Below, in pieces: positions 1-64,000 of a stretch of DNA of 64,000 nucleotides. The translations under genes were made by a program, and so were the position numbers. The first letter of the stretch is position 1. The number at the start of each line of letters is the position of its first letter. The notes under the pieces are model-generated. The model was given only the letters and a program-made list of their open reading frames with translations. It did not search any database and had not been told where the DNA came from. This stretch comes from Gaiellaceae bacterium. Its GTDB lineage: Bacteria; Actinomycetota; Thermoleophilia; Gaiellales; Gaiellaceae. Where the stretch lies: assembly GCA_036000665.1 (NCBI GenBank), contig DASYUZ010000112.1, forward strand, positions 19,442 through 83,441. Direction: 5' to 3'.

Positions 1-34
1 CGATGCAGCCGCCAAGGGGGAGGTGAGCGCGTGA
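1..34 (+). CDS. 3' end of an upstream CDS (partial), possibly another Mo-hydroxylase subunit
   Basis: The frame is open from the window edge (..DAAAKGEVSA) to TGA 32-34. The stop overlaps the next GTG in a GTGA junction. Identity is a contextual guess. Confidence 0.3.
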   Translation, partial: DAAAKGEVSA

Positions 35-2517
35 GCGAGACGACCGTCGCCCCGGAGCGTCCCGTCACCGTCGAAGCGGACGAGACGAAGCCCGGCTTCA
101 TCGGCGTCAACGTGCCGCGCAAGGAGGACAAGCGCCTCGTCCAGGGCGAAGGCGTCTTCGTGGACGACGTCAAGCGGCACGCGATGGCGTACGTCCACTT
201 CGTGCGCTCGCCGTACGCGCACGCGGCGATCACGTCGATCGACGTCTCGAAGGCGATGGAGCTCGAAGGCGTGTACGGCACGCTGATCGGCGAGGAAGTG
301 GCGGCGCAGACCGACGCGTTCTTCCAGATCGCGCCGCCGCCGGGAGGCCTCGTCAAGGACTACGCGCTCGCGGTCGGGCGCGTGCGCCACGTCGGCGAGC
401 CGGTCGTCGCTGTCGCGGCCGCCACGCGCGAGCTCGCGCGAGACGCAGCCGATCTCGTCGAGGTCGAGTACGAGCCGCTGCCTGCTGTCGTGGACATGGA
501 GCGCGCGACGGATCCGGAGATGCCCGTCCTGCACGACGACGTCGGCTCGAACGTGATCTGGCACGGCGAGTTCGACTGGGGCGACTTCGACGCCGCGCTT
601 GCGGAGGCCGACAAGGTCGTGAAGATCGACCGGCTGCACTTCCACCGCTTCTCGTCGACTCCGCTCGAGACCAGCGGTGCGCTCGTCGAGTACAACCGCG
701 GCACCGGGCAGTGGACGATCCACTCGAACAACCAGTTCCCCGGCTTCGCGATCATCATGATGGGCCCCGCGCTCCGCGTCGGGATGGACAAGCTCCGCTT
801 CGTCTCGCAGGACATCGGCGGCGGTTTCGGCAACAAGATCTGCACTCACGTCCAGCTCGTCGCGCTGTGCCTGCTCGCGCGCAAGCTCAAGCGCCCCGTC
901 AACTGGACGGAATGGCGCACCGACCAGCACACGGGCAACTCGCACGGGAACGAGCGCGTATTCCTCGACGTCGAGGTCCCCGTCAAGGCCGACGGCACGA
1001 TGCTCGGTTTCCGCGCGCGCATGATCGACGACTGCGGCGCATACACGCGCTACGAGCCGCTCGGCTGCATCATCTGGGCGCAGGTGACCCCCGGCGCGTA
1101 CCGCTGGCGGAACGTGCACGTCGACTTCACCCAGGTGTGCACGAACAAGTCGCCCTGCGGGCCGAACCGCGGCTACTCGCGCATGCAGCACCTGTGGTTC
1201 ACCGAGCGCGTGATCGACATCGTCGCGCACGAGCTCGACCTCGACCCCGTCGAGATCCGCAAGCGGAACTACATCCGCGCGGACGAGATGCCCTACGAGA
1301 CGCCCAACGGGTGCGTCTACGACTCCGGCGACTACGCGCGCTGCCTCGAGGAGGCCCTGAAGCTCGTCGACTACGAGGGCATCGAACAGCGTCGCCGCGA
1401 TGCCGAAGCGCGCGGGAAGCTCCTCGGCGTCGGCATCGGCTCGACGCTCGACTCCGGGACGAACAACTTCGGCCAGGCCACGCTCGTCAATCCCGAGCTG
1501 CAGTTCTCCGGCAACAACGAGGTCGCGACGGTGAAGCTGGACATCTTCGGCGAGATCGTCGTCACCCTCGGAACGACGCCGCAGGGTCAGAGCCACGAGA
1601 CGACCGCCGCCCAGGTGGTGGCCGAGATGCTCGGCGTCACGCCCGACGACGTGAACGTGCGCGCCGGCCACGACAGCTACTGGAACTCGCACGCGGGGTT
1701 CTCCGGCACGTACGCGAGCCAGTTCGCCGTCACGGGGCTCGGCGCAGTCAGAGGCGCGACCGCGATGCTCGTCGACCAGATCGAGCGGATCGGCGCGGCG
1801 GTGCTCGGCGCGGACTCGACCGACGACGTGTTCCTCGAGGGAGGCTTCGTCAAGCGCAAGGACAACCCCGAGGCGGCGCTGCCGTTCATGGCCTGCGGCG
1901 CGATCGTGAACGCGAACAACGCGGTCCTGCCGCTGGAGGCCCGCGACATCACGCTCAACTGCCGCTACGTGTACGTGCCTCCGCACCAGCTGCCGGACAA
2001 AGAGCGGAAGTACGGAAACCTGACGCTCACGTACGCGACGCAGATCCATGCTTGCGTCGTCGAGGTCGATCCCGAGACGGGCGCGTACGAGATCGTCGAT
2101 TACGGCGCCGTCGACGACTGCGGCGTGCGGATCAACCCGCAAATCGTGGAGGGCCAGGTGCACGGAGCGACTGCGCAGGCGCTCGGTGCGGCGACGCACG
2201 AGGTCTTCACCTACGACGACGACGGGAACCTGCTGACGCCGAACTTCTACGACTACCACGTGCCGCACGCGCTCGACATGCCGCCTCTGAAGACGGGCTA
2301 CATCGAGTCGCCGTCGCCGTTCACGCCGCTCGGTGCGAAGGGCATGGGCGAGGGCGGCGGCGCCGGTCTCTCGGCCGTGTGCTCCGCGCTCCAGGACGCA
2401 CTCAAGGCGCGCGGCGGCGCGATCGTGTGGGACAGCTGCAACCCGCCGCACCGGGTCTGGGAGATGCTGCGCGATCCCGAGCGGAGCCGTGCGAACGTGC
2501 GCGTGGAGGACGCGTGA
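31..2517 (+). CDS. Molybdopterin-binding large subunit of a xanthine-dehydrogenase/CoxL-family hydroxylase, unknown substrate
   Basis: 828-aa ORF with GGGGGAGG 7 nt upstream of GTG 31. It has the family-typical N-terminus (VPRKEDKRLVQGEGVFVDD) and a C-terminal GAKGMGEGG motif. The loop after TNKSP reads CGPNRGYSR. Confidence 0.85.
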   Translation: MSETTVAPERPVTVEADETKPGFIGVNVPRKEDKRLVQGEGVFVDDVKRHAMAYVHFVRSPYAHAAITSIDVSKAMELEGVYGTLIGEEVAAQTDAFFQIAPPPGGLVKDYALAVGRVRHVGEPVVAVAAATRELARDAADLVEVEYEPLPAVVDMERATDPEMPVLHDDVGSNVIWHGEFDWGDFDAALAEADKVVKIDRLHFHRFSSTPLETSGALVEYNRGTGQWTIHSNNQFPGFAIIMMGPALRVGMDKLRFVSQDIGGGFGNKICTHVQLVALCLLARKLKRPVNWTEWRTDQHTGNSHGNERVFLDVEVPVKADGTMLGFRARMIDDCGAYTRYEPLGCIIWAQVTPGAYRWRNVHVDFTQVCTNKSPCGPNRGYSRMQHLWFTERVIDIVAHELDLDPVEIRKRNYIRADEMPYETPNGCVYDSGDYARCLEEALKLVDYEGIEQRRRDAEARGKLLGVGIGSTLDSGTNNFGQATLVNPELQFSGNNEVATVKLDIFGEIVVTLGTTPQGQSHETTAAQVVAEMLGVTPDDVNVRAGHDSYWNSHAGFSGTYASQFAVTGLGAVRGATAMLVDQIERIGAAVLGADSTDDVFLEGGFVKRKDNPEAALPFMACGAIVNANNAVLPLEARDITLNCRYVYVPPHQLPDKERKYGNLTLTYATQIHACVVEVDPETGAYEIVDYGAVDDCGVRINPQIVEGQVHGATAQALGAATHEVFTYDDDGNLLTPNFYDYHVPHALDMPPLKTGYIESPSPFTPLGAKGMGEGGGAGLSAVCSALQDALKARGGAIVWDSCNPPHRVWEMLRDPERSRANVRVEDA

Positions 2518-2966
2518 AGGTCGCGGGCGACCGCTCCTTCGCCGCGCCTAGGGAGACGGTCTGGACGGTGCTCAACGACCCCGCGCAGATGGCCAAGCTG
2601 ATGCCGGGCGTCGAGAGCTTCGACGTCCACGACGAGCATCACTGGCGGGCAAACGTGAAGATCCCGCTCGGCCTCGGCGGGCTGCGCCTCAGCATCGATT
2701 TCGAAAAGACGGATGAGCGCCACCCCGAGTTCGCCCGGCTCCACGCGAAGGGGAACGGCGTCGGGGCGATCCTGAACATGGACACGCAGTTCGCGCTCGC
2801 CGAGCAAGGAAGCGGGACGACGATGCACTGGGAAGCCGACGTGCGCATCGCCGGCCCGGTCGGCTCGATGGGCCAGCGGGTGCTCCAGCCGATCGTCAAT
2901 CAACAGGTGCAGAACGTTCTCAGCGCGCTCGATCGGCAAGTCGCGGCAGCGGAGACGCCGCCCTAG
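2514..2966 (+). CDS. CoxG/SRPBCC-family protein
   Basis: GTG 2514 overlaps the coxL-like stop (GTGA). The 150-aa product reads VKVAGDRSFAAPRETVWTVLNDPAQMAKLMPGVESF, typical of CoxG-like SRPBCC proteins. Confidence 0.75.
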   Translation: MKVAGDRSFAAPRETVWTVLNDPAQMAKLMPGVESFDVHDEHHWRANVKIPLGLGGLRLSIDFEKTDERHPEFARLHAKGNGVGAILNMDTQFALAEQGSGTTMHWEADVRIAGPVGSMGQRVLQPIVNQQVQNVLSALDRQVAAAETPP

Positions 2967-2975
2967 CCGACATCC

Positions 2976-4007
2976 GTGCCTCCGCCGTTTCGGATCGGGG
3001 TGATGCAGCTGACGATGGAGCCGCTCGACGAGATGATGGATTCCGCGCGCGTGATGGACGAGGCGGGGATCGACACCGTCTGGCTCGCGGAGGCGTATCC
3101 CTGGTGGCGCAAGCACGGCATGGAAGCGCGATCGTCCACCGTCGTGTCGGCGTTGCTCGCACAGGCGACCGAGCGGTTGACGATCGGATGGGGGATCATC
3201 TCGCCCTTCACGCGACACCCGGTCCAGGTTGCAATGGACGCACGTGTCGTGCAGGAGGCGGCGGGCCCCGACCGCTTTCTGCTCGGCTTCGGGACCTCGA
3301 AGATCTTCCTCAACAACGCGCGGATGCAGACGAACAAGACGCTCGGGCCAATGCGTGACGCGGTCGCGATCGTACGCGGCGTGCTCGGCGGAGAGGCGTT
3401 CGAGTACGAGGGCGAGCGCTGGAGCGCCTCCGTCCCCCCGCTCGCAGGTGACGCCCAGACGCCGCGCGGTGCGCCGCCCGTCTACATCGCCGCAACGGCA
3501 CCGAAGATGCAGGCGCTCGCCGGCGAGATCGCGGACGGCTGCCTGACGCCGTCGATCACGACGCCGGCCTTCGTCCGGTATACCCGCGAGAACGTGAACG
3601 CCGACATCGACATCGGCTGCACGGTCGTCGCGTCGATCCACGAGGACGACCGCGATGCCGGACGCGACGGCGCCCGGGAGATTGCGGGCATGTACCTCGC
3701 CAACAAGGTGCAGAACATCCAGGGTGCCGCGGACACGCTGCTCGAGCTCGCCGGGATCGAGCAGGAGGAAATCCGGCCGGTCGCGGACGCGATGGAGCGC
3801 GGCGGACGGCTTGCCGCCAAGGAGCAGGTGAGCGACGCGCTCCTAAATAAATGTAAGCCGATCGCCGGCACGCCCTCGGACTGCATCGCGGCGATCGAGG
3901 AGTACCGCGACGGGGGCTGCACGCACGTCATGCTCGAGCTCTGGGGCGACCGCCGTCACGAGCAGCTGCGCCTCTTCGGCGAGCGCGTGTTGCCGCAGTT
4001 TCGATGA
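2976..4007 (+). CDS. LLM-class (luciferase-like) flavin/F420-dependent oxidoreductase
   Basis: 343-aa ORF resembling luciferase-like monooxygenase / methylene-H4MPT reductase proteins (GIDTVWLAEAY, LGFGTS). Confidence 0.8.
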   Translation: MPPPFRIGVMQLTMEPLDEMMDSARVMDEAGIDTVWLAEAYPWWRKHGMEARSSTVVSALLAQATERLTIGWGIISPFTRHPVQVAMDARVVQEAAGPDRFLLGFGTSKIFLNNARMQTNKTLGPMRDAVAIVRGVLGGEAFEYEGERWSASVPPLAGDAQTPRGAPPVYIAATAPKMQALAGEIADGCLTPSITTPAFVRYTRENVNADIDIGCTVVASIHEDDRDAGRDGAREIAGMYLANKVQNIQGAADTLLELAGIEQEEIRPVADAMERGGRLAAKEQVSDALLNKCKPIAGTPSDCIAAIEEYRDGGCTHVMLELWGDRRHEQLRLFGERVLPQFR

Positions 4008-5197
4008 TCGACGAGCGACGCCTCGTCGACTTGGCGCTCCGGCTCGTCTCGACGCCGTCGTTCACCGGATCCGAGGACGCGGCCGCGGAGCTGATGCGGG
4101 ACGAGCTCTCCGGGCTCGGCCTCCAGGTGCAATGGCAGCAGGTCGAGGAGGGGCGCGCCAACGTGCTCGGCACGTGGCAGGGCACGGGCGGCGGGCCGAC
4201 GCTGATGTTCAACGGCCACCTCGACACGTCGTACTCGGGCCGCGAGCCCTGGCTGCAGGGCATCCCCGGCTTCCAGCCGCAGGGCTTCGAGCGGGACGGG
4301 CGCATCTACGGCCTCGGCATCTCGAACATGAAGGGCGCGGTCGCGTGCTACGTCGAGGCGGTGCGCGCGCTGCAGGAAGCCGGCGTGCGCCTGCGCGGCG
4401 ACGTCCTCATCGCCGCGGTCGCGGGCGAGATCGAGAAGACGCAGCAGGGCGACGCCCAGGGCGCCGAGTACCGTGGCTACGCGGCCGGCTCTCGCCACCT
4501 CGTCACGCACGGGGGCGTCGCCGACATGTGCGTGCTCGGCGAGCCGACCGAGAACAAGCTGGTGCTCGCGCACTTCGGAACGATCTGGATGCGGCTCTCG
4601 ACGCACGGGCCGTTCATCCACACCGCCTTCAGCTCCGGCCGCCTGGACGAGAACTCGATCGTGCGCATGCGCGAGGTGCTCGACCGCGTGCTCGAATGGC
4701 TGCCCGCGTGGGAGGAGGAGATGAGCTACGACGGTGTCCGCGGGGTGGCGAGCGTCGGCGCCGTGCAAGGCGGGTTCGGCTGGCGCGTCTCTCGCACGCC
4801 GCACGTCACCGATCTCTTCCTCGACCTGCGCGTCCCGCCGTCCGTGCCGATGTCCGCGGCGCGACGGAAAGCGCTCGAGTTCGCGCGCGGGCTCGACGGC
4901 GTCGAAGCCGAGATCTACGTCACCGCGCCGGGCGCGGAGATCGACGAGGGTCATCCGCTCGTCGGCGCGCTCGAGCAGGCGCACGAGGAGGTCTTCGGCG
5001 CCCCGGCCGAGCGCGACGTCACCCGCTGGTTCTCCGACGCGTCCGTGCTCAGCCGCTACGGGATCGCGACGGTGAACTACGGCACCTCGAGCGGCCTCCC
5101 CGACGCAGAGCTGGGCGAGAACCTCGCGATCGACGGGCTCGTGAAGACGGCCGAGGTCTATGCGCGCACAGCGATGAAAGTCTGCGGGGTCGCGTGA
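4004..5197 (+). CDS. M20-family metallohydrolase (ArgE/DapE/acylase-like)
   Basis: 397-aa ORF with an ATGA overlap with the upstream gene. Motifs NGHLDTS and GISNMKG are typical of M20 deacylases. Confidence 0.8.
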   Translation: MIDERRLVDLALRLVSTPSFTGSEDAAAELMRDELSGLGLQVQWQQVEEGRANVLGTWQGTGGGPTLMFNGHLDTSYSGREPWLQGIPGFQPQGFERDGRIYGLGISNMKGAVACYVEAVRALQEAGVRLRGDVLIAAVAGEIEKTQQGDAQGAEYRGYAAGSRHLVTHGGVADMCVLGEPTENKLVLAHFGTIWMRLSTHGPFIHTAFSSGRLDENSIVRMREVLDRVLEWLPAWEEEMSYDGVRGVASVGAVQGGFGWRVSRTPHVTDLFLDLRVPPSVPMSAARRKALEFARGLDGVEAEIYVTAPGAEIDEGHPLVGALEQAHEEVFGAPAERDVTRWFSDASVLSRYGIATVNYGTSSGLPDAELGENLAIDGLVKTAEVYARTAMKVCGVA

Positions 5198-6060
5198 AGC
5201 TCGTCACCTTCGACGGCGGCAAGGTCGGGCGTGTTGACGACGGGGAAATCGTCCGCCTCGACGTTCCCGACATGCGCACGTACTTCGAGCACGGTGGCGC
5301 CAACGACACCGGCGAGCGCACGGAGCTCGCGAGCGCGAACCTGGAGGCGCCGATTGTGCCGCGCAAGTTCTTCCATACCGCCGGCAACTTCCGCGAGCAC
5401 GAGGACGAGTCGAAGCGGGTCGGCTGGTCGCACGAGATCGCCCCCTGGATCGTCTTCTTCCAGAACGTCGACGCGATCGTCGGGCCCGACGACCCCATCG
5501 TCTACCCCGAGCACCTGACCGAGGAGCTGGACTACGAGCTCGAGCTCGCGGTCGTCGTCCGCAAGCCGGGAAAGTGGTTCTCACCCGACGAGGCGATGGA
5601 CTACGTCGGCGGCTACGTGATCTTCAACGACATCACCGCCCGCGACATCCAGCGGCGAGAGATGCGCTCGGGCGTCTTCTCGTTCTGCAAGGCGATCGAC
5701 ACCTTCTGCCCGCTCGGCCCGTGGATCGTGACTCCCGACGAGATCCCCGACCCGCACGACCTCGCGATGGAGCTGCGCGTGAACGGCGAGCGCCGCCAGA
5801 CCTCGCACTCGAGCCGGATGTCGACGACGATCGCGGAGATCCTTTCGCACTACTCGCCACTCGGGTACAGCGCCGGCGACGTCGTCTCGACCGGAACCGT
5901 TTCGGGCGTCGCGGGCTTCTCGGAAGACGCGGCCTCGCTGTACCTGAAGCCCGGCGACGTGATCGAGGCCGAGATCGAGCGCGTCGGCGTGCTGCGCAAC
6001 CCGGTCGTCTCGTGGCGGGACGCGCACGGCGAGCCGGCGCCGCCGCGGGTTCGCTGGTAG
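5194..6060 (+). CDS. Fumarylacetoacetate hydrolase (FAH) family protein
   Basis: GTG 5194 lies in a GTGA overlap. The FAH-fold hallmarks YELELAVVV, FNDITARD and STGTVSGV are present. Confidence 0.85.
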   Translation: MKLVTFDGGKVGRVDDGEIVRLDVPDMRTYFEHGGANDTGERTELASANLEAPIVPRKFFHTAGNFREHEDESKRVGWSHEIAPWIVFFQNVDAIVGPDDPIVYPEHLTEELDYELELAVVVRKPGKWFSPDEAMDYVGGYVIFNDITARDIQRREMRSGVFSFCKAIDTFCPLGPWIVTPDEIPDPHDLAMELRVNGERRQTSHSSRMSTTIAEILSHYSPLGYSAGDVVSTGTVSGVAGFSEDAASLYLKPGDVIEAEIERVGVLRNPVVSWRDAHGEPAPPRVRW

Positions 6061-7215
6061 ATGGCCTGGCCGCGCGACGACGCGAAGCTCGAGCGCGTAC
6101 GCGCGCTCGTCGCGGAGCAGGGGCTGGATGCGCTCGTCGTGCGCGCGCCTGACAACGTCCTCTACCTGACGAACTTCTGGGGCATGAAGGGCTACGACGC
6201 CGCCGTGTTTCCGGCGGAGGGCGAGCCGACACTGATCTGCCTCGAGGCCTCGGCAGACGACGCTACGCGCACGGCGTGGACGGACGATGTGCGCTACCTG
6301 CGTGGCTACGACGAGCGCGACCCGCGGCCGCCCACGGCACGCACGCTGGAGCTGGCGCAGGATGCGGCGAAGCCGTACGCGCGTGTCGGCCTCGAGCTGT
6401 CGCTCGGCACGCAGGCGGCGGACCGCATGGTCGGCGAGCCGACGACGTACACGCGCGCCTGGTTCGACGCGTGGCCGGACGCGGCCGACGCGACGCCGCT
6501 GCTCGCGAGGGCGCGCGCCGTGAAGACGGACCAGGAGCTCGAGCGGATGCAGCTCGCGAACGACATCGCAGCGGCGGCGATGGAGCACGTGCGCGACCAG
6601 CTCGAGCCGGGCATGAAGGAAAGCGAGGCAGGTGCGCTCTGGAACGGCTTCGTGCACGGGGAAGGCACGGGTTGGAAGGGGCAGGTCGAGCTGGCGCACG
6701 GCTTCTCGCTCGTCTGGTCCGGCCCCGGCATCCGCACGTTCACGGCGACTGCGGACCGGCCGGTGCAGGCAAACGAGCCAACGTTGTTCGAGATCTGGGT
6801 TTGCGCGGACGGCTACTGGTGCGACCACACGAAGAACCTCTGCCCGGGTGAGCTGACGCCCGAGTACGAGCGGCTGCTTGACGCGCTCACCCGCGTCTAC
6901 GAACAGGCCGTCGACCACTGTCGCCCCGGCGCGAGCCTCGCTGAGCTCGACGTGCTCGTTCGAAAGGGGATCGCGGAGGCCGGCTATCCCGGGCAGCCGT
7001 CGCACCCGATCGCGCACGGCGTCGGCGCGCGCGCGCACGAGCCGCCCTACGCGCATCAGGCCGGCGGCGGAACGATCGAGGAGGGAATGGTGCTCGCGAT
7101 CGAGCCCGGGGCGTACTGGGAGGGCGGCGGCGGCCTGCGCCTCGAGGACAACTTCCTGATTACCGCCGAGGGCGCAAAGAAGCTGTCGCCGTTCCCGGAC
7201 GGGGTCGTGCGGTGA
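6061..7215 (+). CDS. M24-family metallopeptidase (Xaa-Pro peptidase/creatinase fold)
   Basis: 384-aa ORF whose ATG immediately follows the upstream TAG. The pita-bread ligand pattern is visible (GYWCDHTK, AHGVG, AIEPG, LRLED). Confidence 0.8.
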   Translation: MAWPRDDAKLERVRALVAEQGLDALVVRAPDNVLYLTNFWGMKGYDAAVFPAEGEPTLICLEASADDATRTAWTDDVRYLRGYDERDPRPPTARTLELAQDAAKPYARVGLELSLGTQAADRMVGEPTTYTRAWFDAWPDAADATPLLARARAVKTDQELERMQLANDIAAAAMEHVRDQLEPGMKESEAGALWNGFVHGEGTGWKGQVELAHGFSLVWSGPGIRTFTATADRPVQANEPTLFEIWVCADGYWCDHTKNLCPGELTPEYERLLDALTRVYEQAVDHCRPGASLAELDVLVRKGIAEAGYPGQPSHPIAHGVGARAHEPPYAHQAGGGTIEEGMVLAIEPGAYWEGGGGLRLEDNFLITAEGAKKLSPFPDGVVR

Positions 7216-8369
7216 TCTGGACCGGCGAGATCAACCGCCCGCACGAGCTCGGCGGGCGCGTCGGGCTCTACGACACGACGCTGCGCGACGGCGAGCAGAC
7301 GGTCGGCGTCGTGCTCGACCCCGAGCAGAAGCTCGAGCTCGCGCGCGCACTCGACACGCTCGGCATCGACCGGATCGAGGCGGGCTTCGCGCGCGTCTCG
7401 GACGATGATCGCCACGCGATCGAGCTGATCGCCGCCGCGGGCCTCTCGGCCGAGATCTGGGGCTTCTCCCGGGCGGTGCAGGCGGACGTCGAGCAGCTCG
7501 TCGGGCTCGGCGTGAACGCCGCGGTGATCGAGAGTCCCGTCTCCGATCTCAAGCTCGAGGCGTACGGGATCAGCCGCGAGACGATGCTGGAGCGGATGCG
7601 CGCCGCCGTCTCGTTTGCCGTCGAGCGCGGCGTCCGCGTCGGCTACTTCGGCGTCGACGGCACGCGCGCGCAGGACGACTTCCTGCGCATGGCCTACGAG
7701 ACCGCCGCCGAAGCAGGGGCGCAGGAGGCGGTCGTCGTCGACACGCTCGGGATCGCGTCGCCCGAGGCGGCGGGCGAGCTCGTCGGCAAGGTCGCGTCCT
7801 GGCTCCCCGGCGTCCCGCTGCACTGGCACGGCCACAACGACTTCGGGCTCGCCACGGCTGCGGCCGTCGCGGCGGTGCGCGCGGGCGCCGCCTGGGTCCA
7901 CGGGACGATCAACGGGATGGGCGAGCGCGCGGGGAACGCGAACCTGCTTGAGGTCGCGCTCGCGCTGCGCGCGCTCTACGGCGTGGAGTCGAACCTCAAG
8001 CTCGACCGTGCCCGCGAGGTCGGCGAGCTCGTGCGTACCGCCTCCGGCTACGACCTCGAGCCGTTCAAGCCGCTCGTGGGCGAGAACCTCTTCAGGCGTG
8101 AGAGCGGCGCGGTCGCGAGCCAGTTCCACGACCCGCCGTCGATCGAGCCGTACTCGTCCGAGCTCGTGGGCGCCGAGCGGTCGATCGTGCTCGGCAAGAA
8201 GAGCGGCATCGACTCGATTCGGATCAAGTGCGAGGAGCTCAATCTCGACCTCTCCGACGAGGCGCAGCGCGAGCTGCTCGACGCGGTCAAGCTCCTCGGC
8301 ACCCGGAAGCGCGGCCTCGTCAGCGACGAGGAGTTCCTGCAGCTCGTTCCCGAAGGAGGCAGCACGTGA
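7212..8369 (+). CDS. DRE-TIM metallolyase (HMGL-like; homocitrate/citramalate/isopropylmalate synthase family)
   Basis: GTGA overlap. Motifs [24 protein letters not shown] and GMGERAGNA are present. Confidence 0.8.
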
Positions 8370-8770
8370 GCCATCACCGTGAGCTACTCAACCCGCCCGA
8401 CCTGCATCCGGCCCCCGGCTTCAGCCACGTCGCCGTCGCGCGCGGCGACCGCAGCGTTCACTTCGCGGGCCAGCTCGGCATCGGGCAGGACTTCTCGCTC
8501 CTCGCCGAGGACCTCCACGGACAGACGGTCGGGGCGATGCGGAACCTGAAAGCGGCGATGGATGCCGCCGGGGTCGGCTGGGACGACATCGTCCGGCGGA
8601 CGATCTACACGACGCAACCGACCGAGTACGAGACGATCACGCGCGCGATCGACGAAGTGACGGGCGGCGCCGCGCATCCGGCGCAGACGATCGTGGGGAT
8701 CACGGGCCTTGCTGTCCCCGGCTGCCTGATCGAGATCGAGTGCACCGCGGTGGTGGCGGAAGAAAGGTAG
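8366..8770 (+). CDS. RidA/YjgF-family enamine/imine deaminase
   Basis: GTG 8366 lies in a GTGA overlap. The 134-aa product has a RidA-like pattern (FSHVAV..VHFAGQLG, IEIECTAV). Confidence 0.8.
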   Translation: MSHHRELLNPPDLHPAPGFSHVAVARGDRSVHFAGQLGIGQDFSLLAEDLHGQTVGAMRNLKAAMDAAGVGWDDIVRRTIYTTQPTEYETITRAIDEVTGGAAHPAQTIVGITGLAVPGCLIEIECTAVVAEER

Positions 8771-8797
8771 GAGCGTGGATCAGATGGCTCGGCAGGC

Positions 8798-10444
8798 TTG
8801 GGCTCGGGATCGCAGACGGACGTACGGGCGAAGCCCGCACGTCCTGAAGCGGGCACCGCAAGCGGTGCCCTAGTGGCGGGCTACGACGCCGTTCTCGTCG
8901 GCAGCGGGATCAACTCGCTGGCGTGCGGCGCGCTGCTGGCGCGCGCGGGCTGGCGCGTCGCGGTCTTCGAGCGGGAGGAGGTGCTCGGCGGCGCGATTCG
9001 TACCGCGGAGATCACCGAGCCGGGCTACGTGCACGACGTCTTCAGCGCGTGGCATCCGCTCTGGGTCGGAGGCGCCGCCCACGCAGAGCTCGGCGAGGAG
9101 CTCGCCGCGCGCGGGCTCGAGTACCTGAACACCGAGCTCCCGACGGCGACGCTCTTCCCGGACGGAGAGAGTGCGTTCCTGCTGCGGACAGCGGAGCGCA
9201 ACGCCGAGGAGCTCGGCGCGGAGTGGACAGGGGTGCTCGAGTCGTTCTTCCCGAACGCCGACCTGGCCTTCGGAATCCTCGGCACAGAGCTCTGGTCGAA
9301 GGCCGGGCTCGCGCTCGCGGCAAAGGCGTACCGCCGCCTGGGCCGGCGCGGCCTTGCCGAGTTCGTCGGCGGCCTCACGATCTCGGCGAGAGACTGGCTC
9401 GAGCAGACGTTCGCCTCCGAACGTGCCCACGGGTTACTCGCGCCGTGGGTGCTGCACACGGGGCTGGGGCCGGACGCAGCGACCTCCGGCTACATGGCGC
9501 AGGTGATCGCGGTGGCGGTCCAGGAGGGCGGGATGCCGATCCCGCGCGGCGGCGGCGCCAAGCTCGTCGCCGCACTGGCCCAGCTGATCTCCGACCACGG
9601 CGGGACGTGTGAAACCGGGCGTGACGTGGAGCGTGTGCTCGTGCGCGAAGGGCGCGCGACCGGCGTGCGGCTGGCGGACGGTGAGACCGTGAACGCGGCA
9701 CGGGCCGTGATCGCAAACGTCACGCCGACGCAGCTCTACGGGCGTCTGCTCGCCGTCGCGGCCCCGCCGTTCCGGTACGGCCGCGCGAGCATGCAGATTC
9801 ATCTCGCACTCTCCGAGCCTCCTCGCTGGGACGGCGACGAGCGGCTGGCGGGGACGGCCCTCGTTCACGTCACGCCGGGACTCGACGGCGTCTCCAAAGC
9901 GGTCAACGAAGCCGACCGCGGTCTGTTGCCGAAAGAGGCAACGATCGTCGTCGGCCAGCCGCTGACGATGGACCCGTCGCGCGCGCCCGAAGGGGCGGGC
10001 CTGCTCTGGATTCAGCTCCAGGAGCTTCCGTGGCGCGTCCGCGGTGACGCCGCCGGCGAGCTCGACGTCGGCGACGGCACCTGGACCGAGAGGTTGCGCG
10101 AGCGGTACGCCGACCGCATCGTCGCGCGACTCGCGCGCCAGATCCCCAACCTCGAGTCGGCGATCAAGATGCGCGCGGTCCTCTCGCCGGCCGATTTAGA
10201 GGCGGCGAACATCAACCTCGTGCACGGCGATCCGTACTCCGGGGCCCTGACGCTCGACCAGAACTTCCTCTGGCGGCCGTTTCCTGCGAGGCCGGGTCAC
10301 GCGACGGAAGTCGAACGCCTGTGGCACATCGGCGCGAGCACACATCCCGGGCCCGGCCTCGGCGCCGGGTCTGGGACGATGGTCGCGAAGCGGCTGCTCC
10401 AGCCGTCGCCGCTCGAGCGCGTGGGCGCGCTCGCGCGCAGATGA
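8798..10444 (+). CDS. NAD(P)/FAD-dependent oxidoreductase (phytoene-desaturase-like)
   Basis: Rossmann motif DAVLVGSGINSLACGALLARAG..VFEREEVLGG is present. The start is uncertain: TTG 8798 or GTG 8873, which lies just before the dinucleotide-binding fold. Confidence 0.75.
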   Translation: MGSGSQTDVRAKPARPEAGTASGALVAGYDAVLVGSGINSLACGALLARAGWRVAVFEREEVLGGAIRTAEITEPGYVHDVFSAWHPLWVGGAAHAELGEELAARGLEYLNTELPTATLFPDGESAFLLRTAERNAEELGAEWTGVLESFFPNADLAFGILGTELWSKAGLALAAKAYRRLGRRGLAEFVGGLTISARDWLEQTFASERAHGLLAPWVLHTGLGPDAATSGYMAQVIAVAVQEGGMPIPRGGGAKLVAALAQLISDHGGTCETGRDVERVLVREGRATGVRLADGETVNAARAVIANVTPTQLYGRLLAVAAPPFRYGRASMQIHLALSEPPRWDGDERLAGTALVHVTPGLDGVSKAVNEADRGLLPKEATIVVGQPLTMDPSRAPEGAGLLWIQLQELPWRVRGDAAGELDVGDGTWTERLRERYADRIVARLARQIPNLESAIKMRAVLSPADLEAANINLVHGDPYSGALTLDQNFLWRPFPARPGHATEVERLWHIGASTHPGPGLGAGSGTMVAKRLLQPSPLERVGALARR

Positions 10445-11223
10445 GACCGTCGATCTCGCAGATCACGACGGTAGGCCAGTCGTTCGCCGACGACCTCGAC
10501 GCCTACCGCGCGGCAGACGCGGCGGGTATCGGCATCTGGGAGATGAAGCTCGCGGACGACTCGCTGGAGCGGTTCCGTGCGAGCGGCCTCGAGTCCGCAG
10601 CCGCAATCCCGGCGGTGCCGTCCATCCTGCCGCTGCCGCTGATGGAAGGACCCGCCGATCCGGACGAGCGCGTCGAGGCGCTCTGCGCAAGCATCAGGCG
10701 TTTGGCGCCCTTCGAGCCGCTCTGCGTGCTCTTCCTGACCGGTCCCGGCGACCGAGACCGGGCGGTCGAGGGGATCCGCGCGCTCGCAGAGGAAGGTGAG
10801 CGTGCGGGGGTGCGCGTGGCGCTCGAGCCGATCCAGCGCGAGTTCGCCGACCTTTGGACGATCCCCACCTCGCTGGCGGAGGCCGCCGCCCTGCTCGACG
10901 AGGCAGGCCGCCGCGACGTCGGCCTCGTGTACGACGTCTGGCACCTCTGGAACCAGCCCCTCGAGGAGATCGAGCCCTACCGCGAACGGATCGCGGCCGT
11001 GCACATCGCCGACTGGCGCGATCCGACTCGCACCACGAACGACCGCGTGCTGCCCGGTGACGGCGTAATCGAGTTCGGCCCGATCTTCGACGCCCTGCGC
11101 TGGGAGGGCCTCTACGACCTGGAGATCTTCTCCGACGCGGAGCTGCCGGACTCGCTTTGGCGCGAGGACCCACGCGAGCTCGCCCGGCGCGGAGTGGAGG
11201 CGCTGTCGAACGTGTTTGCGTAG
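10441..11223 (+). CDS. Sugar-phosphate isomerase/epimerase (xylose-isomerase-like TIM barrel) family protein
   Basis: ATG 10441 lies in an ATGA overlap. The 260-aa product has an AP-endonuclease-2/TIM-like pattern (VALEPI, VYDVWHLW, VHIADW). Confidence 0.7.
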   Translation: MRPSISQITTVGQSFADDLDAYRAADAAGIGIWEMKLADDSLERFRASGLESAAAIPAVPSILPLPLMEGPADPDERVEALCASIRRLAPFEPLCVLFLTGPGDRDRAVEGIRALAEEGERAGVRVALEPIQREFADLWTIPTSLAEAAALLDEAGRRDVGLVYDVWHLWNQPLEEIEPYRERIAAVHIADWRDPTRTTNDRVLPGDGVIEFGPIFDALRWEGLYDLEIFSDAELPDSLWREDPRELARRGVEALSNVFA

Positions 11224-12125
11224 TCGGCGCCGGAGTCATCGGCAGCCTGTACGCCGCACACCTCGCCCGCGTGTGCGACGTCTCGGTGCTCTGCCGCCGC
11301 GAGGAGCATGCCCGCTCGCTCGAGCAGCACGGCTTGCGTGTCTCCGGCCGTCACGACTTCACCTCGCGCCTGCGTGCGTCCACCGACGCGGCGACGCTGC
11401 CGGACACGGACCTCGTGATCGTCGCGACCAAGACCAACGAGCTGGAAGACGCAGCGCGCAGGATCGCGGGCTTCTTCCCGAGCGCGGCGATCATGACTGT
11501 GCAGAACGGCCTCGGCGCCGAGGAGGTCGTCCGGCGGCACGGGCACTGGCCGCTCATCTCCGCCGTGACGTTCATGAGCGGCACGCGCCACGAGGACACC
11601 CACGTCGAGTACATCCTCGACACCGAGACCTGGCTCGGGCCCTACGAGCAAACGCCCTACGAGCTCGTCGAGGCCGCGGCCGAGCTGATCGTCCGCTCCG
11701 AGCTGAAGGCGCGCGCGTTCCGCGATCTGCGCCCCGCGCAATGGTCGAAGTTGATCTTCAACGCGACGGTGAACTCGGTCGCGGCGCTCACGGGCCTGCC
11801 GCACGACCCGCACTTCGCCGAGCGGGACCGGCCCGACGGCCTGGGCCACCTCGTCTACGACCTGATCGAAGAGGGCAAGCGCGTCGCCGCAGCTGCGGGC
11901 GTCACGCTCCACGAGGATCCGTGGGAGATGAACGTGCTCGCGACGCAGCGCGGCTTCCGCCACTACCCGTCCATGCTCGAGGACGTCGAGGCGCGGCGCC
12001 CGACCGAGATCGACGCGATCACCGGTGCGCTTGTCCGGGAGGCCGAGCGCCTCGGCGAGCCGGTGCCGCTTCAGGCCGCGATGTACCGGCTGGTGAAGGC
12101 CCGAGAGGCGTCGTGGACTGGTTGA
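11157..12125 (+). CDS. 2-dehydropantoate 2-reductase family (PanE/ApbA-like) oxidoreductase
   Basis: The VCVVGAGVIGSLYAAHLA Rossmann N-terminus and PSMLEDVEARRPTEIDAITG C-terminal motif are present. The only canonical start is TTG 11157, 67 nt inside the upstream gene, so the start is uncertain. Confidence 0.7.
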   Translation: MARGPTRARPARSGGAVERVCVVGAGVIGSLYAAHLARVCDVSVLCRREEHARSLEQHGLRVSGRHDFTSRLRASTDAATLPDTDLVIVATKTNELEDAARRIAGFFPSAAIMTVQNGLGAEEVVRRHGHWPLISAVTFMSGTRHEDTHVEYILDTETWLGPYEQTPYELVEAAAELIVRSELKARAFRDLRPAQWSKLIFNATVNSVAALTGLPHDPHFAERDRPDGLGHLVYDLIEEGKRVAAAAGVTLHEDPWEMNVLATQRGFRHYPSMLEDVEARRPTEIDAITGALVREAERLGEPVPLQAAMYRLVKAREASWTG

Positions 12126-12165
12126 ATTGCCGCCTGAGACCGGGTCAACGGAGGAGGAGGCGGCA

Positions 12166-13365
12166 ATGAGACGGTCCGGAAAGGTGAGTACGGCCGCGGT
12201 GTTCCTCATGGCGACGGCACTCGCACTGCTCGCGGCGTTGGGGGGCAGCGCCTCGGCGGCGGCGAAGAAGCCGATCGTGATCGGCTGGGCGTTCGACAGC
12301 TCGGGCCAGATGGCGCCGTTCGACGGGCCTGCGCTCGCCGCGGCGAAGATCCGCATCAAGCAGATCAACGCCAAGGGCGGCGTGAGCGGGCGTCCGCTCC
12401 GAATCAACACCTGTGACACGCAGAACAACAACGCCGCCCGCGCGAAGTCGTGTGCCGCGAGCCTGCTCGGCGGAGGTGCGCAGGTCATCTTCACGACGTG
12501 CGACGTCGACTTCGCGACGCCGGTCGTCCAGGAGGCGATCAACCGCGGCGTTCTGGCGATCGCGCCGTGCATCGGCACCGACCAGATGGGGCCGAAGCGC
12601 TTCGGCGCCAAGGGCCGGCTCGCGTTCAGCTTCGGCAACGTCGCGCAGGACGAAGGCTCGGCGATGGCGGAGGTCGCGTACCGCCGCGGCTGGCGGACCG
12701 CGGCCCTCGCCACGAACACGCTGCTCGTCTACTTCAAGAACGTCGTTCAGGCGTTCGAGAAGCGGTTCGTGCAGCTCGGCGGACGCATCGTCGCACGCGA
12801 GAGCTACGCGAGCTTCGCGAACAACGTCGGCGCCGCTGTGAGCAGGTTGAACGGCGTGCGCGCCAACGTGATCGTCACGTCGACGGCGTTCGCAGAGTTG
12901 CCCGCGCTCGTTTCCGGCCTGCGTTCCCTCGGCAACCAGACGCCGATCCTGAACTCGTGGGCCGGCGACGGCACGTACTGGGTGACCAGCAACCCGCAGG
13001 TGACGAACTACTACTTCGTCACGTACGCGTCGGTGTTCGGCGACGATCCAAACAAGGCCGTGCGCTCGATGATCGCCGAGCTGAAGAAGGCGGGCGCGGC
13101 CCCCGGGACCGGCGGCTTCGTCGGCGGGGCGGCGGCAATCGACGGCGTCGTGGACGCGATCAAGCGTGCGAACGGATCGACGCGCGGTGCGACGCTCTCG
13201 GCGCAACTGGAGAAGTTCAAGAAGGTGCCGGCGCTCGGGGGCAGGGTCAGCTTCTCGCGCCAGCTCCACACCGTGTTCGGACGGCAGTACCGGGTGATCC
13301 GGATCCAGAACAATCGCGCGCGGGTGATCGGCACGGTGACTGCGAAGGTCGTACCGAAGCTGTAG
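12166..13365 (+). CDS. ABC transporter substrate-binding protein (branched-chain amino acid/amide type)
   Basis: GGAGGAGGAGG SD precedes ATG 12166. There is a signal peptide (AVFLMATALALLAALGGSASAAA) and a periplasmic-binding type-I-like body. Confidence 0.85.
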   Translation: MRRSGKVSTAAVFLMATALALLAALGGSASAAAKKPIVIGWAFDSSGQMAPFDGPALAAAKIRIKQINAKGGVSGRPLRINTCDTQNNNAARAKSCAASLLGGGAQVIFTTCDVDFATPVVQEAINRGVLAIAPCIGTDQMGPKRFGAKGRLAFSFGNVAQDEGSAMAEVAYRRGWRTAALATNTLLVYFKNVVQAFEKRFVQLGGRIVARESYASFANNVGAAVSRLNGVRANVIVTSTAFAELPALVSGLRSLGNQTPILNSWAGDGTYWVTSNPQVTNYYFVTYASVFGDDPNKAVRSMIAELKKAGAAPGTGGFVGGAAAIDGVVDAIKRANGSTRGATLSAQLEKFKKVPALGGRVSFSRQLHTVFGRQYRVIRIQNNRARVIGTVTAKVVPKL

Positions 13366-13371
13366 CGCGGC

Positions 13372-14139
13372 TTGGTCGACCGTCCGGTCTCGGCAACGAC
13401 GGAGAGGCCCGGAGACGTGCTCCGGGCCTCGTCCGTCTCGCGGTCATTCGAGGGAGTCCGGGCGCTCGCGGAGGTCACGTTCGAGCTGCATCGCAACGAG
13501 GTCGTCGGCCTGATCGGGCCGAACGGGGCCGGCAAGTCGACGCTGGTGAACGTGCTCAGCGGATTCGACGCGCCCACGGCGGGCGAGGTGCGCCTCGGCG
13601 ACCGCAACATCACGAGCTGGAGCGCTCACCGCCGTGCGCGCGCCGGTCTCGCCCGCACCTTTCAGCACAGCCGCTCGTTCCGCGGCCTGACCGTACGCGA
13701 GAACGTCGAGGTCGCAGCGCTGGGGACCGGCGCACGGTCGAGGAGCGCGCGGCGGCGCGCCGACGAGCTGCTCGAGCTGCTCGGCCTCGAAACCCGGGCC
13801 GAGGTCCCGGCGGCCGTCCTCGCCCACGGCGACGAGCGCCGTTTGGGCGTCGCGCGTGCACTCGCGACCGAGCCTGCGTTCGTGCTGATGGACGAGCCCG
13901 CCGCCGGGTTGTCCGAGGCCGAGGTTCCCGACTTCGCGGCGGTCGTGCGCTCGGTGCGCGACGATCACGAGGCCGGCGTCCTGCTGATCGACCACAACAT
14001 GGCGCTCGTGATGGACGTCTGCGACCGGATTCAGGTGCTCGACCAGGGCCGCACGCTCGCCGAGGGGACGCCGTCCGAGATCCGCGGCAACCTCGACGTC
14101 GCCGCCGCTTACCTCGGCGAGCCGGCGGTGAGCGAATGA
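13372..14139 (+). CDS. ABC transporter ATP-binding protein (LivG-like)
   Basis: Walker A GPNGAGKST is present. An alternative start is GTG 13417. Confidence 0.85.
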   Translation: MVDRPVSATTERPGDVLRASSVSRSFEGVRALAEVTFELHRNEVVGLIGPNGAGKSTLVNVLSGFDAPTAGEVRLGDRNITSWSAHRRARAGLARTFQHSRSFRGLTVRENVEVAALGTGARSRSARRRADELLELLGLETRAEVPAAVLAHGDERRLGVARALATEPAFVLMDEPAAGLSEAEVPDFAAVVRSVRDDHEAGVLLIDHNMALVMDVCDRIQVLDQGRTLAEGTPSEIRGNLDVAAAYLGEPAVSE

Positions 14140-14843
14140 CGATGCTCGAGGTCGACGGCCTCGAGGTTCGCTACGGCGCGATTCCGGCCGTCAGGAACCT
14201 CAGCCTGGACGTTGGAGAGGGCGAGATCGTCGGTCTGATCGGTCCGAACGGCGCCGGGAAGTCGACGACGCTCCACGCGATCACCGGGCTCATCCCCGCG
14301 CACTCCGGCGACGTACGGCTCGACGGGCGCCCGATCCTCGGCCTTCCGCCCGAGGCGATCGCGCGGGCGGGAGTGGCGCTCGTGCCCGAGGGACGGCGGA
14401 TCTTCGCCGACTTCACCGTCGAGGAGAACCTGCGGCTCGGCCTCGCCGCACGCCGCGCCGGTGACGGCCGCGGCGCGCTCGCCGAGGCGTTCGACCTCTT
14501 CCCCGTCCTGCGTGAGTTCCGCGGCCGCTCGGCCGGGGCGCTCTCCGGCGGCCAGCAGCAGCAGCTTGCGATCGGCAGGGCGCTCGTCGCGGGACCGAGG
14601 GTGCTCCTGCTCGACGAGCCGTCGCTCGGGCTCGCGCCGACGGTCGTCGACGAGGTGTTCGGTGCACTCGTTCGGATCCGGGAGCGGGGCGTCACGATTC
14701 TCCTCGTCGAGCAGCGCGCCCAGCGCACGGTCGCGCTCGCGGACCGGACGCAGGTGCTCGCGAACGGCGAGCTGCGCATGACGCTGGGGCCGGAGGATGC
14801 GGACGACACGGCCAAGATGATCGCCGCCTACCTGAGCGGATGA
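14136..14843 (+). CDS. ABC transporter ATP-binding protein (LivF-like)
   Basis: ATGA overlap. Walker A GPNGAGKST, signature LSGGQQQQ and Walker B LLLDEPS are present. Confidence 0.9.
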   Translation: MTMLEVDGLEVRYGAIPAVRNLSLDVGEGEIVGLIGPNGAGKSTTLHAITGLIPAHSGDVRLDGRPILGLPPEAIARAGVALVPEGRRIFADFTVEENLRLGLAARRAGDGRGALAEAFDLFPVLREFRGRSAGALSGGQQQQLAIGRALVAGPRVLLLDEPSLGLAPTVVDEVFGALVRIRERGVTILLVEQRAQRTVALADRTQVLANGELRMTLGPEDADDTAKMIAAYLSG

Positions 14844-15751
14844 GCACGCCGCTTGCTGCCCTCGACGCCCAGACGATCGTGGACGCGGTCGGGCTGGGCG
14901 CCGTGTACGCGCTGATGGCCGTCGGGATCGGGCTCGTCTTCGGCGTGCTGAGGCTCGTCAACTTCGCCTACGGCCAGCTGGTCATGGTCGGCGCGTACAC
15001 GATCGCGTTCACGGCGGGCTGGCCGGTCGCGGCCAGCATCGCCGCGTGCTTCGTCGTCGTCGTCGCGCTCTCGGTCGTCATGGACCGCGTGCTCTTCCGG
15101 CCGCTGCGCGGGCAGTCGCCCGCGGTGATGCTGGTCGCGACGTTCGCGGTCGCGTTCATGCTGCAAGCGGCAGCACTGCTCATCGACATCCGCGACGGCA
15201 CGATCGGCGAGATCGCCACCTCGATCGCGTCCTTCAACCAGGCGATCGTCGTCGCGGGCGTGGAAGTGCGCAAGATCACGATCGCGTCGGTGGTCGTCGC
15301 GGCGGTCGCTCTCGGCTTGCTGGCGCTCCTGCTCGCGCGGACGACGATCGGTCTGCACATGCGCGCCGCGGCCGCCGACTTCGGCACGGCGCGGCTTCTG
15401 GGCGTTCGCGCGAGCCGCGTGATCGCGTTCGCGGTCGTCCTCTCCGGGCTGCTCGCGGCGACCGTGGCGGTCATCCTCACGGTGCAGAACCCGTTCGTCG
15501 GGCCTGACTTCGCGCTCCGCGAGACGATCGTCGTCCTGGTCGGCGTGGTCGTCGGAGGGATCGATCGGCTCTGGACCGCGACCCTGGGCGGCTTCGCGAT
15601 CGGCTTCGCGACCGGGGTGATCAACGGCGTGCTCCCGACCGACAAGAGCGTCTACCTGCCGTCGGCCGTCTTCGCGCTCGTGATCCTGGTCCTGCTCGTC
15701 CGCCCTGCCGGGCTGTTCGCCTGGGGACGTCGGGCCGCGGAGCGGGTATGA
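14840..15751 (+). CDS. Branched-chain amino acid ABC transporter permease (LivH-like)
   Basis: ATGA overlap. 303-aa polytopic membrane protein of LivH type. Confidence 0.9.
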   Translation: MSTPLAALDAQTIVDAVGLGAVYALMAVGIGLVFGVLRLVNFAYGQLVMVGAYTIAFTAGWPVAASIAACFVVVVALSVVMDRVLFRPLRGQSPAVMLVATFAVAFMLQAAALLIDIRDGTIGEIATSIASFNQAIVVAGVEVRKITIASVVVAAVALGLLALLLARTTIGLHMRAAAADFGTARLLGVRASRVIAFAVVLSGLLAATVAVILTVQNPFVGPDFALRETIVVLVGVVVGGIDRLWTATLGGFAIGFATGVINGVLPTDKSVYLPSAVFALVILVLLVRPAGLFAWGRRAAERV

Positions 15752-16773
15752 GGCGGACGCTCGACGCACTCGTGCAGCTGCTGGTTCCCGCGGCCCTGGT
15801 CGCCGCGGTCGGGTTCGGGGCGACGCTCGTCAGCCGCGCGATCGAGATCTACTTCCTCGACGCGCTCGTCTCCGTGGCGATCGTCGTCGCGCTGTACGTC
15901 TTCATCGGAAACTCTGGCGTGCTCTCGTTCGGTCAGCTCAGCTTCGTCGCGGTCGGCGCGTTCGCCGCCGGCGTGATGACGATCCCGCTCGACTCGAAGA
16001 CGAACGTGCTGCCGCAGCTCTTGCCGGCGCTGCGCGACCACACGATCGGCAACGTGCCGTCGCTCGTGCTCGGCGCGGCGGTCGGTGGCGCGTTCGCGTT
16101 CCTCGTCGGCCTCCCGCTGATGCGGTTGTCCGGGCTCGCGGCAGGCATCGCCACCTTCGCGGTGCTGGAGGTCACGCACAACGTCCTGCGCGAGTGGAAC
16201 AAGATCGGGCCGGGCGCGACGACGCTCTCACTCGTCCCCGAGACGACCGGCCCGCTCCAGGCGACGCTCGGCGCCCTCGTTGCGATCGCCGCCGCGTTCG
16301 CGTACCAGCGGAGCCGGCTGGGGCGGCAGGTCAGGGCAACGCGCGAGGACGCCGCCGCCGCCCGGGGCGTCGGGATCAACGTCCACCGCCAACGGCTCTG
16401 GGCGTTCACGCTCTCGGGCGCGCTCGCCGGCTTCTCCGGCGGGCTGCTCGTGCACGAGCTCGGCTCGATCACGATCGAGCAGGTCTACCTCGAGCTCACG
16501 TTCCTGACGCTCGCGATGCTCGTCGTCGGCGGCGCTTCGAGCCTGTGGGGTGCGGTACTGGGCGCACTCGCCGTCAGCGGCTTGAACTCGTTCCTGATCG
16601 AGGCCGAGCAAGGTGTCGACGTGGGCGTCACGCTCGACCTCCCGTCAGGTACGCGGTTGATCATCCTCGGCGGACTGATGGCGCTCGTGCTGATCCTGCG
16701 GCCGTCCGGCCTGACCGGAGGACGCGAGCTCCGGCTGCCGGTTCGCCGGCGCCTTGCGGAGGCCGGCAGGTGA
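15748..16773 (+). CDS. Branched-chain amino acid ABC transporter permease (LivM-like)
   Basis: ATGA overlap. 341-aa polytopic membrane protein of LivM type. Confidence 0.9.
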   Translation: MRRTLDALVQLLVPAALVAAVGFGATLVSRAIEIYFLDALVSVAIVVALYVFIGNSGVLSFGQLSFVAVGAFAAGVMTIPLDSKTNVLPQLLPALRDHTIGNVPSLVLGAAVGGAFAFLVGLPLMRLSGLAAGIATFAVLEVTHNVLREWNKIGPGATTLSLVPETTGPLQATLGALVAIAAAFAYQRSRLGRQVRATREDAAAARGVGINVHRQRLWAFTLSGALAGFSGGLLVHELGSITIEQVYLELTFLTLAMLVVGGASSLWGAVLGALAVSGLNSFLIEAEQGVDVGVTLDLPSGTRLIILGGLMALVLILRPSGLTGGRELRLPVRRRLAEAGR

Positions 16774-17690
16774 GGATCTGCATCGTCGGCTGCGGCGCGG
16801 TCGGCTCGCTGTTCGCCGCCAACCTCGCCCGCCTCGACGACGTCGAGGTCTGGGCCTACGACCTCGCGGAAGCGCACGTGCGCGCGATCAACGAACGCGG
16901 CCTGCGCCTGTCCGGCGCGGACGACGTCGTCGGCGCCGTCCGCGCGACCGCCGACGCAGCGGAGCTACCCGAGTGCGAGTTCGGAATCGTCGCGACGAAG
17001 AGCATGCACACGTCGTCGGCTCTCGCCGCGACGGCGCACGCCTTCGCGGACGGCTGTGTCTGCTCGGTGCAGAACGGTGTCGGGAACGAGGAAGAGATCG
17101 CTGCGTACGTGCGCCACGTCATCCGCGGGACGACGTTCCCCGCGGGCGCTCTCGTGGAGCCGGGTCACGTGCGCTGGGACGTGAAGGGCGACACGACGAT
17201 CGGTCCGTTCGAGCCCAGCCCGGCGCCCGCGGATGCGATCGCGCGGCTTGCCGAGGCGTGCACGCGCGCGGGGATGCCGACGCAGGCGGTCGCCGACGCG
17301 CGCGGCCCGCAGTGGCGCAAGCTGATCTTCAACGCGGCGACGAACCCGATCGGCGCCCTCACCGGCCTCACGCACGGCCGCGTCTGCGAGGATCCGGCGC
17401 TGCGCCGCCTCGTGAGCGCGATCGTCATGGAGGGCAAGCAGGTATGCGCGGCGCAGGGGATCGAGCTCGACTCGGACCCGGAGGACTTGATCGACTACGC
17501 GGCGCGGCCCGACGTCGCGTACGACCACAAGGCGAGCATGCTGCAGGACGTGGAGGCGCGACGGCAGACCGAGATCGACTACCTGAACGGCGGCATCGTG
17601 CGCCACGGGCGCGAGCACGGCGTCCCGACGCCGCTGAACGAGGCCGTGACCGCACTGGTCAAGGCACTGGAACGCGCGTGGCAGGCGTGA
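16770..17690 (+). CDS. 2-dehydropantoate 2-reductase family (PanE/ApbA-like) oxidoreductase, second copy
   Basis: GTG 16770 lies in a GTGA overlap. Motifs ICIVGCGAVGSLFAANLA and ASMLQDVEARRQTEIDYLNG are present. Confidence 0.8.
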   Translation: MRICIVGCGAVGSLFAANLARLDDVEVWAYDLAEAHVRAINERGLRLSGADDVVGAVRATADAAELPECEFGIVATKSMHTSSALAATAHAFADGCVCSVQNGVGNEEEIAAYVRHVIRGTTFPAGALVEPGHVRWDVKGDTTIGPFEPSPAPADAIARLAEACTRAGMPTQAVADARGPQWRKLIFNAATNPIGALTGLTHGRVCEDPALRRLVSAIVMEGKQVCAAQGIELDSDPEDLIDYAARPDVAYDHKASMLQDVEARRQTEIDYLNGGIVRHGREHGVPTPLNEAVTALVKALERAWQA

Positions 17691-18781
17691 GCGCCGCCGA
17701 CGTCGAGCGCCGGTTCGCGCGCGTGCGCGAGGCGCTCGCGCGCGACGGGCTCGACGCCGCGCTGGTGTGCGGCAGCGAGTACTCCGGCTTCGAGGGCGCG
17801 GTCACGTACCTCTCGGGCTTCGCGATCGTCCACCGGTACGCGTACGTCGTGCTGCCGCTCGAGGGCGAGCCGGCAATGGTCTTCCCGAGCGAGGCGCGCT
17901 ACGTCGGCGAGCACGGCACGACGTGGATCGAGGAGCAGGTCTTCGTCGATCGCCCGGGCGAATGGATCGCCGAGCGGGTGCGCGGCAAGCGTGTCGGTGT
18001 GTACGGGCTGGACTACGTGCTCACCGTGCGTGATTACCGTGCGCTCGACGACGGAGCGGTCGAGCTCGTCCCCTGGGACGTCGAGTTCGACCTCGCGCGC
18101 GCGGTCAAGAGCGAGGAAGAGCTCGAATCGGTGCGAGAGAGCGTCCGCATCAACACGGACGGGTTCTGGGAGTTCCTCGAGGCGTACGCGCCCGGCAGGA
18201 CGGCCGCCGCGGTCCTCGCGCCGGCTGAGCGCCTCTTCGTCGAGCGGGGCTGCGGCCGGCTGACGATGAACATGGTGCTCGTCGGACCCGAGTTCACGAT
18301 CGCGCGGAACGACACCATTCTCGGCGACTTCTGCATTCCCTCGCTCGAGGTTGCAGGACCCGGCGGCCACTGGGTCGAGGTCTCGCGCGCGCTCGGCGAG
18401 CCGAGCGCCGAGGTCGGGCGGATGCTCGACGCCTACGAGGAGTACTACGAGACGGCTCGGCGCGCGCTTCGCCCGGGCGCGACCGCGCACGACGTGCACC
18501 GCGCCGTCTCGAAGGGCTTCGTCGAGCGCGGCTACCACCTCGGCCACGTGACCGGGCACTCGATCGGGATGACGATGATCGAGTTTCCCAAGGTCGGCGA
18601 GGGTGTGGAGACCGAGCTGGAGGAGAACATGGTCTTCTCGATGCACCCCCACGCCATCTCCGACGACGGGCGTGAGTGCCTCTACATGCAGGACACGTGG
18701 CTGGTGACCGGAGGCGGCGGCGAGCCGCTGGCCGAGCTGCCGATGCGGATCTTCGCCGCCGGCGAGCGGCGGCCGGCCTAG
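17687..18781 (+). CDS. M24-fold (creatinase/prolidase-like) protein with degenerate metal ligands
   Basis: GTG 17687 lies in a GTGA overlap. It has a creatinase-like N-domain and a pita-bread C-domain. The ligand positions read E, E, H, H, Q when aligned by eye to the paralog at 6061-7215. Confidence 0.75.
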   Translation: MSAADVERRFARVREALARDGLDAALVCGSEYSGFEGAVTYLSGFAIVHRYAYVVLPLEGEPAMVFPSEARYVGEHGTTWIEEQVFVDRPGEWIAERVRGKRVGVYGLDYVLTVRDYRALDDGAVELVPWDVEFDLARAVKSEEELESVRESVRINTDGFWEFLEAYAPGRTAAAVLAPAERLFVERGCGRLTMNMVLVGPEFTIARNDTILGDFCIPSLEVAGPGGHWVEVSRALGEPSAEVGRMLDAYEEYYETARRALRPGATAHDVHRAVSKGFVERGYHLGHVTGHSIGMTMIEFPKVGEGVETELEENMVFSMHPHAISDDGRECLYMQDTWLVTGGGGEPLAELPMRIFAAGERRPA

Positions 18782-18792
18782 CCTGGTTGGCG

Positions 18793-18798
18793 TAAGCT
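18793..18798 (+). promoter_or_regulatory. -10-like TAAGCT, 7 nt before the fbiC ATG (predicted leaderless)
   Basis: TANNNT hexamer at a fixed offset from the start codon, with no SD. Confidence 0.4.
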
Positions 18799-18805
18799 CG
18801 ACCCG

Positions 18806-21157
18806 ATGACGAGCGCGGAGCTGCTGCACGCCTCGGTCGAGGAGCTCTGCGCCGAGGCCCGCTCGCGCCGCCGGTCGCGACTCGTCACGTACTCGCCGAA
18901 GGTGTTCGTCCCGCTCACGAAGCTCTGCCGAGACGTGTGCCACTACTGCACGTTCGCGCGCCCGCCGCGGCGGGGGGAACGCGCGTACATGACGATCGAC
19001 GAGGTGCTCGAGGTTGCGCGCGCCGGCGCAGCGGCGGGTTGCCGAGAAGCGCTCTTCACGCTGGGCGACAAGCCGGAGCTGCGCTACCGGGCGGCGCGGA
19101 CTGAGCTTGCCTCGCTCGGCTGCGCGACGACGGTCGAGTACCTGGAGCAGGCGGCGGGCGCGGTGCTCGAGGAGACCGGCCTCCTGCCGCACCTGAATCC
19201 GGGGGTGCTGTCGCGCGCGGAGCTCGAACGGCTCGCGCGCGTCTCCGCGTCGATGGGGCTGATGCTCGAGACCGCCTCCCTGCGGCTGTCGGCGCGCGGC
19301 GGTCCGCATTTCGGCTCGCCCGACAAGCTTCCCGTGCGTCGGCTCGAGACGATCGCCTGGGCGGGCGAGCTCGGGATTCCGTTTACGACCGGGATCCTGA
19401 TCGGGATCGGCGAATCGCGGCACGAGCGAGTCGAGGCGCTCGTGGCGATCGCCGAGCTCCAGCGGCGCTTCGGCCACGTGCAGGAGGTGATCGTCCAGAA
19501 CTTCCGCGCCAAGCCCGGCACGAAGATGGCGAACGCGCCCGAGCCGACGCTCGAGGAGCATCTCTGGTCGATCGCGGCCGCGCGGCTCGTACTCCCCGAG
19601 GAGGTACACGTGCAGGCGCCCCCGAACCTCGCGGGCGACGAGTTCGCGCGGCTGCTCGACGCGGGGATCGACGACTGGGGCGGCGTCTCGCCGGTGACGA
19701 TCGACCACGTCAATCCGGAGGCGCCCTGGCCCGAGATCGAGCTGCTCCGCGAGGCGACACGGAGCCGCGGATTCGAGCCGGCGGCGCGGCTCGCGGTCTA
19801 CCCGGAGCATGCGCAGCGCGTGCACGAGGATGTGCGCCCGTACGTCCTGCGCGCGTCCGACTCGCTCGGGCTCGCCCGCGAGGACGACTGGTCGCCGGGC
19901 AATGTGCGCGCCGTGCCGTTCGTCCCCGGCGACGCGTTGCCGATCGAGACGCGCGACGAGCTGGGGGAAGAGGAACTCGTCCGTCTCTTCCGCGCGCGCG
20001 GTCGCGAGCTCGAGCGTGTGCTCGCCGCGGCCGACCGGCTCCGGCGCGAGACCGTCGGCGACACGGTCACCTACGTCGTCAACCGGAACATCCAGTACAC
20101 GAACGTCTGCTACTTCCGCTGCGGCTTCTGCGCCTTCTCCAAAGGGAAGCTCGCCGCGAACCTGCGCGGGCCTGCGTACCTCGTCCCCCTCGGGGAGATC
20201 GTGCGACGGTCCGAGGAGGCTTGGGCCCGCGGCGCCACCGAGGTCTGCCTGCAGGGCGGGATCCACCCGGGCTTCACCGGCGACTACTACGGAGACGTCG
20301 TGCGCGCGATCAAGGAAGCCGTGCCCTCGCTGCACGTACACGCGTTCAGCGCACTCGAGCTCTGGCAGGGGGCGGCAACGCTCGGCGTCCTGCTCTTCGA
20401 CTATCTCGCTCGGTTACGCGAGGCGGGGCTCGGCTCGCTCCCCGGCACGGCTGCCGAGATCCTCGACGACGAGGTCCGGCGCGTGATCTGCCCCGACAAG
20501 GTCACGACGGCGCAATGGCTCGAGGTACACGACACCGCGCACCGCGCCGGCCTGCGCTCGAACGCGACGATGATGTTCGGGCACGTCGACGCGCCGCGCC
20601 ACTGGGCGCGCCACCTGCTGCGCGTGCGCGAGCAGCAGCGGCGGAGCGGCGGGTTCACGGAGTTCGTGCCGCTCCCCTTTGTGCACATGGAGGCGCCGAT
20701 GTACCTGAAGGGTCGCGCCCGCCGCGGCCCGACCTGGGGCGAGACGCTGCTCGTCCACGCGGTCGCGCGGCTAGCGCTGCACCCGTACGTAACGAACGTA
20801 CAGGCCTCCTGGGTCAAGCTCGGGCCCGACGGCGTGCACGCGCTCCTGCGCGCCGGCGTGAACGATCTCGGCGGGACGCTGATGAACGAGTCGATCTCGC
20901 GCGCCGCCGGTGCGTCTCACGGGCAGGAGCTCGCACCAGAGCGGCTGGAGGCGCTGATCCGGTCCGCCGGGCGCGTACCGCGGCAGCGCACGACGCTCTA
21001 CGGCGCTGTTTCGGCGGAGCGCCGGCGGGCGTCCTTCGGCGCGCCGCCGCTCGCGGAGCCGCTGAATCCGCCGGTGGCCGATGCGGGGCTGAAGGCGCCG
21101 CCCCGGCTCGTCCGCCCGGGTCTCCTTGCGCAGCCCGCCGCCGCGGCTGCACACTAG
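18806..21157 (+). CDS. fbiC: Bifunctional FO synthase (7,8-didemethyl-8-hydroxy-5-deazariboflavin synthase, fused CofG/CofH)
   Basis: 783-aa ORF with two radical-SAM clusters, CRDVCHYCTF and CYFRCGFCAF, in the two halves. Confidence 0.9.
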   Translation: MTSAELLHASVEELCAEARSRRRSRLVTYSPKVFVPLTKLCRDVCHYCTFARPPRRGERAYMTIDEVLEVARAGAAAGCREALFTLGDKPELRYRAARTELASLGCATTVEYLEQAAGAVLEETGLLPHLNPGVLSRAELERLARVSASMGLMLETASLRLSARGGPHFGSPDKLPVRRLETIAWAGELGIPFTTGILIGIGESRHERVEALVAIAELQRRFGHVQEVIVQNFRAKPGTKMANAPEPTLEEHLWSIAAARLVLPEEVHVQAPPNLAGDEFARLLDAGIDDWGGVSPVTIDHVNPEAPWPEIELLREATRSRGFEPAARLAVYPEHAQRVHEDVRPYVLRASDSLGLAREDDWSPGNVRAVPFVPGDALPIETRDELGEEELVRLFRARGRELERVLAAADRLRRETVGDTVTYVVNRNIQYTNVCYFRCGFCAFSKGKLAANLRGPAYLVPLGEIVRRSEEAWARGATEVCLQGGIHPGFTGDYYGDVVRAIKEAVPSLHVHAFSALELWQGAATLGVLLFDYLARLREAGLGSLPGTAAEILDDEVRRVICPDKVTTAQWLEVHDTAHRAGLRSNATMMFGHVDAPRHWARHLLRVREQQRRSGGFTEFVPLPFVHMEAPMYLKGRARRGPTWGETLLVHAVARLALHPYVTNVQASWVKLGPDGVHALLRAGVNDLGGTLMNESISRAAGASHGQELAPERLEALIRSAGRVPRQRTTLYGAVSAERRRASFGAPPLAEPLNPPVADAGLKAPPRLVRPGLLAQPAAAAAH

Positions 21158-21186
21158 CGTTTGACCCCTCAACTAAGGAGGCGTAG

Positions 21187-21603
21187 ATGGACTGGGTGCT
21201 TCTCGTCGGCAGGCTCGGCTTCGCCTTTCTCTTCGTCTATTCCGGCCTGACCGTTCACCTGCTCCAGCGCGCGCAAGGCATCGAGTACGCACGCATGAAC
21301 CGTGTTCCTGCACCCGAGCTCCTCGTGCCGTTCTCGGGCCTGATGGCGGTGGCAGGCGGCCTCTCGATCGCCCTCGGCATCTGGGCCGATCTCGGCGCGC
21401 TTCTGCTCGTTGCGTTCATGGTGCCCGTTGCGTTCGGCATGCATGCCTTCTGGAGGCACGAGGACCCGATGCAACGCGTCATGGACCGCGTCCACTTCAC
21501 GAAGGACCTCACGCTCGCGGCTGCGGCGCTGTCGTTCTTCGCGCTCTTTCAGCAGTTCGGTGACGAGATCGGGCTGATGCTGACGGGGCCGCTGTTCGAC
21601 TAG
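21187..21603 (+). CDS. DoxX-family membrane protein
   Basis: AAGGAGG SD precedes ATG 21187. 138-aa product, predicted 4-TM, with a DoxX-like N-terminus (LLVGRLGFAFLFVYSG). Confidence 0.75.
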   Translation: MDWVLLVGRLGFAFLFVYSGLTVHLLQRAQGIEYARMNRVPAPELLVPFSGLMAVAGGLSIALGIWADLGALLLVAFMVPVAFGMHAFWRHEDPMQRVMDRVHFTKDLTLAAAALSFFALFQQFGDEIGLMLTGPLFD

Positions 21604-22202
21604 CCGGCGAACGCGCGCTCGAAGGTCGCCGGCGGCTGCGCTCCGAGCACGAGGAGGCGGCTGTCGATCAGGAACGCTGGGATGCCCGAGATCCCGAGCG
21701 ACGCTGCCTGCTGCGTCGAGACGTCCACGCGCTGCGCGTACTCGTCACTTGCGAGCACGCGCTCGACGTCGTCGGCCGGAAGTCCCACCTCATCGGCGAG
21801 CGCGCGCAGCTCGTCCTCGTCGCCGATGTTGCGGGCCTCGTCCCAGTACGCGTCCATGACGCGGTCGTGGAACTCGTCGTGGCGGTCGAGGTCGCGCGCG
21901 AGCTCGGCGAGCCGGAGCGCATTTCGCGAGTTCGGGACGATCTCCGGGTGCGGGTTGTAGCGGAGACCCGCTTCCTCGAACATCGCACCCACGTGTCGAT
22001 CGACCGCGGGGCCGTAGCGCGCCAGCAACTGTGCGCGCGGGATGCCCTCGGGCGGGTACTCCGGGTGCAGGTCGAACGGCAGCCACGTGAGCACGGCGCC
22101 GAACTCGTCACGCATCCACTCGGCCCGGACCTGACCGACGCGGCAGAACGGTCAGATGTAATCCGACCAGATCGCTGCGGTGTGCGGTGCTAGGTCTCCC
22201 AT
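21600..22202 (-). CDS. DsbA/FrnE-family thiol:disulfide oxidoreductase with in-frame TGA (22154-22152) at the first Cys of CxxC; candidate selenoprotein or pseudogene
   Basis: The minus strand from ATG 22202 reads MGDLAPHTAAIWSDYI-TGA-PFCRVGQV..., continuing into the 171-aa ORF 21600..22115. The C-terminus (GISGIPAFLID..LGAQP) is typical of FrnE-like DsbA proteins. Confidence 0.6.
22094..22127 (-). promoter_or_regulatory. Candidate bacterial SECIS-like hairpin downstream of the in-frame UGA
   Basis: The mRNA forms a 10-bp stem with one bulged G and two G:U pairs. The 13-nt apical loop starts with GG, and 34 nt separate the UGA from that loop. Folded by eye only. Confidence 0.3.
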
Positions 22203-23452
22203 CGAAGGAGGTCTTCCACGGTCTCGCGCTTTTTGATCGTTCGCGCCTCGCCGTCGCGGACGAGCACGGCTGCCGGGCGCGGCACGCCGTTGTAGTTGGA
22301 CGCCATGCTGAGCGTGTACGCGCCGGTCGCGGGGACCGCGAGCAGGTCGCCGCGGTGAGGCTCCGGGAGCTCCACCCGGTCGATCAGCACGTCCCCCGAC
22401 TCGCAGTGCCTGCCCGCGACGCGGTAGGCGCGGGTGGGTGCGTCGTCCGCCCGATTCGCGAGCAGGCCGACGTAGCGCGCGCCGTAGAGCTGCGGCCGCG
22501 GATTGTCCGAGACGCCGCCGTCGATCGCGACGTACGTCGTCGTCTCGCTTGCCTCCTTGACGACTCCGACGCGGTAGAGCGTCACGCCGGCCCGGCCGAT
22601 CAGCGAGCGTCCTGGCTCGAGGATCAGCTCGGGGTGTGGGAGGTCGTGGAGCGACCACGCGCGGTCGAGCTCTTCGAGCAGCGCGCCGACCCAATCGTGC
22701 ACGCTCGGGGCGCGCTCTTCGAGCGACTCGCTGATCCCGAGGCCGCCCCCGAGGTCGATCGTCTCGGGTGTCCAGCGCAGGTCGGCTCGGCACTGCGCTG
22801 CGAACGCGGCGAGCCAGTCCACAGTCGTGCGCGCGGCGCCCGTATCGCGGAGCTGAGAGCCGATGTGCACGTGGAGACCACGCAGGTCGAGACCGGCCTC
22901 GCGGGCAGCGGTGACGGCCTCGCGGGCCTGCTCCGGCGGGAGCCCGAACTTCGAGCCGCGGTGGGCGGTTCGGATCGACTCGTGCGTCTCGGCCTCGATC
23001 CCCGGCGTGACGCGGAGCAGGACGCGCTCCACACCGGCTGCGCTCGCGCGCGGGATCTCCTCGAGCGCGTCGAGGACGAGCAGGCGCGTCTCCGCCTCCG
23101 CTGCGGCGCGCAGCTCCTCGTCGCTCTTGTTGTTGCCGTGGACGATGATGCGGTCGGACGGCACGCCCGCCGCTTGCGCGAAGCGGAGCTCCCCGAGCGT
23201 CGAGACGTCGGCGCCGACGCCTTCCTCCGCGAGCATGCGCATCAGCGCGACGTTCGGGAACGCCTTCGTCCCGTAGACGACGAGTGCGTTGGGCGCGGCC
23301 TGCCGGTACGCGCGCGCTTGGCTACGGATCGTCTCCTCGCAGTAGACGACGAGCGGCGTGCCGTGCTCGGCGGCGAGCTCGCTCGCGCGCAGGCCGCCGA
23401 GAACGAGCTCGCCTCCGTGGACGGCGGCGGTGTCGGGGAAGAGCTCCAGCAC
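22190..23452 (-). CDS. lysA: Diaminopimelate decarboxylase
   Basis: 420-aa ORF from GTG 23452. It has PLP fold-III motifs (YGTKAFPN, IDLGGGLGI, GRHCESGD). Confidence 0.92.
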   Translation of the reverse strand: MLELFPDTAAVHGGELVLGGLRASELAAEHGTPLVVYCEETIRSQARAYRQAAPNALVVYGTKAFPNVALMRMLAEEGVGADVSTLGELRFAQAAGVPSDRIIVHGNNKSDEELRAAAEAETRLLVLDALEEIPRASAAGVERVLLRVTPGIEAETHESIRTAHRGSKFGLPPEQAREAVTAAREAGLDLRGLHVHIGSQLRDTGAARTTVDWLAAFAAQCRADLRWTPETIDLGGGLGISESLEERAPSVHDWVGALLEELDRAWSLHDLPHPELILEPGRSLIGRAGVTLYRVGVVKEASETTTYVAIDGGVSDNPRPQLYGARYVGLLANRADDAPTRAYRVAGRHCESGDVLIDRVELPEPHRGDLLAVPATGAYTLSMASNYNGVPRPAAVLVRDGEARTIKKRETVEDLLRWET

Positions 23453-23597
23453 GGGACGATTGTGCCCGGGGCGGCGCGAGAGGCGCGTTGTCGCGGTTCG
23501 CCGGCGCGATCCTCGCTCAGCCGGGGTGGGGAGCGATTGGCACAGAATCGCTACGCGCGCGTCACGCCGGCGTCACGCGACCGCGGGTACCGTCGAC

Positions 23598-23638
23598 CGC
23601 GGGTGGCGGGTGGATTTCTCTCCCCACCCCGGGTGGGG
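23598..23638 (+). repeat. Copy 1 of the G-run/C-run palindromic intergenic repeat (GGGTGG-N-GGGTGG / CCCCACCCC / GGGTGGGG)
   Basis: Sequence CGCGGGTGGCGGGTGGATTTCTCTCCCCACCCCGGGTGGGG, near-identical in architecture to the copies at 43936 and 40444 (reverse). Confidence 0.8.
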
Positions 23639-23791
23639 AACACGCGCGCGCGGGCGCCCGCGCGCGTGCGCGCGTGAACCATTAGTCACCCGGGTCAAGG
23701 AGAACCCCGCGTCAGATCAAGGAGTCCCGACTCGGATGAGACCAATCTCTCGGGGCCGGCTCCCGGAGCGCCCCGGTCGATCCCGTCTGGC

Positions 23792-24181
23792 TCAGTCGCT
23801 CCACCAGCCCTGGGCCATCTCGGCGTCGCCAGGCCCGCCTGGGGCACCGATCGCGATGACCTCGGCTCCCTCGGGCCCCGCCTCGAAGCTCCGCATCGTG
23901 TCCTTGTGGACGCGCACCGCGTCCCACGGCTTTAGCTCGATGACGTCGTCGCCGACCTTCATCCGGCAGCTGCCGCCCAGGACCACGTACACCTCCTCCT
24001 GCGTCTTGTGCGTGTGTCCCCACGGAATGCGGAAATCCGGCGCGAGCCGCTGGTAGGAGATACCGATCAACTCAGCCTCGAGCGGGACCCGCGCGAAGCG
24101 CGCCTCCAAGTCGGGGGAGAGGCCGAACTTGGGGGCCTGGTCCTCGACCTCTTTCATGTTCACGACGGTGTATCCAGCCAT
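23792..24181 (-). CDS. Cupin-domain protein
   Basis: 129-aa ORF with cupin motif 1 (GHTHKTQEEVYVVLGG). Confidence 0.8.
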   Translation of the reverse strand: MAGYTVVNMKEVEDQAPKFGLSPDLEARFARVPLEAELIGISYQRLAPDFRIPWGHTHKTQEEVYVVLGGSCRMKVGDDVIELKPWDAVRVHKDTMRSFEAGPEGAEVIAIGAPGGPGDAEMAQGWWSD

Positions 24182-24203
24182 GGCGCGGATTCTGCACCCC
24201 TGC

Positions 24204-24209
24204 TACATT
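24204..24209 (+). promoter_or_regulatory. -10-like TACATT, 7 nt before the leader-peptide ATG
   Basis: TANNNT hexamer with no SD before ATG 24217. It sits back-to-back with a CAGAAT box for the divergent cupin gene. Confidence 0.45.
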
Positions 24210-24216
24210 CAGAGCA

Positions 24217-24240
24217 ATGAAGGAGCTGCTTCTTCTGTAG
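24217..24240 (+). CDS. Putative leucine-rich leader peptide MKELLLL upstream of leuS
   Basis: Reads ATG AAG GAG CTG CTT CTT CTG TAG: four consecutive Leu codons, then a stop. It lies between a -10-like box and an intrinsic terminator that precedes leuS. Confidence 0.55.
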   Translation: MKELLLL

Positions 24241-24280
24241 AACAGAGAGCCACGCGGCCTGGTCGCGGTAGCTCTCGACG

Positions 24281-24304
24281 GCCTCTCGACTGAGAGGCTT
24301 TTTT
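24281..24304 (+). terminator. Intrinsic terminator in the leuS 5' leader (attenuator)
   Basis: GCCTCTC-GACT-GAGAGGC (7-bp stem, tetraloop) followed by TTTTTT. It lies 17 nt upstream of the leuS ATG. Confidence 0.75.
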
Positions 24305-24320
24305 GTCTCCGGAGACAACG

Positions 24321-26744
24321 ATGGACAGGTACGACCCACACACAATCGAGCCGAAGTGGCAGGAGGTCTGGGAGCGTGAGCGCGCGTTCGAGGTCTCGAA
24401 CGAGCCATCGCCCTCGAAGTCGTACGTCCTCGAGCAGCTTCCCTATCCGTCGGGCTCGCTGCACATGGGGCACGTGCTCGTCTACACGATCGGCGACGTC
24501 GTCGCGCACTTCCGGCGGCGGGTCGGGATGCACGTGCTGCACCCGCAGGGCTTCGACTCCTTCGGGCTCCCGGCGGAGAACGCCGCGATCAAGGAAGGCG
24601 GGCATCCGCGCGAGATCACCGAGCGGAACATCGAGAGCATCCGCCGCTCGATGCGCAGGATCGGCTGGGCGTACGACTGGTCGCGCATGATCTCGACGCA
24701 CGAGCCGGAGTACATGCGGTGGCAGCAATGGCTCTTCCTGAGGTTCTTCGAACGCGGCCTCGCATACCGGAAGGCTGCGCCGGTGAAGTGGTGCCCGAAC
24801 GACCAGACGGTGCTCGCGAACGAGCAGGTCCGTGACGGCCGCTGCGAGCGCTGCGGCTGGGAGGTCGAGATCCGGCTGATGGAGCAGTGGTTCTTCCGGA
24901 TCACCGACTACGCGCAGGAGCTCCTCGACGACCTGGACCGGGTCGACTATCCCGAGCCTCTCAAGGCCCGCCAGCGGAACTGGATCGGCCGCTCCGAAGG
25001 CGCGGAGATCGTGTTCCGGATCGAGGAGCTGAACATCGACGTGCCGGTCTTCACGACGCGACCCGACACGCTCTACGGCGCCACCTTCTTCGTGCTCGCC
25101 CCCGAGCATGAGCTCGTGGAGCAGATCGCAGAGCGCTCGCAGCACGGTGATGAGATCCGCGAATACGTGCGCCGGGCCGCCCTGAAGAAAGCCGAGGAGC
25201 GGGCAGCCGCAGAGGAGAAGACCGGCGTCTTCACGGGCATGCACGCGGTCAACCCGGTGAACGGCGAGCAGATTCCCGTCTACATCGCGGATTACGTCCT
25301 GACCGACTACGGGACCGGGGCGATCATGGCGGTGCCGGCGCATGACGAGCGCGACTTCGCGTTCGCGCAGGCGTTCGGACTGCCCGTGCGTCAGGTCGTC
25401 CGGCCCGTGGACGGCGAGGTCGACGAAGGCACTCCGTACGTCGAGCACACGGAAGGCGAGGTGCTCGTCAACTCGGACGGCTTCGACGGACTGCCGGCGA
25501 CTGAAGGCGGAAGGCGGATCGTCGAGGGCCTCGAGGCTGAACGGCGCGGCCGGTTCGCGATCAACTATCGCCTGCGCGACTGGGGCTTCTCGCGGCAGCG
25601 CTACTGGGGCTGCCCGATCCCGGTCGTCTACTGCGAGCGCGACGGGATCGTGCCCCTCCCGGACGAAGCGCTGCCGGTACTCCTACCGGACGTCGACGAC
25701 TACCGGCCCAAGGGCAAGCCACCGCTGGCGCAGGCCGAGGACTGGGTCAACGTCACGTGCCCGAAGTGCGGCGGCCCTGCGACGCGCGAGACCGAGACGA
25801 TGGACACCTTCGTCGACTCGTCGTGGTATTTCCTGCGCTACTGCGACCCGCACAACGATCGGGCGCCGTGGGACCGCGACGTCGTCGACTACTGGAACCC
25901 CGTCGATCTGTACATCGGCGGCTCGGACCACGCGACGATGCACATGATCTACGCGCGTTTCTTCGTCAAGGTGCTGAACGACCTGGCGCTCGTCGGCTTC
26001 CGCGAGCCGTTCGCGAAGTTCTTCACGAACGGGTGGGTGACGCTCGGGAAGACGAAGATGTCGAAGCGCGCAGGGAACGTCGTCGGCCCGGACGACTTCG
26101 TCGAGCAGTACGGGGCGGATTCCGTCCGCCTCTACATCCTCTTCATCGGTCCTGCCGACCAGGACCTGGAGTGGACCGAGGAGGGGATCGAGGGCATGTC
26201 GCGCTTCGTGCGGCGACTCTGGAGGATCGTCAACGAGGTCGCCGCAGGCGCGCCGCAAGGAGTCGAGGAGACCGGTGCGCTGACGCGGAAAGCGCACGCG
26301 GCGATCGCGAAGGCGACCGACGACATCGGCCGCCGGTTCGCGTTCAACACCGCGATCTCAGCGGTGATGGAGCTCGTGAACGAGCTCTCGCGCGAGCCGG
26401 ATGCTCCCGACGCGCGCTTCGCGGCGGAGACGGCCGTGTCGCTGATCCAGCCGTACGCGCCGCACATCGCCGAGGAGCTGTGGTCGAGGCTCGGCCACGA
26501 GCGGCTGTGGGAGCGGCCATGGCCGGTCGCCGACGAGTCGCTGCTCGCGCGCGAGACGTTCGAGCTCGTGGTGCAGGTGAACGGGAAGGTGCGCGACCGC
26601 CTCGAGGTGGCGGCGGACGCGTCGGAGGAGGAGCTCGTCGCCGCCGCGACTGCGTCGCCGCGCGTGCAGACGTACCTGGACGGCGGAAAGATCCGACAGA
26701 CGATCGTCGTGCCGCGCAAGCTCGTCAATCTCGTCGTCGGATAA
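24321..26744 (+). CDS. leuS: Leucine--tRNA ligase
   Basis: GGAGA SD precedes ATG 24321. HMGH and KMSKR class-I signatures are present. The TTG 24303 start in the ORF track lies inside the terminator T-tract and is rejected. Confidence 0.95.
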   Translation: MDRYDPHTIEPKWQEVWERERAFEVSNEPSPSKSYVLEQLPYPSGSLHMGHVLVYTIGDVVAHFRRRVGMHVLHPQGFDSFGLPAENAAIKEGGHPREITERNIESIRRSMRRIGWAYDWSRMISTHEPEYMRWQQWLFLRFFERGLAYRKAAPVKWCPNDQTVLANEQVRDGRCERCGWEVEIRLMEQWFFRITDYAQELLDDLDRVDYPEPLKARQRNWIGRSEGAEIVFRIEELNIDVPVFTTRPDTLYGATFFVLAPEHELVEQIAERSQHGDEIREYVRRAALKKAEERAAAEEKTGVFTGMHAVNPVNGEQIPVYIADYVLTDYGTGAIMAVPAHDERDFAFAQAFGLPVRQVVRPVDGEVDEGTPYVEHTEGEVLVNSDGFDGLPATEGGRRIVEGLEAERRGRFAINYRLRDWGFSRQRYWGCPIPVVYCERDGIVPLPDEALPVLLPDVDDYRPKGKPPLAQAEDWVNVTCPKCGGPATRETETMDTFVDSSWYFLRYCDPHNDRAPWDRDVVDYWNPVDLYIGGSDHATMHMIYARFFVKVLNDLALVGFREPFAKFFTNGWVTLGKTKMSKRAGNVVGPDDFVEQYGADSVRLYILFIGPADQDLEWTEEGIEGMSRFVRRLWRIVNEVAAGAPQGVEETGALTRKAHAAIAKATDDIGRRFAFNTAISAVMELVNELSREPDAPDARFAAETAVSLIQPYAPHIAEELWSRLGHERLWERPWPVADESLLARETFELVVQVNGKVRDRLEVAADASEEELVAAATASPRVQTYLDGGKIRQTIVVPRKLVNLVVG

Positions 26745-26767
26745 CTGACACGCATTCGGCACGAAGT

Positions 26768-26792
26768 CGTCACACACGTGTGACGGTTTCTC
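26768..26792 (+). terminator. Hairpin after leuS (possible terminator or operator palindrome)
   Basis: CGTCACAC-AC-GTGTGACG followed by GTTTCTC. Confidence 0.5.
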
Positions 26793-26807
26793 AGCAACGC
26801 TGGGCGA

Positions 26808-27395
26808 ATGCCCGAGCTCCCCGTCTCGCGCGGTCGTGCGCTTGCGATCATCGCGTGCGCCGCCGTTGCCCTCGTCGTCGCAGGCAAGCTGCTCGTTCCC
26901 GCAGGCGCGGCAAGCGACGGCGGAACGCCGGCTCGCCCACCCACGGCACTGCGCGCGCGGTCGGCGCCGCCGCTCGTCGTGCACGTTGTGGGCGCGGTGC
27001 GGACACCGGGGCTCTACAAGCTCCCTCGCGGCTCTCGCGACGCGGACGCGGTCGCGAAAGCGGGTGGGCCGACGGCGAAAGCCGACCTCACCCTCCTCAA
27101 CCTCGCAGCGCGGCTCTCCGACGGACAGCAGGTCGTCGTGCCCGAGCGTACGCCTTCCGTTTCGGCGGCGAGCGGGGCCGGAGGCGCCGCTCCCGACGCG
27201 GCCGGACCGGTACATCTGAACTCCGCGACCGTGGAACAGCTCGACGAGCTTCCCGGCGTCGGGCCGGTGACGGCGCAGAAGATCGTCGACTACCGCCAGT
27301 CGCACGGAGCGTTCAGCTCGGTTGACGATCTCGACGAGATCGCCGGGATCGGGCCGGCCCGCCTCGAGCAGCTGCGCGAGCTGGTGGCGCCGTGA
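26808..27395 (+). CDS. comEA: ComEA-family DNA-binding competence protein (helix-hairpin-helix)
   Basis: N-terminal TM segment, SLBB-like middle region and a C-terminal HhH pair (LDELPGVGPVTAQKIVDYR..LDEIAGIGPARLEQL). Confidence 0.85.
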   Translation: MPELPVSRGRALAIIACAAVALVVAGKLLVPAGAASDGGTPARPPTALRARSAPPLVVHVVGAVRTPGLYKLPRGSRDADAVAKAGGPTAKADLTLLNLAARLSDGQQVVVPERTPSVSAASGAGGAAPDAAGPVHLNSATVEQLDELPGVGPVTAQKIVDYRQSHGAFSSVDDLDEIAGIGPARLEQLRELVAP

Positions 27396-29656
27396 ACCGG
27401 CTGCCGCTTCCACACCTCCTCCTGAGCGCGCTCTGCGGCGGGCTCGCTGCGGCGAACGTGCTCCGCGCGCCGCCGTTCGTCGTGTCAGCCGCCGTCCTCG
27501 CCCTACTCGGAATCCTCACCGCTCGGCCGGGTTTACGCGTCGTGGGCTGCACGGTCGGGCTCGCACTCGCCGGTTGGTGGCTCGGCAGCGCGCGCCTCGA
27601 CGCGCTTGACCGGAGCGTGCTCTTGCCGCTCGTCGGCAGGACGGAGCGTGCCGTCCTCGTCTCGACGGCGCCCGCGCGCGTGAGCGAGTACTCCGTGCGC
27701 GTTCCGGGGCGGCTCGAACGCTTTGGCGGGCACGAGCTGCGCGAGGCGGTGCTGCTCGAGCTGCCGCGCGGTCGCGCGCCTCCGCAGGGGGCGCGCCTCG
27801 CGGTTCGCGCGAAGGTGCGTCTCCCACGACAATCGAACAGCGGCTTCGACGAGCGAGCCTGGCTCCAGCGGAAGGGCGTCCACGTCGTCCTGCGCGCTCG
27901 GAGCTACCGCGTCGTCGGCCGGCGAGGCGGGCTCAGCGGCGTCGCGGACGCGATTCACGCACGGCTGGCGCGCACGGTCGCGACCGGGCTGCACGGCGAG
28001 CGCCGCGGGGTGATCCAGGGGATCGTGCTCGGCGAGGACGAGGGTCTCATGCCTTCTCTTCGAGACGCGTTCCGGGCCTCGGGGCTGTATCACCTGCTCG
28101 CGGTCTCCGGATCGAACGTCGCGCTCGTGCTCGGCAGCGTGGCAATTCTGGCGTTGCTCGTCAGCGGCTCGCGCCTCGTCGCTGAGATCGCCGCACTCGG
28201 CGCGCTGGCGGGCTACGTGCTCGCTGTCGGCTGGCAGCCGTCCGTCGTCCGCGCCGGAGTCGCCGGAGGTCTCGCGTCGCTCGCGTGGCTTTGCGCGCGA
28301 GAGCGAGACCGCTGGTGGTTCTTCCTCGCGGGCGCGCTCGTCCTGCTGGCGTGGAACCCGTACACGGTGCGTGAGCCAGGCTTCCAACTCTCGTTCGCCG
28401 CCGTCGCCGCGATCTTCCTCGCGGTCCCGCGCCTCCAGCGTGCGCTCGAGGGCTACCCGATGCCGAACACGCTTCGCGGCGCCGTTGCGATTTCGACGGC
28501 GTGCGGCGTCGCGACCGCGCCGATCGCGCTTGCGCAGTTCGGCGAGGTTCCCCTGTACTCGGTCCCCGCGAACGCGCTCGGGGCACCCGCAGCGGGGCCG
28601 ATCCTGGGCCTGGCACTCATCGGGGCCGCCCTCGAGCCGATGGCGCCCGGCGCCGCCACGATCGTGGCGTGGCTGAACGGCTGGCTCGCCGCCTACCTCG
28701 CGTACTGCGCGCGGCTGTTCGCCCGGCTGCCCTTTGCGGTGGTCTCGGTCCGGGAACTGGCGGTGCTCCTCGTGCTCGGCGCGACGGCTGTCCTCTGTTC
28801 GCGGCTCTGCGCTCCACGCGGCTTCCGTCTGATCGCAGTCGGCTCGCTGCTCGCGCTCGTCGGCGTCGGCTGGACGCTGGCGCGAGAACCGCCGGTTGCG
28901 CCGACGCCGAACGGTCTGCGAATCACCTTCCTCGACGTGGGTCAGGGGGACGGCTGCCTGCTCGAGGCCCCGGGCGTGCGCATCCTCGTCGACGAAGGGC
29001 CGCCCGAGGCACGGGTGGCCGACCAGCTCCGCCGCCTCGGCGTCCGCTGGCTCACCGCTGTCGTGCTGACCCATCCGCAGCGCGACCACGTCGGCGGAGC
29101 GGCCGATGTCCTGCGGCACGAACGCGTCGGGTTCGTGCTCGACCCGCGCATCCCCTTCGAGAGCAGTTACGAGCGCGGCGCGCTCGAGGAGGCCCGCGCG
29201 CACCGCGTCCCGGTCGTGCTCGCGCGCGCCGGTGCCGCGTACGGGTTCGGGCAACTTCGACTGACCGTGCTCTGGCCGGACGGACCCGGCCCGCCTGGTG
29301 AGGACCCGAACCAGCACGCCGTCGTGCTGCTCGTCTCGTACGGCGAGGTGGACGCGCTGCTCACGGCGGACGCGGAGTCCGACGTCACGCTGCCGCTCGC
29401 GCCGCCGCCGGTCGAGATCCTGAAGGTCGGCCACCACGGTTCTGCCGACGACGGACTACCCGAGTTGCTCGAGCAGACGCGGCCGAAGGTCGCGGTCATC
29501 TCGGTCGGGCTCGGGAACGACTACGGCCATCCGGCGCCGTCTACGCTCAACGCGTTGCGCGCAGCGCCGGACCTCGCGCTCTACCGCACCGACGTCAACG
29601 GCCGCGTCGTCGTCGAGTCCGACGGGAGCGAGCTGCGAGTCCGGGAGGAGCGGTGA
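27392..29656 (+). CDS. comEC: DNA internalization competence protein ComEC/Rec2 with C-terminal metallo-beta-lactamase domain
   Basis: GTGA overlap. 754-aa polytopic protein with an MBL motif (THPQRDHVGG). Confidence 0.9.
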   Translation: MNRLPLPHLLLSALCGGLAAANVLRAPPFVVSAAVLALLGILTARPGLRVVGCTVGLALAGWWLGSARLDALDRSVLLPLVGRTERAVLVSTAPARVSEYSVRVPGRLERFGGHELREAVLLELPRGRAPPQGARLAVRAKVRLPRQSNSGFDERAWLQRKGVHVVLRARSYRVVGRRGGLSGVADAIHARLARTVATGLHGERRGVIQGIVLGEDEGLMPSLRDAFRASGLYHLLAVSGSNVALVLGSVAILALLVSGSRLVAEIAALGALAGYVLAVGWQPSVVRAGVAGGLASLAWLCARERDRWWFFLAGALVLLAWNPYTVREPGFQLSFAAVAAIFLAVPRLQRALEGYPMPNTLRGAVAISTACGVATAPIALAQFGEVPLYSVPANALGAPAAGPILGLALIGAALEPMAPGAATIVAWLNGWLAAYLAYCARLFARLPFAVVSVRELAVLLVLGATAVLCSRLCAPRGFRLIAVGSLLALVGVGWTLAREPPVAPTPNGLRITFLDVGQGDGCLLEAPGVRILVDEGPPEARVADQLRRLGVRWLTAVVLTHPQRDHVGGAADVLRHERVGFVLDPRIPFESSYERGALEEARAHRVPVVLARAGAAYGFGQLRLTVLWPDGPGPPGEDPNQHAVVLLVSYGEVDALLTADAESDVTLPLAPPPVEILKVGHHGSADDGLPELLEQTRPKVAVISVGLGNDYGHPAPSTLNALRAAPDLALYRTDVNGRVVVESDGSELRVREER

Positions 29657-29657
29657 G

Positions 29658-29663
29658 TATGCT
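29658..29663 (+). promoter_or_regulatory. -10-like TATGCT, 6 nt before the holA GTG
   Basis: TANNNT at the typical offset. The gene may also be read through from comEC. Confidence 0.3.
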
Positions 29664-29669
29664 CGGCGC

Positions 29670-30656
29670 GTGGCCGAGCTCAAGCCCGTCTATTTGCTCA
29701 CCGGCTCCGACCGGCCGAAGGTCGAGCGCGCGCTGCAGCGCCTTCGAGACCACTTCGACCCCGACGCCGTCGAGCTGCTGTCGGCGCAGGACACGAGCGG
29801 CCCCGACGCGTGCGCCGCCTGCAACGCGATGGGCCTCTTTGGAGGAGAGCGACTCGTCGTCGTCGCCGAGGTCGAGCGCTGGAAGGCGCCCGATGCAAAG
29901 GCGGTCGCCACATACCTCGCCGATCCGGCTCCGACGGCGGTGCTCGCACTCATCGCGGGCGAGCTTCGCAAGGACGCCGCGATCGCGAAGACCGTCGCGA
30001 AGGCGGGGGAAGTGCTCGTCTACGACGTCGACCGCAAGAAGATCATCGACTGGGTCGCGCAGCAGTTCGCCGGGCTCGGCACGAAGGTCGACCGTGAGTT
30101 CTGCCGCTCGCTCGTCGAGGCGGTCGTCCCGGAGGGCCAGGACCCGGACCTTCACCACCTCGCGAACGAGGTCGCGAAGCTCGTCACCTGGTCGGGCGGC
30201 GAACCGATTGAATGGGCGAGCGTCCGCGAGCTCGTCGTGCCGTTCGGCGAGATCCCGAGCTTCGCCCTGACAGACGCGTGGGGCGGCCGCGATCTTGCCG
30301 CCGCGCTCAGCGCCGTCGAGGCGAGCTTCGAGCGCGAGTCCTCGCCGCGGCGCGACGTCGCGCCCCGCCTGCTCTTCGCGCTTGCCCGCCACCTCGGCCG
30401 GCTGGAGGAATGCCGCGCGCTGATCGCGGACGGCCACTCGACGCAGGAGATCGCCTCGCGCCTCAAGCGCCACCCGTACTACGTGCAGAAGCTCGTGCGC
30501 CAGGCCGAGAACTTCGGCGAGGAGGAGCTGCGCGACGCGGTCGTTCGGCTGGCCGAACTCGACCACGCGCTCAAGGGCGGCTCGCGCCTCTCGGGCGACC
30601 TGGAGCTTGAACGCGCGCTCGTCGAGCTCGCACCCGACGGCAAGAGGGCCGCCTAG
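29670..30656 (+). CDS. holA: DNA polymerase III delta subunit
   Basis: 328-aa ORF with N-terminus PVYLLTGSD. It sits in the conserved position after comEC and before rpsT. Confidence 0.8.
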   Translation: MAELKPVYLLTGSDRPKVERALQRLRDHFDPDAVELLSAQDTSGPDACAACNAMGLFGGERLVVVAEVERWKAPDAKAVATYLADPAPTAVLALIAGELRKDAAIAKTVAKAGEVLVYDVDRKKIIDWVAQQFAGLGTKVDREFCRSLVEAVVPEGQDPDLHHLANEVAKLVTWSGGEPIEWASVRELVVPFGEIPSFALTDAWGGRDLAAALSAVEASFERESSPRRDVAPRLLFALARHLGRLEECRALIADGHSTQEIASRLKRHPYYVQKLVRQAENFGEEELRDAVVRLAELDHALKGGSRLSGDLELERALVELAPDGKRAA

Positions 30657-30913
30657 CTGCGGGCGATGATCCGCGCCGCCTGCGCCTTCTTGCGCGCGGC
30701 CGCGTTCTTGTGCATTGCGCCGCGGGCGGCGGCACGGTCGATCAGGCGCACGAGCTCACGATGCTCGGCCGAGACCTCGTCCTTCTTGCCGCCCTCCGCC
30801 GCGCGCTCGAGCCGCTTCGTCAGCGTCTTGATCGTCGAGCGGTAGCGCAGGTTCTCGAGCCGCTGGCGGGCGGCGAGCCGGACGCGCTTCTCTTGCTGCT
30901 TGATGTTCGGCAT
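30653..30913 (-). CDS. rpsT: 30S ribosomal protein S20
   Basis: 86-aa product starting MPNIKQQEKRVRLAARQRLENLRYRS. ATG 30913 is chosen inside the longer ORF. Confidence 0.93.
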   Translation of the reverse strand: MPNIKQQEKRVRLAARQRLENLRYRSTIKTLTKRLERAAEGGKKDEVSAEHRELVRLIDRAAARGAMHKNAAARKKAQAARIIARS

Positions 30914-30986
30914 CTCGTGAAAAGGCCCGCAGCTCGCGGGCGGCGGAATGGTAGCAGCGTGCGGCAAGATGCGCCGGAGCCGCTCG

Positions 30987-30992
30987 TATACT
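30987..30992 (+). promoter_or_regulatory. -10-like TATACT, 7 nt before the murJ GTG (predicted leaderless)
   Basis: TANNNT with no SD. Confidence 0.45.
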
Positions 30993-30999
30993 CGCCGCC

Positions 31000-32568
31000 G
31001 TGGAAGAGCGCGGCCGCGGCCGGCGATTGGCGTGGTCGACGGCGATGTTCTCGCTCGCCACGGGCCTCTCCCGGATCCTCGGGCTCGTCCGCGAGATCTT
31101 CGCCGCCTACTACTTCGGCGTCGCGGGGAAGATCAACGCGTTCACCGTCGCGTTCCAGGTCCCGAACCTGGTCCGTGCCCTGGCGGCAGACGCCGCACTG
31201 TCGTCGGCGCTCGTCCCCGTCTTCAGCGAGCTCATGGAGAACGGCGAACGCCGCCGCGCCTGGCGCGTCGCGTCGACCCTGTTCTGGCTGACGCTGCTCG
31301 GCCTCGGCGGTCTCACGGCGCTCTTGATGCTCACCGCACCGCTCCTGCTGCGGCCATTCCATCCCGTCGATCTCGACCTCGCGGTCGGCCTGTCGCGCGT
31401 GCTCTTCCCAATCGTCACGCTGCTCGGCGTCTCGGGGATCGTGGTCGGGATCCTGAACAGCTACGAGCACTTCACGGTCCCCGCGCTGACGCCGGTGTTC
31501 TGGAACCTCGCGATCATCGCCGGCCTCGTGCTCGGCGTGCCGCGCGCAGACACGGTCGACGGAGAGCTCTATGTATACGCAGGCTCGATCCTGGTCGGAA
31601 CCGTGATCCAGGTTCTGCTGCCAATCCCGTGGTTCCGCGGCCTCGACGGCAGCCTGCGCGTCGCGATCGACTGGCGCGACCCCGCGGTCAAGCGCGTCCT
31701 GACACTGATGGTCCCGGTGACGCTCGGAATCGGGCTGATCAACTTCAACGCGGTCATCGACACGCTGATCGCCTCGCGGCTCGTCGACCGCGATCTCGCG
31801 CCTGCCGCGATCGACAAGGCGTTCCGGCTCTACATGCTTCCCCAGGGGATGTTCTCTGTCGCGGTCGCAACCGTCCTCTTCCCGGCGCTCTCGCGGCTCG
31901 CGGCGCGGGCGGACGTCGACGGCTTCCGGCGCACCGTCGCGTTCGGGCTGCGGCAGATCGCGTTCCTCCTCGTCCCGGCAAGCGTCGTCTGCGCGGTGCT
32001 CGCAGAGCCAATCGTTCGCCTCGTCTTCCAGCGTGGCAGCTTCGCGCCGAGCCAGACGCCGGTCGTCGCCGGCGCACTCGCAGCATTCGCAGCCGGCCTG
32101 ACGTTCAACGGCGCGATGCTGATGCTGAACCGCGGGTTCTTCGGCTTGCAGCTGCCGTGGATCCCGACCTCGGTCGCCCTCGCCAACCTCGCGCTGAACG
32201 TCATCCTCGACCTCGTCTTCTACCGGCTCGGCGTGTGGGGAATTCCGCTCGCGACCTCCGTGGTGAACATCGCAGGCACCGCCCTCCTCTTGGTCCTGAT
32301 GCGCCGGCGGCTCGGCGGGATCGAGCTCGCGGCGACGGTTCGCGCGTTCGGCCTGATCACGCTCGCTTCGGCGGCGCTCGGTGCCGCCGCGTATGGAGTC
32401 TGGTGGGCGCTCGACGACGCCCTCGGCCGCGGCCTCGCTGGGCAGCTGGTGTCCGTGCTTTCGGCCATCGCCGTGGGAGGCGCCGTCTACCTCGGCGCTT
32501 GCCGGCTCCTGGGGGTGCGCGAGATCGAGGCGCTACTCTCGTTGCGGGGCCGCTTCAGGCCGGCATGA
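31000..32568 (+). CDS. murJ: Lipid II flippase MurJ/MviN
   Basis: 522-aa polytopic protein with N-terminus [21 protein letters not shown]. Confidence 0.85.
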
Positions 32569-32569
32569 C

Positions 32570-34356
<1,787 letters not shown>

Positions 34357-34360
<4 letters not shown>

Positions 34361-35469
34361 GCGGCGTTCGGCATCTCTATGTGCACGTGCCGTTCTGCGC
34401 GCACCGCTGCGGCTACTGCGACTTCGTCACGGTGGTGGGGCGAGAAGGTCAGCACGACTCGTACGTCGACGCGCTGCTCGCGGAACTCGAGCTCGAGCGC
34501 GGTCTGCTCGCCCCTCGCCTCGAGACGATCTTCCTCGGCGGCGGCACGCCGACGTTCATGGCGCCGCGAGCACTGGAGCGGCTGCTCGCCTCGCTCCCCG
34601 ACGCGGGCGAGGTGACCGTCGAGGCTAACCCCGAGACGGTCACGCCGGAGCTGGCCGAGCTTCTGTCACGAAATCGTGTCAATCGTGTGTCGCTGGGCGC
34701 ACAAAGCTTCCACATGCACCTTCTGGACGTGCTCGGACGCCGCGCCGGGCCCGGCGACGTCCGCCGCGCCGTGCACGTTCTCCGTGATGCTGGCTTCGAC
34801 GACCTCAATCTCGACCTCATCTACGGCATCCCGGGCCAGAGCCCCGCCGATCTCGAACGCGACCTCGCCGAGGCGCTGACGCTCGCGCCCGAGCACCTGT
34901 CCTGTTACGAGCTCGAAGCAAAGCCGGGAACGCGCTTCACGCACGCGCACGGTTCGGAGCTCGGGCGCCAAGCCGACGCGATGGAAAGCTACTTCGAACT
35001 CGTCGTCGAGCGGCTGACGGCCGCAGGCTACCGCTGGTACGAGACGGCAAACTTCTGCCGTGCGCCGGACGAGGCAGGTGGGCGCGACCTGCGCGCGCGC
35101 CACAACCTCGCGTACTGGGAGGGCCGGGACTACCTCGGGCTCGGGATCGGCGCCGTCTCGACCGTCGGCGGTCTCCGGTGGCGGAATGCGCCGAGGCTCG
35201 CGGGGTACCTCGAGGCTCTTGCGACCGGGAACGTTCCTGCGCGCGAGCACGAGCCGCTGGACGCCGGCGTGCGCCGCCGTGAGCGTGTGCTGCTCGGGCT
35301 GCGTCTCGACGAGCCGCTTGCCGTCGCGGGACTCGAGCCGGCGCTCGACGCGGACGCGCTGGCGCGGCTGGCGAGGCTTGGTCTTGTCGAGCGCGGAGCC
35401 GGCACGCTCAGGCTGACGAGGCGTGGCCGTTTCCTCGGCGGCGGCGTAACGGCGGACCTCCTCGCGTAA
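34357..35469 (+). CDS. hemW: Radical SAM heme chaperone HemW (HemN-like)
   Basis: GTGA overlap. [14 protein letters not shown] radical-SAM motif is present. Confidence 0.88.
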
Positions 35470-35472
35470 AAT
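35467..35472 (+). promoter_or_regulatory. -10-like TAAAAT, 8 nt before the hrcA ATG
   Basis: TANNNT overlapping the hemW TAA stop. Confidence 0.3.
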
Positions 35473-35480
35473 TCCTGCAA

Positions 35481-36512
35481 ATGGCGGCCCCCCACCTCAC
35501 CCAGCGCCAGCGCGACATCCTGCGCCAGGTCGTCGAGGAGTACGTCTCGACGGGTGAGCCCGTCGGCTCTAAGACGATCACCGAACGCGCGGTGCTCGGC
35601 GTCTCGCCTTCGACCGTCCGAGCCGAGCTCGCCGAGCTCGAGACGCTCGGGCTGCTCACGCATCCACACACGTCGGCCGGGCGCGTCCCTACCGAGGACG
35701 GCTACCGCTTCTATGCCGCCGCGCTCCTCCACGAGCTCGAGCCGCGTCCGTCCGCCCTTGGGCTGCATCTCGCCGTCCAGAACGAGGTCGAGTCGGCGCT
35801 GCAGGCGACCACCGAGATGCTCTCTGAGATGACGCGGCTGCTCGCGCTCGTCTCCGCGCCCCCGCTCGAGGCCGCGACCGTGCGCCACGTGGAGGTTCTG
35901 CTCTTGCAGCCGACCGTCGCGATGGTCGTCGTGATCACGTCGACCGGCGGGGTCTCGAAGCGGCTGTTCACGACAAGCGAGGCGCTCGACATCGGCCTCG
36001 TCAACTGGGCGGCGGAATACCTGAACGAGAGCGTGGGCGGGCTGCAGCTCGGCACTCACCTCCTCCGGCATCGCTTCGACGACCCATCCCTCCCCCAGCG
36101 AGAGCGCGCGTTCCTCGGGCTACTCCGCCCGGCGTTCACCGAGCTCGAACGCGAACAGCAACAGCTGTACGTGGGGGGTGCGGCCGGTCTGCTCGGGGAC
36201 GTACGCGAGGACGAGCTCGAAGCGTGCCGCCGCGCGCTTCAGGTTCTCGAGCGGCGGGCGGCCGCGCTCGAGCTGATCGGCCAGTCCCTGCACTCGACGC
36301 GACCGTTCGTGCGTGTCGGTGGCGAGCTGCCCGACCCCGCTCTCCACGACGTCGCACTCGTCGGGGCCGCGTACGGGCTGCGGAACCGCGCGCTGGGCTC
36401 GGTCTCGCTCCTGGGGCCGCTCCGCATGGACTACGAGAAGGCGATCCACTCGGTGCGCTCCGCGGCGTTCGAGCTCTCGCGCTTCGTAGAAGGGGTCTAC
36501 GAGGACAACTGA
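35481..36512 (+). CDS. hrcA: Heat-inducible transcription repressor HrcA
   Basis: 343-aa ORF with N-terminal winged helix LTQRQRDILRQVVEEYVSTGEPVGSKTI. Confidence 0.9.
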   Translation: MAAPHLTQRQRDILRQVVEEYVSTGEPVGSKTITERAVLGVSPSTVRAELAELETLGLLTHPHTSAGRVPTEDGYRFYAAALLHELEPRPSALGLHLAVQNEVESALQATTEMLSEMTRLLALVSAPPLEAATVRHVEVLLLQPTVAMVVVITSTGGVSKRLFTTSEALDIGLVNWAAEYLNESVGGLQLGTHLLRHRFDDPSLPQRERAFLGLLRPAFTELEREQQQLYVGGAAGLLGDVREDELEACRRALQVLERRAAALELIGQSLHSTRPFVRVGGELPDPALHDVALVGAAYGLRNRALGSVSLLGPLRMDYEKAIHSVRSAAFELSRFVEGVYEDN

Positions 36513-36521
36513 GCCCGGAGC

Positions 36522-36527
36522 TACGCT
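36522..36527 (+). promoter_or_regulatory. -10-like TACGCT, 6 nt before the dnaJ ATG
   Basis: TANNNT with no SD. Confidence 0.35.
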
Positions 36528-36533
36528 GAGCCG

Positions 36534-37652
36534 ATGGCCACGACGGAGCGGGACTACTACGAGCTGCTCGGCCTCAGCCGCTCGGCGACCGAGGGAGAGA
36601 TCAAGCGCGCCTTCAGGCAGAAGGCCCGCGAGCTCCATCCCGACGTGTCGGAGGCGCCGGACGCCCAGGAGCGCTTCCGCGAGGTCGTCGAGGCCTACGA
36701 GGTACTCTCGAAGTCCGAGACGCGCGAGCTGTACGACCGCTTCGGCCACGCCGGACTGCGCGGTGGCGGATTCCGGCCCTCGCAGTTCGACTTCGGCAGC
36801 CTGACGGATCTCTTCTCGGCGTTCTTCGGCGATGACCTCTTCGGCGTCGGCACGCGGCCCCGCCGCGCTCGCGGCGGCGACGTGGCCGCGGAGGTCGAGA
36901 TCGAGCTCGCGGAAGCCGCGACCGGCGTGACGCGCGACGTGCCGTACGACGTCGTCGTGCGCTGCAGGCGGTGCGAAGGCCGCGGTGCCGAGCCGGGCAC
37001 CGGGTTGCGCGAGTGCGACTCCTGCGGCGGCTCGGGCCGGCTGCAACAGGTCGGCCGCGGCGTCTTCGGGGAGTTCGTGCGCTCGCAGACGTGCCCGCGC
37101 TGCGGCGGCGCCGGTCGTCTCGTCGAGCAGCCGTGCGGCGACTGTGAGGGCTCCGGCCACGTCGTCGAGCGGCGGACGCTGCCGGTGGAGATCCCGCCCG
37201 GGATCCACGACGGCCAGCGCATCCGGCTCTCCGGCGAGGGGCACGCGGGGAGCCTCGGTGGCCCGGCGGGCGACGTGTACGTACGCGTCCGCGTGAAGCG
37301 AGACCCGCGCTTCGTGCGCGAAGGCGACGACGTGTACTCGACGATTGACCTGACGATGACAGAGGCCGCCCTCGGTTCGGCGCGCACGATCGAGACCCTC
37401 GACGGGGAGGCCGACCTGAGCTTCGAGGCCGGCACGCAGCCCGGTGAGGTCCGCGTCCTGCCGGGGCGCGGGATGCCCGTCCTGCAGGGCTTCGGCCGCG
37501 GTGACCATCGCGTGCTCGTCAACGTCGTTGTCCCGCGCCACCTGACCGCCGAGCAACGCGAGCTGCTCGAGGTGTTCTCGCGCCGGACCGGGGAGGCGAA
37601 CTACCGGCCCGACGAGGGCTTCTTCGAGAAGCTCAAGAGCGCGTTCCGCTGA
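36534..37652 (+). CDS. dnaJ: Molecular chaperone DnaJ
   Basis: J-domain HPD motif and four CxxCxGxG zinc-finger repeats are present. Confidence 0.95.
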   Translation: MATTERDYYELLGLSRSATEGEIKRAFRQKARELHPDVSEAPDAQERFREVVEAYEVLSKSETRELYDRFGHAGLRGGGFRPSQFDFGSLTDLFSAFFGDDLFGVGTRPRRARGGDVAAEVEIELAEAATGVTRDVPYDVVVRCRRCEGRGAEPGTGLRECDSCGGSGRLQQVGRGVFGEFVRSQTCPRCGGAGRLVEQPCGDCEGSGHVVERRTLPVEIPPGIHDGQRIRLSGEGHAGSLGGPAGDVYVRVRVKRDPRFVREGDDVYSTIDLTMTEAALGSARTIETLDGEADLSFEAGTQPGEVRVLPGRGMPVLQGFGRGDHRVLVNVVVPRHLTAEQRELLEVFSRRTGEANYRPDEGFFEKLKSAFR

Positions 37653-38413
37653 GCAGCCTGCGCCGCGTCGCCGTCAGCGTCCCGCTCGAGCGGGCGGAGG
37701 AGGCACGTGCGCTGATGCTTGAGCTCGCACCGGAGGGGTTCGAGGAGCGCGAGCGCGGAGACGAGCTCGAGCTCGCTGCGTACACAGATGCCTACGGCGG
37801 CGCGCGGATAGCCCGCGCGTTCGGCGTCGTGCACGAGGAAGCGCTCACCGCTGACTGGGCCGATCGCTGGCGCACGTTCCATCGTCCGGTGCGCGCCGGG
37901 CCGTTCTGGGTGGGGCCGTCGTGGGAGGGAGCGCCTGCGGACGCGCTCGCGATCGTGATCGATCCCGGGTTGGCGTTCGGCACGGGCGCACACGCGACGA
38001 CGCGGCTCTGCCTCGAGCTGCTCCCGGATCTCCCGCGAGGGAGCCTGCTGGACGCGGGCTGCGGCTCCGGCGTCCTCTCGGTGGCGGCCGCAAAGCTCGG
38101 GTTCGCGCCGGTGCACGCGCTCGACGACGATCACTTCGCGGTCGAGACGACCGTCGCGAACGCGGCCGCGAACGACGTCAGGGTCGAGGCGCGACAGGCG
38201 GACGTCACCCGCGATCTCCTCCCGTCCGTCGACGTCGCGCTTGCGAACATCGCGCTCGCCGCCGTTGAGGCGCTTGCCGACCGCGTCGAAGCACGAGCGC
38301 TGGTCACGGCCGGGTACCTCGTGTCAGATCGGCCGGGCCTCGAAGGGTGGGAGCACCTGGAGCGGCGCGAGCTCGAGGGTTGGGCCGCCGACCGCTGGCG
38401 ACCGACCGGCTGA
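37649..38413 (+). CDS. prmA: Ribosomal protein L11 methyltransferase PrmA (probable CTG start)
   Basis: SAM motif LDAGCGSGVLS is present. The conserved N-terminal strand (LRRVAVSVPLERAEEARALM) lies upstream of the first canonical start, ATG 37715. CTG 37649 overlaps the dnaJ stop (CTGA). Confidence 0.75.
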   Translation: MSSLRRVAVSVPLERAEEARALMLELAPEGFEERERGDELELAAYTDAYGGARIARAFGVVHEEALTADWADRWRTFHRPVRAGPFWVGPSWEGAPADALAIVIDPGLAFGTGAHATTRLCLELLPDLPRGSLLDAGCGSGVLSVAAAKLGFAPVHALDDDHFAVETTVANAAANDVRVEARQADVTRDLLPSVDVALANIALAAVEALADRVEARALVTAGYLVSDRPGLEGWEHLERRELEGWAADRWRPTG

Positions 38414-38438
38414 ACAAGGTCGCATACGATCTCGTGCC

Positions 38439-39626
38439 GTGGCGACGTTCTCGGTTCGCTTCCTCGGCTGCAAGGTTTCGCACACGGACGCCCAGGACGT
38501 GCGCGAACGCCTGCTCGCCGAGGGCCACGAAGAGCGAGCCGTGGCAGCGGAGGTCGCGGTCGTGAACACCTGCTGCGTCACGCACGAGGCCGTGTCCAAG
38601 TCGCGCAAGGAGGTCTCCCGCGCAGCGCGCTCACACGCGCGCGTATACGTGACGGGGTGCGGCGCGAACCTCGCCGGTGCGTTCGACGGCCTTCCGGAGA
38701 ACGTCGTGGTCGTCGCGAAGCGAACCGAGGAGGCGGCGTCATTCGTCGCCGGAGACGTCGGTGCGATCGGGTGCGTGCAGGCCGACGCGCGCCTCGACCG
38801 GATCCGCGCATTCGTGAAGATCCAGGACGGCTGCAGCTTCTCGTGCGCCTTCTGCGTCATCCCGCTCGTGCGCGGCCGGAGCCGCAGCAGACGCGCGGAG
38901 TCGGTACTCGCCGAGATCCGTCGCCGCGTCGCGCAGGGACACCAGGAGGTCGTCCTGACCGGGATCAACCTCGGCTGCTACCGCGACCGCGAGGCCGGCT
39001 ACACGCTCGCCCGCCTCGTGCGGGAGGCGGCTGCGACGCCCGGGCTCGCCCGCCTCCGCCTTTCGTCGATCGAGGTCAATCACGTGGGCGAGGAGCTGGA
39101 GCGCGCGCTCCGGGAGACGCCGGCGGTCGCGCGGCATCTGCACGTGCCGCTCCAGTCGGGCGACGACCGCGTGCTGCGCGCGATGGGTCGCCGCTATACC
39201 GCGGCGACGTACTTGCGCCGGCTCGAGCGGTTCGCCGACCTGAACCTGACGACCGACGTGATCGTCGGCTTTCCCGACGAGGACGAGCGCGCGTTTCTGA
39301 ACACGCTCCGGGTCGTTCGTGAGGCGGGGATCACGAACGTGCACGTCTTCCCGTATTCGCCGCGCCCGGGCACGGCGACCGCCGCCGCCGACACCGTGCC
39401 GGCGGCCGTGAAGAAGGACCGCGGTGCTCGCCTCCGTCGCGCCTCGCACGACGCGTCGCTCGCACGCTGGCGCGACAAGCTCGGACACGAGGACGTCGTG
39501 CTGATCGACCGACCGGGGCGCGGCTACGGCGACGACTATTCGCCCTGGCTCGTCGAGGGGCCAATCGGAGACTTGGTGCGCGTCCGCGCCGGCGCTGTCA
39601 CGGAGGAGGGGATCCTCGCTGCCTGA
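38439..39626 (+). CDS. mtaB: tRNA methylthiotransferase, MiaB/MtaB family
   Basis: Starts at GTG 38439. It has an N-terminal UPF0004 Cys triad (LGCKVS, NTCCVT, TGCGAN) and the radical-SAM motif DGCSFSCAFC. Confidence 0.85.
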   Translation: MATFSVRFLGCKVSHTDAQDVRERLLAEGHEERAVAAEVAVVNTCCVTHEAVSKSRKEVSRAARSHARVYVTGCGANLAGAFDGLPENVVVVAKRTEEAASFVAGDVGAIGCVQADARLDRIRAFVKIQDGCSFSCAFCVIPLVRGRSRSRRAESVLAEIRRRVAQGHQEVVLTGINLGCYRDREAGYTLARLVREAAATPGLARLRLSSIEVNHVGEELERALRETPAVARHLHVPLQSGDDRVLRAMGRRYTAATYLRRLERFADLNLTTDVIVGFPDEDERAFLNTLRVVREAGITNVHVFPYSPRPGTATAAADTVPAAVKKDRGARLRRASHDASLARWRDKLGHEDVVLIDRPGRGYGDDYSPWLVEGPIGDLVRVRAGAVTEEGILAA

Positions 39627-39948
39627 CGACTGTCTCTTCTGCCAGCTCTACCGGGAGGGCGACCACGTCCGAAAGAGCGACGGGTTCGTGGCAATCCGGG
39701 ACGTCGCGCCCAAGGCGCCGACGCACCTGCTGGTCATTCCCGAGCGTCACGTGGAGACGTTCGGCGATGTGGCGCAGTTCGACGCCGACGAGGCGAAGCG
39801 CATGCTCGAGTTCGTCGCCGACACGGCGCGCGAGTCCGGCCTGTCCGACTATCGCGTCGTCGTCAACGTTGGACCGGGCGCAGGCCAAACGGTGTTCCAT
39901 CTGCACTGGCACGTGCTCGGCGGCAAGCCGATGTCGGAGGACTTGTGA
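39619..39948 (+). CDS. HIT-family (histidine triad) protein (probable CTG start)
   Basis: HLHWHVLGG triad is present. The conserved N-terminal CLFCQL lies upstream of the first canonical start, GTG 39688. CTG 39619 sits 8-9 nt after GGAGGAGG. Confidence 0.75.
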   Translation: MPDDCLFCQLYREGDHVRKSDGFVAIRDVAPKAPTHLLVIPERHVETFGDVAQFDADEAKRMLEFVADTARESGLSDYRVVVNVGPGAGQTVFHLHWHVLGGKPMSEDL

Positions 39949-40388
39949 GCTTGATCGCCCGCATCGAGGACGAGCTCAAGCAGGCAACCCTGGCGCGCGA
40001 CGCCGACCGTCGCGACACGTTGCGGCTGATCCTGAGCGCCCTCCGCGGGGCCGAGAAGGAACTCCAGCGTCCACTCAAGGACGACGAGGAGCTGCAGGTC
40101 CTGCAGCGCGAGCGCAAACGGCGGAACGAGGCCGCGGACGCCTTCCGCGCGGGAGACCGCGAAGAGCAGGCGCAGGCCGAGGAGCGGGAGCTCGCGGTCC
40201 TGGAGGAGTTCATGCCCGAGCCGCTTTCGGAGGAAGAGCTCGAGGAGATCATCGACGACGTGATCGCCGAGGTGGGCGCGACGAGCATGCGCGACCTCGG
40301 CCGGGTGATGGCCGACGTGATGCCCCAGGTCGCGGGCCGCACCGACGGCTCAGCAGTCAGCCAGCTGGTGCGCGAAAAGCTCGCTTAA
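39945..40388 (+). CDS. GatB/YqeY-domain protein
   Basis: GTGA overlap. 147-aa product with motifs LKQATLARD..RRDTLRLILSAL and MRDLGRVMADVM. Confidence 0.8.
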   Translation: MSLIARIEDELKQATLARDADRRDTLRLILSALRGAEKELQRPLKDDEELQVLQRERKRRNEAADAFRAGDREEQAQAEERELAVLEEFMPEPLSEEELEEIIDDVIAEVGATSMRDLGRVMADVMPQVAGRTDGSAVSQLVREKLA

Positions 40389-40443
40389 AACCCGGGAACG
40401 CCGGCTCCCCTACACGCCTCCGGGAGCAAACGCTCCTCGAACT

Positions 40444-40488
40444 CCACCCCACCCCTTCAAGGGGTGGGGCTCGGGCCACCCTCCACCC
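40444..40488 (-). repeat. Copy 2 (reverse orientation) of the G-run/C-run palindromic repeat
   Basis: CCACCCCACCCC-TTCAA-GGGGTGGGG-CTCGGG-CCACCCTCCACCC, including a perfect 9-bp stem with a 5-nt loop at 40447-40469. Confidence 0.8.
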
Positions 40489-40564
40489 AACGTCGACACT
40501 ACCGGCGTCGGACGCGCATGTGTGTGCCGGCTCTGGGCCGATTTTGTGGCAATTCATCCCCACC

Positions 40565-40570
40565 TACACT
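40565..40570 (+). promoter_or_regulatory. -10-like TACACT, 7 nt before the phoH GTG (predicted leaderless)
   Basis: TANNNT. TTGTGG lies 15 nt upstream as a weak -35. Confidence 0.4.
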
Positions 40571-40577
40571 TCGAGGC

Positions 40578-41537
40578 GTGCAGGAGACCCTCTCCGTCTC
40601 AAACGACGTCGCCGCGGAGCTTGCCGGCGTCGGCGACGGCGTGCTCGAGTCGCTGCGGGACCGCCTCGAGTGCACGATCCGCCTCCGCGGCAACCAGCTC
40701 ACCCTCGAGGGCGACGACGAGCACGTCGTGGCGGCCCGCGCGGTGGTCGACGAGCTCGTCGAGCTCGTGGAGGGCGGACACGAGATCGGCCCCTCGACCG
40801 TGGACGCGGTGCTCGGCGCGCTCGACCAGTCCGCCGACATCCGCGACGTCTTCGAGGACGTGGTTTGGCGGCACCGCGGCAAGAAGATCGCGCCCAAGAC
40901 GGTCACGCAGAAGCGCTACGTGGACGAGATCCGGAACTCGACCGTCACCTTCGCGATCGGCCCGGCCGGCACCGGCAAGACGTACCTCGCGATCGCCCTC
41001 GCCGTCGCGGCGCTCTCGGAGCGCCAGGTCGGCCGGATCATCCTCACGCGCCCAGCAGTCGAGGCAGGTGAGCGCCTCGGCTTCCTGCCCGGCGACGTGC
41101 TCGCGAAGGTCGATCCCTACATGCGACCGCTCTTCGACGCGCTCTACGACACGATGGACCCGGAGAAGCTGAATGCGTACATGGAGCGCGGCACGATCGA
41201 GGTCGCCCCGCTCGCGTTCATGCGCGGGCGCACCCTCAACGATTCGTTCGTGATCCTCGACGAGGCCCAGAACACGAGCCCCGAGCAGATGCAGATGTTC
41301 CTGACGCGACTCGGCTTCGGCTCGAAAATGGTCGTCACCGGCGACGTCACGCAGATCGACCTGCCCCGCGAACAGGCCTCCGGCCTGATCCACGTGCAGC
41401 GGATCCTCTCGCAGGTCGACGGCGTGCGCTTCGTCCAGTTCAGCCACAACGACGTCGTGCGACACAAGCTGGTGCAGCGGATCGTGGAGGCCTACAAGCG
41501 CCACGCGGAGGAGACGGGCACCGAACGCAGCCGCTGA
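40578..41537 (+). CDS. phoH: PhoH-family ATPase
   Basis: Starts at GTG 40578. Walker A GPAGTGKTYLA and the ILDEAQN motif are present. Confidence 0.9.
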   Translation: MQETLSVSNDVAAELAGVGDGVLESLRDRLECTIRLRGNQLTLEGDDEHVVAARAVVDELVELVEGGHEIGPSTVDAVLGALDQSADIRDVFEDVVWRHRGKKIAPKTVTQKRYVDEIRNSTVTFAIGPAGTGKTYLAIALAVAALSERQVGRIILTRPAVEAGERLGFLPGDVLAKVDPYMRPLFDALYDTMDPEKLNAYMERGTIEVAPLAFMRGRTLNDSFVILDEAQNTSPEQMQMFLTRLGFGSKMVVTGDVTQIDLPREQASGLIHVQRILSQVDGVRFVQFSHNDVVRHKLVQRIVEAYKRHAEETGTERSR

Positions 41538-41914
41538 TGGTCGACGTCGAAGTCGAAAACCGAAGCGGTCAGCACGTCGAGGCCGAGGCGGCGGCGGAGC
41601 TCGCGCGGACCGTACTCACCGGGGAAGGCGTCGAAGAGGGCGAGCTCGGCATCCACTTTGTCGGGCCGGACGAGATTCGCACGCTGAAACGCGAACACCT
41701 CGGGATCGACGAGGCGACGGACGTGCTCGCGTTCCCGATCGACGAGCGCGACGAGGTGCCGGACGGGATGCCGCGCCAGCTCGGCGACGCCGTTCTCTGC
41801 GCGCAGGTCGTAGGCGATGACTGGCGCGAGCCGCTGGTCCACGCGCTCCTCCACCTGCTGGGCCACGACCATGGGCCGGAGATGGAGGCCCGGGAGCGAA
41901 TCCACCAGCAGTGA
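41537..41914 (+). CDS. ybeY: rRNA maturation endoribonuclease YbeY
   Basis: HALLHLLGHDH zinc motif is present. TGATG junction with phoH. Confidence 0.92.
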   Translation: MVDVEVENRSGQHVEAEAAAELARTVLTGEGVEEGELGIHFVGPDEIRTLKREHLGIDEATDVLAFPIDERDEVPDGMPRQLGDAVLCAQVVGDDWREPLVHALLHLLGHDHGPEMEARERIHQQ

Positions 41915-42639
41915 ACGCGCCGCGCCTTCGCCCCGGCTCGCTCTTCGAGAGCTTCAACTTCGCGTTCGAGGGGATCATCCACGTCCTTCGCACGCAGCGG
42001 AACATGCGCATCCACTTCGCGACCGCTGTCGTCGTGCTGGTGGCCGCGCTCGCGACCGGCGTCGACAAGAACGAGCTGATCGCACTCCTGCTCGCAATCG
42101 CGTTCGTCCTGATCGCCGAGATGGTGAACACCGCGATCGAAGGCGCGATCGACGTCGCCACCACCTCGTTCGACCCGATGGCGAAGCTGGCGAAGGACAT
42201 CGCGGCCGGTGCAGTGCTGATCGCGACCGTCACCGCGGTCGCGATCGGATACCTCGTCTTCGCCGACCGGGCGCGGGACCCGAGCGGGCGGCTCCTCGAC
42301 CGGCTCCGCGACGCGCCGATCCACCTGACGCTGATCGCGCTCGTGCTCACGATCCTGATCATCGTCGCCGCGAAGGCCTACACCGGCCGCGGGACCCCGC
42401 TGCGCGGCGGACTGCCCTCCGGCCACGCGGCGCTCGCGTTCGCCGGCTGGATGGCGGTCACGTACCTGCTCGGCCACACGCGGCACTGGTTCCTGATCTC
42501 GACGCTCACGCTGATCATGGCGCTGCTCGTCGTGCAGACCCGCGTCGAGGCCGGCGTCCACTCGCTGTTCGAAGTCACGCTAGGAGCCGTCGTCGGAGCG
42601 CTCATCACGCTGGTCATCTTCCAGGTGTTCGCGGCGTGA
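41911..42639 (+). CDS. dgkA: Fusion of prokaryotic diacylglycerol/undecaprenol kinase (DgkA) and a PAP2 lipid phosphatase domain
   Basis: The N-terminal half has EMVNTAIEGAIDV and KLAKDIAAGAVL (DgkA). The C-terminal half has LPSGH and TRVEAGVHSLFE (PAP2 motifs C2/C3). Confidence 0.8.
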   Translation: MNAPRLRPGSLFESFNFAFEGIIHVLRTQRNMRIHFATAVVVLVAALATGVDKNELIALLLAIAFVLIAEMVNTAIEGAIDVATTSFDPMAKLAKDIAAGAVLIATVTAVAIGYLVFADRARDPSGRLLDRLRDAPIHLTLIALVLTILIIVAAKAYTGRGTPLRGGLPSGHAALAFAGWMAVTYLLGHTRHWFLISTLTLIMALLVVQTRVEAGVHSLFEVTLGAVVGALITLVIFQVFAA

Positions 42640-43001
42640 ACGACACAGAGCTGCTCGAGCGCGCTGACGCTGCGGCCGCGCACGCGTATGCGCCCTACTC
42701 GAAGTTCCGGGTGGGCGCAGCGGTGCTCGCACGCGACGGCCGCGTGATCGAGGGCGCGAACGTCGAGAACGCGGCGTATCCGCTCGGCGTCTGTGCGGAG
42801 CGGACCGCGCTCTCGCGGGCCGTCGCGAAGGGGCTGAAACCCGGCGACCTCGAGGCGATCGCGATCACGGCGTCCCCCTGCGGCGGCTGTCGCCAATGGC
42901 TGCACGAGTTCAAGCTCGAGCGCGTCACGTACCGGCGTGCAAACGGGGAGGTCGTGACGCGCACGCCGGCCGAGATTCTGCCCGACTCGTTCGACCTGTG
43001 A
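42636..43001 (+). CDS. cdd: Cytidine deaminase
   Basis: GTGA overlap. CAERTAL and PCGGCRQ zinc motifs are present. Confidence 0.9.
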   Translation: MNDTELLERADAAAAHAYAPYSKFRVGAAVLARDGRVIEGANVENAAYPLGVCAERTALSRAVAKGLKPGDLEAIAITASPCGGCRQWLHEFKLERVTYRRANGEVVTRTPAEILPDSFDL

Positions 43002-43858
43002 AATCCGGATTCGTCGCCGTGGCCGGTCGGCCGAACGTCGGCAAGTCGACGCTCGTGAACGCGCTCACGGGCGGCAAGGTCGCCATCGTCTCCGACAAGC
43101 CGCAGACGACCCGGCACAGGATCTTCGGAATCGCTCACGGCGACGACTACCAGCTCGTGCTTGCCGATCTGCCAGGCTTTCAACGACCGCGCGACGCCCT
43201 GACCGAGCACATGCAGCGCACCGTGGACGCGTCCTTCGACGAGGTCGACGCCGTGCTCCTCGTCCTCTCCGCCCGCGAGCGGATCGGCGCCGGCGACCGC
43301 TTCGTCGCGCAGCGGGTCTATTCACTCGGCGTTCCGGTCGTGATCGCCCTGAACAAGGTCGATCGCCTGAAGCCCGGACACATCGCCACGCAGATGGCGA
43401 CGGCGGCGAAGCTCGGCAACTTCCACGCCCTGCACCCGGTGAGCGCGAAGACCGGCGACGGGATGCCTGAGCTGCGAGAAGAGCTTGTCGCGTTGCTGCC
43501 CGAGGGGCCCGCGTACTTCCCGCCCGACCAGCGCACGAACCTGCCGCTCGAGCTCCAGCTCGCTGAGCTGGTCCGCGAGAAGGCGCTCCAGCTCACGCGC
43601 GAGGAGGTACCGCACGCGATCACCGTCGAGGTCGAAGAGGTGAGCGACAAGGTGGTGCGCGCCTCGCTCCTCGTCGAGACCGACTCGCAGAAGCAGATTC
43701 TCGTCGGCCGCGCAGGGTCGATGATCAAGGAGATCGGGACGCTGGCCCGGCCGGAGATCGAGCTTGCGCTCGGCCACCCCGTCTTCCTCGACCTGCACGT
43801 GAAGGTGAAGCCGCGCTGGCGGCGCGACGAGAACCTGCTCGAGCGCCTCGGCATCTAG
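42998..43858 (+). CDS. era: GTPase Era
   Basis: GTGA overlap. GRPNVGKSTL, DLPG and NKVD motifs are present, with a C-terminal KH domain. Confidence 0.93.
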   Translation: MKSGFVAVAGRPNVGKSTLVNALTGGKVAIVSDKPQTTRHRIFGIAHGDDYQLVLADLPGFQRPRDALTEHMQRTVDASFDEVDAVLLVLSARERIGAGDRFVAQRVYSLGVPVVIALNKVDRLKPGHIATQMATAAKLGNFHALHPVSAKTGDGMPELREELVALLPEGPAYFPPDQRTNLPLELQLAELVREKALQLTREEVPHAITVEVEEVSDKVVRASLLVETDSQKQILVGRAGSMIKEIGTLARPEIELALGHPVFLDLHVKVKPRWRRDENLLERLGI

Positions 43859-43935
43859 CGGCGCACATTTCACGCTCTTGGCACAGAAGGGTCACACCTT
43901 CGTACGGACGTCTCGGGTAGCCTCGACGGCGGGTT

Positions 43936-43976
43936 CGCGGGTGGCGTGGGGCCGTAGGCCCCACCCTGGGTGGGGG
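43936..43976 (+). repeat. Copy 3 of the G-run/C-run palindromic repeat
   Basis: Sequence CGCGGGTGGCGTGGGGCCGTAGGCCCCACCCTGGGTGGGGG, lying between convergent era and the FRG gene. Confidence 0.8.
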
Positions 43977-43984
43977 AGTGGTCC

Positions 43985-44779
43985 CTACTCCGCGCTGCGC
44001 GGGAGGTAGTAGCGGCGCAGCCAGGCGCTCAGGCCGTCGAGGCCGGGGAAGAGGACGCGCTCGGTGATGTTCGCCTGGTCGAGCTTGTCGCGGATCTCCC
44101 ACTTCAGCTCCGCGGGGATCACGAGCTTGCGCACGAGCTCGTCGTGCAGCTCGGCCCACGCGTCGAAGGAGGCGTCCGGGCCCGACATCAGCGAGAAGAG
44201 CGCGTACTGGTTGACGATCCGGTCGTCGAGCGAGGGCGGCTCGAGGAAGACGACGAACTCGTTGTCGTCGGCGAGCACGTCGAGCTCGCGCAGCCCCCGT
44301 GCGACACGCTCGAGCATCTCCGCCGTGAACACGTTCGCACCCTCGGCACGGAGCACGTCCCTCAACGGGTCGGGAAGCAGCTCGTGTGCGCGCACGTAGT
44401 CGACCGCCCAGACGATGCCGTCCTGGTCGTAGCGCTCGAGCGAGGCGGTCGCGAAGTGGAGCGCGACGTACGGCGAGTACGTCCAGTCGAGCAACCGCGT
44501 CGGCAGTCCGTGGTGCTTCCCGAGTGCGAGCCAGTTCCAGATCGAGTCGTAGGGGACGTCGCCCCGGTGCGCGTACTTCCGGAAGTTGCGCAGCAGCTGC
44601 ACTTCCAGAGCCGCCGACTCTCCGCCGAGGCGCTGCAGCGTCGTCGCCAGGCCTTCGCCGACCCATCCTCTGCCGCGGAAGGCCTCGTTCGAGCGATGCC
44701 GCCCGAGCGATTCCTGCCAGGAGTCTTCGAAGAGCCGCTCGTGCAGCTCGATCCAGCTCGAGACGCGCAGCTCCCGCAC
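43985..44779 (-). CDS. FRG-domain protein
   Basis: 264-aa ORF from GTG 44779. FRGRG, HHGLPTRLLDWTYSPYVALHFA and IVNQYALFS motifs are typical of the FRG domain. Confidence 0.8.
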   Translation of the reverse strand: MRELRVSSWIELHERLFEDSWQESLGRHRSNEAFRGRGWVGEGLATTLQRLGGESAALEVQLLRNFRKYAHRGDVPYDSIWNWLALGKHHGLPTRLLDWTYSPYVALHFATASLERYDQDGIVWAVDYVRAHELLPDPLRDVLRAEGANVFTAEMLERVARGLRELDVLADDNEFVVFLEPPSLDDRIVNQYALFSLMSGPDASFDAWAELHDELVRKLVIPAELKWEIRDKLDQANITERVLFPGLDGLSAWLRRYYLPRSAE

Positions 44780-44872
44780 GCGTTGCGACGTACCCCGCGC
44801 CGATCAGTCCCACTCCGCGAGGAGCGCGACGGCGCCGAGGACGAGACGAGCTGCTAACCCGGACGCCGGGGC

Positions 44873-44878
44873 TAGACT
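44873..44878 (+). promoter_or_regulatory. -10-like TAGACT, 6 nt before the deoC ATG (predicted leaderless)
   Basis: TANNNT with no SD. Confidence 0.4.
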
Positions 44879-44884
44879 CCGGTC

Positions 44885-45823
44885 ATGGCCCAGGCGCCCG
44901 CCTTGCCGCGCGGGTTCGAGCTCCCGCTGGAACCACGCCTGCCGCGCATCGGATCCGTCGACCAGGTCGCGGTCGAGGAGCGCGCCGCGACGCTCGCGAA
45001 GCGCTCGATCAAGCGCGAGTCCAAGCTCTTCGCGCTCGACCTCGCGATCAGGATGATGGACCTGACGACGCTCGAAGGTGCGGACACGCCGGGGAAGGTC
45101 GCGGCGCTCTGCTCAAAGGCGATCCGGCCCGATCCCGTCGACCGCACGGTGCCGTCGGTCGCCGCCGTCTGCGTCTACCCAAACCTCGTGCCCCACGCGA
45201 AGGAGCGCCTCGAAGGCAGCGGCGTCAAGATCGCCTCGGTCGCGACCGGATTCCCGTCGGGCCAGTTTCCGACCGAGGTCAAGCTCCAGGACGTGCGCGC
45301 CGCCGTCGAGTTCGGCGCGGACGAGATCGACATGGTCATCGACCGCGGCGCGTTCCTCTCCGGACGCTACGCGAAGGTCTACGACGAGATCGTGCGCGTC
45401 AAGGAGGCGTGTGGCGAGGCGCACCTGAAGGTGATCCTCGAGACGGGCGAGCTCGGCACCTACGACAACGTGCGCCGCGCGTCACTGCTCGCGATGGCGG
45501 CAGGCGCCGACTTCATCAAGACGTCGACCGGCAAGGTCAATCCCGCCGCGACGCTGCCGGTCTCGCTCGTGATGCTCGAGGCGATCCGCGACGTGCACGA
45601 CGAGACGGGCCGCGTCGTCGGCTTCAAGCCGGCCGGCGGGATCCGCACCGCGAAGCAGGCGGTGCAGCACCTCGTGCTCGTGCACGAGACCCTCGGCGTG
45701 GATTGGCTGACGCCCGATCTGCACCGCTTCGGCGCGTCATCGCTTCTGAACGACGTCCTGATGCAGATCAGGAAGGAGAAGACGGGCCGGTACCAAAGCC
45801 CGGACTACTTCACCCTTGACTGA
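44885..45823 (+). CDS. deoC: Deoxyribose-phosphate aldolase
   Basis: 312-aa ORF with the Schiff-base region FIKTSTGKV and a class-I aldolase TIM pattern. Confidence 0.9.
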   Translation: MAQAPALPRGFELPLEPRLPRIGSVDQVAVEERAATLAKRSIKRESKLFALDLAIRMMDLTTLEGADTPGKVAALCSKAIRPDPVDRTVPSVAAVCVYPNLVPHAKERLEGSGVKIASVATGFPSGQFPTEVKLQDVRAAVEFGADEIDMVIDRGAFLSGRYAKVYDEIVRVKEACGEAHLKVILETGELGTYDNVRRASLLAMAAGADFIKTSTGKVNPAATLPVSLVMLEAIRDVHDETGRVVGFKPAGGIRTAKQAVQHLVLVHETLGVDWLTPDLHRFGASSLLNDVLMQIRKEKTGRYQSPDYFTLD

Positions 45824-47291
45824 TCTCGAACGAAAGCCGGAACGCGCACCCGTTCCGTCGGAGTGGACGTACGCGCCTGCGCCCGAGTCGCGCGACATCG
45901 TCCAGCTCCGGGAGCGCTACGGATTCTTCGTCGGCGGGGAGTGGCTCGAGCCGCGCGACACGTACACGACGATCTCGCCCGCGACCGAGGAGCCGCTCGC
46001 GGAAGTCGGGCAGGCCACGCCCGAGGAGGTCGACCTGGCCGTCAAGGCCGCGCAGGCCGCGTTCGAAAACGGCTGGTCCGACCTGCCCGCGAGCGAGCGC
46101 GCCAAGTATCTGTTCCGGATCGCGCGCATCCTCCAGGAACGCTCGCGCGAGTTCGCCGTGCTCGAGTCGCTGAACGGCGGCAAGCCGATCCGCGAGTCGC
46201 GCGACGTCGACCTCCCGCTCTCGGCAGCGCATTTCTTCTACTACGCGGGCTGGGCCGACAAGCTCGAGTACGCCTTCCCGAACCGCCGGCCGAAGCCGAT
46301 CGGCGTCGCCGGCCAGATCATCCCCTGGAACTTCCCTCTGCTGATGCTCGCGTGGAAGATCGCGCCGGCGATCGCGTGCGGGAACACCGTCGTGCTCAAG
46401 CCGGCCGAGACGACCCCGCTCACCGCGCTCCTCTTCTGCGACCTCCTCCGCCAGGCGGAGCTGCCGCCGGGCGTCGTCAACATCGTCACCGGCGACGGAC
46501 GGACGGGCGCAGCGCTCGTCAAGCACCCGGGCGTCGACAAGATCGCGTTCACGGGCTCGACCGAGGTCGGCAAGGCGATCCAGCGCGAGCTCGCGGGAAC
46601 GGGCAAGAAGCTCACCCTCGAGCTCGGCGGCAAGGCGGCGAACGTGATCTTCGACGACGCCGCGCTCGACCAGGCCGTCGAGGGGATCGTGAACGGCATC
46701 TACTTCAACCAGGGCCACGTCTGCTGCGCAGGCTCGCGCCTGCTCGTGCAGGAGTCGATCTACGAGCCGCTGGTCGAGAAGCTGAAGCGCCGTCTGCAGA
46801 CGCTCCGCGTCGGCGACCCGCTCGACAAGAACACCGACGTCGGCGCGATCAACTCGCAGATGCAGCTCGAGAAGATCACGGAGCTCGTCGAGTCGGGCAA
46901 GGAAGAGGGCGCGGAGATCTACCAGCCGCCGTGCCGGCTACCGGAGAAGGGCTACTGGTTCGTGCCCACGGTGTTCACGAACGTCGCCCAGAGCTACCGC
47001 ATCGCGCAGGAGGAGATCTTCGGCCCCGTGCTCTCCGTGCTCACGTTCCGCACGCCCGAGGAGGCGGTCGAGAAGGCGAACAACACGCCGTACGGCCTCA
47101 GCGCGGGCGTCTGGACGGAGAAGGGTTCCCGGATCCTCTGGATGGCGAACCAGCTGCGCGCCGGCGTCGTCTGGGCCAACACGTACAACCGCTTCGACCC
47201 GGCGTCGCCCTTCGGCGGGTACAGGGAGTCCGGCTTCGGGCGCGAGGGCGGAAGGCACGGGCTCGAGCCCTACCTGCGGTTCGAGTCATGA
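45816..47291 (+). CDS. Aldehyde dehydrogenase (full-length, catalytic)
   Basis: Starts at TTG 45816, overlapping the deoC end. PWNFP, ELGGKAAN, the catalytic Cys region GHVCCAGSR and EEIFGPV are present. Confidence 0.9.
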   Translation: MTDLERKPERAPVPSEWTYAPAPESRDIVQLRERYGFFVGGEWLEPRDTYTTISPATEEPLAEVGQATPEEVDLAVKAAQAAFENGWSDLPASERAKYLFRIARILQERSREFAVLESLNGGKPIRESRDVDLPLSAAHFFYYAGWADKLEYAFPNRRPKPIGVAGQIIPWNFPLLMLAWKIAPAIACGNTVVLKPAETTPLTALLFCDLLRQAELPPGVVNIVTGDGRTGAALVKHPGVDKIAFTGSTEVGKAIQRELAGTGKKLTLELGGKAANVIFDDAALDQAVEGIVNGIYFNQGHVCCAGSRLLVQESIYEPLVEKLKRRLQTLRVGDPLDKNTDVGAINSQMQLEKITELVESGKEEGAEIYQPPCRLPEKGYWFVPTVFTNVAQSYRIAQEEIFGPVLSVLTFRTPEEAVEKANNTPYGLSAGVWTEKGSRILWMANQLRAGVVWANTYNRFDPASPFGGYRESGFGREGGRHGLEPYLRFES

Positions 47292-48085
47292 GCAGGCTCC
47301 CGGTCAGGAAGACCTACAAGCTCTACATCGGCGGCGAGTTCCCGCGCTCAGAGTCGGGGCGCACGTACGAGGCGCAGGGGCAGAACGTCGCACGCGCCTC
47401 GCGCAAGGACGTGCGCGACGCAGTCCGCGCCGCGCGCCCCGCGTTCGAGAAGTGGTCGGCGATGACCGCATACAACCGCGGCCAGATCCTCTACCGCATC
47501 GCGGAGATGATGGAGGCGCGCCGTGCCGAGCTCGCCGCGCTCTGCTCGGGCCCGGGCGAGGTCGACCGCGCCGTCGATCGCTTCGTCTGGTACGCCGGCT
47601 GGGCGGACAAGCTCCCGCAGGTGCTCGGCAGCTCGAACCCGGTCGCCGGTCCGTACTTCAACTTCACCGTCCCGGAACCGACGGGCATTGTCGGCATCCT
47701 CGCGCCCGACGAGCCCGCGCTGCTCGGCCTCGTCTCGCGCCTCGCGCCCGCGGTGGTCGGCGGAAACTCCGTCGTCGCACTCGCGTCCGAGTCGAGCCCG
47801 CTCGCCGCGATCGAGCTCGCCGAGGTGCTCGCCACGTCCGACGTCCCCGGCGGTGTCGTCAACCTGCTGACCGGCTACAAGGCCGAGCTCGCACCGTGGC
47901 TCGCCTCGCACATGGACGTGAACGCGATCGACCTCAGCGGCGCGAACGGCGACGTCGCCGAGCTCGAGCGCGCCGCCGCCGACAACGTCAAGCGCGTCGT
48001 CAAGGCGCCGCCGGACGCGCAGAGCCCGTACCAGATCGCCGAGTTTCTCGAGCTGAAGACCGTCTGGCATCCGATCGGCCGCTGA
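47288..48085 (+). CDS. Truncated, non-catalytic aldehyde-dehydrogenase-like protein
   Basis: ATGA overlap. 265-aa product with an ALDH N-terminal/NAD-domain pattern (YIGGEF, GGVVNLLTG). ELGGK, the catalytic Cys and EEIFGP are absent. PWNFP is replaced by APDEPA. Confidence 0.75.
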   Translation: MSRLPVRKTYKLYIGGEFPRSESGRTYEAQGQNVARASRKDVRDAVRAARPAFEKWSAMTAYNRGQILYRIAEMMEARRAELAALCSGPGEVDRAVDRFVWYAGWADKLPQVLGSSNPVAGPYFNFTVPEPTGIVGILAPDEPALLGLVSRLAPAVVGGNSVVALASESSPLAAIELAEVLATSDVPGGVVNLLTGYKAELAPWLASHMDVNAIDLSGANGDVAELERAAADNVKRVVKAPPDAQSPYQIAEFLELKTVWHPIGR

Positions 48086-48235
48086 GCTTCACCGCCGCGA
48101 CAACGCGCCGAACAGCGGCGGCGAGGTGGGGCCGGGTCATCCGGCCGTCGCGAAGATCTCCTGCCTCGACGAGCCGCCGGGAGCCCGGCTTGCCGCTCCC
48201 GGTCCGCTGATCGCCGCCGTTACGATCAGCGGCGC

Positions 48236-48832
48236 GTGAACGAGCGAGGCACGCGCCGGTTCAGCCAGGCGATCTCCGAGGGCGACGGAATCTCGGTGCT
48301 CGTCGAGGTCGGCAACCCCGACGGCGCCACAGCCGCCGAGCGCCAGGGCGCCGACGGCGTGGTGGTGCGCGGGAACGTTGCCGGCCTCCGCGACGCCACC
48401 GAGCTGCCGGTGCTCTGGTGCGCGGACGGGCCGGACGCGGCCGATGCGGCCGGCGCAGACGCGTGCCTGCTCGTTGCCGGACGCTACGGCGAGGACTGGG
48501 ACCGCCTCGCCGACGATTACGCGCGCGTGCTCGAGCTCGGCCTCGACTGCGTCGTCGAGGTGCGCGACGAAGAGGAGCTCGAGGACGCGTTCGAGCACGT
48601 CGACCCTGAGATCGTGCTCCTCGCCGGCGAGTCCGACAATCGAGGCGCCGACCCGCTGGACCACGTGCTCGAGCTGCTTCCCGACGTGCCGGCGGGAAAG
48701 CTCGCCGTCGCGGAGGTCGCGGTGACGTCGCGCGACGAGGTGATCGCGCTCGAGCGCGCCGGGATCGACGCCGTGATCGTCGCCGCGCAAGACGTCCGCG
48801 CGCTCGTCGGTGACGAGCCCCCCGAAGTCTGA
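48236..48832 (+). CDS. Hypothetical protein with degenerate indole-3-glycerol-phosphate-synthase (TrpC)-like TIM pattern
   Basis: 198-aa ORF. The segment FSQAI..ISVLVEV resembles the TrpC core, but the KRASPSKG phosphate motif is absent. A 10-bp hairpin (48204-48232) abuts the GTG start. Confidence 0.45.
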   Translation: MNERGTRRFSQAISEGDGISVLVEVGNPDGATAAERQGADGVVVRGNVAGLRDATELPVLWCADGPDAADAAGADACLLVAGRYGEDWDRLADDYARVLELGLDCVVEVRDEEELEDAFEHVDPEIVLLAGESDNRGADPLDHVLELLPDVPAGKLAVAEVAVTSRDEVIALERAGIDAVIVAAQDVRALVGDEPPEV

Positions 48833-50210
48833 GAGTGACGCACGCTGGGGCGGGCCGCGGACGATCCTCGGCCTCGTCCTCGCGGGTGCGGCCGCGCTCC
48901 GGCTCGTCGGCGTCGAGTACGGCCTGCCGTACGGCAGCCTGCTGAACCCGGACGAGCAGAACATCGTCCCGCGCGCGTGGTCGATCGTGCACGGCGGCGG
49001 CCTCGACCCGCACCCGTTCTTCGACTACCCGAGCCTGCTGCTCTACGTGCTCGCGCCCTTCCAGGCGTGGGAGGGCGAGCCGTCGTACCTCGCGGCACGG
49101 CTCGTCGCGGTCACGATCGGCGTGGCGGGGGTCGCCGCCGCCTGGTGGCTCGGCGAGCGCGCGTACGGCGTTGCGGCCGGCGGCGTGGCGGCGGTCGCCG
49201 TCGCGGTGGCGACGGTGCACGTCGCGTATTCGCGCATGGCCGTCACGGACATCTTGCTGACGACGCTCGCGACGGTCGTACTCGCGCTACTCGTCACCGA
49301 CCGCATCGAGCTGGCCGGGTTCCTCGCTGGACTCGCGGCAGCGGCCAAGTACCCGGGCGCAGCGCTGCTCGTGCCCATCGCCGTCGCGGCTTGGGGGCGA
49401 TGGCGCCGGCTCGGGTTCGCGACAGTCCTCCTCGCTGCCGGATTTGCGCTTGGCTCACCGTTCGTCTTCGTGCACCCGGGAGCGTGGTGGGAGGACTACT
49501 CACGCGTCGGCGACCGCGCGCGGGCCGGCTGGCTCGGCTTCGAGCACGACCACGCGTCGCCGATCGCGTTCGGCGACAAGCTCTGGGAGTCGCTCGGGCC
49601 CCTCCTCGTCGTGGCGGCGGCGGGGCTTGGTGTCGCGCTCGCGCGGCGCGGCCGCGCTGACCGCGTCCTGGCCTCGTGGACGGTTTTCTACTTCGTCAAC
49701 TTGCTGCCGATCGGCGCGCACTTCGACCGCTACGTGCTGCCGCTCATCCCCGCGCTCGCCGTACTTGCCGCGCGCTTCGTGCCGCTGGCGGCGGTGCTGC
49801 TCCTGCTGCTCGTCGTGCCCCTGACGTGGACGATCCAACAGGACCGCGACCTCGTCAAGACCGACACACGCGTCGTGGCCGCGCGGAAATACTTCCCGCT
49901 GAGGGGCGCGGGTGGGCTCGCGCTCGACCCGTCGCTTCCGGTTCCCGAACGGGGCCTCCTCTTCGAGCTTGCCCTGCCGGCGCCCTGGGCGGAACCGGAC
50001 CCGCTGCGGGACCTCAACCACCTGCGCGCCCAGGGTGTCCGCATCGTGGTGCTCACGGGGGCGATCGAGGATCGCGTGCTGGAAGCTCGGGACCGGTACC
50101 CGCGCGAGGCGGCGTTCCTTGCCGACGTTCGGAGGACGCACCTCCTCTTCCGGATCGACCCGAACGGCAAGCTGGCAGGGCCCTGGGTCGAGGCGTACGC
50201 CGTGGGATAG
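48810..50210 (+). CDS. Glycosyltransferase family 39 / ArnT-PMT-like membrane protein
   Basis: 466-aa polytopic protein with an N-terminal pattern (LRLVGVEYGLPY..NPDEQ..FFDYPSL) typical of the GT-C/PMT_2 family. Confidence 0.7.
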   Translation: MTSPPKSESDARWGGPRTILGLVLAGAAALRLVGVEYGLPYGSLLNPDEQNIVPRAWSIVHGGGLDPHPFFDYPSLLLYVLAPFQAWEGEPSYLAARLVAVTIGVAGVAAAWWLGERAYGVAAGGVAAVAVAVATVHVAYSRMAVTDILLTTLATVVLALLVTDRIELAGFLAGLAAAAKYPGAALLVPIAVAAWGRWRRLGFATVLLAAGFALGSPFVFVHPGAWWEDYSRVGDRARAGWLGFEHDHASPIAFGDKLWESLGPLLVVAAAGLGVALARRGRADRVLASWTVFYFVNLLPIGAHFDRYVLPLIPALAVLAARFVPLAAVLLLLLVVPLTWTIQQDRDLVKTDTRVVAARKYFPLRGAGGLALDPSLPVPERGLLFELALPAPWAEPDPLRDLNHLRAQGVRIVVLTGAIEDRVLEARDRYPREAAFLADVRRTHLLFRIDPNGKLAGPWVEAYAVG

Positions 50211-50214
50211 CCTC

Positions 50215-51807
50215 GTGACGGTGAAAGAGCGGACCGCTCTCGCGTTCGCGGTCTTCGTCTCGGGTGGCGTGCTGCTCGGCGTCGAGATCGCGGCGAGCCG
50301 CGTGCTCGCCCCGTCATTCGGGAACTCGCTCTACGTCTGGGGCGCGTTGATCGGCGTCGTCCTGACGGGCCTCTCCGTCGGGTACTGGCTGGGCGGCGTG
50401 CTCGCCGACCGCCGCCCGAGCGTCGGGCTGCTCCTGCTTGCGATCTCCACCGGCGCGGTGCTCGTCCTCGCGGTCCCGCTCGCCGACGACACCGTCCTCG
50501 GCCGCGTCACGAGCTGGGACCCGGGTCCGCGCCTGAACCCGTTGCTCGCCGCAACGATCCTCTTCGGCCCGCTCAGCGTCGTGCTCGGGACGGTGACGCC
50601 GATCGCCGTCCGTATCCACGCGCGCTCCCTCGACACGGTCGGGCGCACCGCGGGGCGGCTGTTCTCGATCTCGACGCTTGGGAGCATTGCCGGCGTGTTC
50701 GCGACGGCGTTCGTGCTCGTGCCCGAGCTCGGGACGAACGAGCTGCTCGCGCTCGGGGCCGCTGCGCTCTACGCCGCCGTCGCCGTCCTCGCCTTCGGGT
50801 CGCGCCGTCCGCTGATCGCGCTCGCCGCGCTGCTCGCGCTCGCCGGCTCGGTCGCGGCCTCGCGGGAGCTCGCGCCCGAGAGCGGCCGGTTGACCGCTGC
50901 GCAGGCGCGGAACTACTCGCCGGTCATCCGACTCCGCGGCGAGCCGACGGGACGCGCCGACTACTCCGCCGAGGGCTATAGGGTCCGCCTTCGCAAGGAG
51001 ACCGCGTACCACTCGCTCGCGGTCGTCGAGGACGCCCGGACGCGCTACTTGCGCTTCGACAGCTCGTTCCAGAGCGCGATGCGCATCGGGCATCCCTTCG
51101 CGACGGCGTTCGAGTACACGGACTACTTCCACCTCGCGCTCGCGTACAACGCGGACGCGCGCGACCTGCTCTTCGTCGGCCTCGGCGGCGGCTCCGCCCC
51201 GAAGCGCCTCTGGCGCGACTTCCCGCGGCTGCAGATCCAGGTCGCCGAGCTCGACCCCGCGATCGTCGACGTCGCGTACCGCTGGTTCGCGCTGCCGCGA
51301 GACCCTCGGCTCGCCGTCGCGGTCGAAGACGGGCGGCGCTACCTCGCGGCTCACGAGCAGCGTTGGGACGTGATCGCGCTCGACGCGTACTTCTCCGACT
51401 CAATCCCGTTCCACCTGACGACGCACGAGTTCCTCGAGCTCGTGCGGTCCCGCCTGGAGCCGGGCGGCGTTGTGATCGCCAACGTGATCGGGACGATCGC
51501 CGGTGACGGCTCGAAGCTCTTTCGCTCGTTCGTGCGCACCTACCGCTCGGTCTTCACGACCGTACTCGTGCATCCGGTCGGCGCCGGGTCGCCCCACTCG
51601 CTCCAGAACCTGATCGTCGTCGCGGGCGACTTCGCGGCGCCGTCAAAACGGACGATGCTCGAGCGCTGGCGTGCGCAGCGCCCCCGAACCGCGCCTCCGC
51701 TCGAGCGGGCGATCACGGGCCGCTACGACCAGGCGATCGACACCGACGGCGTGCCGCTGTTGACCGACGACTACGCGCCGACCGACGCGCTCATCGCGAT
51801 CGGCTAG
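50215..51807 (+). CDS. Fused membrane domain / spermidine-synthase-like protein
   Basis: Starts at GTG 50215. The N-terminal part has about 7 TM helices. The C-terminal part is a class-I MTase/spermidine-synthase-like fold (LFVGLGGGSAPK, DVIALDAY). Confidence 0.75.
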   Translation: MTVKERTALAFAVFVSGGVLLGVEIAASRVLAPSFGNSLYVWGALIGVVLTGLSVGYWLGGVLADRRPSVGLLLLAISTGAVLVLAVPLADDTVLGRVTSWDPGPRLNPLLAATILFGPLSVVLGTVTPIAVRIHARSLDTVGRTAGRLFSISTLGSIAGVFATAFVLVPELGTNELLALGAAALYAAVAVLAFGSRRPLIALAALLALAGSVAASRELAPESGRLTAAQARNYSPVIRLRGEPTGRADYSAEGYRVRLRKETAYHSLAVVEDARTRYLRFDSSFQSAMRIGHPFATAFEYTDYFHLALAYNADARDLLFVGLGGGSAPKRLWRDFPRLQIQVAELDPAIVDVAYRWFALPRDPRLAVAVEDGRRYLAAHEQRWDVIALDAYFSDSIPFHLTTHEFLELVRSRLEPGGVVIANVIGTIAGDGSKLFRSFVRTYRSVFTTVLVHPVGAGSPHSLQNLIVVAGDFAAPSKRTMLERWRAQRPRTAPPLERAITGRYDQAIDTDGVPLLTDDYAPTDALIAIG

Positions 51808-51809
51808 CG

Positions 51810-52853
51810 CTAGCCGAAGAACGCTTTCGCGACCGCGTACCAGTGCTCCGGCACGGTCTTCAGCTCCCTGGTCGCGTCCTCGAGCGCGACGTCGACGATG
51901 TCGTCGCCGTGCAGTGCCGCCATGCGGCCGAACTTTCCCTCCTCGACGAGGTCGGCCGCCTTGAGGCCGTAGCGCGTCGCGAGCACGCGGTCGCGCGGCG
52001 TCGGGGTGCCGCCGCGCTGCACGTGGCCGAGCACCGTGACGCGCGTCTCGAAACCGGTGCGCTGCTCGATCTCGTTCGCGAGCGCGTCGCCCACGCCGCC
52101 GAGCTTCACGTGCCCGAACTCGTCGCTCGCCCGCGCCTCCCCCGCGACGAGCCGCTGCTCGCCCGACTCGTAGGTGAGCTCGTAGCCCTCGCTGACGACG
52201 ACGATCGAGAAGTTCTTGCCCCGCGCGTGGCGTCGCCTGATCTCGTCACAGGTCTGCTCGACCGTGATCGGCTGCTCGGGAATCAGGATCACGTCTGCGC
52301 CGCCCGCGATCCCGCTCGTCACGGCGATCCAGCCAGTGTGGCGGCCCATGACCTCGACGACCATGACCCGGTTGTGCGACTCGGCGGTCGTGTGCAGCCG
52401 GTCGATCGCCTCGGTCGCGATGAAGACCGCGGTGTCGAACCCGAACGTGTAGTCCGTCGCGGAGAGGTCGTTGTCGATCGTCTTCGGCACGCCGACGACC
52501 GGGAAGTCCTGCTCGCGGTAGAGGCGCGCGGCGACGCCGAGCGTGTCCTCGCCGCCGATCGCGACCAGCGCGTCGAGCCCGGTCTCGTGGAAGTTCGAGA
52601 GCACGCGCGTGACGCCGTCCTCCGTCTTGTACGGGTTCGTGCGCGTCGTCCCGAGGATCGTCCCGCCGCGCGGCAGGATCCCGGAGATCTCCATCGGCCC
52701 GAGCGGCTGGAAGCGGCCCTCGACGAGCCCGCGCCAGCCTTCCCGGACGCCGATCACCTCGTCCCCGCGCGAGAACGACCGGCGCGCGACGGCGCGGATG
52801 ACCGCGTTCAGCCCTGGGCAGTCGCCTCCGCCGGTGAGCATCCCGATCCGCAC
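51810..52853 (-). CDS. 6-phosphofructokinase (PfkA family; ATP- or PPi-dependence not resolvable)
   Basis: GGGDCPGLNAVIR, GGEDTLG and EVMGRHTGW motifs are present. Starts at GTG 52853. Confidence 0.9.
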   Translation of the reverse strand: MRIGMLTGGGDCPGLNAVIRAVARRSFSRGDEVIGVREGWRGLVEGRFQPLGPMEISGILPRGGTILGTTRTNPYKTEDGVTRVLSNFHETGLDALVAIGGEDTLGVAARLYREQDFPVVGVPKTIDNDLSATDYTFGFDTAVFIATEAIDRLHTTAESHNRVMVVEVMGRHTGWIAVTSGIAGGADVILIPEQPITVEQTCDEIRRRHARGKNFSIVVVSEGYELTYESGEQRLVAGEARASDEFGHVKLGGVGDALANEIEQRTGFETRVTVLGHVQRGGTPTPRDRVLATRYGLKAADLVEEGKFGRMAALHGDDIVDVALEDATRELKTVPEHWYAVAKAFFG

Positions 52854-52859
52854 CGGCGA

Positions 52860-52865
52860 AACCTA
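52860..52865 (-). promoter_or_regulatory. -10-like TAGGTT, 6 nt before the pfk GTG
   Basis: TANNNT on the minus strand with no SD. Confidence 0.35.
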
Positions 52866-52889
52866 ACTACAGAAAGTACAGCGACGTCA

Positions 52890-52973
52890 TGCCGAAGGTG
52901 GGAATCGAACCCACACGGCCCGAAGGCCACCGGATTTTGAGTCCGGCGCGTCTGCCAGTTCCGCCACTTCGGC
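52890..52973 (-). tRNA. tRNA-Leu (anticodon CAA)
   Basis: The minus strand reads GCCGAAGTGGCGGAACTGGCAGACGCGCCGGACTCAAAATCCGGTGGCCTTCGGGCCGTGTGGGTTCGATTCCCACCTTCGGCA. It has a 7-bp acceptor stem, a CTCAAAA anticodon loop, a long variable arm and a GTTCGATTC T-loop. The discriminator is A and CCA is not encoded. Confidence 0.93.
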
Positions 52974-53095
52974 TCTCCAGGCCATGTTAACGGCGTGTTG
53001 CGGAGTCGGATCTCGCTTGCAGCGACGTTCGGTGACCGCAGATACTTCCTCCGCGCCGCGGCGCACATATCCGATCTGCAGACGGAGGAGGAGCA

Positions 53096-54448
53096 TTGAA
53101 GAAGCGCAGTGTGCTTGTGCTCTTCGCCTTAGTCGTAGGCTCGCTCGCGCTTGTAGCGGCGGGCTGCGGCGGCGGAGACGACGGGGGCGGAGGAGGCGGC
53201 GGCAATATCGAAGCCTTGCCATCGTCCTCGTGTACCGGTATCGAGTACAAGGGCGAGGGCGACGCGGACTACCTGATCGCGTCCGACTTCCCGCTCCAGG
53301 GCTCTTCGCGGACGCAGACGATCCAGATCGTCGGCGCGATCCGCTACCTGCTCGACAAGCAGGGCTGGAAGGCCGGCGACTACAAACTCGCCTACCAGTC
53401 GTGCGACGACTCGACCGCTCAGGCGGGCAAGTGGGACTCGGGCAAGTGCTCGTCGAACGCGAATGCCTACGCCGGGAACGACAAGCTGCTCGGCGTGGTA
53501 GGGACGTTCAACTCGGGTTGCGCGGCGATCGAGATCCCGGTACTGAACCAGGCCCCGGACGGCGGTGTCCCCATGGTCTCGCCGGCGAACACGTTCGTCT
53601 GCCTGACCGAGGGCGGTCCCGGCTGCGAGGAAACGGAGCCGGACAAGTACTACCCGACCGGCACGCGCAACTACATCCGGGTCGTCCCGCACGACGCCTA
53701 CCAGGGCGCTGCGATGGCCGAGTTCGCCAAGGAGCAGGGCGTGAAGAGCGTCTACGTCCTGAACGACAAGGAGGCGTACGGCCAGGGTGTCGCGGAGAAC
53801 TTCAAGAACGCCGCGTCGTCCCTGGGGATCAAGATCGCCGGCTTCGAGGCGTGGGATCCGAAGGCCTCGTCCTACGAGGGCCTGTTCCGCAAGATCGGCG
53901 GCACGGGCGCCGACGCCGTGTTCCTCGGCGGCCTGGTCGACGAGAACGGCGCCAAGGTGATCAAGGACAAGGTCGCGGTCCTGGGCGCGAACAGCGGCAA
54001 GGTCAAGCTGCTCGCACCGGACGGCTTCACGACGCAGCAGACGATCGACGAGGCCGGCAAGGCCGCGGCGGGCATGTTCATGTCGGTCGCGGGCGTGCCG
54101 ATCGACGAGTTCAAGGGTCAGGGCGCCACGTTCGCCAACGACTTCAAGAAGACGCTCGCCGGCAAGCCGATCGACCCGTACGCGGTCTACGGCGTGCAGG
54201 CCGCGCAGGTGCTGCTCGACGCGATCGCGAAGTCCGACGGCACGCGGGCGAGCGTGATCAAGAACCTGTTCTCGACGAAGGTGAGCAACGGGTATCTCGG
54301 CACGTTCAACATCAACGAGAACGGCGACCCGTCCGGGGCTGCGGGGGCCGTCGTCGGCTTCACGATCTACAAGGCCACGACGAAGCTCGAGACGGAGAAG
54401 ACGATCTCTCCGAAGCCTGCGGACGTCGATGCGGCGAGGGGCGCCTAG
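53096..54448 (+). CDS. ABC transporter substrate-binding lipoprotein (branched-chain amino acid type)
   Basis: GGAGGAGGAG SD precedes TTG 53096. Lipobox LVAAGC is followed by a Gly/Asp-rich linker. Confidence 0.88.
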   Translation: MKKRSVLVLFALVVGSLALVAAGCGGGDDGGGGGGGNIEALPSSSCTGIEYKGEGDADYLIASDFPLQGSSRTQTIQIVGAIRYLLDKQGWKAGDYKLAYQSCDDSTAQAGKWDSGKCSSNANAYAGNDKLLGVVGTFNSGCAAIEIPVLNQAPDGGVPMVSPANTFVCLTEGGPGCEETEPDKYYPTGTRNYIRVVPHDAYQGAAMAEFAKEQGVKSVYVLNDKEAYGQGVAENFKNAASSLGIKIAGFEAWDPKASSYEGLFRKIGGTGADAVFLGGLVDENGAKVIKDKVAVLGANSGKVKLLAPDGFTTQQTIDEAGKAAAGMFMSVAGVPIDEFKGQGATFANDFKKTLAGKPIDPYAVYGVQAAQVLLDAIAKSDGTRASVIKNLFSTKVSNGYLGTFNINENGDPSGAAGAVVGFTIYKATTKLETEKTISPKPADVDAARGA

Positions 54449-54471
54449 CCCCGGCCTGACCGACTGGGAAG

Positions 54472-54499
54472 GGGGGAGGGCTTTGATCCTCCCCCTTTC
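54472..54499 (+). terminator. Intrinsic terminator-like hairpin after the binding-protein gene
   Basis: GGGGGAGG-GCTTTGAT-CCTCCCCC followed by TTTCGTCT. Confidence 0.65.
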
Positions 54500-54532
54500 G
54501 TCTCGGAGGCCGCAGCTTTAGGCTCTCGGTCT

Positions 54533-55600
54533 GTGGCAGAGACTGCTCGGGAGCGACGGTCCGCTTTCGCCGGTGCAGCCGGCTACGTGCCCCGCACGGT
54601 CGTCGGCTGGCTCGGGCTGGGGTTCATCGGGCTGCTCGTGTTCTGGCTGGGGGCGAATCTCGTCAACGACCCGAGCGAGTTCTTCAACGTCCTCTTCATC
54701 GGGCTCACGAACGGCGCGGTCTACGCGCTCGTCGCGCTGGGCTACACGCTCGTCTACGGGATCCTGCAGCTGATCAACTTTGCGCACGGCGACGTGTTCG
54801 CGCTCGGCGGCCTCGTCTCGTCCAGCGTGATCCTGACCTGGTTCGGCGTCAGCGGCGAGTCGGCGACCGGGATCACGATCCTCGCAGTGGCGGTGGCGCT
54901 GATCGTGGCGATCCTCTTCTCGTCGACCCTGAACGTGGCGATCGAGCTGGTCGCCTACCGGCGGCTGCGCAACGCGCCGCGGCTCGCGCCGCTGATCACG
55001 GCGGTGGGGATGTCGTTCATCCTCCAGGACGTCGGGCTCGTCAAGTGGGGCGTCGAGTACCAGACAGTCGACCCGCTGATCCCGAACTCGGTCGCGTTCT
55101 CGATCGGCGACGTCGCGTTCCAGTGGAACAAGCTCTCGGTGCTGGCGCTCACGATCCCCGTCCTGCTCGCGCTCAGCTGGCTCGTCACCTCGACGAAGCA
55201 GGGCAAGGCGATGCGCGCGACGTCCCAGGACATGGACGCCGCCGCGATGATGGGGATCAGCGTCAACCGGACGATCTCGTTCACCTTCGCGCTCGCGGGC
55301 GGGCTCGCGGGCGCCGGCGGCCTCCTCTACTTCATGCACTTCACGTCGATCCGCTACGACACCGGCTTCCAGCTCGGGCTGATCGCGTTCACTGCCGCGG
55401 TGCTCGGCGGGATCGGCAATCTGACGGGCGCGGTCGTGGGCGCAGTATGCATCGGGCTGGTCGAGCAGTTCAACGAGGGGCTCGAGCTCTACTCGCCGGG
55501 CGGCGACTGGACGCGCTCGATCGTGTTCGGGATGCTGATCGCGACGCTCGTCTTCCGGCCCGAGGGCCTCCTGGGCGAGAGGACGCCCGAAGGACAATGA
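54533..55600 (+). CDS. Branched-chain amino acid ABC transporter permease (LivH-like)
   Basis: 355-aa polytopic protein of LivH type (ALGYTLVYGILQLINFAHG). Confidence 0.9.
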   Translation: MAETARERRSAFAGAAGYVPRTVVGWLGLGFIGLLVFWLGANLVNDPSEFFNVLFIGLTNGAVYALVALGYTLVYGILQLINFAHGDVFALGGLVSSSVILTWFGVSGESATGITILAVAVALIVAILFSSTLNVAIELVAYRRLRNAPRLAPLITAVGMSFILQDVGLVKWGVEYQTVDPLIPNSVAFSIGDVAFQWNKLSVLALTIPVLLALSWLVTSTKQGKAMRATSQDMDAAAMMGISVNRTISFTFALAGGLAGAGGLLYFMHFTSIRYDTGFQLGLIAFTAAVLGGIGNLTGAVVGAVCIGLVEQFNEGLELYSPGGDWTRSIVFGMLIATLVFRPEGLLGERTPEGQ

Positions 55601-55601
55601 C

Positions 55602-56843
55602 ATGACCGAAGCCCCGAAGAAGTTCGGCGGCCGCGCGCCTGCGCGCGTCGGGCGGTTCCTCGGCAGCCGCGGCGGCGGGACGCTCGACTTCCTCCCTGCG
55701 CCAGTCCGGCACCTCGTGCTCCCCGGCGTCGTGGCGCTGTTCGCGTTCCTCTACCCGACGCTGCTGCCGTACCTGAACGACTTCCCCGCGATCGGCGACC
55801 TGCTCCCATCGGTCGGGACGGCGGTGATCATGATCGTCTTCACGATGATGGCCGTGGGCCTGAACGTCGTCGTCGGCTATGCGGGCCTGCTCGACCTCGG
55901 CTACGTCGCCTTCTACGCTGCGGGCGCGTACACCGCTGCGTGGTTCGCCTCGCTGCAGTTCGAGCAGGTCACGCTCCACTTCGGCGACGTCGGGATCAAC
56001 AAGGACCTCCCCGGGATCCATCTCTCGATCTGGCTGATCCTGATCCTGGCGGGCTGCTTCACCGCCACGGTCGGGATCCTGATCGGCCTGCCGACGCTTC
56101 GCCTCCGCGGCGACTACCTAGCGATCGTGACGCTGGGGTTCGGAGAGATCATCCCGCAGTTTGTTCGCAATGCGGACAACCTCGGCGGCTTCGACCTCAC
56201 GCACGGCACGTTCGGGATCAGCCCGATCGACTCGCCGGGGTTCGGTCAGACGCTCCACGACACGCTCGGCCTGCCTTTGAACTTCCAGCAGTCGTCCAAC
56301 CGTGCCGAGCTCTACTTCTACACGGCCGTGGTGCTGCTCCTCTTCACGGTGTTCGTCTCGGTGCGGCTACGCGATTCGCGGCTGGGACGCGCCTGGGTGG
56401 CGATCCGTGAGGACGAGACCGCGGCCGCGGCCATGGGCATTCCGCTGATGCGAACGAAGACGTGGGCCTACGCGATCGGCGCCTTCTTCGGGGGCATCGC
56501 CGGCGCGTACTACGCAGTGTTCAAGGTCGGAGCGTTTCCGAGCGACTTCTTCTTCAACATCTCGATCTTCATCCTCTGCATGGTCATCCTCGGCGGGATG
56601 GGGAGCGTCTGGGGCGCGCTCATCGGCGGCGTGATCCTCTCCTACCTCGACCAGGAGGGACTGGCGAAGATCGGCACCGCGGTCGGGATCAACGACGTGC
56701 CGAAGTACAACTTCGGGATCTACGGGTTCATCATCGTCCTGATGATGCTCTTCCGCCCGACCGGACTGATCGCCGAGCGGCGGCACAAACGGGAGCTCGA
56801 GGAAGGCGTCCACGACGAGTCGCTCTACGGGGTGCAGCAGTAG
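55602..56843 (+). CDS. Branched-chain amino acid ABC transporter permease (LivM-like)
   Basis: 413-aa polytopic protein of LivM type. Confidence 0.9.
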   Translation: MTEAPKKFGGRAPARVGRFLGSRGGGTLDFLPAPVRHLVLPGVVALFAFLYPTLLPYLNDFPAIGDLLPSVGTAVIMIVFTMMAVGLNVVVGYAGLLDLGYVAFYAAGAYTAAWFASLQFEQVTLHFGDVGINKDLPGIHLSIWLILILAGCFTATVGILIGLPTLRLRGDYLAIVTLGFGEIIPQFVRNADNLGGFDLTHGTFGISPIDSPGFGQTLHDTLGLPLNFQQSSNRAELYFYTAVVLLLFTVFVSVRLRDSRLGRAWVAIREDETAAAAMGIPLMRTKTWAYAIGAFFGGIAGAYYAVFKVGAFPSDFFFNISIFILCMVILGGMGSVWGALIGGVILSYLDQEGLAKIGTAVGINDVPKYNFGIYGFIIVLMMLFRPTGLIAERRHKRELEEGVHDESLYGVQQ

Positions 56844-57625
56844 TGGCCGCGGAGTTGCTCAACGCCACGGACGTGCGCAAGGAGTTCGGCGGCCTGATCG
56901 CCGTCAACGACGTCGACTTCACGATTCCGCAGGGCTCGATCGTGAGCCTGATCGGTCCGAACGGTGCGGGAAAGACGACGTTCTTCAACATGCTCACCGG
57001 CGTCTACAAGCCGACCGCCGGGAAGATCGAGTTCGATGGGACCTCGATCGCGGGCAAGCCGCCGCATGCGATCACCCAGCTCGGGATCGGGCGCACCTTC
57101 CAGAACATCCGGCTCTTTCAGCAGATGACCGCGCTCGAGAACGTGCTCGTCGGGATGCACGGGCGGCTCTCGGGCGGGATCGTGCGCTCGGTGCTGCGCA
57201 CGCCCGGCCTGCGGCGCGAGGAGCGGCGGGCACGCGAACGGGCCCACGAGCTGCTCCGCTTCTCGGGGCTCCGCGGCGGCGACGACGCGGCGGCGCGGAA
57301 TCTCTCCTACGGCGACCAGCGCCGCCTGGAGGTCGCGCGTGCGCTCGCCACGGAACCGAAGCTGCTCCTGCTCGACGAGCCGACGGCGGGCATGAACCCG
57401 CAGGAGACTGCGGCGTTCACGGACTTCGTCGCGAAGCTGCGCACAGAGCAGCAGCTCACCGTGCTGATGATCGAGCACGACATGAAGGTCGTGATGGGTA
57501 TCTCCGACCGCGTGACCGTGCTCGACTACGGCGAGAAGATCGCCGAGGGCGCGCCGCAGGAGGTGCAGAAGGACGAGCGCGTAATCGAGGCGTATCTCGG
57601 CAGGCAGGCGACGACGACCGGATGA
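56843..57625 (+). CDS. ABC transporter ATP-binding protein (LivG-like)
   Basis: GTG 56843 lies in a TAGTG junction. GPNGAGKTT, LSYGDQRRLE and LLLDEPT motifs are present. Confidence 0.9.
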   Translation: MAAELLNATDVRKEFGGLIAVNDVDFTIPQGSIVSLIGPNGAGKTTFFNMLTGVYKPTAGKIEFDGTSIAGKPPHAITQLGIGRTFQNIRLFQQMTALENVLVGMHGRLSGGIVRSVLRTPGLRREERRARERAHELLRFSGLRGGDDAAARNLSYGDQRRLEVARALATEPKLLLLDEPTAGMNPQETAAFTDFVAKLRTEQQLTVLMIEHDMKVVMGISDRVTVLDYGEKIAEGAPQEVQKDERVIEAYLGRQATTTG

Positions 57626-58347
57626 GCTCCAACGGCCCGATCCTCGACCTGAAGGACGTCCACACGTTCTACGGCTCGATTCAGGCCCTGAAGGGGATCT
57701 CGCTCGACGTGAACGAAGGCGAGATCGTGACCCTGATCGGCGCCAACGGTGCGGGGAAGTCGACGACGTTGCGGTCGATCAACGGGCTGAACCGTCCGCG
57801 CCGCGGGACGATCCGCTTCCGGGGAGAAGACATCACGAATGCCACGCCGCACCGGATCGTGCAGATGGGCATCGCGCAGTCGCCGGAGGGGCGCCGGCTC
57901 TTCCCGCGCATGAGCGTGCTGGAGAACCTGGAGATGGGTGCGTTCCAACGCACCGACAAGGCGAACTTCCGCGAAGATCTCGAGCGCGTCTACTCGCTCT
58001 TCCCCCGCCTGTCCGAGCGCAAGAGCCAGCACGCGGGAACGCTGTCCGGAGGCGAGCAGCAGATGTGCGCGATCGGCCGCGCCCTGATGGCGCGCCCGAA
58101 GCTGCTCATGCTGGACGAGCCGTCGATGGGCCTGGCGCCGATCTTCGTCGAGCGGATCTTCGACATCATCCGGGAGATCAACTCGCAGGGGATGACGATC
58201 CTGCTCGTCGAGCAGAACGCGCTGATGGCGCTCGACGTCGCGGCCCGCGGTTACGTGCTCGAGACGGGCAAGGTTGCGCTCGCCGACGACGCCAAGGCGT
58301 TGCGCCAGAACGAGCAGGTACGCAAGACGTACCTCGGCGAGACCTAG
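57622..58347 (+). CDS. ABC transporter ATP-binding protein (LivF-like)
   Basis: ATGA overlap. GANGAGKST, LSGGEQQM and LMLDEPS motifs are present. Confidence 0.92.
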   Translation: MSSNGPILDLKDVHTFYGSIQALKGISLDVNEGEIVTLIGANGAGKSTTLRSINGLNRPRRGTIRFRGEDITNATPHRIVQMGIAQSPEGRRLFPRMSVLENLEMGAFQRTDKANFREDLERVYSLFPRLSERKSQHAGTLSGGEQQMCAIGRALMARPKLLMLDEPSMGLAPIFVERIFDIIREINSQGMTILLVEQNALMALDVAARGYVLETGKVALADDAKALRQNEQVRKTYLGET

Positions 58348-59859
58348 CTAAGAGCCTTCCATCCGGATCGGGAAGTACGGCGGCGCGAGGATGACGCCGA
58401 TCCTCGGGTGGCCCCCGGCGCGGCCGCGCGCCATCTCGAGCGCGGCGCCGACGCCGTGCGTCGGGACGAAACCGAGCGCGCGCGCCGCGACCGCGTCGCG
58501 GCAACCGGCGATCAGCACCGAGCCGAGGCGGATTAGCGTCGGCTGGCAGGCCGCCCAGTCGGCGAAGGGCAGCAGCGGATGGCACGTGCGGCCTTCGCGG
58601 TACGCGCGGATCGCACGTTCATCGGCCGCGGCCGCGCGTTCTGCGTCCATCAGCTCGACGGGTTCGCGGCCGTAGCGGCTCACGGCGGCGAAGAACGTCC
58701 GGTACGGCTGCTGCGTCGGATGCGCGAATCGGCGGTGGAAGCGGTGGAGCAGGATCGCGGTCCCGCCGTCGGCGACGGGGAAGCCGTCGCGCCAGAGGCG
58801 CAGCGCGTGCGCGAGCCCCAGGTGTGCAGCGAGCAGCGGATTCGGGCGCTCGCGCGGCAAGTAGGGCGTTGTCGGCGGGATGCCGATGATCACGGTTTCG
58901 AGAGGGCGGTCGAGCACGGCTTCGCGCGCGTCGATCGAGCGCAGCAGCGCCTCCGCGTGCGCGACGGCCGGCGGGCCGGCGAACGCCGCTGCTGCCGTCA
59001 GCTCCCGCCGGAGCGAACGGAGCGCGCGGTCGCTCACCGCCGAGGGGAGCAAGCCGAAGGCGCGTCTGAGCCGCGACCGCGCCACCCGTTCGACCGTCTC
59101 GGCGTCGTACGGAAAGCCGCGGATCGTCGTGCCCATCAGCTGCGGGTTGTTGAGCACCAGCGAGACGCCGATGATCGGCACGCGTGCGGCGAGCGCGCGC
59201 TCGAGCGCGAGTGCCGACTCCCAGCCCTCGGAGGCTCCCGTCTCGAGCAGCGACCAGGCGCCGCTCGCGCGAAGCGCCTCCGGACCGCCGGCGCCGAGGA
59301 GTACGGCGGGGCCGCCGTGGAGGACCGTCTCGGCGGCGCTGACGACGACGACCGCGTCTGCGTCGGCGATCGCCCGATTCACCCGGAGCGGCACGCTTCT
59401 CCCGCGCGCGGCGTCGACGAGGTCGGGATCTTCGACGTCGTGCACGACGACCTGACCGCGGAAGCGCCGACGGAAATCGGGCGCAGCGAGCAGCGCGATG
59501 TCCGCCGGGCCGGGTCGCCGCGCGAGGCCGGCTGCGACGAGGAGCGTCTGCGCACGAGACGGCACGCCGATTCGCTCCAGCTCGTCGCTCGCGCCCTCGA
59601 TCGCGGCCTGGCGCGGGTCGGCCGGCGCGCCCGGGATCGGCAGGGCCGGCGGCTCGACGACGATCGTCACCCGCCCCGCGTTGCGGGGAACGAGCTTCTC
59701 GAGCGCCGGGCCTTCGAGCGGGAAGCGGAGCGCGTCACGGACCGCGGCGGCCACGTCGGCGATGGCTTCCCGCGGGGGAGACGGCCTCAGCACGACCGCG
59801 TCGTCGGGCGCGTTGACGACGACGACACGCGATCCGGCGAGGAGGGGCACCCTCGGCAC
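58348..59859 (-). CDS. Hypothetical protein with distant LarA_N/DUF2088-like resemblance
   Basis: 503-aa ORF from GTG 59859 with normal coding character. The N-terminal layout resembles lactate-racemase-like proteins, but I could not place any diagnostic motif. The functional call is weak. Confidence 0.5.
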   Translation of the reverse strand: MPRVPLLAGSRVVVVNAPDDAVVLRPSPPREAIADVAAAVRDALRFPLEGPALEKLVPRNAGRVTIVVEPPALPIPGAPADPRQAAIEGASDELERIGVPSRAQTLLVAAGLARRPGPADIALLAAPDFRRRFRGQVVVHDVEDPDLVDAARGRSVPLRVNRAIADADAVVVVSAAETVLHGGPAVLLGAGGPEALRASGAWSLLETGASEGWESALALERALAARVPIIGVSLVLNNPQLMGTTIRGFPYDAETVERVARSRLRRAFGLLPSAVSDRALRSLRRELTAAAAFAGPPAVAHAEALLRSIDAREAVLDRPLETVIIGIPPTTPYLPRERPNPLLAAHLGLAHALRLWRDGFPVADGGTAILLHRFHRRFAHPTQQPYRTFFAAVSRYGREPVELMDAERAAAADERAIRAYREGRTCHPLLPFADWAACQPTLIRLGSVLIAGCRDAVAARALGFVPTHGVGAALEMARGRAGGHPRIGVILAPPYFPIRMEGS

Positions 59860-59867
59860 GGCGCCCG

Positions 59868-59873
59868 ACGTTA
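59868..59873 (-). promoter_or_regulatory. -10-like TAACGT, 8 nt before GTG 59859
   Basis: TANNNT on the minus strand. Confidence 0.3.
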
Positions 59874-59880
59874 CCGCGAC

Positions 59881-59940
59881 GCCAACCCTCGACCACCCTC
59901 AAGTGCGCCTGGCACCCTTTAGGGTGGTTGAGGGTTTGGC
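59881..59940. repeat. Large imperfect inverted repeat (19-bp arms, 21-nt spacer) in the divergent LarA-like/polA intergenic region
   Basis: GCCAACCCTCGACCACCCT pairs with AGGGTGGTTGAGGGTTTGGC, with one bulged T and one G:T pair. Confidence 0.8.
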
Positions 59941-59998
59941 TGCCGCGTTGGGACACGTCTCCAGTAGAACGGCGGCCGCCGACCTCCACGGCCCGGCA

Positions 59999-60004
59999 TA
60001 GACT
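59999..60004 (+). promoter_or_regulatory. -10-like TAGACT, 7 nt before the polA ATG (predicted leaderless)
   Basis: TANNNT with no SD. Confidence 0.4.
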
Positions 60005-60011
60005 CGAAGCG

Positions 60012-62591
60012 ATGCCGAAGACGCTGACAGGAGCCGAGCTCCAGCTCGACGACGGGCCCGCACGCGACAGCGAGCTCTTCCTCGTCGACGGGAACAACCT
60101 GGCCTACCGGGCCTTCTTCGCGCTGCCCGAGGAGCTCGCGACGACCGAGGGGTTCCCGACGAACGCGCTACTCGGGTTCACGAACATGCTCTTCAAGCTG
60201 CTCTCCGACTACCGCCCGAAGGGCGTCGCGGTCGCCTGGGACACGCGCCCCGTCGAGCGGCTCGAGCAGCTCGAGACGTACAAGTCCGAGCGCCGACCGA
60301 CGCCGGACCTGCTCGGCGAGCAGTTCCCGTACTTCCGCCCGATCGTGGAGGCGTTCGGGTACCGCAACCTCGAGTTTCCGGGCTGGGAGGCCGACGACGT
60401 GATCGCGACGCTCGCGACGCGCGCCGACGAGGCGGGGATCAAGACGACGATCGTCTCGACCGACCGCGACGCGTTCCAGCTCGTCACGGACCACGTCACG
60501 CTGATGATGACGCCGCGCGGCGTCGCGGACGTGAACGTCTACACGCCGGAGCGCGTCGAGGCGCGGTACGGGATCCGCCCCGATCAGATCCCGGATTTCA
60601 TCGGCCTGAAGGGCGACACGAGCGACAACATCCCCGGCGTCCCCGGCATCGGCGACAAGACTGCGGGACAGCTGATCGCGCAGTACGGGTCGCTCGAGGA
60701 GGTGATCGCGCACGCCGACGAGCTGACGCCCGCGCGCCGGAAGAACATCCTCGAGCACGCCGAGCAGGCGCTGGTCTCGAAGCAGCTGGCGACGATGCGC
60801 CGCGACCTGGAGATCGACTGTGACCCGGCCGAGCTCGTGCTCCAGCCGCCCGACCGCTCGCAGCTGAGGGAGATGTTCCGCCGCTTCGAGTTCCGCGGGC
60901 TGCTCGGCCGCGTCGACCAGCTCGACGAGGCCGTGCCTGCGCTGCTGACGATGCGCCCCGAGGGGACCGCCGTCGCGTGGCGCGAGGGCGAGCTGCCCGA
61001 CGTTTGCGACCGAGCCGCGCTCGCGGTCGCCGACGGCCGCTTCGCGCTCGCGCGCGAGGGCGGCGTCACCGTCGGCACGTTCGATCCCAACGCAGCGCAG
61101 GCGCGCCTCCGCGACGCCGATCTCGTTGCGCATGACTTCAAGTCGCTGCCGCGGCTGACCATGACGCCCGCCGAGGACACGATGCTCGCCGCGTACCTGA
61201 TCGACCCGGGCCGCCCCGCCTACGAGCTCGACGACCTCGCGCAGGAGTATGGGCTCGAAGTGATCCCCGAGCCGCAGACCGAGGAGGAGACCGCGGCGCT
61301 CGTCCGCCACGCCGAAGCGGCGCGGCGGCTCGCGCCGGTGCTGCGCGACCGGCTGCGCGAGCGCGGCAGCGAGCAGCTCTACGACACGATCGAGCTGCCG
61401 CTCGCCGCGGTGCTCGCGTCCATGGAGGACGTCGGGATCAAGATCGACACGTACCGGATGGGCGAGATCACCGCGCGCCTCGCCGACCGCGTCGAGGAGC
61501 TTGAGTCGCGCGCCCACGAGCTCGCGGGCGAGGAGTTCATGCTCGGCTCGACGCAGCAGGTCGCGAGGATTCTGTTCGAGAAGCTCGAGCTCACGCCGGG
61601 CCGCAAGGGCAAGACGGGCTACTCGACCGACACGCGCGTCCTCCGCTCGATCCGCGACGAGCACGAGATCGTGCCCGTGATCGAGGAGTGGCGCGAGTAC
61701 TCGAAGCTCCTGAACACGTACCTGCAGCCGCTGCCGTCGCTGATCTCAGCCGAGGACGGTCGCCTGCACACGCACTTCAACCAGGCGGTCGCCTCGACCG
61801 GCCGTCTCTCGACGTCGAACCCGAACCTGCAGGCGATCCCGATCCGCACCGAGCTCGGGCGCGAGATCCGCTCGGCGTTCATCGCGGAGCCGGGCTGGAA
61901 GCTCGTCTCGGCGGACTACTCGCAGGTCGAGCTGCGCATCCTCGCGCACGTCTCCGGCGAGCCGAAGCTCCGCGAGGCGTTCGCGCGCGGCGAGGACATC
62001 CACACCGCGACCGCTGCGGAGGTACTTGGGAAGGACCCCGCGACGCTGACGAAGGACGAGCGCAACGTCGCGAAGATGGTCAACTTCGGGATCATCTACG
62101 GGATCTCCGCGTTCGGGCTCTCCGAGAACCTGGAGATCCCGCGCGAGCAGGCGCAGGAGTACATCGACGCGTACCTCGCGCGCTTCCCGTACGTGCAGGA
62201 CTTCATCGCGCGCACGATCGAGCAGGCGAAGCGAGACGGCTACGTGACGACGCTCTTCGGCCGGCGGCGTCCGGTGCCGGAGATCCGCGCCTCGAACCGG
62301 CAGACGCGGAGCCTCGGCGAGCGACTCGCGGTGAACTCGGTGATGCAGGGAACTGCCGCGGACATCATCAAGGTCGCGATGGTCGCGATCCACCGGCGGC
62401 TGCGCGACGAGGGCCGTAGCGCGCGGCTCGTCCTCCAGGTCCACGACGAGCTGCTCGTCGAGGCGCCCGAGGCCGAGGTGAGCGCCGTCAAGGACATCCT
62501 GCGCACGGAGATGGCCGCGGCCTTTCCGCTCGACCCGCCGCTCGCCCTCGACGTCGGCGCCGGCGACGACTGGAACGAGGCCAAGTCTTAG
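60012..62591 (+). CDS. polA: DNA polymerase I
   Basis: The 5'-nuclease N-terminus LVDGNNLAYRAFFA is present. Polymerase motifs A (DYSQVELRILAH), B (RNVAKMVNFGIIYG) and C (QVHDELLVE) are present. Confidence 0.95.
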   Translation: MPKTLTGAELQLDDGPARDSELFLVDGNNLAYRAFFALPEELATTEGFPTNALLGFTNMLFKLLSDYRPKGVAVAWDTRPVERLEQLETYKSERRPTPDLLGEQFPYFRPIVEAFGYRNLEFPGWEADDVIATLATRADEAGIKTTIVSTDRDAFQLVTDHVTLMMTPRGVADVNVYTPERVEARYGIRPDQIPDFIGLKGDTSDNIPGVPGIGDKTAGQLIAQYGSLEEVIAHADELTPARRKNILEHAEQALVSKQLATMRRDLEIDCDPAELVLQPPDRSQLREMFRRFEFRGLLGRVDQLDEAVPALLTMRPEGTAVAWREGELPDVCDRAALAVADGRFALAREGGVTVGTFDPNAAQARLRDADLVAHDFKSLPRLTMTPAEDTMLAAYLIDPGRPAYELDDLAQEYGLEVIPEPQTEEETAALVRHAEAARRLAPVLRDRLRERGSEQLYDTIELPLAAVLASMEDVGIKIDTYRMGEITARLADRVEELESRAHELAGEEFMLGSTQQVARILFEKLELTPGRKGKTGYSTDTRVLRSIRDEHEIVPVIEEWREYSKLLNTYLQPLPSLISAEDGRLHTHFNQAVASTGRLSTSNPNLQAIPIRTELGREIRSAFIAEPGWKLVSADYSQVELRILAHVSGEPKLREAFARGEDIHTATAAEVLGKDPATLTKDERNVAKMVNFGIIYGISAFGLSENLEIPREQAQEYIDAYLARFPYVQDFIARTIEQAKRDGYVTTLFGRRRPVPEIRASNRQTRSLGERLAVNSVMQGTAADIIKVAMVAIHRRLRDEGRSARLVLQVHDELLVEAPEAEVSAVKDILRTEMAAAFPLDPPLALDVGAGDDWNEAKS

Positions 62592-63694
62592 CCGCAGGCG
62601 TACGCGCCGCTCGTGATCTGGGCGAGTAGGTCGCGTAACGGGGCGTACGACGGCTTCGGCTGCCAGTTCGCCCACAGGAGGCCCGACTGCCACCCGGCCA
62701 GCCGCCGTTCGTCTGCGAGCTGGAAGTTGAACAACGCTCCGACGAGCGGCTGCTGGCAGTAGGCCAGCGCTAGAGCACGCTGAAGCTGATCCACCTGGTC
62801 GACAACCGGCCCCGGAGCGAGGGCGGGAATGAGTGCGAGCTCGTTCTCGAGGCCGTGATAGAGCGGGCGTCCAAAGGGCGTCCGCGTTTGGAAGCCGTCC
62901 TCGAGGTACCAGATCGTTACGCCTTGCTCGCCCAGCAGGGGCTGGTGCGTGCCGCTGAAGCTCACTTGGATCGCTCGCACGAGCGCGTCGTAATCGCCCT
63001 GTCCCACGTACCCGTTCTCGTGCACCGCCGCGGGGCTCTCCGACGACACGGAGGGATACGGGTTGTGGCCGAACGTGTCCACGAGCGGTCGCGTGCGACC
63101 CGAGGCCCGATACGCCGCGCCGACGCCGCGCACGAACTGGAGCGGGTTGTGACGCGGCGCCGTCGAGCTGATCACGTTGACGTCGGGGCGCAAGGCGTGG
63201 AGCTCGTCCCAGCACCGGCCGAGGAGCGCCGCGTACTGGCGCGGCGCGTCGCGCTGCGGACGCCAGAAGGACGGCGAGTTCACCTCGTTCCAGATCACGA
63301 TGTCGCGCGCTCCCGGGACCGCGGCGACGATCCCGCGCACGTACCTGCAGAACTGGTCGCGTGCCCGGGGTGTGCGGGGCGCGTGCCTGGCCCTCCCGGC
63401 GAACGCGAGCACCACGCGCTGCCGCAGCAGCGACATGCGGCTCAGCCTCGAGATGTAGTGCTGCTCAATGGTGCCGGGATGGAGCATCCCCGGTCGCCAG
63501 GGGAACATGACCTTGACGGTGTCGAACCCCGCGTCGCGCTGGATCCGGACGAGGCCGGGCGTATCCGCGCGCCACTTCACCCAGTCGTCATCGACGCCGA
63601 CGAGCATCGTCCGAGCGGATGCCGCCGAAGCAGGGCAAGCGACGGCAAGCACAAGGATGCCCACGCACATGCTCCGCAGTTGCCAACCGCCCAC
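62588..63694 (-). CDS. Secreted protein, possibly a clan GH-A-like glycoside hydrolase
   Basis: Signal peptide MCVGILVLAVACPASAASA is present. IVIWNEVN and IWYLEDG motifs are reminiscent of the acid/base and nucleophile strands of a TIM-barrel hydrolase. The start is GTG 63694 or ATG 63670. Confidence 0.5.
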   Translation of the reverse strand: MGGWQLRSMCVGILVLAVACPASAASARTMLVGVDDDWVKWRADTPGLVRIQRDAGFDTVKVMFPWRPGMLHPGTIEQHYISRLSRMSLLRQRVVLAFAGRARHAPRTPRARDQFCRYVRGIVAAVPGARDIVIWNEVNSPSFWRPQRDAPRQYAALLGRCWDELHALRPDVNVISSTAPRHNPLQFVRGVGAAYRASGRTRPLVDTFGHNPYPSVSSESPAAVHENGYVGQGDYDALVRAIQVSFSGTHQPLLGEQGVTIWYLEDGFQTRTPFGRPLYHGLENELALIPALAPGPVVDQVDQLQRALALAYCQQPLVGALFNFQLADERRLAGWQSGLLWANWQPKPSYAPLRDLLAQITSGAYACG

Positions 63695-63955
63695 GTTCTT
63701 TCGCAGGATGGGGAGATGGCTTCCGTCTTCAACCCCCGAAGTGGGGGATCCGGACTTGGTCTAGACGGATGGGGAGGTCAGGATCGCGGCTCTGGTCTCC
63801 GGGCCGGAGCCCACGCGTGCAGCCACTGGCAGCCGCCGACGAACTTCAGCGAGCGCCCGCCCACGTGCTGATGGCGAACGAGGCAGGTCTAGGATTCCGC
63901 GCCGTTCCCAAGTAGGATCGCCGCGGTCGTAAGTCCGAGGGAGGAGAGGAGTCGA

Positions 63956-64000
63956 ATGTCACACCGCCGCACGTGGGCCGCCCTTGTGTGCGTGCTCACC
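63956..64000 (+). CDS. 5' end of a CDS running off the window (probable secreted or membrane protein)
   Basis: GAGGGAGGAGAGGAG SD precedes ATG 63956. The product MSHRRTWAALVCVLT.. looks like the start of a signal peptide. Confidence 0.4.
   Translation, partial: MSHRRTWAALVCVLT

What the first reader, a model, noticed from the sequence alone, without database searches (positions are those of the whole stretch)
21600..22202. In-frame TGA exactly replaces the first Cys of the CxxC motif of a DsbA/FrnE-like gene: candidate UxxC selenoprotein
The minus strand from ATG 22202 reads MGDLAPHTAAIWSDYI-TGA-PFCRVGQVRAEWMRDEFG.... It continues without interruption into the 171-aa ORF 21600..22115. That ORF on its own lacks any redox motif. 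FrnE-like DsbA proteins begin ..IWSD..CP(W/F)C.., so the TGA (22154-22152) sits at the nucleophilic Cys position. That position is the classic site of Sec/Cys exchange in thiol oxidoreductases. The mRNA downstream can form a 10-bp stem with one bulge and a 13-nt apical loop starting GG (22127-22094). The loop begins 34 nt after the UGA, a geometry compatible with bacterial SECIS elements. Standard gene callers would output only the truncated, CxxC-less ORF. The competing explanation is a single-base nonsense mutation (TGC/TGT to TGA) or a sequencing error.
Basis: partly seen in the sequence, partly recalled or inferred. Interest (0 to 1): 0.8.

Follow-up and report, generated by a model that had tools for sequence, protein, structure and literature searches.

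The report
Selenocysteine FrnE/DsbA-like gene in Gaiellaceae
The in-frame TGA is almost certainly a real selenocysteine codon in a cytoplasmic FrnE/DsbA-type disulfide oxidoreductase, conserved in about 160 related soil actinobacterial sequences and routinely mis-annotated as a truncated gene, but the selenoprotein family itself has been known since 2005.

Summary
In detail: ATG 22202 to TAG 21600 on the minus strand is a full-length DSBA-domain gene, interrupted only by TGA 22154-22152, which aligns with the first Cys of CP(F/W)C. It is not a mutation or an assembly error. The same TGA is present in 79 of 80 species-representative Gaiellales genomes, in 79 parsed metagenome loci and in five contigs of the window's own sublineage. 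Only seven orthologs carry TGY (Cys), and each is nested among Sec forms. Protein-level conservation runs through the TGA, while TGA terminates 21 of 37 other genes in the window. The conserved hairpin lies at 22143-22116 (loop AGGUCCG), 11 nt after the U of UGA. It is the only segment of the gene more stable than a synonymous-codon null, shows covariation, and is weaker or lost in most Cys forms. Sixteen related contigs also carry a deiodinase-like gene with FGSYT-TGA-PPF, so the clade appears to decode Sec. No selA, selB, selD or tRNA-Sec could be examined for this genome. DsbA-like UxxC selenoproteins are already published, so this is a new member of a known kind.

The parts
21600..22202 (-). 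Complete FrnE/DsbA-like selenoprotein gene: 200 codons including Sec17, with stop TAG at 21602-21600
   Evidence: PF01323, E = 4.6e-33, residues 11-198. Closest PDB sequence is D. radiodurans FrnE 5CNW, E = 1.7e-20.
22200..22202 (-). ATG start codon, lying inside the last 13 nt of lysA
   Evidence: ATG or GTG sits at the same position in sublineage contigs L167-L171. Family-wide conservation begins at codon -13 to -16.
22152..22154 (-). TGA, the selenocysteine codon (residue 17)
   Evidence: TGA in 79 of 80 genome loci, 79 parsed metagenome loci and 5 sublineage contigs. It aligns with the first Cys of CPFC/CPWC.
22143..22154 (-). U-P-F-C redox motif (TGA CCG TTC TGC); Cys20 is the only Cys in the protein
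   Evidence: P+1 100%, F+2 96%, C+3 100% conserved.
22116..22143 (-). SECIS-type hairpin: 4-bp lower stem, bulged G (22139), 6-bp upper stem and 7-nt apical loop
   Evidence: -13.0 to -14.3 kcal/mol; meets all four bSECIS criteria.
22126..22132 (-). Apical loop AGGUCCG, starting 19 nt after the UGA codon
   Evidence: Across the family, loop position 1 is A in 148 of 149 sequences and position 2 is G in 134 of 149.
21678..21680 (-). Pro175 of the G-I-P cis-proline loop typical of thioredoxin-fold oxidoreductases
   Evidence: Invariant column P175 in alignment A1. It aligns with GVP of drFrnE.
22190..23452 (-). Upstream lysA (diaminopimelate decarboxylase), whose stop overlaps the start of the selenoprotein gene; the likely operon partner
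   Evidence: PF02784, PF00278. The same adjacency appears in L162, L164 and L167-L169.
21187..21603 (+). Convergent DoxX-family membrane protein gene, overlapping the 3' end by 4 nt; a conserved neighbour in the window's sublineage
   Evidence: (PF07681).

Best explanation
The gene at 22202-21600 (minus strand) encodes a 200-residue cytoplasmic thiol-disulfide oxidoreductase of the FrnE subfamily of the DsbA family. The N-terminal nucleophile of its CxxC motif is selenocysteine, giving U17-P-F-C20. During translation, the UGA at 22154-22152 is recoded as Sec. Recoding would be directed by a SECIS hairpin in the coding sequence just downstream (22143-22116; 10 bp with one bulged G; loop AGGUCCG starting 19 nt after the codon). 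By inference, a SelB-type elongation factor carrying Sec-tRNA(Sec) binds this hairpin. Sec17 sits at the N-terminal cap of helix alpha-1 of the thioredoxin fold. It would attack substrate disulfides or form a selenenylsulfide with Cys20. Sec is the ancestral state of this ortholog in Gaiellales, and rare lineages have replaced it with Cys. Shown here: gene integrity, conservation of the TGA, selection on both sides of it, the fold, and the conserved hairpin. Inferred: actual Sec insertion, SelB binding and the redox function.
For: 1) TGA conservation. The identical TGA occurs in 79 of 80 GTDB species-representative Gaiellales/Thermoleophilia genomes, in 79 parsed metagenome loci even though the query was a Cys form, and in five contigs of the window's own sublineage at 82-90% protein identity. 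Sec forms diverge down to 48% identity.
2) Translation through the TGA. Residues W-5, S-4 and D-3 are 100% conserved and Y-2 and I-1 are 97-99%. Ser-4 is kept although all three of its codon positions vary, which indicates switching between TCN and AGY codons. No in-frame stop occurs in the 10 upstream codons of 154 distinct sequences. Conservation begins abruptly at codon -13.
3) No global reassignment. TGA ends 21 of 37 Pfam-supported genes in the window.
4) Cys orthologs. Seven TGY forms exist, each with a Sec form as nearest neighbour. Parsimony places Sec at the root with seven switches to Cys. The Cys locus L162 shares the MurJ-holA-ComEC-ComEA-LeuRS-lysA-DSBA gene order with the window.
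5) Hairpin. Only the 36 nt starting 9 nt after the UGA fold better than a synonymous-codon null (mean z = -1.90; 61% of sequences at p <= 0.05, against 0-12% at every other well-sampled position). It is the most stable 42-nt segment of the gene (-20.4 against -8.3 to -15.6 kcal/mol). Columns 19 and 39 covary as C-G 56, G-C 15 and A-U 2 (none of 5000 permutations reached the observed pairing, p < 0.0002). Cys forms average -15.2 against -19.5 kcal/mol (Mann-Whitney p = 0.003). The window's hairpin meets all four published bSECIS criteria (PMC13188914).
6) Sec decoding in the clade. Sixteen of the same contigs carry a T4_deiodinase-family gene with FGSYT-TGA-PPF (PF00837, E = 3.3e-32). Its hairpin loop also begins with AG after a C-C stack, 16 nt after the codon.
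7) Fold. The AF2 model of the 61%-identical Cys ortholog has pLDDT 94, with the Sec-equivalent residue at the N-cap of alpha-1. Its best PDB match is drFrnE (TM 0.87).
8) Precedent. DsbA-like UxxC selenoproteins (COG2761, PF01323) are published (PMC1088965, PMC1794560, PMC5029168, PMC13188914).
Against: No tRNA-Sec, selA, selB or selD was found. The machinery is therefore untested for this genome.
The window's own hairpin is weak for the family: -14.3 kcal/mol, in the weakest ~4% of Sec forms, z = -0.73 against its codon null, and not distinguishable from dinucleotide shuffles.
The bSECIS criteria discriminate poorly at 70% GC: 62% of real sites pass strictly, against 5-38% of control positions; with suboptimal folds allowed, 77% pass against 45%.
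RNAalifold finds no single consensus structure, because the bulge position shifts between subgroups.
No Rfam SECIS family matches.
A second hairpin conserved in most relatives is missing from the window.
There is no experimental evidence of selenium incorporation.
Confidence: 0.9

Rival explanations
1. The TGA is a nonsense mutation, a pseudogene lesion or an assembly error in an ordinary CPFC FrnE gene, and only the truncated 171-aa ORF, or nothing, is made.
For: A single base separates TGA from TGC or TGT. Gene callers output only the truncated ORF. The window's hairpin is not significant on its own.
Against: The same TGA is found in about 160 independently assembled sequences from different samples and species, down to 48% protein identity. 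The 13-16 codons upstream and the 12 codons between the TGA and the called start are under strong protein-level constraint. The truncated product would lack strand beta-1 and the active site.
Confidence: 0.01
2. The UGA is recoded in a SECIS/SelB-dependent way, but with cysteine rather than selenocysteine. This could be through a tRNA-Sec-like tRNA charged with Cys, or through Cys misincorporation when selenium is scarce. Such systems are recalled from the literature on tRNA-Sec-like Cys tRNAs, not checked here.
For: Nothing here distinguishes Sec from Cys at the codon. Cys works in seven natural orthologs. No selA or selD was seen.
Against: The co-occurring deiodinase-like gene has TGA at its classical Sec position. 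Long-term maintenance of a costly UGA plus hairpin, when a TGY codon is one mutation away, argues that the inserted residue differs from Cys. The family is a recognised selenoprotein family (PMC13188914).
Confidence: 0.04
3. SECIS-independent leaky read-through: near-cognate Trp or Cys tRNA decodes UGA-C, a weak termination context, producing a low level of full-length protein. The hairpin would then be only a by-product of GC-rich coding sequence.
For: All sequences have UGA followed by C. Hairpins that satisfy the bSECIS criteria are common in these GC-rich genes.
Against: The excess stability over the synonymous-codon null is specific to this position. There is covariation. The hairpin decays in four of seven Cys forms. 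Trp at the nucleophile position would inactivate the enzyme. The position is Cys in every non-TGA ortholog.
Confidence: 0.03
4. The SECIS is the first reader's hairpin at 22127-22094, not the hairpin at 22143-22116.
For: It can form in the window (-14.4 kcal/mol). Its central GGCCG/CGGCGC pairing is possible in most relatives (72% of cells paired).
Against: It is no better than shuffled columns (127 of 500) and has no covariation support. As folded by RNAfold, its upper stem is 1 bp. It competes for the 3' arm of the conserved hairpin. Most relatives form a different local hairpin (columns 48-62) in that region.
Confidence: 0.05

Closest known systems
DsbA-like selenoprotein, 'form 1' (UxxC; COG2761, PF01323), from Zhang, Fomenko and Gladyshev 2005 (PMC1088965), Zhang et al. 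2006 (PMC1794560), the 2016 census (PMC5029168) and the 2026 review (PMC13188914)
   Same: The same Pfam domain, the same UxxC motif with Sec replacing the first Cys, a SECIS hairpin directly downstream in the coding sequence, and widespread Cys homologs.
   Different: Published examples come from marine metagenomes and mostly anaerobic Deltaproteobacteria and Clostridia (41 organisms in 2016). Here the gene sits at a core, syntenic chromosomal locus in Gaiellaceae/Gaiellales (soil Actinomycetota), where Sec appears ancestral and nearly fixed. I could not compare sequences directly with the published representatives, so subfamily identity is inferred from the shared COG/Pfam assignment and motif.
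Deinococcus radiodurans FrnE (DR_0659; PDB 5CNW, 5CO3)
   Same: It is the closest solved structure: sequence E = 1.7e-20, and Foldseek TM 0.87 with 36% identity for the ortholog model. Both have the IWSD..CP(W/F)C active-site context and the cis-Pro loop. FrnE is a cytoplasmic disulfide reductase/isomerase (PMC8945050).
   Different: drFrnE has Cys22, not Sec. It also carries a C-terminal CxxxxC tail (residues 239-244) implicated in regenerating the active site. The window protein ends at residue 200 and has a single Cys, as do S. roseofulvus and D. maricopensis FrnE, which also lack the tail.
Streptomyces coelicolor SCO1869 putative DsbA oxidoreductase (PDB 3GL5)
   Same: An actinobacterial FrnE-type protein with the same fold (TM 0.88, 31% identity; sequence E = 3.8e-18).
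   Different: It is a Cys form and has not been characterised functionally.
Bacterial SECIS consensus (bSECIS model, and the E. coli fdhF SECIS)
   Same: A hairpin inside the coding sequence, starting about 11 nt after the U of UGA. [quoted passage not shown]
   Different: There is no sequence similarity to any Rfam SECIS family. The clade-typical loop is A-G-N5 closed by a C-C/G-G stack, and the position of the bulge varies between subgroups. Most relatives, but not the window, add a second short hairpin 3' of it.

Membership tests
DsbA-like UxxC selenoprotein family (COG2761, PF01323) | Full-length DSBA-like thioredoxin domain | tested here: met
   PF01323, E = 4.6e-33, profile positions 4-190 of 191
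DsbA-like UxxC selenoprotein family (COG2761, PF01323) | In-frame TGA aligned with the first Cys of CxxC in Cys-containing homologs (a Sec/Cys pair) | tested here: met
   The TGA aligns with C of IWSDYICPFCR in P0020, P0022, P0023, P0026, P0027 and P0030 (VWIDPICPFCY in P0089), and with CPWC of drFrnE
DsbA-like UxxC selenoprotein family (COG2761, PF01323) | TGA-containing orthologs in other organisms | tested here: met
   79 of 80 genome loci, 79 parsed metagenome loci and 5 sublineage contigs
DsbA-like UxxC selenoprotein family (COG2761, PF01323) | SECIS-like stem-loop immediately downstream of the TGA | tested here: met
   Hairpin at 22143-22116. Family-wide excess stability, covariation and loss in most Cys forms. 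Caveat: the window's own copy is weak, and the criteria are not very specific at 70% GC.
DsbA-like UxxC selenoprotein family (COG2761, PF01323) | Sec-decoding machinery (selA, selB, selC/tRNA-Sec, selD) in the same genome | not testable with these tools
Indirect support: a second TGA-containing selenoprotein family on 16 related contigs.
DsbA-like UxxC selenoprotein family (COG2761, PF01323) | Selenium actually incorporated at the UGA | not testable with these tools
   Requires 75Se labelling or mass spectrometry
FrnE subfamily of the DsbA family (cd03024) | CP(W/F)C active-site motif at the N-terminus of helix alpha-1 | tested here: met
   The motif is U-P-F-C. In the AF2 model of ortholog P0022 the equivalent Cys14 precedes helix 15-31. 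Motif definition from PMC8945050.
FrnE subfamily of the DsbA family (cd03024) | Thioredoxin fold with an inserted helical domain, closest to FrnE structures | tested here: met
   Foldseek top hits are 5CO3 and 5CNW (TM 0.87) and 3GL5 (TM 0.88). This was tested on the 61%-identical ortholog, not the window protein itself.
FrnE subfamily of the DsbA family (cd03024) | Cytoplasmic location (no signal peptide or membrane anchor) | tested here: met
   Only about 9 residues precede strand beta-1, leaving no room for a signal peptide. No dedicated signal-peptide predictor was run.
FrnE subfamily of the DsbA family (cd03024) | C-terminal CxxxxC motif (present in many members but not all) | tested here: not met
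   The protein ends at residue 200 and its only Cys is C20. The alignment to drFrnE stops at residue 212 of 260. The motif is also absent from S. roseofulvus and D. maricopensis FrnE (PMC8945050), so its absence does not exclude membership.
FrnE subfamily of the DsbA family (cd03024) | Conserved cis-Pro loop facing the active site | tested here: met
   P175 is invariant in A1 and aligns with GVP of drFrnE. The cis conformation itself was not checked.
Bacterial SECIS (bSECIS consensus model, PMC13188914) | Apical loop of 3-9 nt and upper stem of 4-16 bp | tested here: met
   7-nt loop and 6-bp upper stem
Bacterial SECIS (bSECIS consensus model, PMC13188914) | [quoted passage not shown] | tested here: met
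   The window's loop is AGGUCCG. Across the family, position 2 is G in 134 of 149 sequences.
Bacterial SECIS (bSECIS consensus model, PMC13188914) | 16-37 nt between the UGA and the apical loop; MFE <= -7.5 kcal/mol | tested here: met
   19 nt and -13.0 kcal/mol
Classical periplasmic DsbA oxidase (E. coli type) | Signal peptide, CPHC motif and a DsbB partner | tested here: not met
   No N-terminal extension, the motif is UPFC, and no DsbB-family gene was found among the annotated genes of the window. E. coli-type DsbA structures are only distant fold matches (TM 0.45-0.6).

The most novel reading that the evidence does not exclude
Sec-FrnE would be an ancestral, vertically inherited and almost fixed feature of a whole order of abundant soil Actinomycetota (Gaiellales). 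It would be decoded through a clade-specific SECIS rule (a C-C-closed loop beginning A-G, 16-19 nt after the UGA codon, often reinforced by a second 3' hairpin) that it shares with a co-resident deiodinase-like selenoprotein. These organisms would then have a constitutive selenium requirement for cytoplasmic thiol-disulfide homeostasis, and thousands of public gene models for the clade would be truncated.
Probability: 0.5. Interest if true: 0.45.

Novelty: new member of a known kind. Interest (0 to 1): 0.35.

Why it matters
Practically, this gene is mis-annotated almost everywhere. Of the 120 closest database proteins, 113 are N-terminally truncated models that lack the active site, and NCBI names one of them simply 'DsbA family protein'. 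Any functional or redox-proteome inference for Gaiellales drawn from those models is wrong.

Biologically, it extends a known selenoprotein family to a widespread soil actinobacterial order not previously linked to selenocysteine in the searchable literature. It shows Sec as the ancestral state, with repeated Sec-to-Cys replacement, and provides about 150 natural SECIS variants with covariation for studying SelB recognition in high-GC bacteria. It does not reveal a new mechanism.

Tried and rejected
1) RNAalifold on the 80-sequence alignment returned no consensus structure. The cause is that the one-nucleotide bulge shifts position between subgroups, so I used explicit pair counts, per-sequence folds and a codon-resampling null instead.
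2) Rfam found no SECIS or tRNA-Sec match, either at gathering thresholds over the whole window or at E <= 10 over 22050-22210.
3) ARAGORN on the window and all held loci found no tRNA-Sec.
The only SelB hits were to the GTPase domains of LepA-like genes.
5) Pfam annotation of 40 window ORFs (37 with a family match) showed no sel genes.
6) A metagenome scan with Cys-type proteins as the query, meant to collect Cys controls, returned 79 TGA forms out of 80 loci. The Cys controls had to be fetched one by one.
8) The look-up of the contig encoding the 100%-identical LepA (P0124) returned no record, so the MAG accession was not obtained.
9) The bSECIS criteria were tested as a discriminator and found weak in this GC-rich background, so I do not rely on them alone.
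10) A window-wide scan for further in-frame TGAs with coding signal on both sides gave only the HrcA stop followed in frame by DnaJ, which is a false positive.
11) I had earlier counted 28 TGA-terminated ORFs. The correct counts are 26 of 48 candidate ORFs and 21 of 37 Pfam-supported genes.
Full report
**Observation.** On the minus strand, ATG 22202 opens a 200-codon frame that ends at TAG 21602-21600. It contains one in-frame TGA, at 22154-22152 (codon 17), in the context IWSDYI-TGA-PFCR. A mechanical ORF list gives only the 171-aa ORF 21600..22115. With Cys substituted for the stop, the protein matches Pfam DSBA (PF01323) over almost the whole profile, positions 4-190 of 191, E = 4.6e-33. 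Its only cysteine is C20, so the called ORF has no redox motif.

**Error or pseudogene?** No. Of the 120 closest database proteins, 113 are truncated to 163-184 aa and cover only 80-89% of the query. The seven full-length ones read IWSDYICPFCR or a close variant. I fetched the DNA of 80 species-representative genomes, all Gaiellaceae, Gaiellales or Thermoleophilia MAGs. Seventy-nine carry TGA at exactly this codon and one carries TGT. A metagenome scan seeded with the Cys forms still returned 79 TGA forms among 80 loci. Five contigs from the window's own sublineage (four distinct sequences, 82-90% protein identity, same lysA-DSBA-DoxX order) also carry the TGA. Sec-form proteins diverge down to 48% identity.

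**Translation through the TGA.** Conservation is at the protein level on both sides of the codon. Residues W-5, S-4 and D-3 are 100% conserved and Y-2 and I-1 are 97-99%. The serine at -4 is kept although all three of its codon positions vary, which indicates switching between TCN and AGY codons. None of 154 distinct sequences has an in-frame stop in the ten preceding codons. Conservation starts abruptly at codon -13, the modal start position. TGA is not reassigned in this organism, because it terminates 21 of 37 Pfam-supported genes in the window.

**Orthology and direction of change.** The window's gene order is MurJ, holA, ComEC, ComEA, LeuRS, lysA, DSBA. The Cys-form locus L162 has the same order, so the Sec and Cys genes are orthologs at a housekeeping locus. 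Each of the seven Cys forms has a Sec form as its nearest neighbour. Parsimony on a neighbour-joining tree places Sec at the root, with seven independent changes to Cys.

**The SECIS.** In the window it is no better than shuffled sequence (z = +0.10). Across the family it is no better than column shuffles (127 of 500) and shows no covariation. It also fails the loop and stem limits of the published bSECIS model.

A different hairpin recurs in every family member, at alignment columns 14-43, which is window 22143-22116. In the window it has a lower stem CCGC/GUGG, a bulged G at 22139, an upper stem UCGGUC/GGCCGA and the loop AGGUCCG (22132-22126). Its energy is -13.0 to -14.3 kcal/mol. It starts 11 nt after the U of UGA, and its loop starts 19 nt after the codon.

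The family-level evidence for this hairpin has four parts:
- With each protein sequence held fixed and synonymous codons resampled, only this segment is more stable than expected. Its mean z is -1.90, and 61% of sequences reach p <= 0.05, against 0-12% at every other well-sampled position along the gene.
- It is the most stable 42-nt segment of the gene, at -20.4 kcal/mol against -8.3 to -15.6 elsewhere.
- Columns 19 and 39 pair as C-G (56 sequences), G-C (15) and A-U (2). This links the first base of a Val/Leu/Ile codon to the third base of a Glu/Asp codon. None of 5000 permutations reached the observed pairing (p < 0.0002). Whole stems are also swapped between subgroups (UCGGCC/GGCCGA, GUGGCG/CGCCAC, CGCGGC/GCCGCG).
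- Cys forms fold less well, at a mean of -15.2 against -19.5 kcal/mol (Mann-Whitney p = 0.003). Four of the seven have lost the hairpin. The three that retain it include the two closest to Sec forms (L161 and L164).

**Caveats on the hairpin.** The window's copy is among the weakest ~4% of Sec forms. One C-to-U change turns a G-C pair into G-U, and its close relatives reach -17.0 kcal/mol. RNAalifold gives no single consensus, because the bulge moves between subgroups. In these 70%-GC genes the bSECIS criteria are also met at 5-38% of control positions under the strict test, and at 45% when suboptimal folds are allowed. Meeting the criteria is therefore necessary but weak evidence.

**Sec machinery.** The window contains only one tRNA gene (tRNA-Leu) and no sel genes. 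About 1.7 Mb of related loci contain no tRNA-Sec and no selA, selB or selD. The rest of the genome could not be reached.

There is indirect evidence. A scan for other in-frame TGAs with coding signal on both sides found a second conserved case on 16 of the same Gaiellaceae contigs, about 9.4 kb from the DsbA gene. Its context is FGSYT-TGA-PPF, in a T4_deiodinase-family protein (PF00837, E = 3.3e-32; NCBIfam deiodinase_rel). Deiodinase-like proteins are a recognised bacterial selenoprotein family (PMC1088965, PMC13188914). Its downstream hairpin also has a loop that begins A-G after a C-C stack, 16 nt after the codon, and all 16 copies pass the bSECIS criteria. Two unrelated genes with a conserved TGA at the catalytic position argue that the clade decodes Sec. 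This second gene was not seen in the window itself.

**The protein.** The closest solved structure by sequence is D. radiodurans FrnE (5CNW, E = 1.7e-20), and the TGA aligns with the first Cys of its CPWC. An AlphaFold model of the 61%-identical natural Cys ortholog P0022 is confident (pLDDT 94, pTM 0.89). It places the Sec-equivalent residue at the N-terminal cap of helix alpha-1. Its best fold matches are drFrnE (TM 0.87) and S. coelicolor SCO1869 (TM 0.88).

[quoted passage not shown] The window protein lacks the optional C-terminal CxxxxC tail. Its start codon overlaps the end of lysA, which suggests co-transcription and perhaps translational coupling. This last point is inference.

**Organism.** The window's LepA is 100% identical to a protein from an NCBI 'MAG TPA: Gaiellaceae bacterium' on an 83.5-kb contig. 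The window's exact 171-aa ORF is not in the protein collection.

**What is already known.** DsbA-like UxxC selenoproteins (COG2761, PF01323) were reported from the Sargasso Sea in 2005 (PMC1088965). They were reported in Anaeromyxobacter, Desulfovibrio and Desulfotomaculum in 2006 (PMC1794560). A 2016 census counted them in 41 organisms (PMC5029168). A 2026 review lists them as 'DsbA-like protein form 1' (PMC13188914). No paper in the searchable library links Gaiellales or Thermoleophilia with selenocysteine.

**Verdict.** This is a genuine selenoprotein gene and a new member of a known kind. Its value lies in correcting annotation, in extending the family's taxonomic range, and in providing a large natural set of SECIS variants. 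Interest 0.35.

Noticed in passing
L018:19103-19810 (TGA at 19421); also L001, L011, L017, L023, L024, L029, L037, L038, L040, L043, L044, L049, L052, L055, L075: A second conserved in-frame TGA gene lies about 9.4 kb from the DsbA-like gene on 16 Gaiellaceae contigs. It is a T4_deiodinase-family protein (PF00837, E = 3.3e-32) with the motif FGSYT-U-PPF, and its downstream hairpin has the loop AGUUG. It is not present in the window.
   Followed up: partly
Alignment A2 columns 48-62, which corresponds to window 22110-22096: Most family members have a second short hairpin, GCGCCG-GUU-CGGCGC, 3' of the SECIS. It is 87% paired, and a G-C to A-U double change occurs in 8 sequences (0 of 500 shuffles reach this). 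The window's sublineage lacks it (GUGACGAGUUCGGCGCC). It may be an accessory element or a by-product of the RRFGA codons.
   Followed up: partly
window 22190-22202 and 21600-21603: The selenoprotein's start codon lies inside the last 13 nt of lysA, which suggests possible translational coupling. Its stop overlaps the stop of a convergent DoxX-family gene by 4 nt. The lysA-DSBA-DoxX arrangement is conserved in the sublineage contigs L167-L171.
   Followed up: partly
Database hits P0001-P0120; HLM35824.1: 113 of the 120 closest public protein models are N-terminally truncated and start at whatever ATG, GTG or TTG follows the TGA. JGI and NCBI name them 'DsbA family' proteins, not selenoproteins.
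   Followed up: yes
window 36510-36512: The TGA stop of hrcA is followed directly and in the same frame by the dnaJ ORF (36513 onward), which mimics an in-frame TGA with coding signal on both sides. These are two separate Pfam-supported genes, so this is a false positive of the selenoprotein scan.
   Followed up: yes
window 23792-24202 (minus strand): A 136-aa ORF with good coding statistics (GC3 0.89) lies between lysA and leuS and has no Pfam match. An unannotated ORF occupies the same position in L167 (132 aa).
   Followed up: no
window 18782-21157 (plus strand): A fused radical-SAM CofG/CofH-type gene (FO synthase, fbiC-like), indicating F420 biosynthesis. This fits an actinobacterial origin.
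   Followed up: no
window 62588-63760 (-), 37601-38323 (-) and 48137-49024 (-): Three ORFs with a coding-like GC3 profile have no Pfam match at E <= 1e-5. Some may be shadow ORFs of genes on the opposite strand.
   Followed up: no
One locus among L001-L080 (not identified): In one relative, the frame after the TGA stays open for more than 1100 nt instead of about 550. This suggests a lost stop codon or a fusion with the downstream gene.
   Followed up: no

Follow-up and report, generated by a model that had tools for sequence, protein, structure and literature searches.

The window analysed here comprises 64,000 nucleotides of a Gaiellaceae bacterium contig (DASYUZ010000112.1, GenBank assembly GCA_036000665.1) and carries, on its forward strand, a leuS gene (24321-26744) that encodes a leucine--tRNA ligase of 807 amino acids, identified by Pfam and by NCBIfam TIGR00396 (992.9 bits against a cutoff of 548.4). 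The genes comEA and then comEC lie downstream of leuS. The Shine-Dalgarno sequence of leuS, GGAG (24311-24314), sits within a small palindrome, UUGUCUCCGGAGACAA (24303-24318), which is retained in the window's subclade only. The 140-nt gap 5' of the gene constitutes its leader and holds four elements on the same strand: a -10 box, a mini-ORF, a helix and a terminator, with ~88 nt from the start codon region to the end of the U tract. A first-pass annotation, made from the window alone, had read the combination of a leaderless Leu-codon mini-ORF and a terminator as a putative leucine-sensing leuS attenuator and had called for a comparison with the leuS leaders of related genomes. The comparative evidence strongly supports that reading, with both a Leu-Leu pair and the hairpins conserved.

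The same complete layout is found before leuS in 80 genomes of related soil actinobacteria of the order Gaiellales and in two metagenome contigs closer to the window. A search for homologous proteins returned close Gaiellales LeuRS only, at an identity of at least 76%. The upstream neighbour gene varies, being a cupin gene in just 7 of 82 loci, while the leader stays with leuS. Searching the window with an nhmmer profile of the Gaiellales leaders revealed no second copy, and Rfam, queried at gathering thresholds and at E≤10, gave just a chance match to Phe_leader that was driven by the terminator. Judged by these sequence comparisons, the arrangement before leuS exceeds chance.

The predicted promoter of the leader transcript is an extended -10 element, TGcTACATT (24201-24209), in which the hexamer TACATT (24204-24209), already placed correctly in the first-pass annotation, directly follows TGc and stands 7 nt before the ATG at 24217. 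In all 81 aligned leaders the hexamer keeps its T, A and final T, and 78 of them also have the G of the TG ahead of it; across the alignment, the motif TGnTAnnnT is positioned 7-9 nt 5' of the mini-ORF start. Transcription is predicted to begin at A24217 or 1 nt earlier, which would make the transcript leaderless. No Shine-Dalgarno sequence precedes the start codon in the window leader, and ribosomes would for this reason be expected to load on the 5' end of the RNA.

The mini-ORF (24217-24240) reads ATG AAG GAG CTG CTT CTT CTG TAG, as the annotation had it, encodes MKELLLL and lies 81 nt before leuS; it has 7 codons in the window and 6 in most relatives. An in-frame ORF of the form M-x(2-3)-L-L-x-stop, 6-7 codons long, is kept in 78 of the 81 leaders, and the family-conserved Leu codons correspond to the CTT CTT at 24229-24234 in the window. 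Start codons are ATG in 34 and GTG in 35 of the 81 leaders; stop codons are TAG in 69, TGA in 6 and TAA in 6, and TGG never occurs at this place. The first Leu codon is CTT in 62, CTG in 11 and CTC in 6 leaders, the second CTT in 65 and CTC in 15, so that the second is always CUY. Positions 1 and 2 of these codons are invariant save in two decayed copies, whereas the third positions have undergone 33-34 synonymous changes, 17-18 of which would break any pairing of the base concerned. Residues other than Leu-Leu vary freely, and two family members without the Leu codons retain the remaining elements. With starts and stops that alternate among synonymous signals within one fixed frame, the mini-ORF bears, as far as sequence comparison can tell, the signature of a coding region.

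The Leu codons themselves are unusual. A count over 31 long window ORFs (15,183 codons) puts CTT at 3.8% of Leu codons, and the 5' parts of leuS from 80 relatives give 2.9%; both values bear out an expectation of rarity that the annotation had voiced but not measured. Among the sensor codons CTT makes up ~80%, compared with 3-4% in genomic use, an enrichment of more than 20-fold.

Past the stop codon, an upstream helix (24245-24276) was predicted by RNAfold as well as by RNAalifold. It consists of an outer stem, GAGAGC (24245-50) paired with GCUCUC (24271-76), that encloses an inner GC hairpin, CGCGGC/GUCGCG (24253-58/24262-67), with the loop CUG. The positions of these segments and the pairing of the outer arms had both been proposed from the window alone, and the pairing is now confirmed by covariation: five of seven outer-stem pairs are changed on both sides, a value equalled in 0 of 500 shuffles, and cognate arms pair better than non-cognate ones (p=0). 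An all-against-all covariation scan of the leader columns recovered the outer stem and nothing further. The distances are likewise conserved, with 4 nt from stop codon to outer stem in 77 of 81 leaders and 5 alignment positions from outer stem to terminator in 64 of 81. The upstream helix has a predicted stability of -19.2 kcal/mol in the window and a family median of -22.6 kcal/mol. As a single sequence, the window leader folds unexceptionally (z = -1.68); the significance rests on conservation.

The loop of the inner hairpin bears on a minimal T-box-like alternative raised in the annotation, which had noted that a loop UGGU is complementary to the ACCA end of a tRNA such as tRNA-Leu. Spelled out, uncharged tRNA-Leu would bind the UGGU by this end, perhaps with the anticodon binding CUU, and would stabilise an antiterminator without translation. 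T-box control of leuS is found in Firmicutes, and the leuS T-box of Firmicutes and the ileS T-box of actinobacteria resemble the Gaiellales leader in subjecting an aminoacyl-tRNA synthetase to tRNA-charging control through a terminator or RBS structure. The UGGU does occur, at 24260-63, but half of it lies within the stem and it is not conserved: the loop region reads CUGGU in the window and AGGCC and ACCGC in two relatives whose LeuRS is 94% and 89% identical, respectively, and hairpin loop length and sequence vary family-wide. T-box leaders bind tRNA without translation, and none of their defining motifs is present in the Gaiellales leader, where stem I, specifier loop and bulged antiterminator are all absent; Rfam gave no T-box match at E≤10 over 24100-24400. 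Such a riboswitch would also leave the coding signature of the mini-ORF unexplained. With the UGGU confined to the window and absent even from the closest relatives, we consider this alternative refuted for practical purposes and its probability close to negligible.

Downstream of the helix, a spacer of 3 nt, GAC (24277-24279), leads to an intrinsic terminator (24280-24304) with an 8-bp stem and U6. The stem (24280-24299) reads GGCCTCTC-GACT-GAGAGGCT as DNA and GGCCUCUC-GACU-GAGAGGCU as RNA, with the T6/U6 run at 24299-24304 and a stability of -13.8 kcal/mol in the window. An independent terminator scan also found this element, which the annotation had placed ahead of leuS, although the distance from its last T to the leuS ATG at 24321 is 16 nt and not the 17 nt given there. 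Over 60 kb of the window, terminator-like matches stay at or below shuffle expectation, and no second canonical terminator, with an 8-bp stem followed by T6, occurs. Across the Gaiellales leaders the terminator is almost invariant; RNAalifold missed it on the alignment, and it was scored by explicit pair counts. No base belongs to both the upstream helix and the terminator, which lie 0-4 nt apart; the minimum free energy (MFE) folds of the 81 leaders leave 2 unpaired nucleotides between them in 47, 3 in 22, 0-1 in 9 and 4 in 3.

A classical trp-type attenuator would require an antiterminator that competes with this terminator: upon ribosome stalling, 24245-50 would pair with the terminator 5' arm (24283-87), or the 3' arms of stem and terminator would pair with each other. 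Both pairings had been listed as alternatives in the first-pass annotation, and the GAGAG/CUCUC repeats of the window indeed permit a 5-bp alternative, the duplex of stem 5' arm and terminator 5' arm reaching -10.7 kcal/mol. We tested candidate pairings by column contingency tables, by duplex energies relative to shuffles and by comparison of cognate with non-cognate partners. Neither of these two pairings showed a gain over composition or any covariation, and the same held for the ORF with the outer-stem 5' arm, for the ORF with the terminator 5' arm and for the stem 5' arm with the GUUCCC segment past the U tract. Since the terminator stays unchanged and the stem covaries, 20-31 of the 81 sequences would place A opposite C in the pairing of the 5' arms, whose median duplex energy is -7.0 compared with -8.4 for shuffles; for the 3' arms the values are -7.5 and -6.6, which we judged to be no better. 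Cognate partners had no advantage (p=0.98 for the 5' arms and 0.99 for the 3' arms). When a ribosome was masked at the Leu codons, the terminator remained in the MFE structure of 81/81 leaders, and when it was masked at the stop codon, in 80/81. A pairing of this kind is furthermore impossible in the leuS leaders of Streptomyces type described below. Mismatches, duplex energies and the cognate test thus leave the two listed alternatives unsupported, in agreement with the earlier failure to find a clean classical antiterminator by eye, and a trp-type mechanism appears very improbable. By these sequence-based tests, neither terminator arm has a conserved or covarying alternative partner, and an overlapping antiterminator is missing from the Gaiellales and the Streptomyces-type leuS leaders alike.

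One further pairing did stand out. In Gaiellales, the duplex of the ORF with the terminator 3' arm beats composition (-11.3 versus -7.3 kcal/mol), and a terminator-less alternative fold is at least equally stable in 18 of 81 leaders (median difference, +3.7 kcal/mol). This could suit a reverse logic that reports translation, in which ribosome-free ORF RNA (AAGCAGCUUCUU) would pair with the terminator 3' arm and U tract and prevent termination. Any ribosome on the ORF, even one stalled at Leu codons, would then permit termination, and leuS would go up if the leader were quickly cleared or left untranslated. However, the alternative fold is worse by 8.4 kcal/mol in the window, the closest relatives form the pairing only weakly, Streptomyces-type leaders lack it (-9.5 versus -10.4 for shuffles), and neither covariation nor a cognate advantage (p=0.66) was detected. 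Kinetics should also favour the local terminator hairpin, a housekeeping synthetase under positive feedback is implausible on physiological grounds, and the Leu-specific codons would be left unexplained. We therefore regard reverse logic as decidedly unlikely.

Taken together, the elements indicate that the leader probably controls leuS by ribosome-mediated transcription attenuation, with charged tRNA-Leu as the signal sensed. In the mechanism we infer, transcription would begin at or next to the mini-ORF ATG, ribosomes would load on the 5' end, and the sensor would be the two CUY Leu codons, mainly rare CUU, just ahead of the stop. With Leu-tRNA plentiful, the ribosome would get to the stop codon and, with a footprint that extends ~15 nt beyond the first P-site base, would cover exactly 24245-50, the 5' arm of the outer stem. 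The stem would be held open and the RNA 5' of the terminator slack, and the terminator would fold in the RNA polymerase exit channel and stop transcription. With Leu-tRNA scarce, the ribosome would halt at the CUU codons with its edge, at 24241-24244, not quite reaching the stem, and the helix would form; an untranslated leader would have the same outcome. The formed helix would abut the terminator and outdo it in stability, with the stalled 70S ribosome flush against the helix base, and would sterically hinder completion of the terminator stem within the polymerase in a 'tug-of-war', allowing leuS to be transcribed. We thus propose a non-overlapping, abutting antiterminator as the role of the upstream helix.

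Structures directly 5' of terminators suppress termination in a spacer-dependent manner; in the same study, simple hairpins affected strong terminators little, and spacers of up to 4 nt shifted strong terminators towards 'always OFF' (bioRxiv 10.64898/2026.06.17.733018). Given a spacer of 2-3 nt and a terminator that is moderately strong, at about -14 to -15 kcal/mol, the helix by itself may not suffice, and we speculate that the stalled ribosome contributes to antitermination. In free RNA, helix and terminator coexist in every modelled state, so thermodynamic folding gives the switch no direct support.

A leader-peptide attenuator, leuL2, has been predicted before Streptomyces leuS (Seliverstov et al. 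2005, PMC1262725), and RNA-seq identified a leaderless transcript for the S. lividans leuS leader (Droste et al. 2021, PMC8079986). We reached Streptomyces-type leaders via back-translation of the published S. lividans leuL2 peptide. Like the Gaiellales leader, leuL2 lies before leuS, has a -10 box a few nucleotides from a start codon without Shine-Dalgarno sequence, and contains a Leu run rich in rare CUU (CUU CUG CUU in the Streptomyces type), followed by a long helix around a variable hairpin and a canonical terminator that abuts it. This layout of helix and terminator holds in 21 Streptomyces-type leaders, where the stability of helix and terminator is -34.1 and -13.5 kcal/mol, respectively, compared with -22.6 and -15.0 kcal/mol in Gaiellales. 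In both families, a ribosome that has arrived at the stop codon would cover the helix 5' arm, and a ribosome stalled at the first Leu codon would leave it free. The two differ in that the leuL2 ORF has 12 codons, compared with 6-7 in Gaiellales, and in that the Streptomyces 5' arm falls within the stop and the final codons of the ORF, whereas the Gaiellales arm lies wholly 4 nt past the stop, where only a ribosome parked on the stop codon could open it. The spacer is 0 nt in 18 of 21 Streptomyces-type leaders and 2-3 nt in 69 of 81 Gaiellales leaders. A profile of the 81 Gaiellales leaders gave no nhmmer match at E≤10 among 22 Streptomyces-type loci, and with sequence similarity not detected, the Gaiellales leader is assigned to the leuL2 type by architecture and function rather than by descent. 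Given the shared architecture, this kind of leader is already known, and the Gaiellales leaders are a new example of it.

The presence of two such families also bears on whether there is a sensor at all. The leader might instead be a constitutive, leaky attenuator that tones down a strong promoter, or its ~88-nt RNA or hexapeptide might be a trans-acting product, with the Leu codons incidental. Accounts of Sinorhizobium attribute trans functions to an attenuator-derived small RNA, rnTrpL, and a leader peptide, peTrpL, which are precedents for the latter; formation of the terminator in all modelled states and the two family members that lack Leu codons would fit as well. Against this, Leu-Leu persists in 78/81 leaders with synonymous-only variation while other residues are free to vary, two leader families that look unrelated both use codons cognate to the gene they precede, and the geometry of stall site, stop and stem is conserved in both. 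An explanation without a sensor is thus unlikely in our estimation, and a charging-responsive attenuator remains the reading we prefer.

With the classical attenuators of E. coli trp, leu and pheST/pheM, the Gaiellales leader shares a short ORF with cognate, rare or sensitive codons, a terminator before the gene, and a terminating ribosome at the stop that would mask the next RNA segment. In the classical systems, however, one strand serves both antiterminator and terminator, a 1:2 hairpin terminates transcription without translation, and the ORF has a Shine-Dalgarno sequence and 14 or more codons; in Gaiellales no strand is shared, the predicted untranslated default is read-through, and the ORF, predicted to be leaderless, has 6-7 codons. 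Tug-of-war riboswitches (Bushhouse, Fu & Lucks 2026) likewise have a stable structure just 5' of the terminator, without overlap and with a short spacer, and, as in our proposal, the relative stability of upstream structure and terminator decides the outcome. There a ligand stabilises an aptamer, whereas the effector proposed here is the position of a ribosome relative to a plain helix. Short peptides that start at a 5'-terminal AUG or GUG, as proposed for Gaiellales, occur in Deinococcus deserti (PMC4007540) and among mycobacterial Cys-responsive sORFs (bioRxiv 10.1101/834739); these peptides are enriched in whichever amino acid relates to the gene that follows, which in Deinococcus may be a tRNA synthetase gene, and differ from the Gaiellales case in lineage, amino acid and downstream structures.

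We tentatively suggest, as a possibility worth considering rather than one we would lean towards, that Gaiellales and Streptomyces leuS leaders form a class of attenuators without an overlapping antiterminator, in which the abutting helix would sterically block the terminator in the RNA polymerase exit channel, reinforced by a Leu-stalled 70S ribosome at its base, and a ribosome at the stop codon would only unzip the helix. If so, no leader peptide known to gate transcription would be smaller than the 6-codon Gaiellales version, whose default in the untranslated state would be ON, contrary to trp-type superattenuation, and the position of a ribosome would take its place beside ligands among the inputs to non-overlapping antitermination. 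Searches for leader peptides that demand overlapping hairpins would then miss a class of attenuators.

The comparative support for the Gaiellales leuS leader is unusually clean, and the leader would extend leader-peptide control of an aminoacyl-tRNA synthetase to Gaiellales (class Thermoleophilia), a deep, uncultured-rich actinobacterial order. The leader element is absent from Rfam and a candidate for a new family, and the mini-ORF merits annotation in Gaiellales genomes.

The leader occupies a 140-nt intergenic gap (24182–24320) between a small cupin gene on the minus strand (23792–24181), divergent from leuS, and leuS itself, which runs from its ATG at 24321 to 26744 and is followed by comEA and comEC. 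The gap, in DNA of ~70% G+C, contains an extended -10 element, TGcTACATT (24201–09), a mini-ORF, ATG AAG GAG CTG CTT CTT CTG TAG (24217–40), an outer stem of GAGAGC (24245–50) and GCTCTC (24271–76) that encloses a CGCGGC/GUCGCG hairpin, a terminator, GGCCTCTC-GACT-GAGAGGCT (24280–99), whose T6 runs to 24304, and the SD of leuS, GGAG (24311–14). The coordinates that the first-pass annotation gave for these elements are correct throughout. A palindrome, UUGUCUCCGGAGACAA, lies right after the U tract at 24303–24318 and could form a 6-bp hairpin that includes part of the leuS SD; it is present in the two closest relatives (GTCTCTGGAGAC), is absent from the main clade, and may add a weak translational layer on leuS.

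Scanning one genome per species with the LeuRS N-terminus of the window yielded 80 loci (72–83% identity over this segment), the nearest relatives being Gaiellaceae/Gaiellales MAGs. The same leader precedes leuS in 80/80 loci, while the cupin neighbour is found in just 7/82. In an alignment of these leaders with that of the window, all 81 sequences share the T, A and final T of the -10 hexamer, and 78 have the G of the upstream TG. The mini-ORF has no SD and starts 7–9 nt past the hexamer, a spacing from which the transcript would be expected to be leaderless or near-leaderless. An intact M-x(2–3)-L-L-x-stop ORF is present in 78/81 leaders, with ATG (34) or GTG (35) as start codons and TAG (69), TGA (6) or TAA (6), never TGG, at the stop position.

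Several individual loci deserve mention. In L014 (2380–2495), the leader ORF is one base out of frame relative to its close relative L008 (2380–2495; GTGAGCAGCAG vs GTGAGCAAGCAG), reflecting either a copy that has decayed or an indel error in a MAG built from long reads. Promoter, helix and terminator are kept in L035 (1841–1956) and L047 (2368–2483), which have lost both Leu codons (MERRSP-stop) or one (MKRRLT-stop), respectively; these natural 'sensor-dead' variants are possible controls. In most of the loci L007–L080 (e.g. L053 near 2489), the tblastn start is preceded at a distance of four codons (~12 nt) by an ATG in the same frame, in the context GGAGACGA ATG AGn nnn GGC G ATG GA, with SD spacing as at the leuS start of the window. 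This ATG is probably the main-clade leuS start, in which case the RBS of leuS would follow immediately on the U tract throughout the family. One LeuRS (P0068, 78% identical to that of the window) carries the NCBI label Candidatus Rokuibacteriota amid Gaiellaceae matches, and its contig is probably mis-binned.

Within the ORF, Leu codon positions 1 and 2 are invariant except in two decayed copies, and the remaining residues are free to vary. The first Leu codon is CTT in 62 leaders, CTG in 11 and CTC in 6, the second CTT in 65 and CTC in 15. At the first wobble position, 17–18 changes replace U by G or C, and each would disrupt any base pair formed there, so the constraint at these codons is coding and not RNA pairing. 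CTT makes up 3.8% of Leu codons in the long ORFs of the window and 2.9% in the relatives' leuS genes, which bears out an earlier, unmeasured guess that it is rare and means that the sensor codons are >20-fold enriched for a rare codon. In the two closest contigs (LeuRS identity 94% and 89%; ORFs MKKQLLL-stop and MNNLLLV-stop), the sensor positions read CTC CTC; tRNA-Leu(GAG) normally reads both CUU and CUC. The window has a single tRNA gene, for tRNA-Leu(CAA). Leader conservation and the Leu coding constraint support the main reading of the first-pass annotation, and from sequence we consider it likely that the element is a Leu-codon leader-peptide attenuator of leuS. The T-box-like alternative put forward alongside it is refuted, as an Rfam search of the leader region returned no family and no T-box, and the hairpin loops of the two closest contigs are unlike that of the window. 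A Phe_leader Rfam match over the leader sits on the terminator and is due to chance.

Only three helices are supported in Gaiellales leaders: the outer stem, the GC hairpin and the terminator. In the outer stem, 5/7 pairs have changed on both sides, a value reached by 0/500 shuffles, and its arms pair better with cognate than with non-cognate partners (p=0). The inner hairpin has 6 strongly conserved bp and a variable loop of 3–4 nt, and the terminator, nearly invariant across the family, likewise shows a cognate advantage. The single-sequence fold of the leader region is ordinary (z = -1.68). The leuS terminator was also recovered by an independent scan. Over 60 kb of the window, terminator-like matches show no excess, at or below shuffle expectation, and this one is the sole 8-bp stem with T6. 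It stands out because canonical hairpin-plus-U-tract terminators are essentially missing from 1–60000, a segment whose gene ends must rely on other termination signals.

Spacing within the leader is tight, with 4 nt from stop codon to first stem pair in 77/81 leaders and 2–3 unpaired nt between stem and terminator in 69/81 (3 in the window). Following standard toeprint geometry, a ribosome is taken to cover RNA as far as 15 nt beyond the first base in its P site. One whose A site holds the stop codon reaches 24235+15 = 24250, covering exactly the 5' arm of the outer stem, whereas one that waits for Leu-tRNA on the conserved CUU pair has its edge at 24241–24244, flush with the stem and not inside it. 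The outer stem is thus the element whose state differs between ribosome positions. When the RNA under the ribosome is masked, the terminator stays in the MFE: in 81/81 leaders for a ribosome on either of the Leu codons, and in 80/81 for one on the stop codon. Two alternative pairings suggested earlier, between the 5' arms of stem and terminator and between their 3' arms, did not hold up, both having mismatches, composition-level energies and no cognate advantage. A ribosome-free ORF might instead pair with the terminator 3' arm and U tract, which would invert the regulatory logic; this long-range duplex beats composition in Gaiellales (-11.3 vs -7.3 kcal/mol shuffled), and in a minority of the leaders its fold comes close in energy to the terminator fold, but it shows no covariation, and in the window its fold is less stable by 8.4 kcal/mol. 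The complementary ORF RNA, AAGCAGCUUCUU, and its target occupy alignment columns 31–46 / 108–123 (window 24219–24237 / 24290–24304), and their duplex might hold the two ends of the terminated leader together or contribute to read-through as long as no ribosome occupies the ORF.

Attenuators with a Leu leader ORF were predicted before leuS in S. coelicolor and S. avermitilis (Seliverstov et al. 2005, PMC1262725), a leaderless leuL2 transcript (MRAVRLLLSEPR, then stop) with a hairpin and a U stretch downstream was described in S. lividans (Droste et al. 2021, PMC8079986), and leaderless leader peptides were reported ahead of synthetase genes in Deinococcus (PMC4007540). Back-translated leuL2 retrieved 22 Streptomyces-type loci from metagenomes (downstream gene leuS in one locus checked), with no detectable sequence similarity between these 22 and the Gaiellales leaders. 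They carry TACCCT 6 nt ahead of the ATG, Leu codons CUU CUG CUU, and an 11-bp helix whose 5' arm comprises the last ORF codons and stop, with a variable, covarying hairpin inside; zero unpaired nt separate helix and terminator in 18/21. On the first Leu codon, the edge of a ribosome falls 1 nt short of the helix, and on the stop codon the ribosome covers the 5' arm of the helix. Here, too, the MFE retains the terminator whatever the ribosome position. In both, the helix is stronger than the terminator (-34.1 vs -13.5 kcal/mol; -22.6 vs -15.0 kcal/mol in Gaiellales). In layout, MFE and ribosome geometry the two lineages therefore have one and the same architecture, and an overlapping antiterminator, sharing a strand with the terminator, is absent in both. 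The Gaiellales leader is a very compact addition to the kind already described for Streptomyces leuS. A motif around the -10 box, GGTACCCT, common to L034, L047 and L064 (Gaiellales) and L083–L104 (Streptomyces-type), could be a coincidence within the TAnnnT consensus.

The pheST attenuator and T-boxes both serve synthetase homeostasis, giving more enzyme when charging is low, and by this logic the helix-formed state should be the read-through state. In a study of non-overlapping antitermination (Bushhouse, Fu & Lucks 2026, bioRxiv 10.64898/2026.06.17.733018), an RNA structure lying just upstream of a terminator suppresses termination. This effect falls with spacer length over 0–4 nt and varies with the relative stabilities; its authors explain it by structures competing sterically for the exit channel of the polymerase. 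The leuS leaders match this design, and a Leu-stalled ribosome would adjoin the helix base, so that the helix would tether a 70S particle a few nt from the terminator stem. Two points speak for caution: the Gaiellales spacer is 2–3 nt, and in that preprint strong terminators were little affected by plain hairpins. On these grounds we prefer a ribosome-gated attenuator with an abutting helix, while regarding the steric mechanism itself as a tentative proposal somewhat short of even odds. The newer point is that the leuS leaders do without an overlapping antiterminator and may act by such a tug-of-war.
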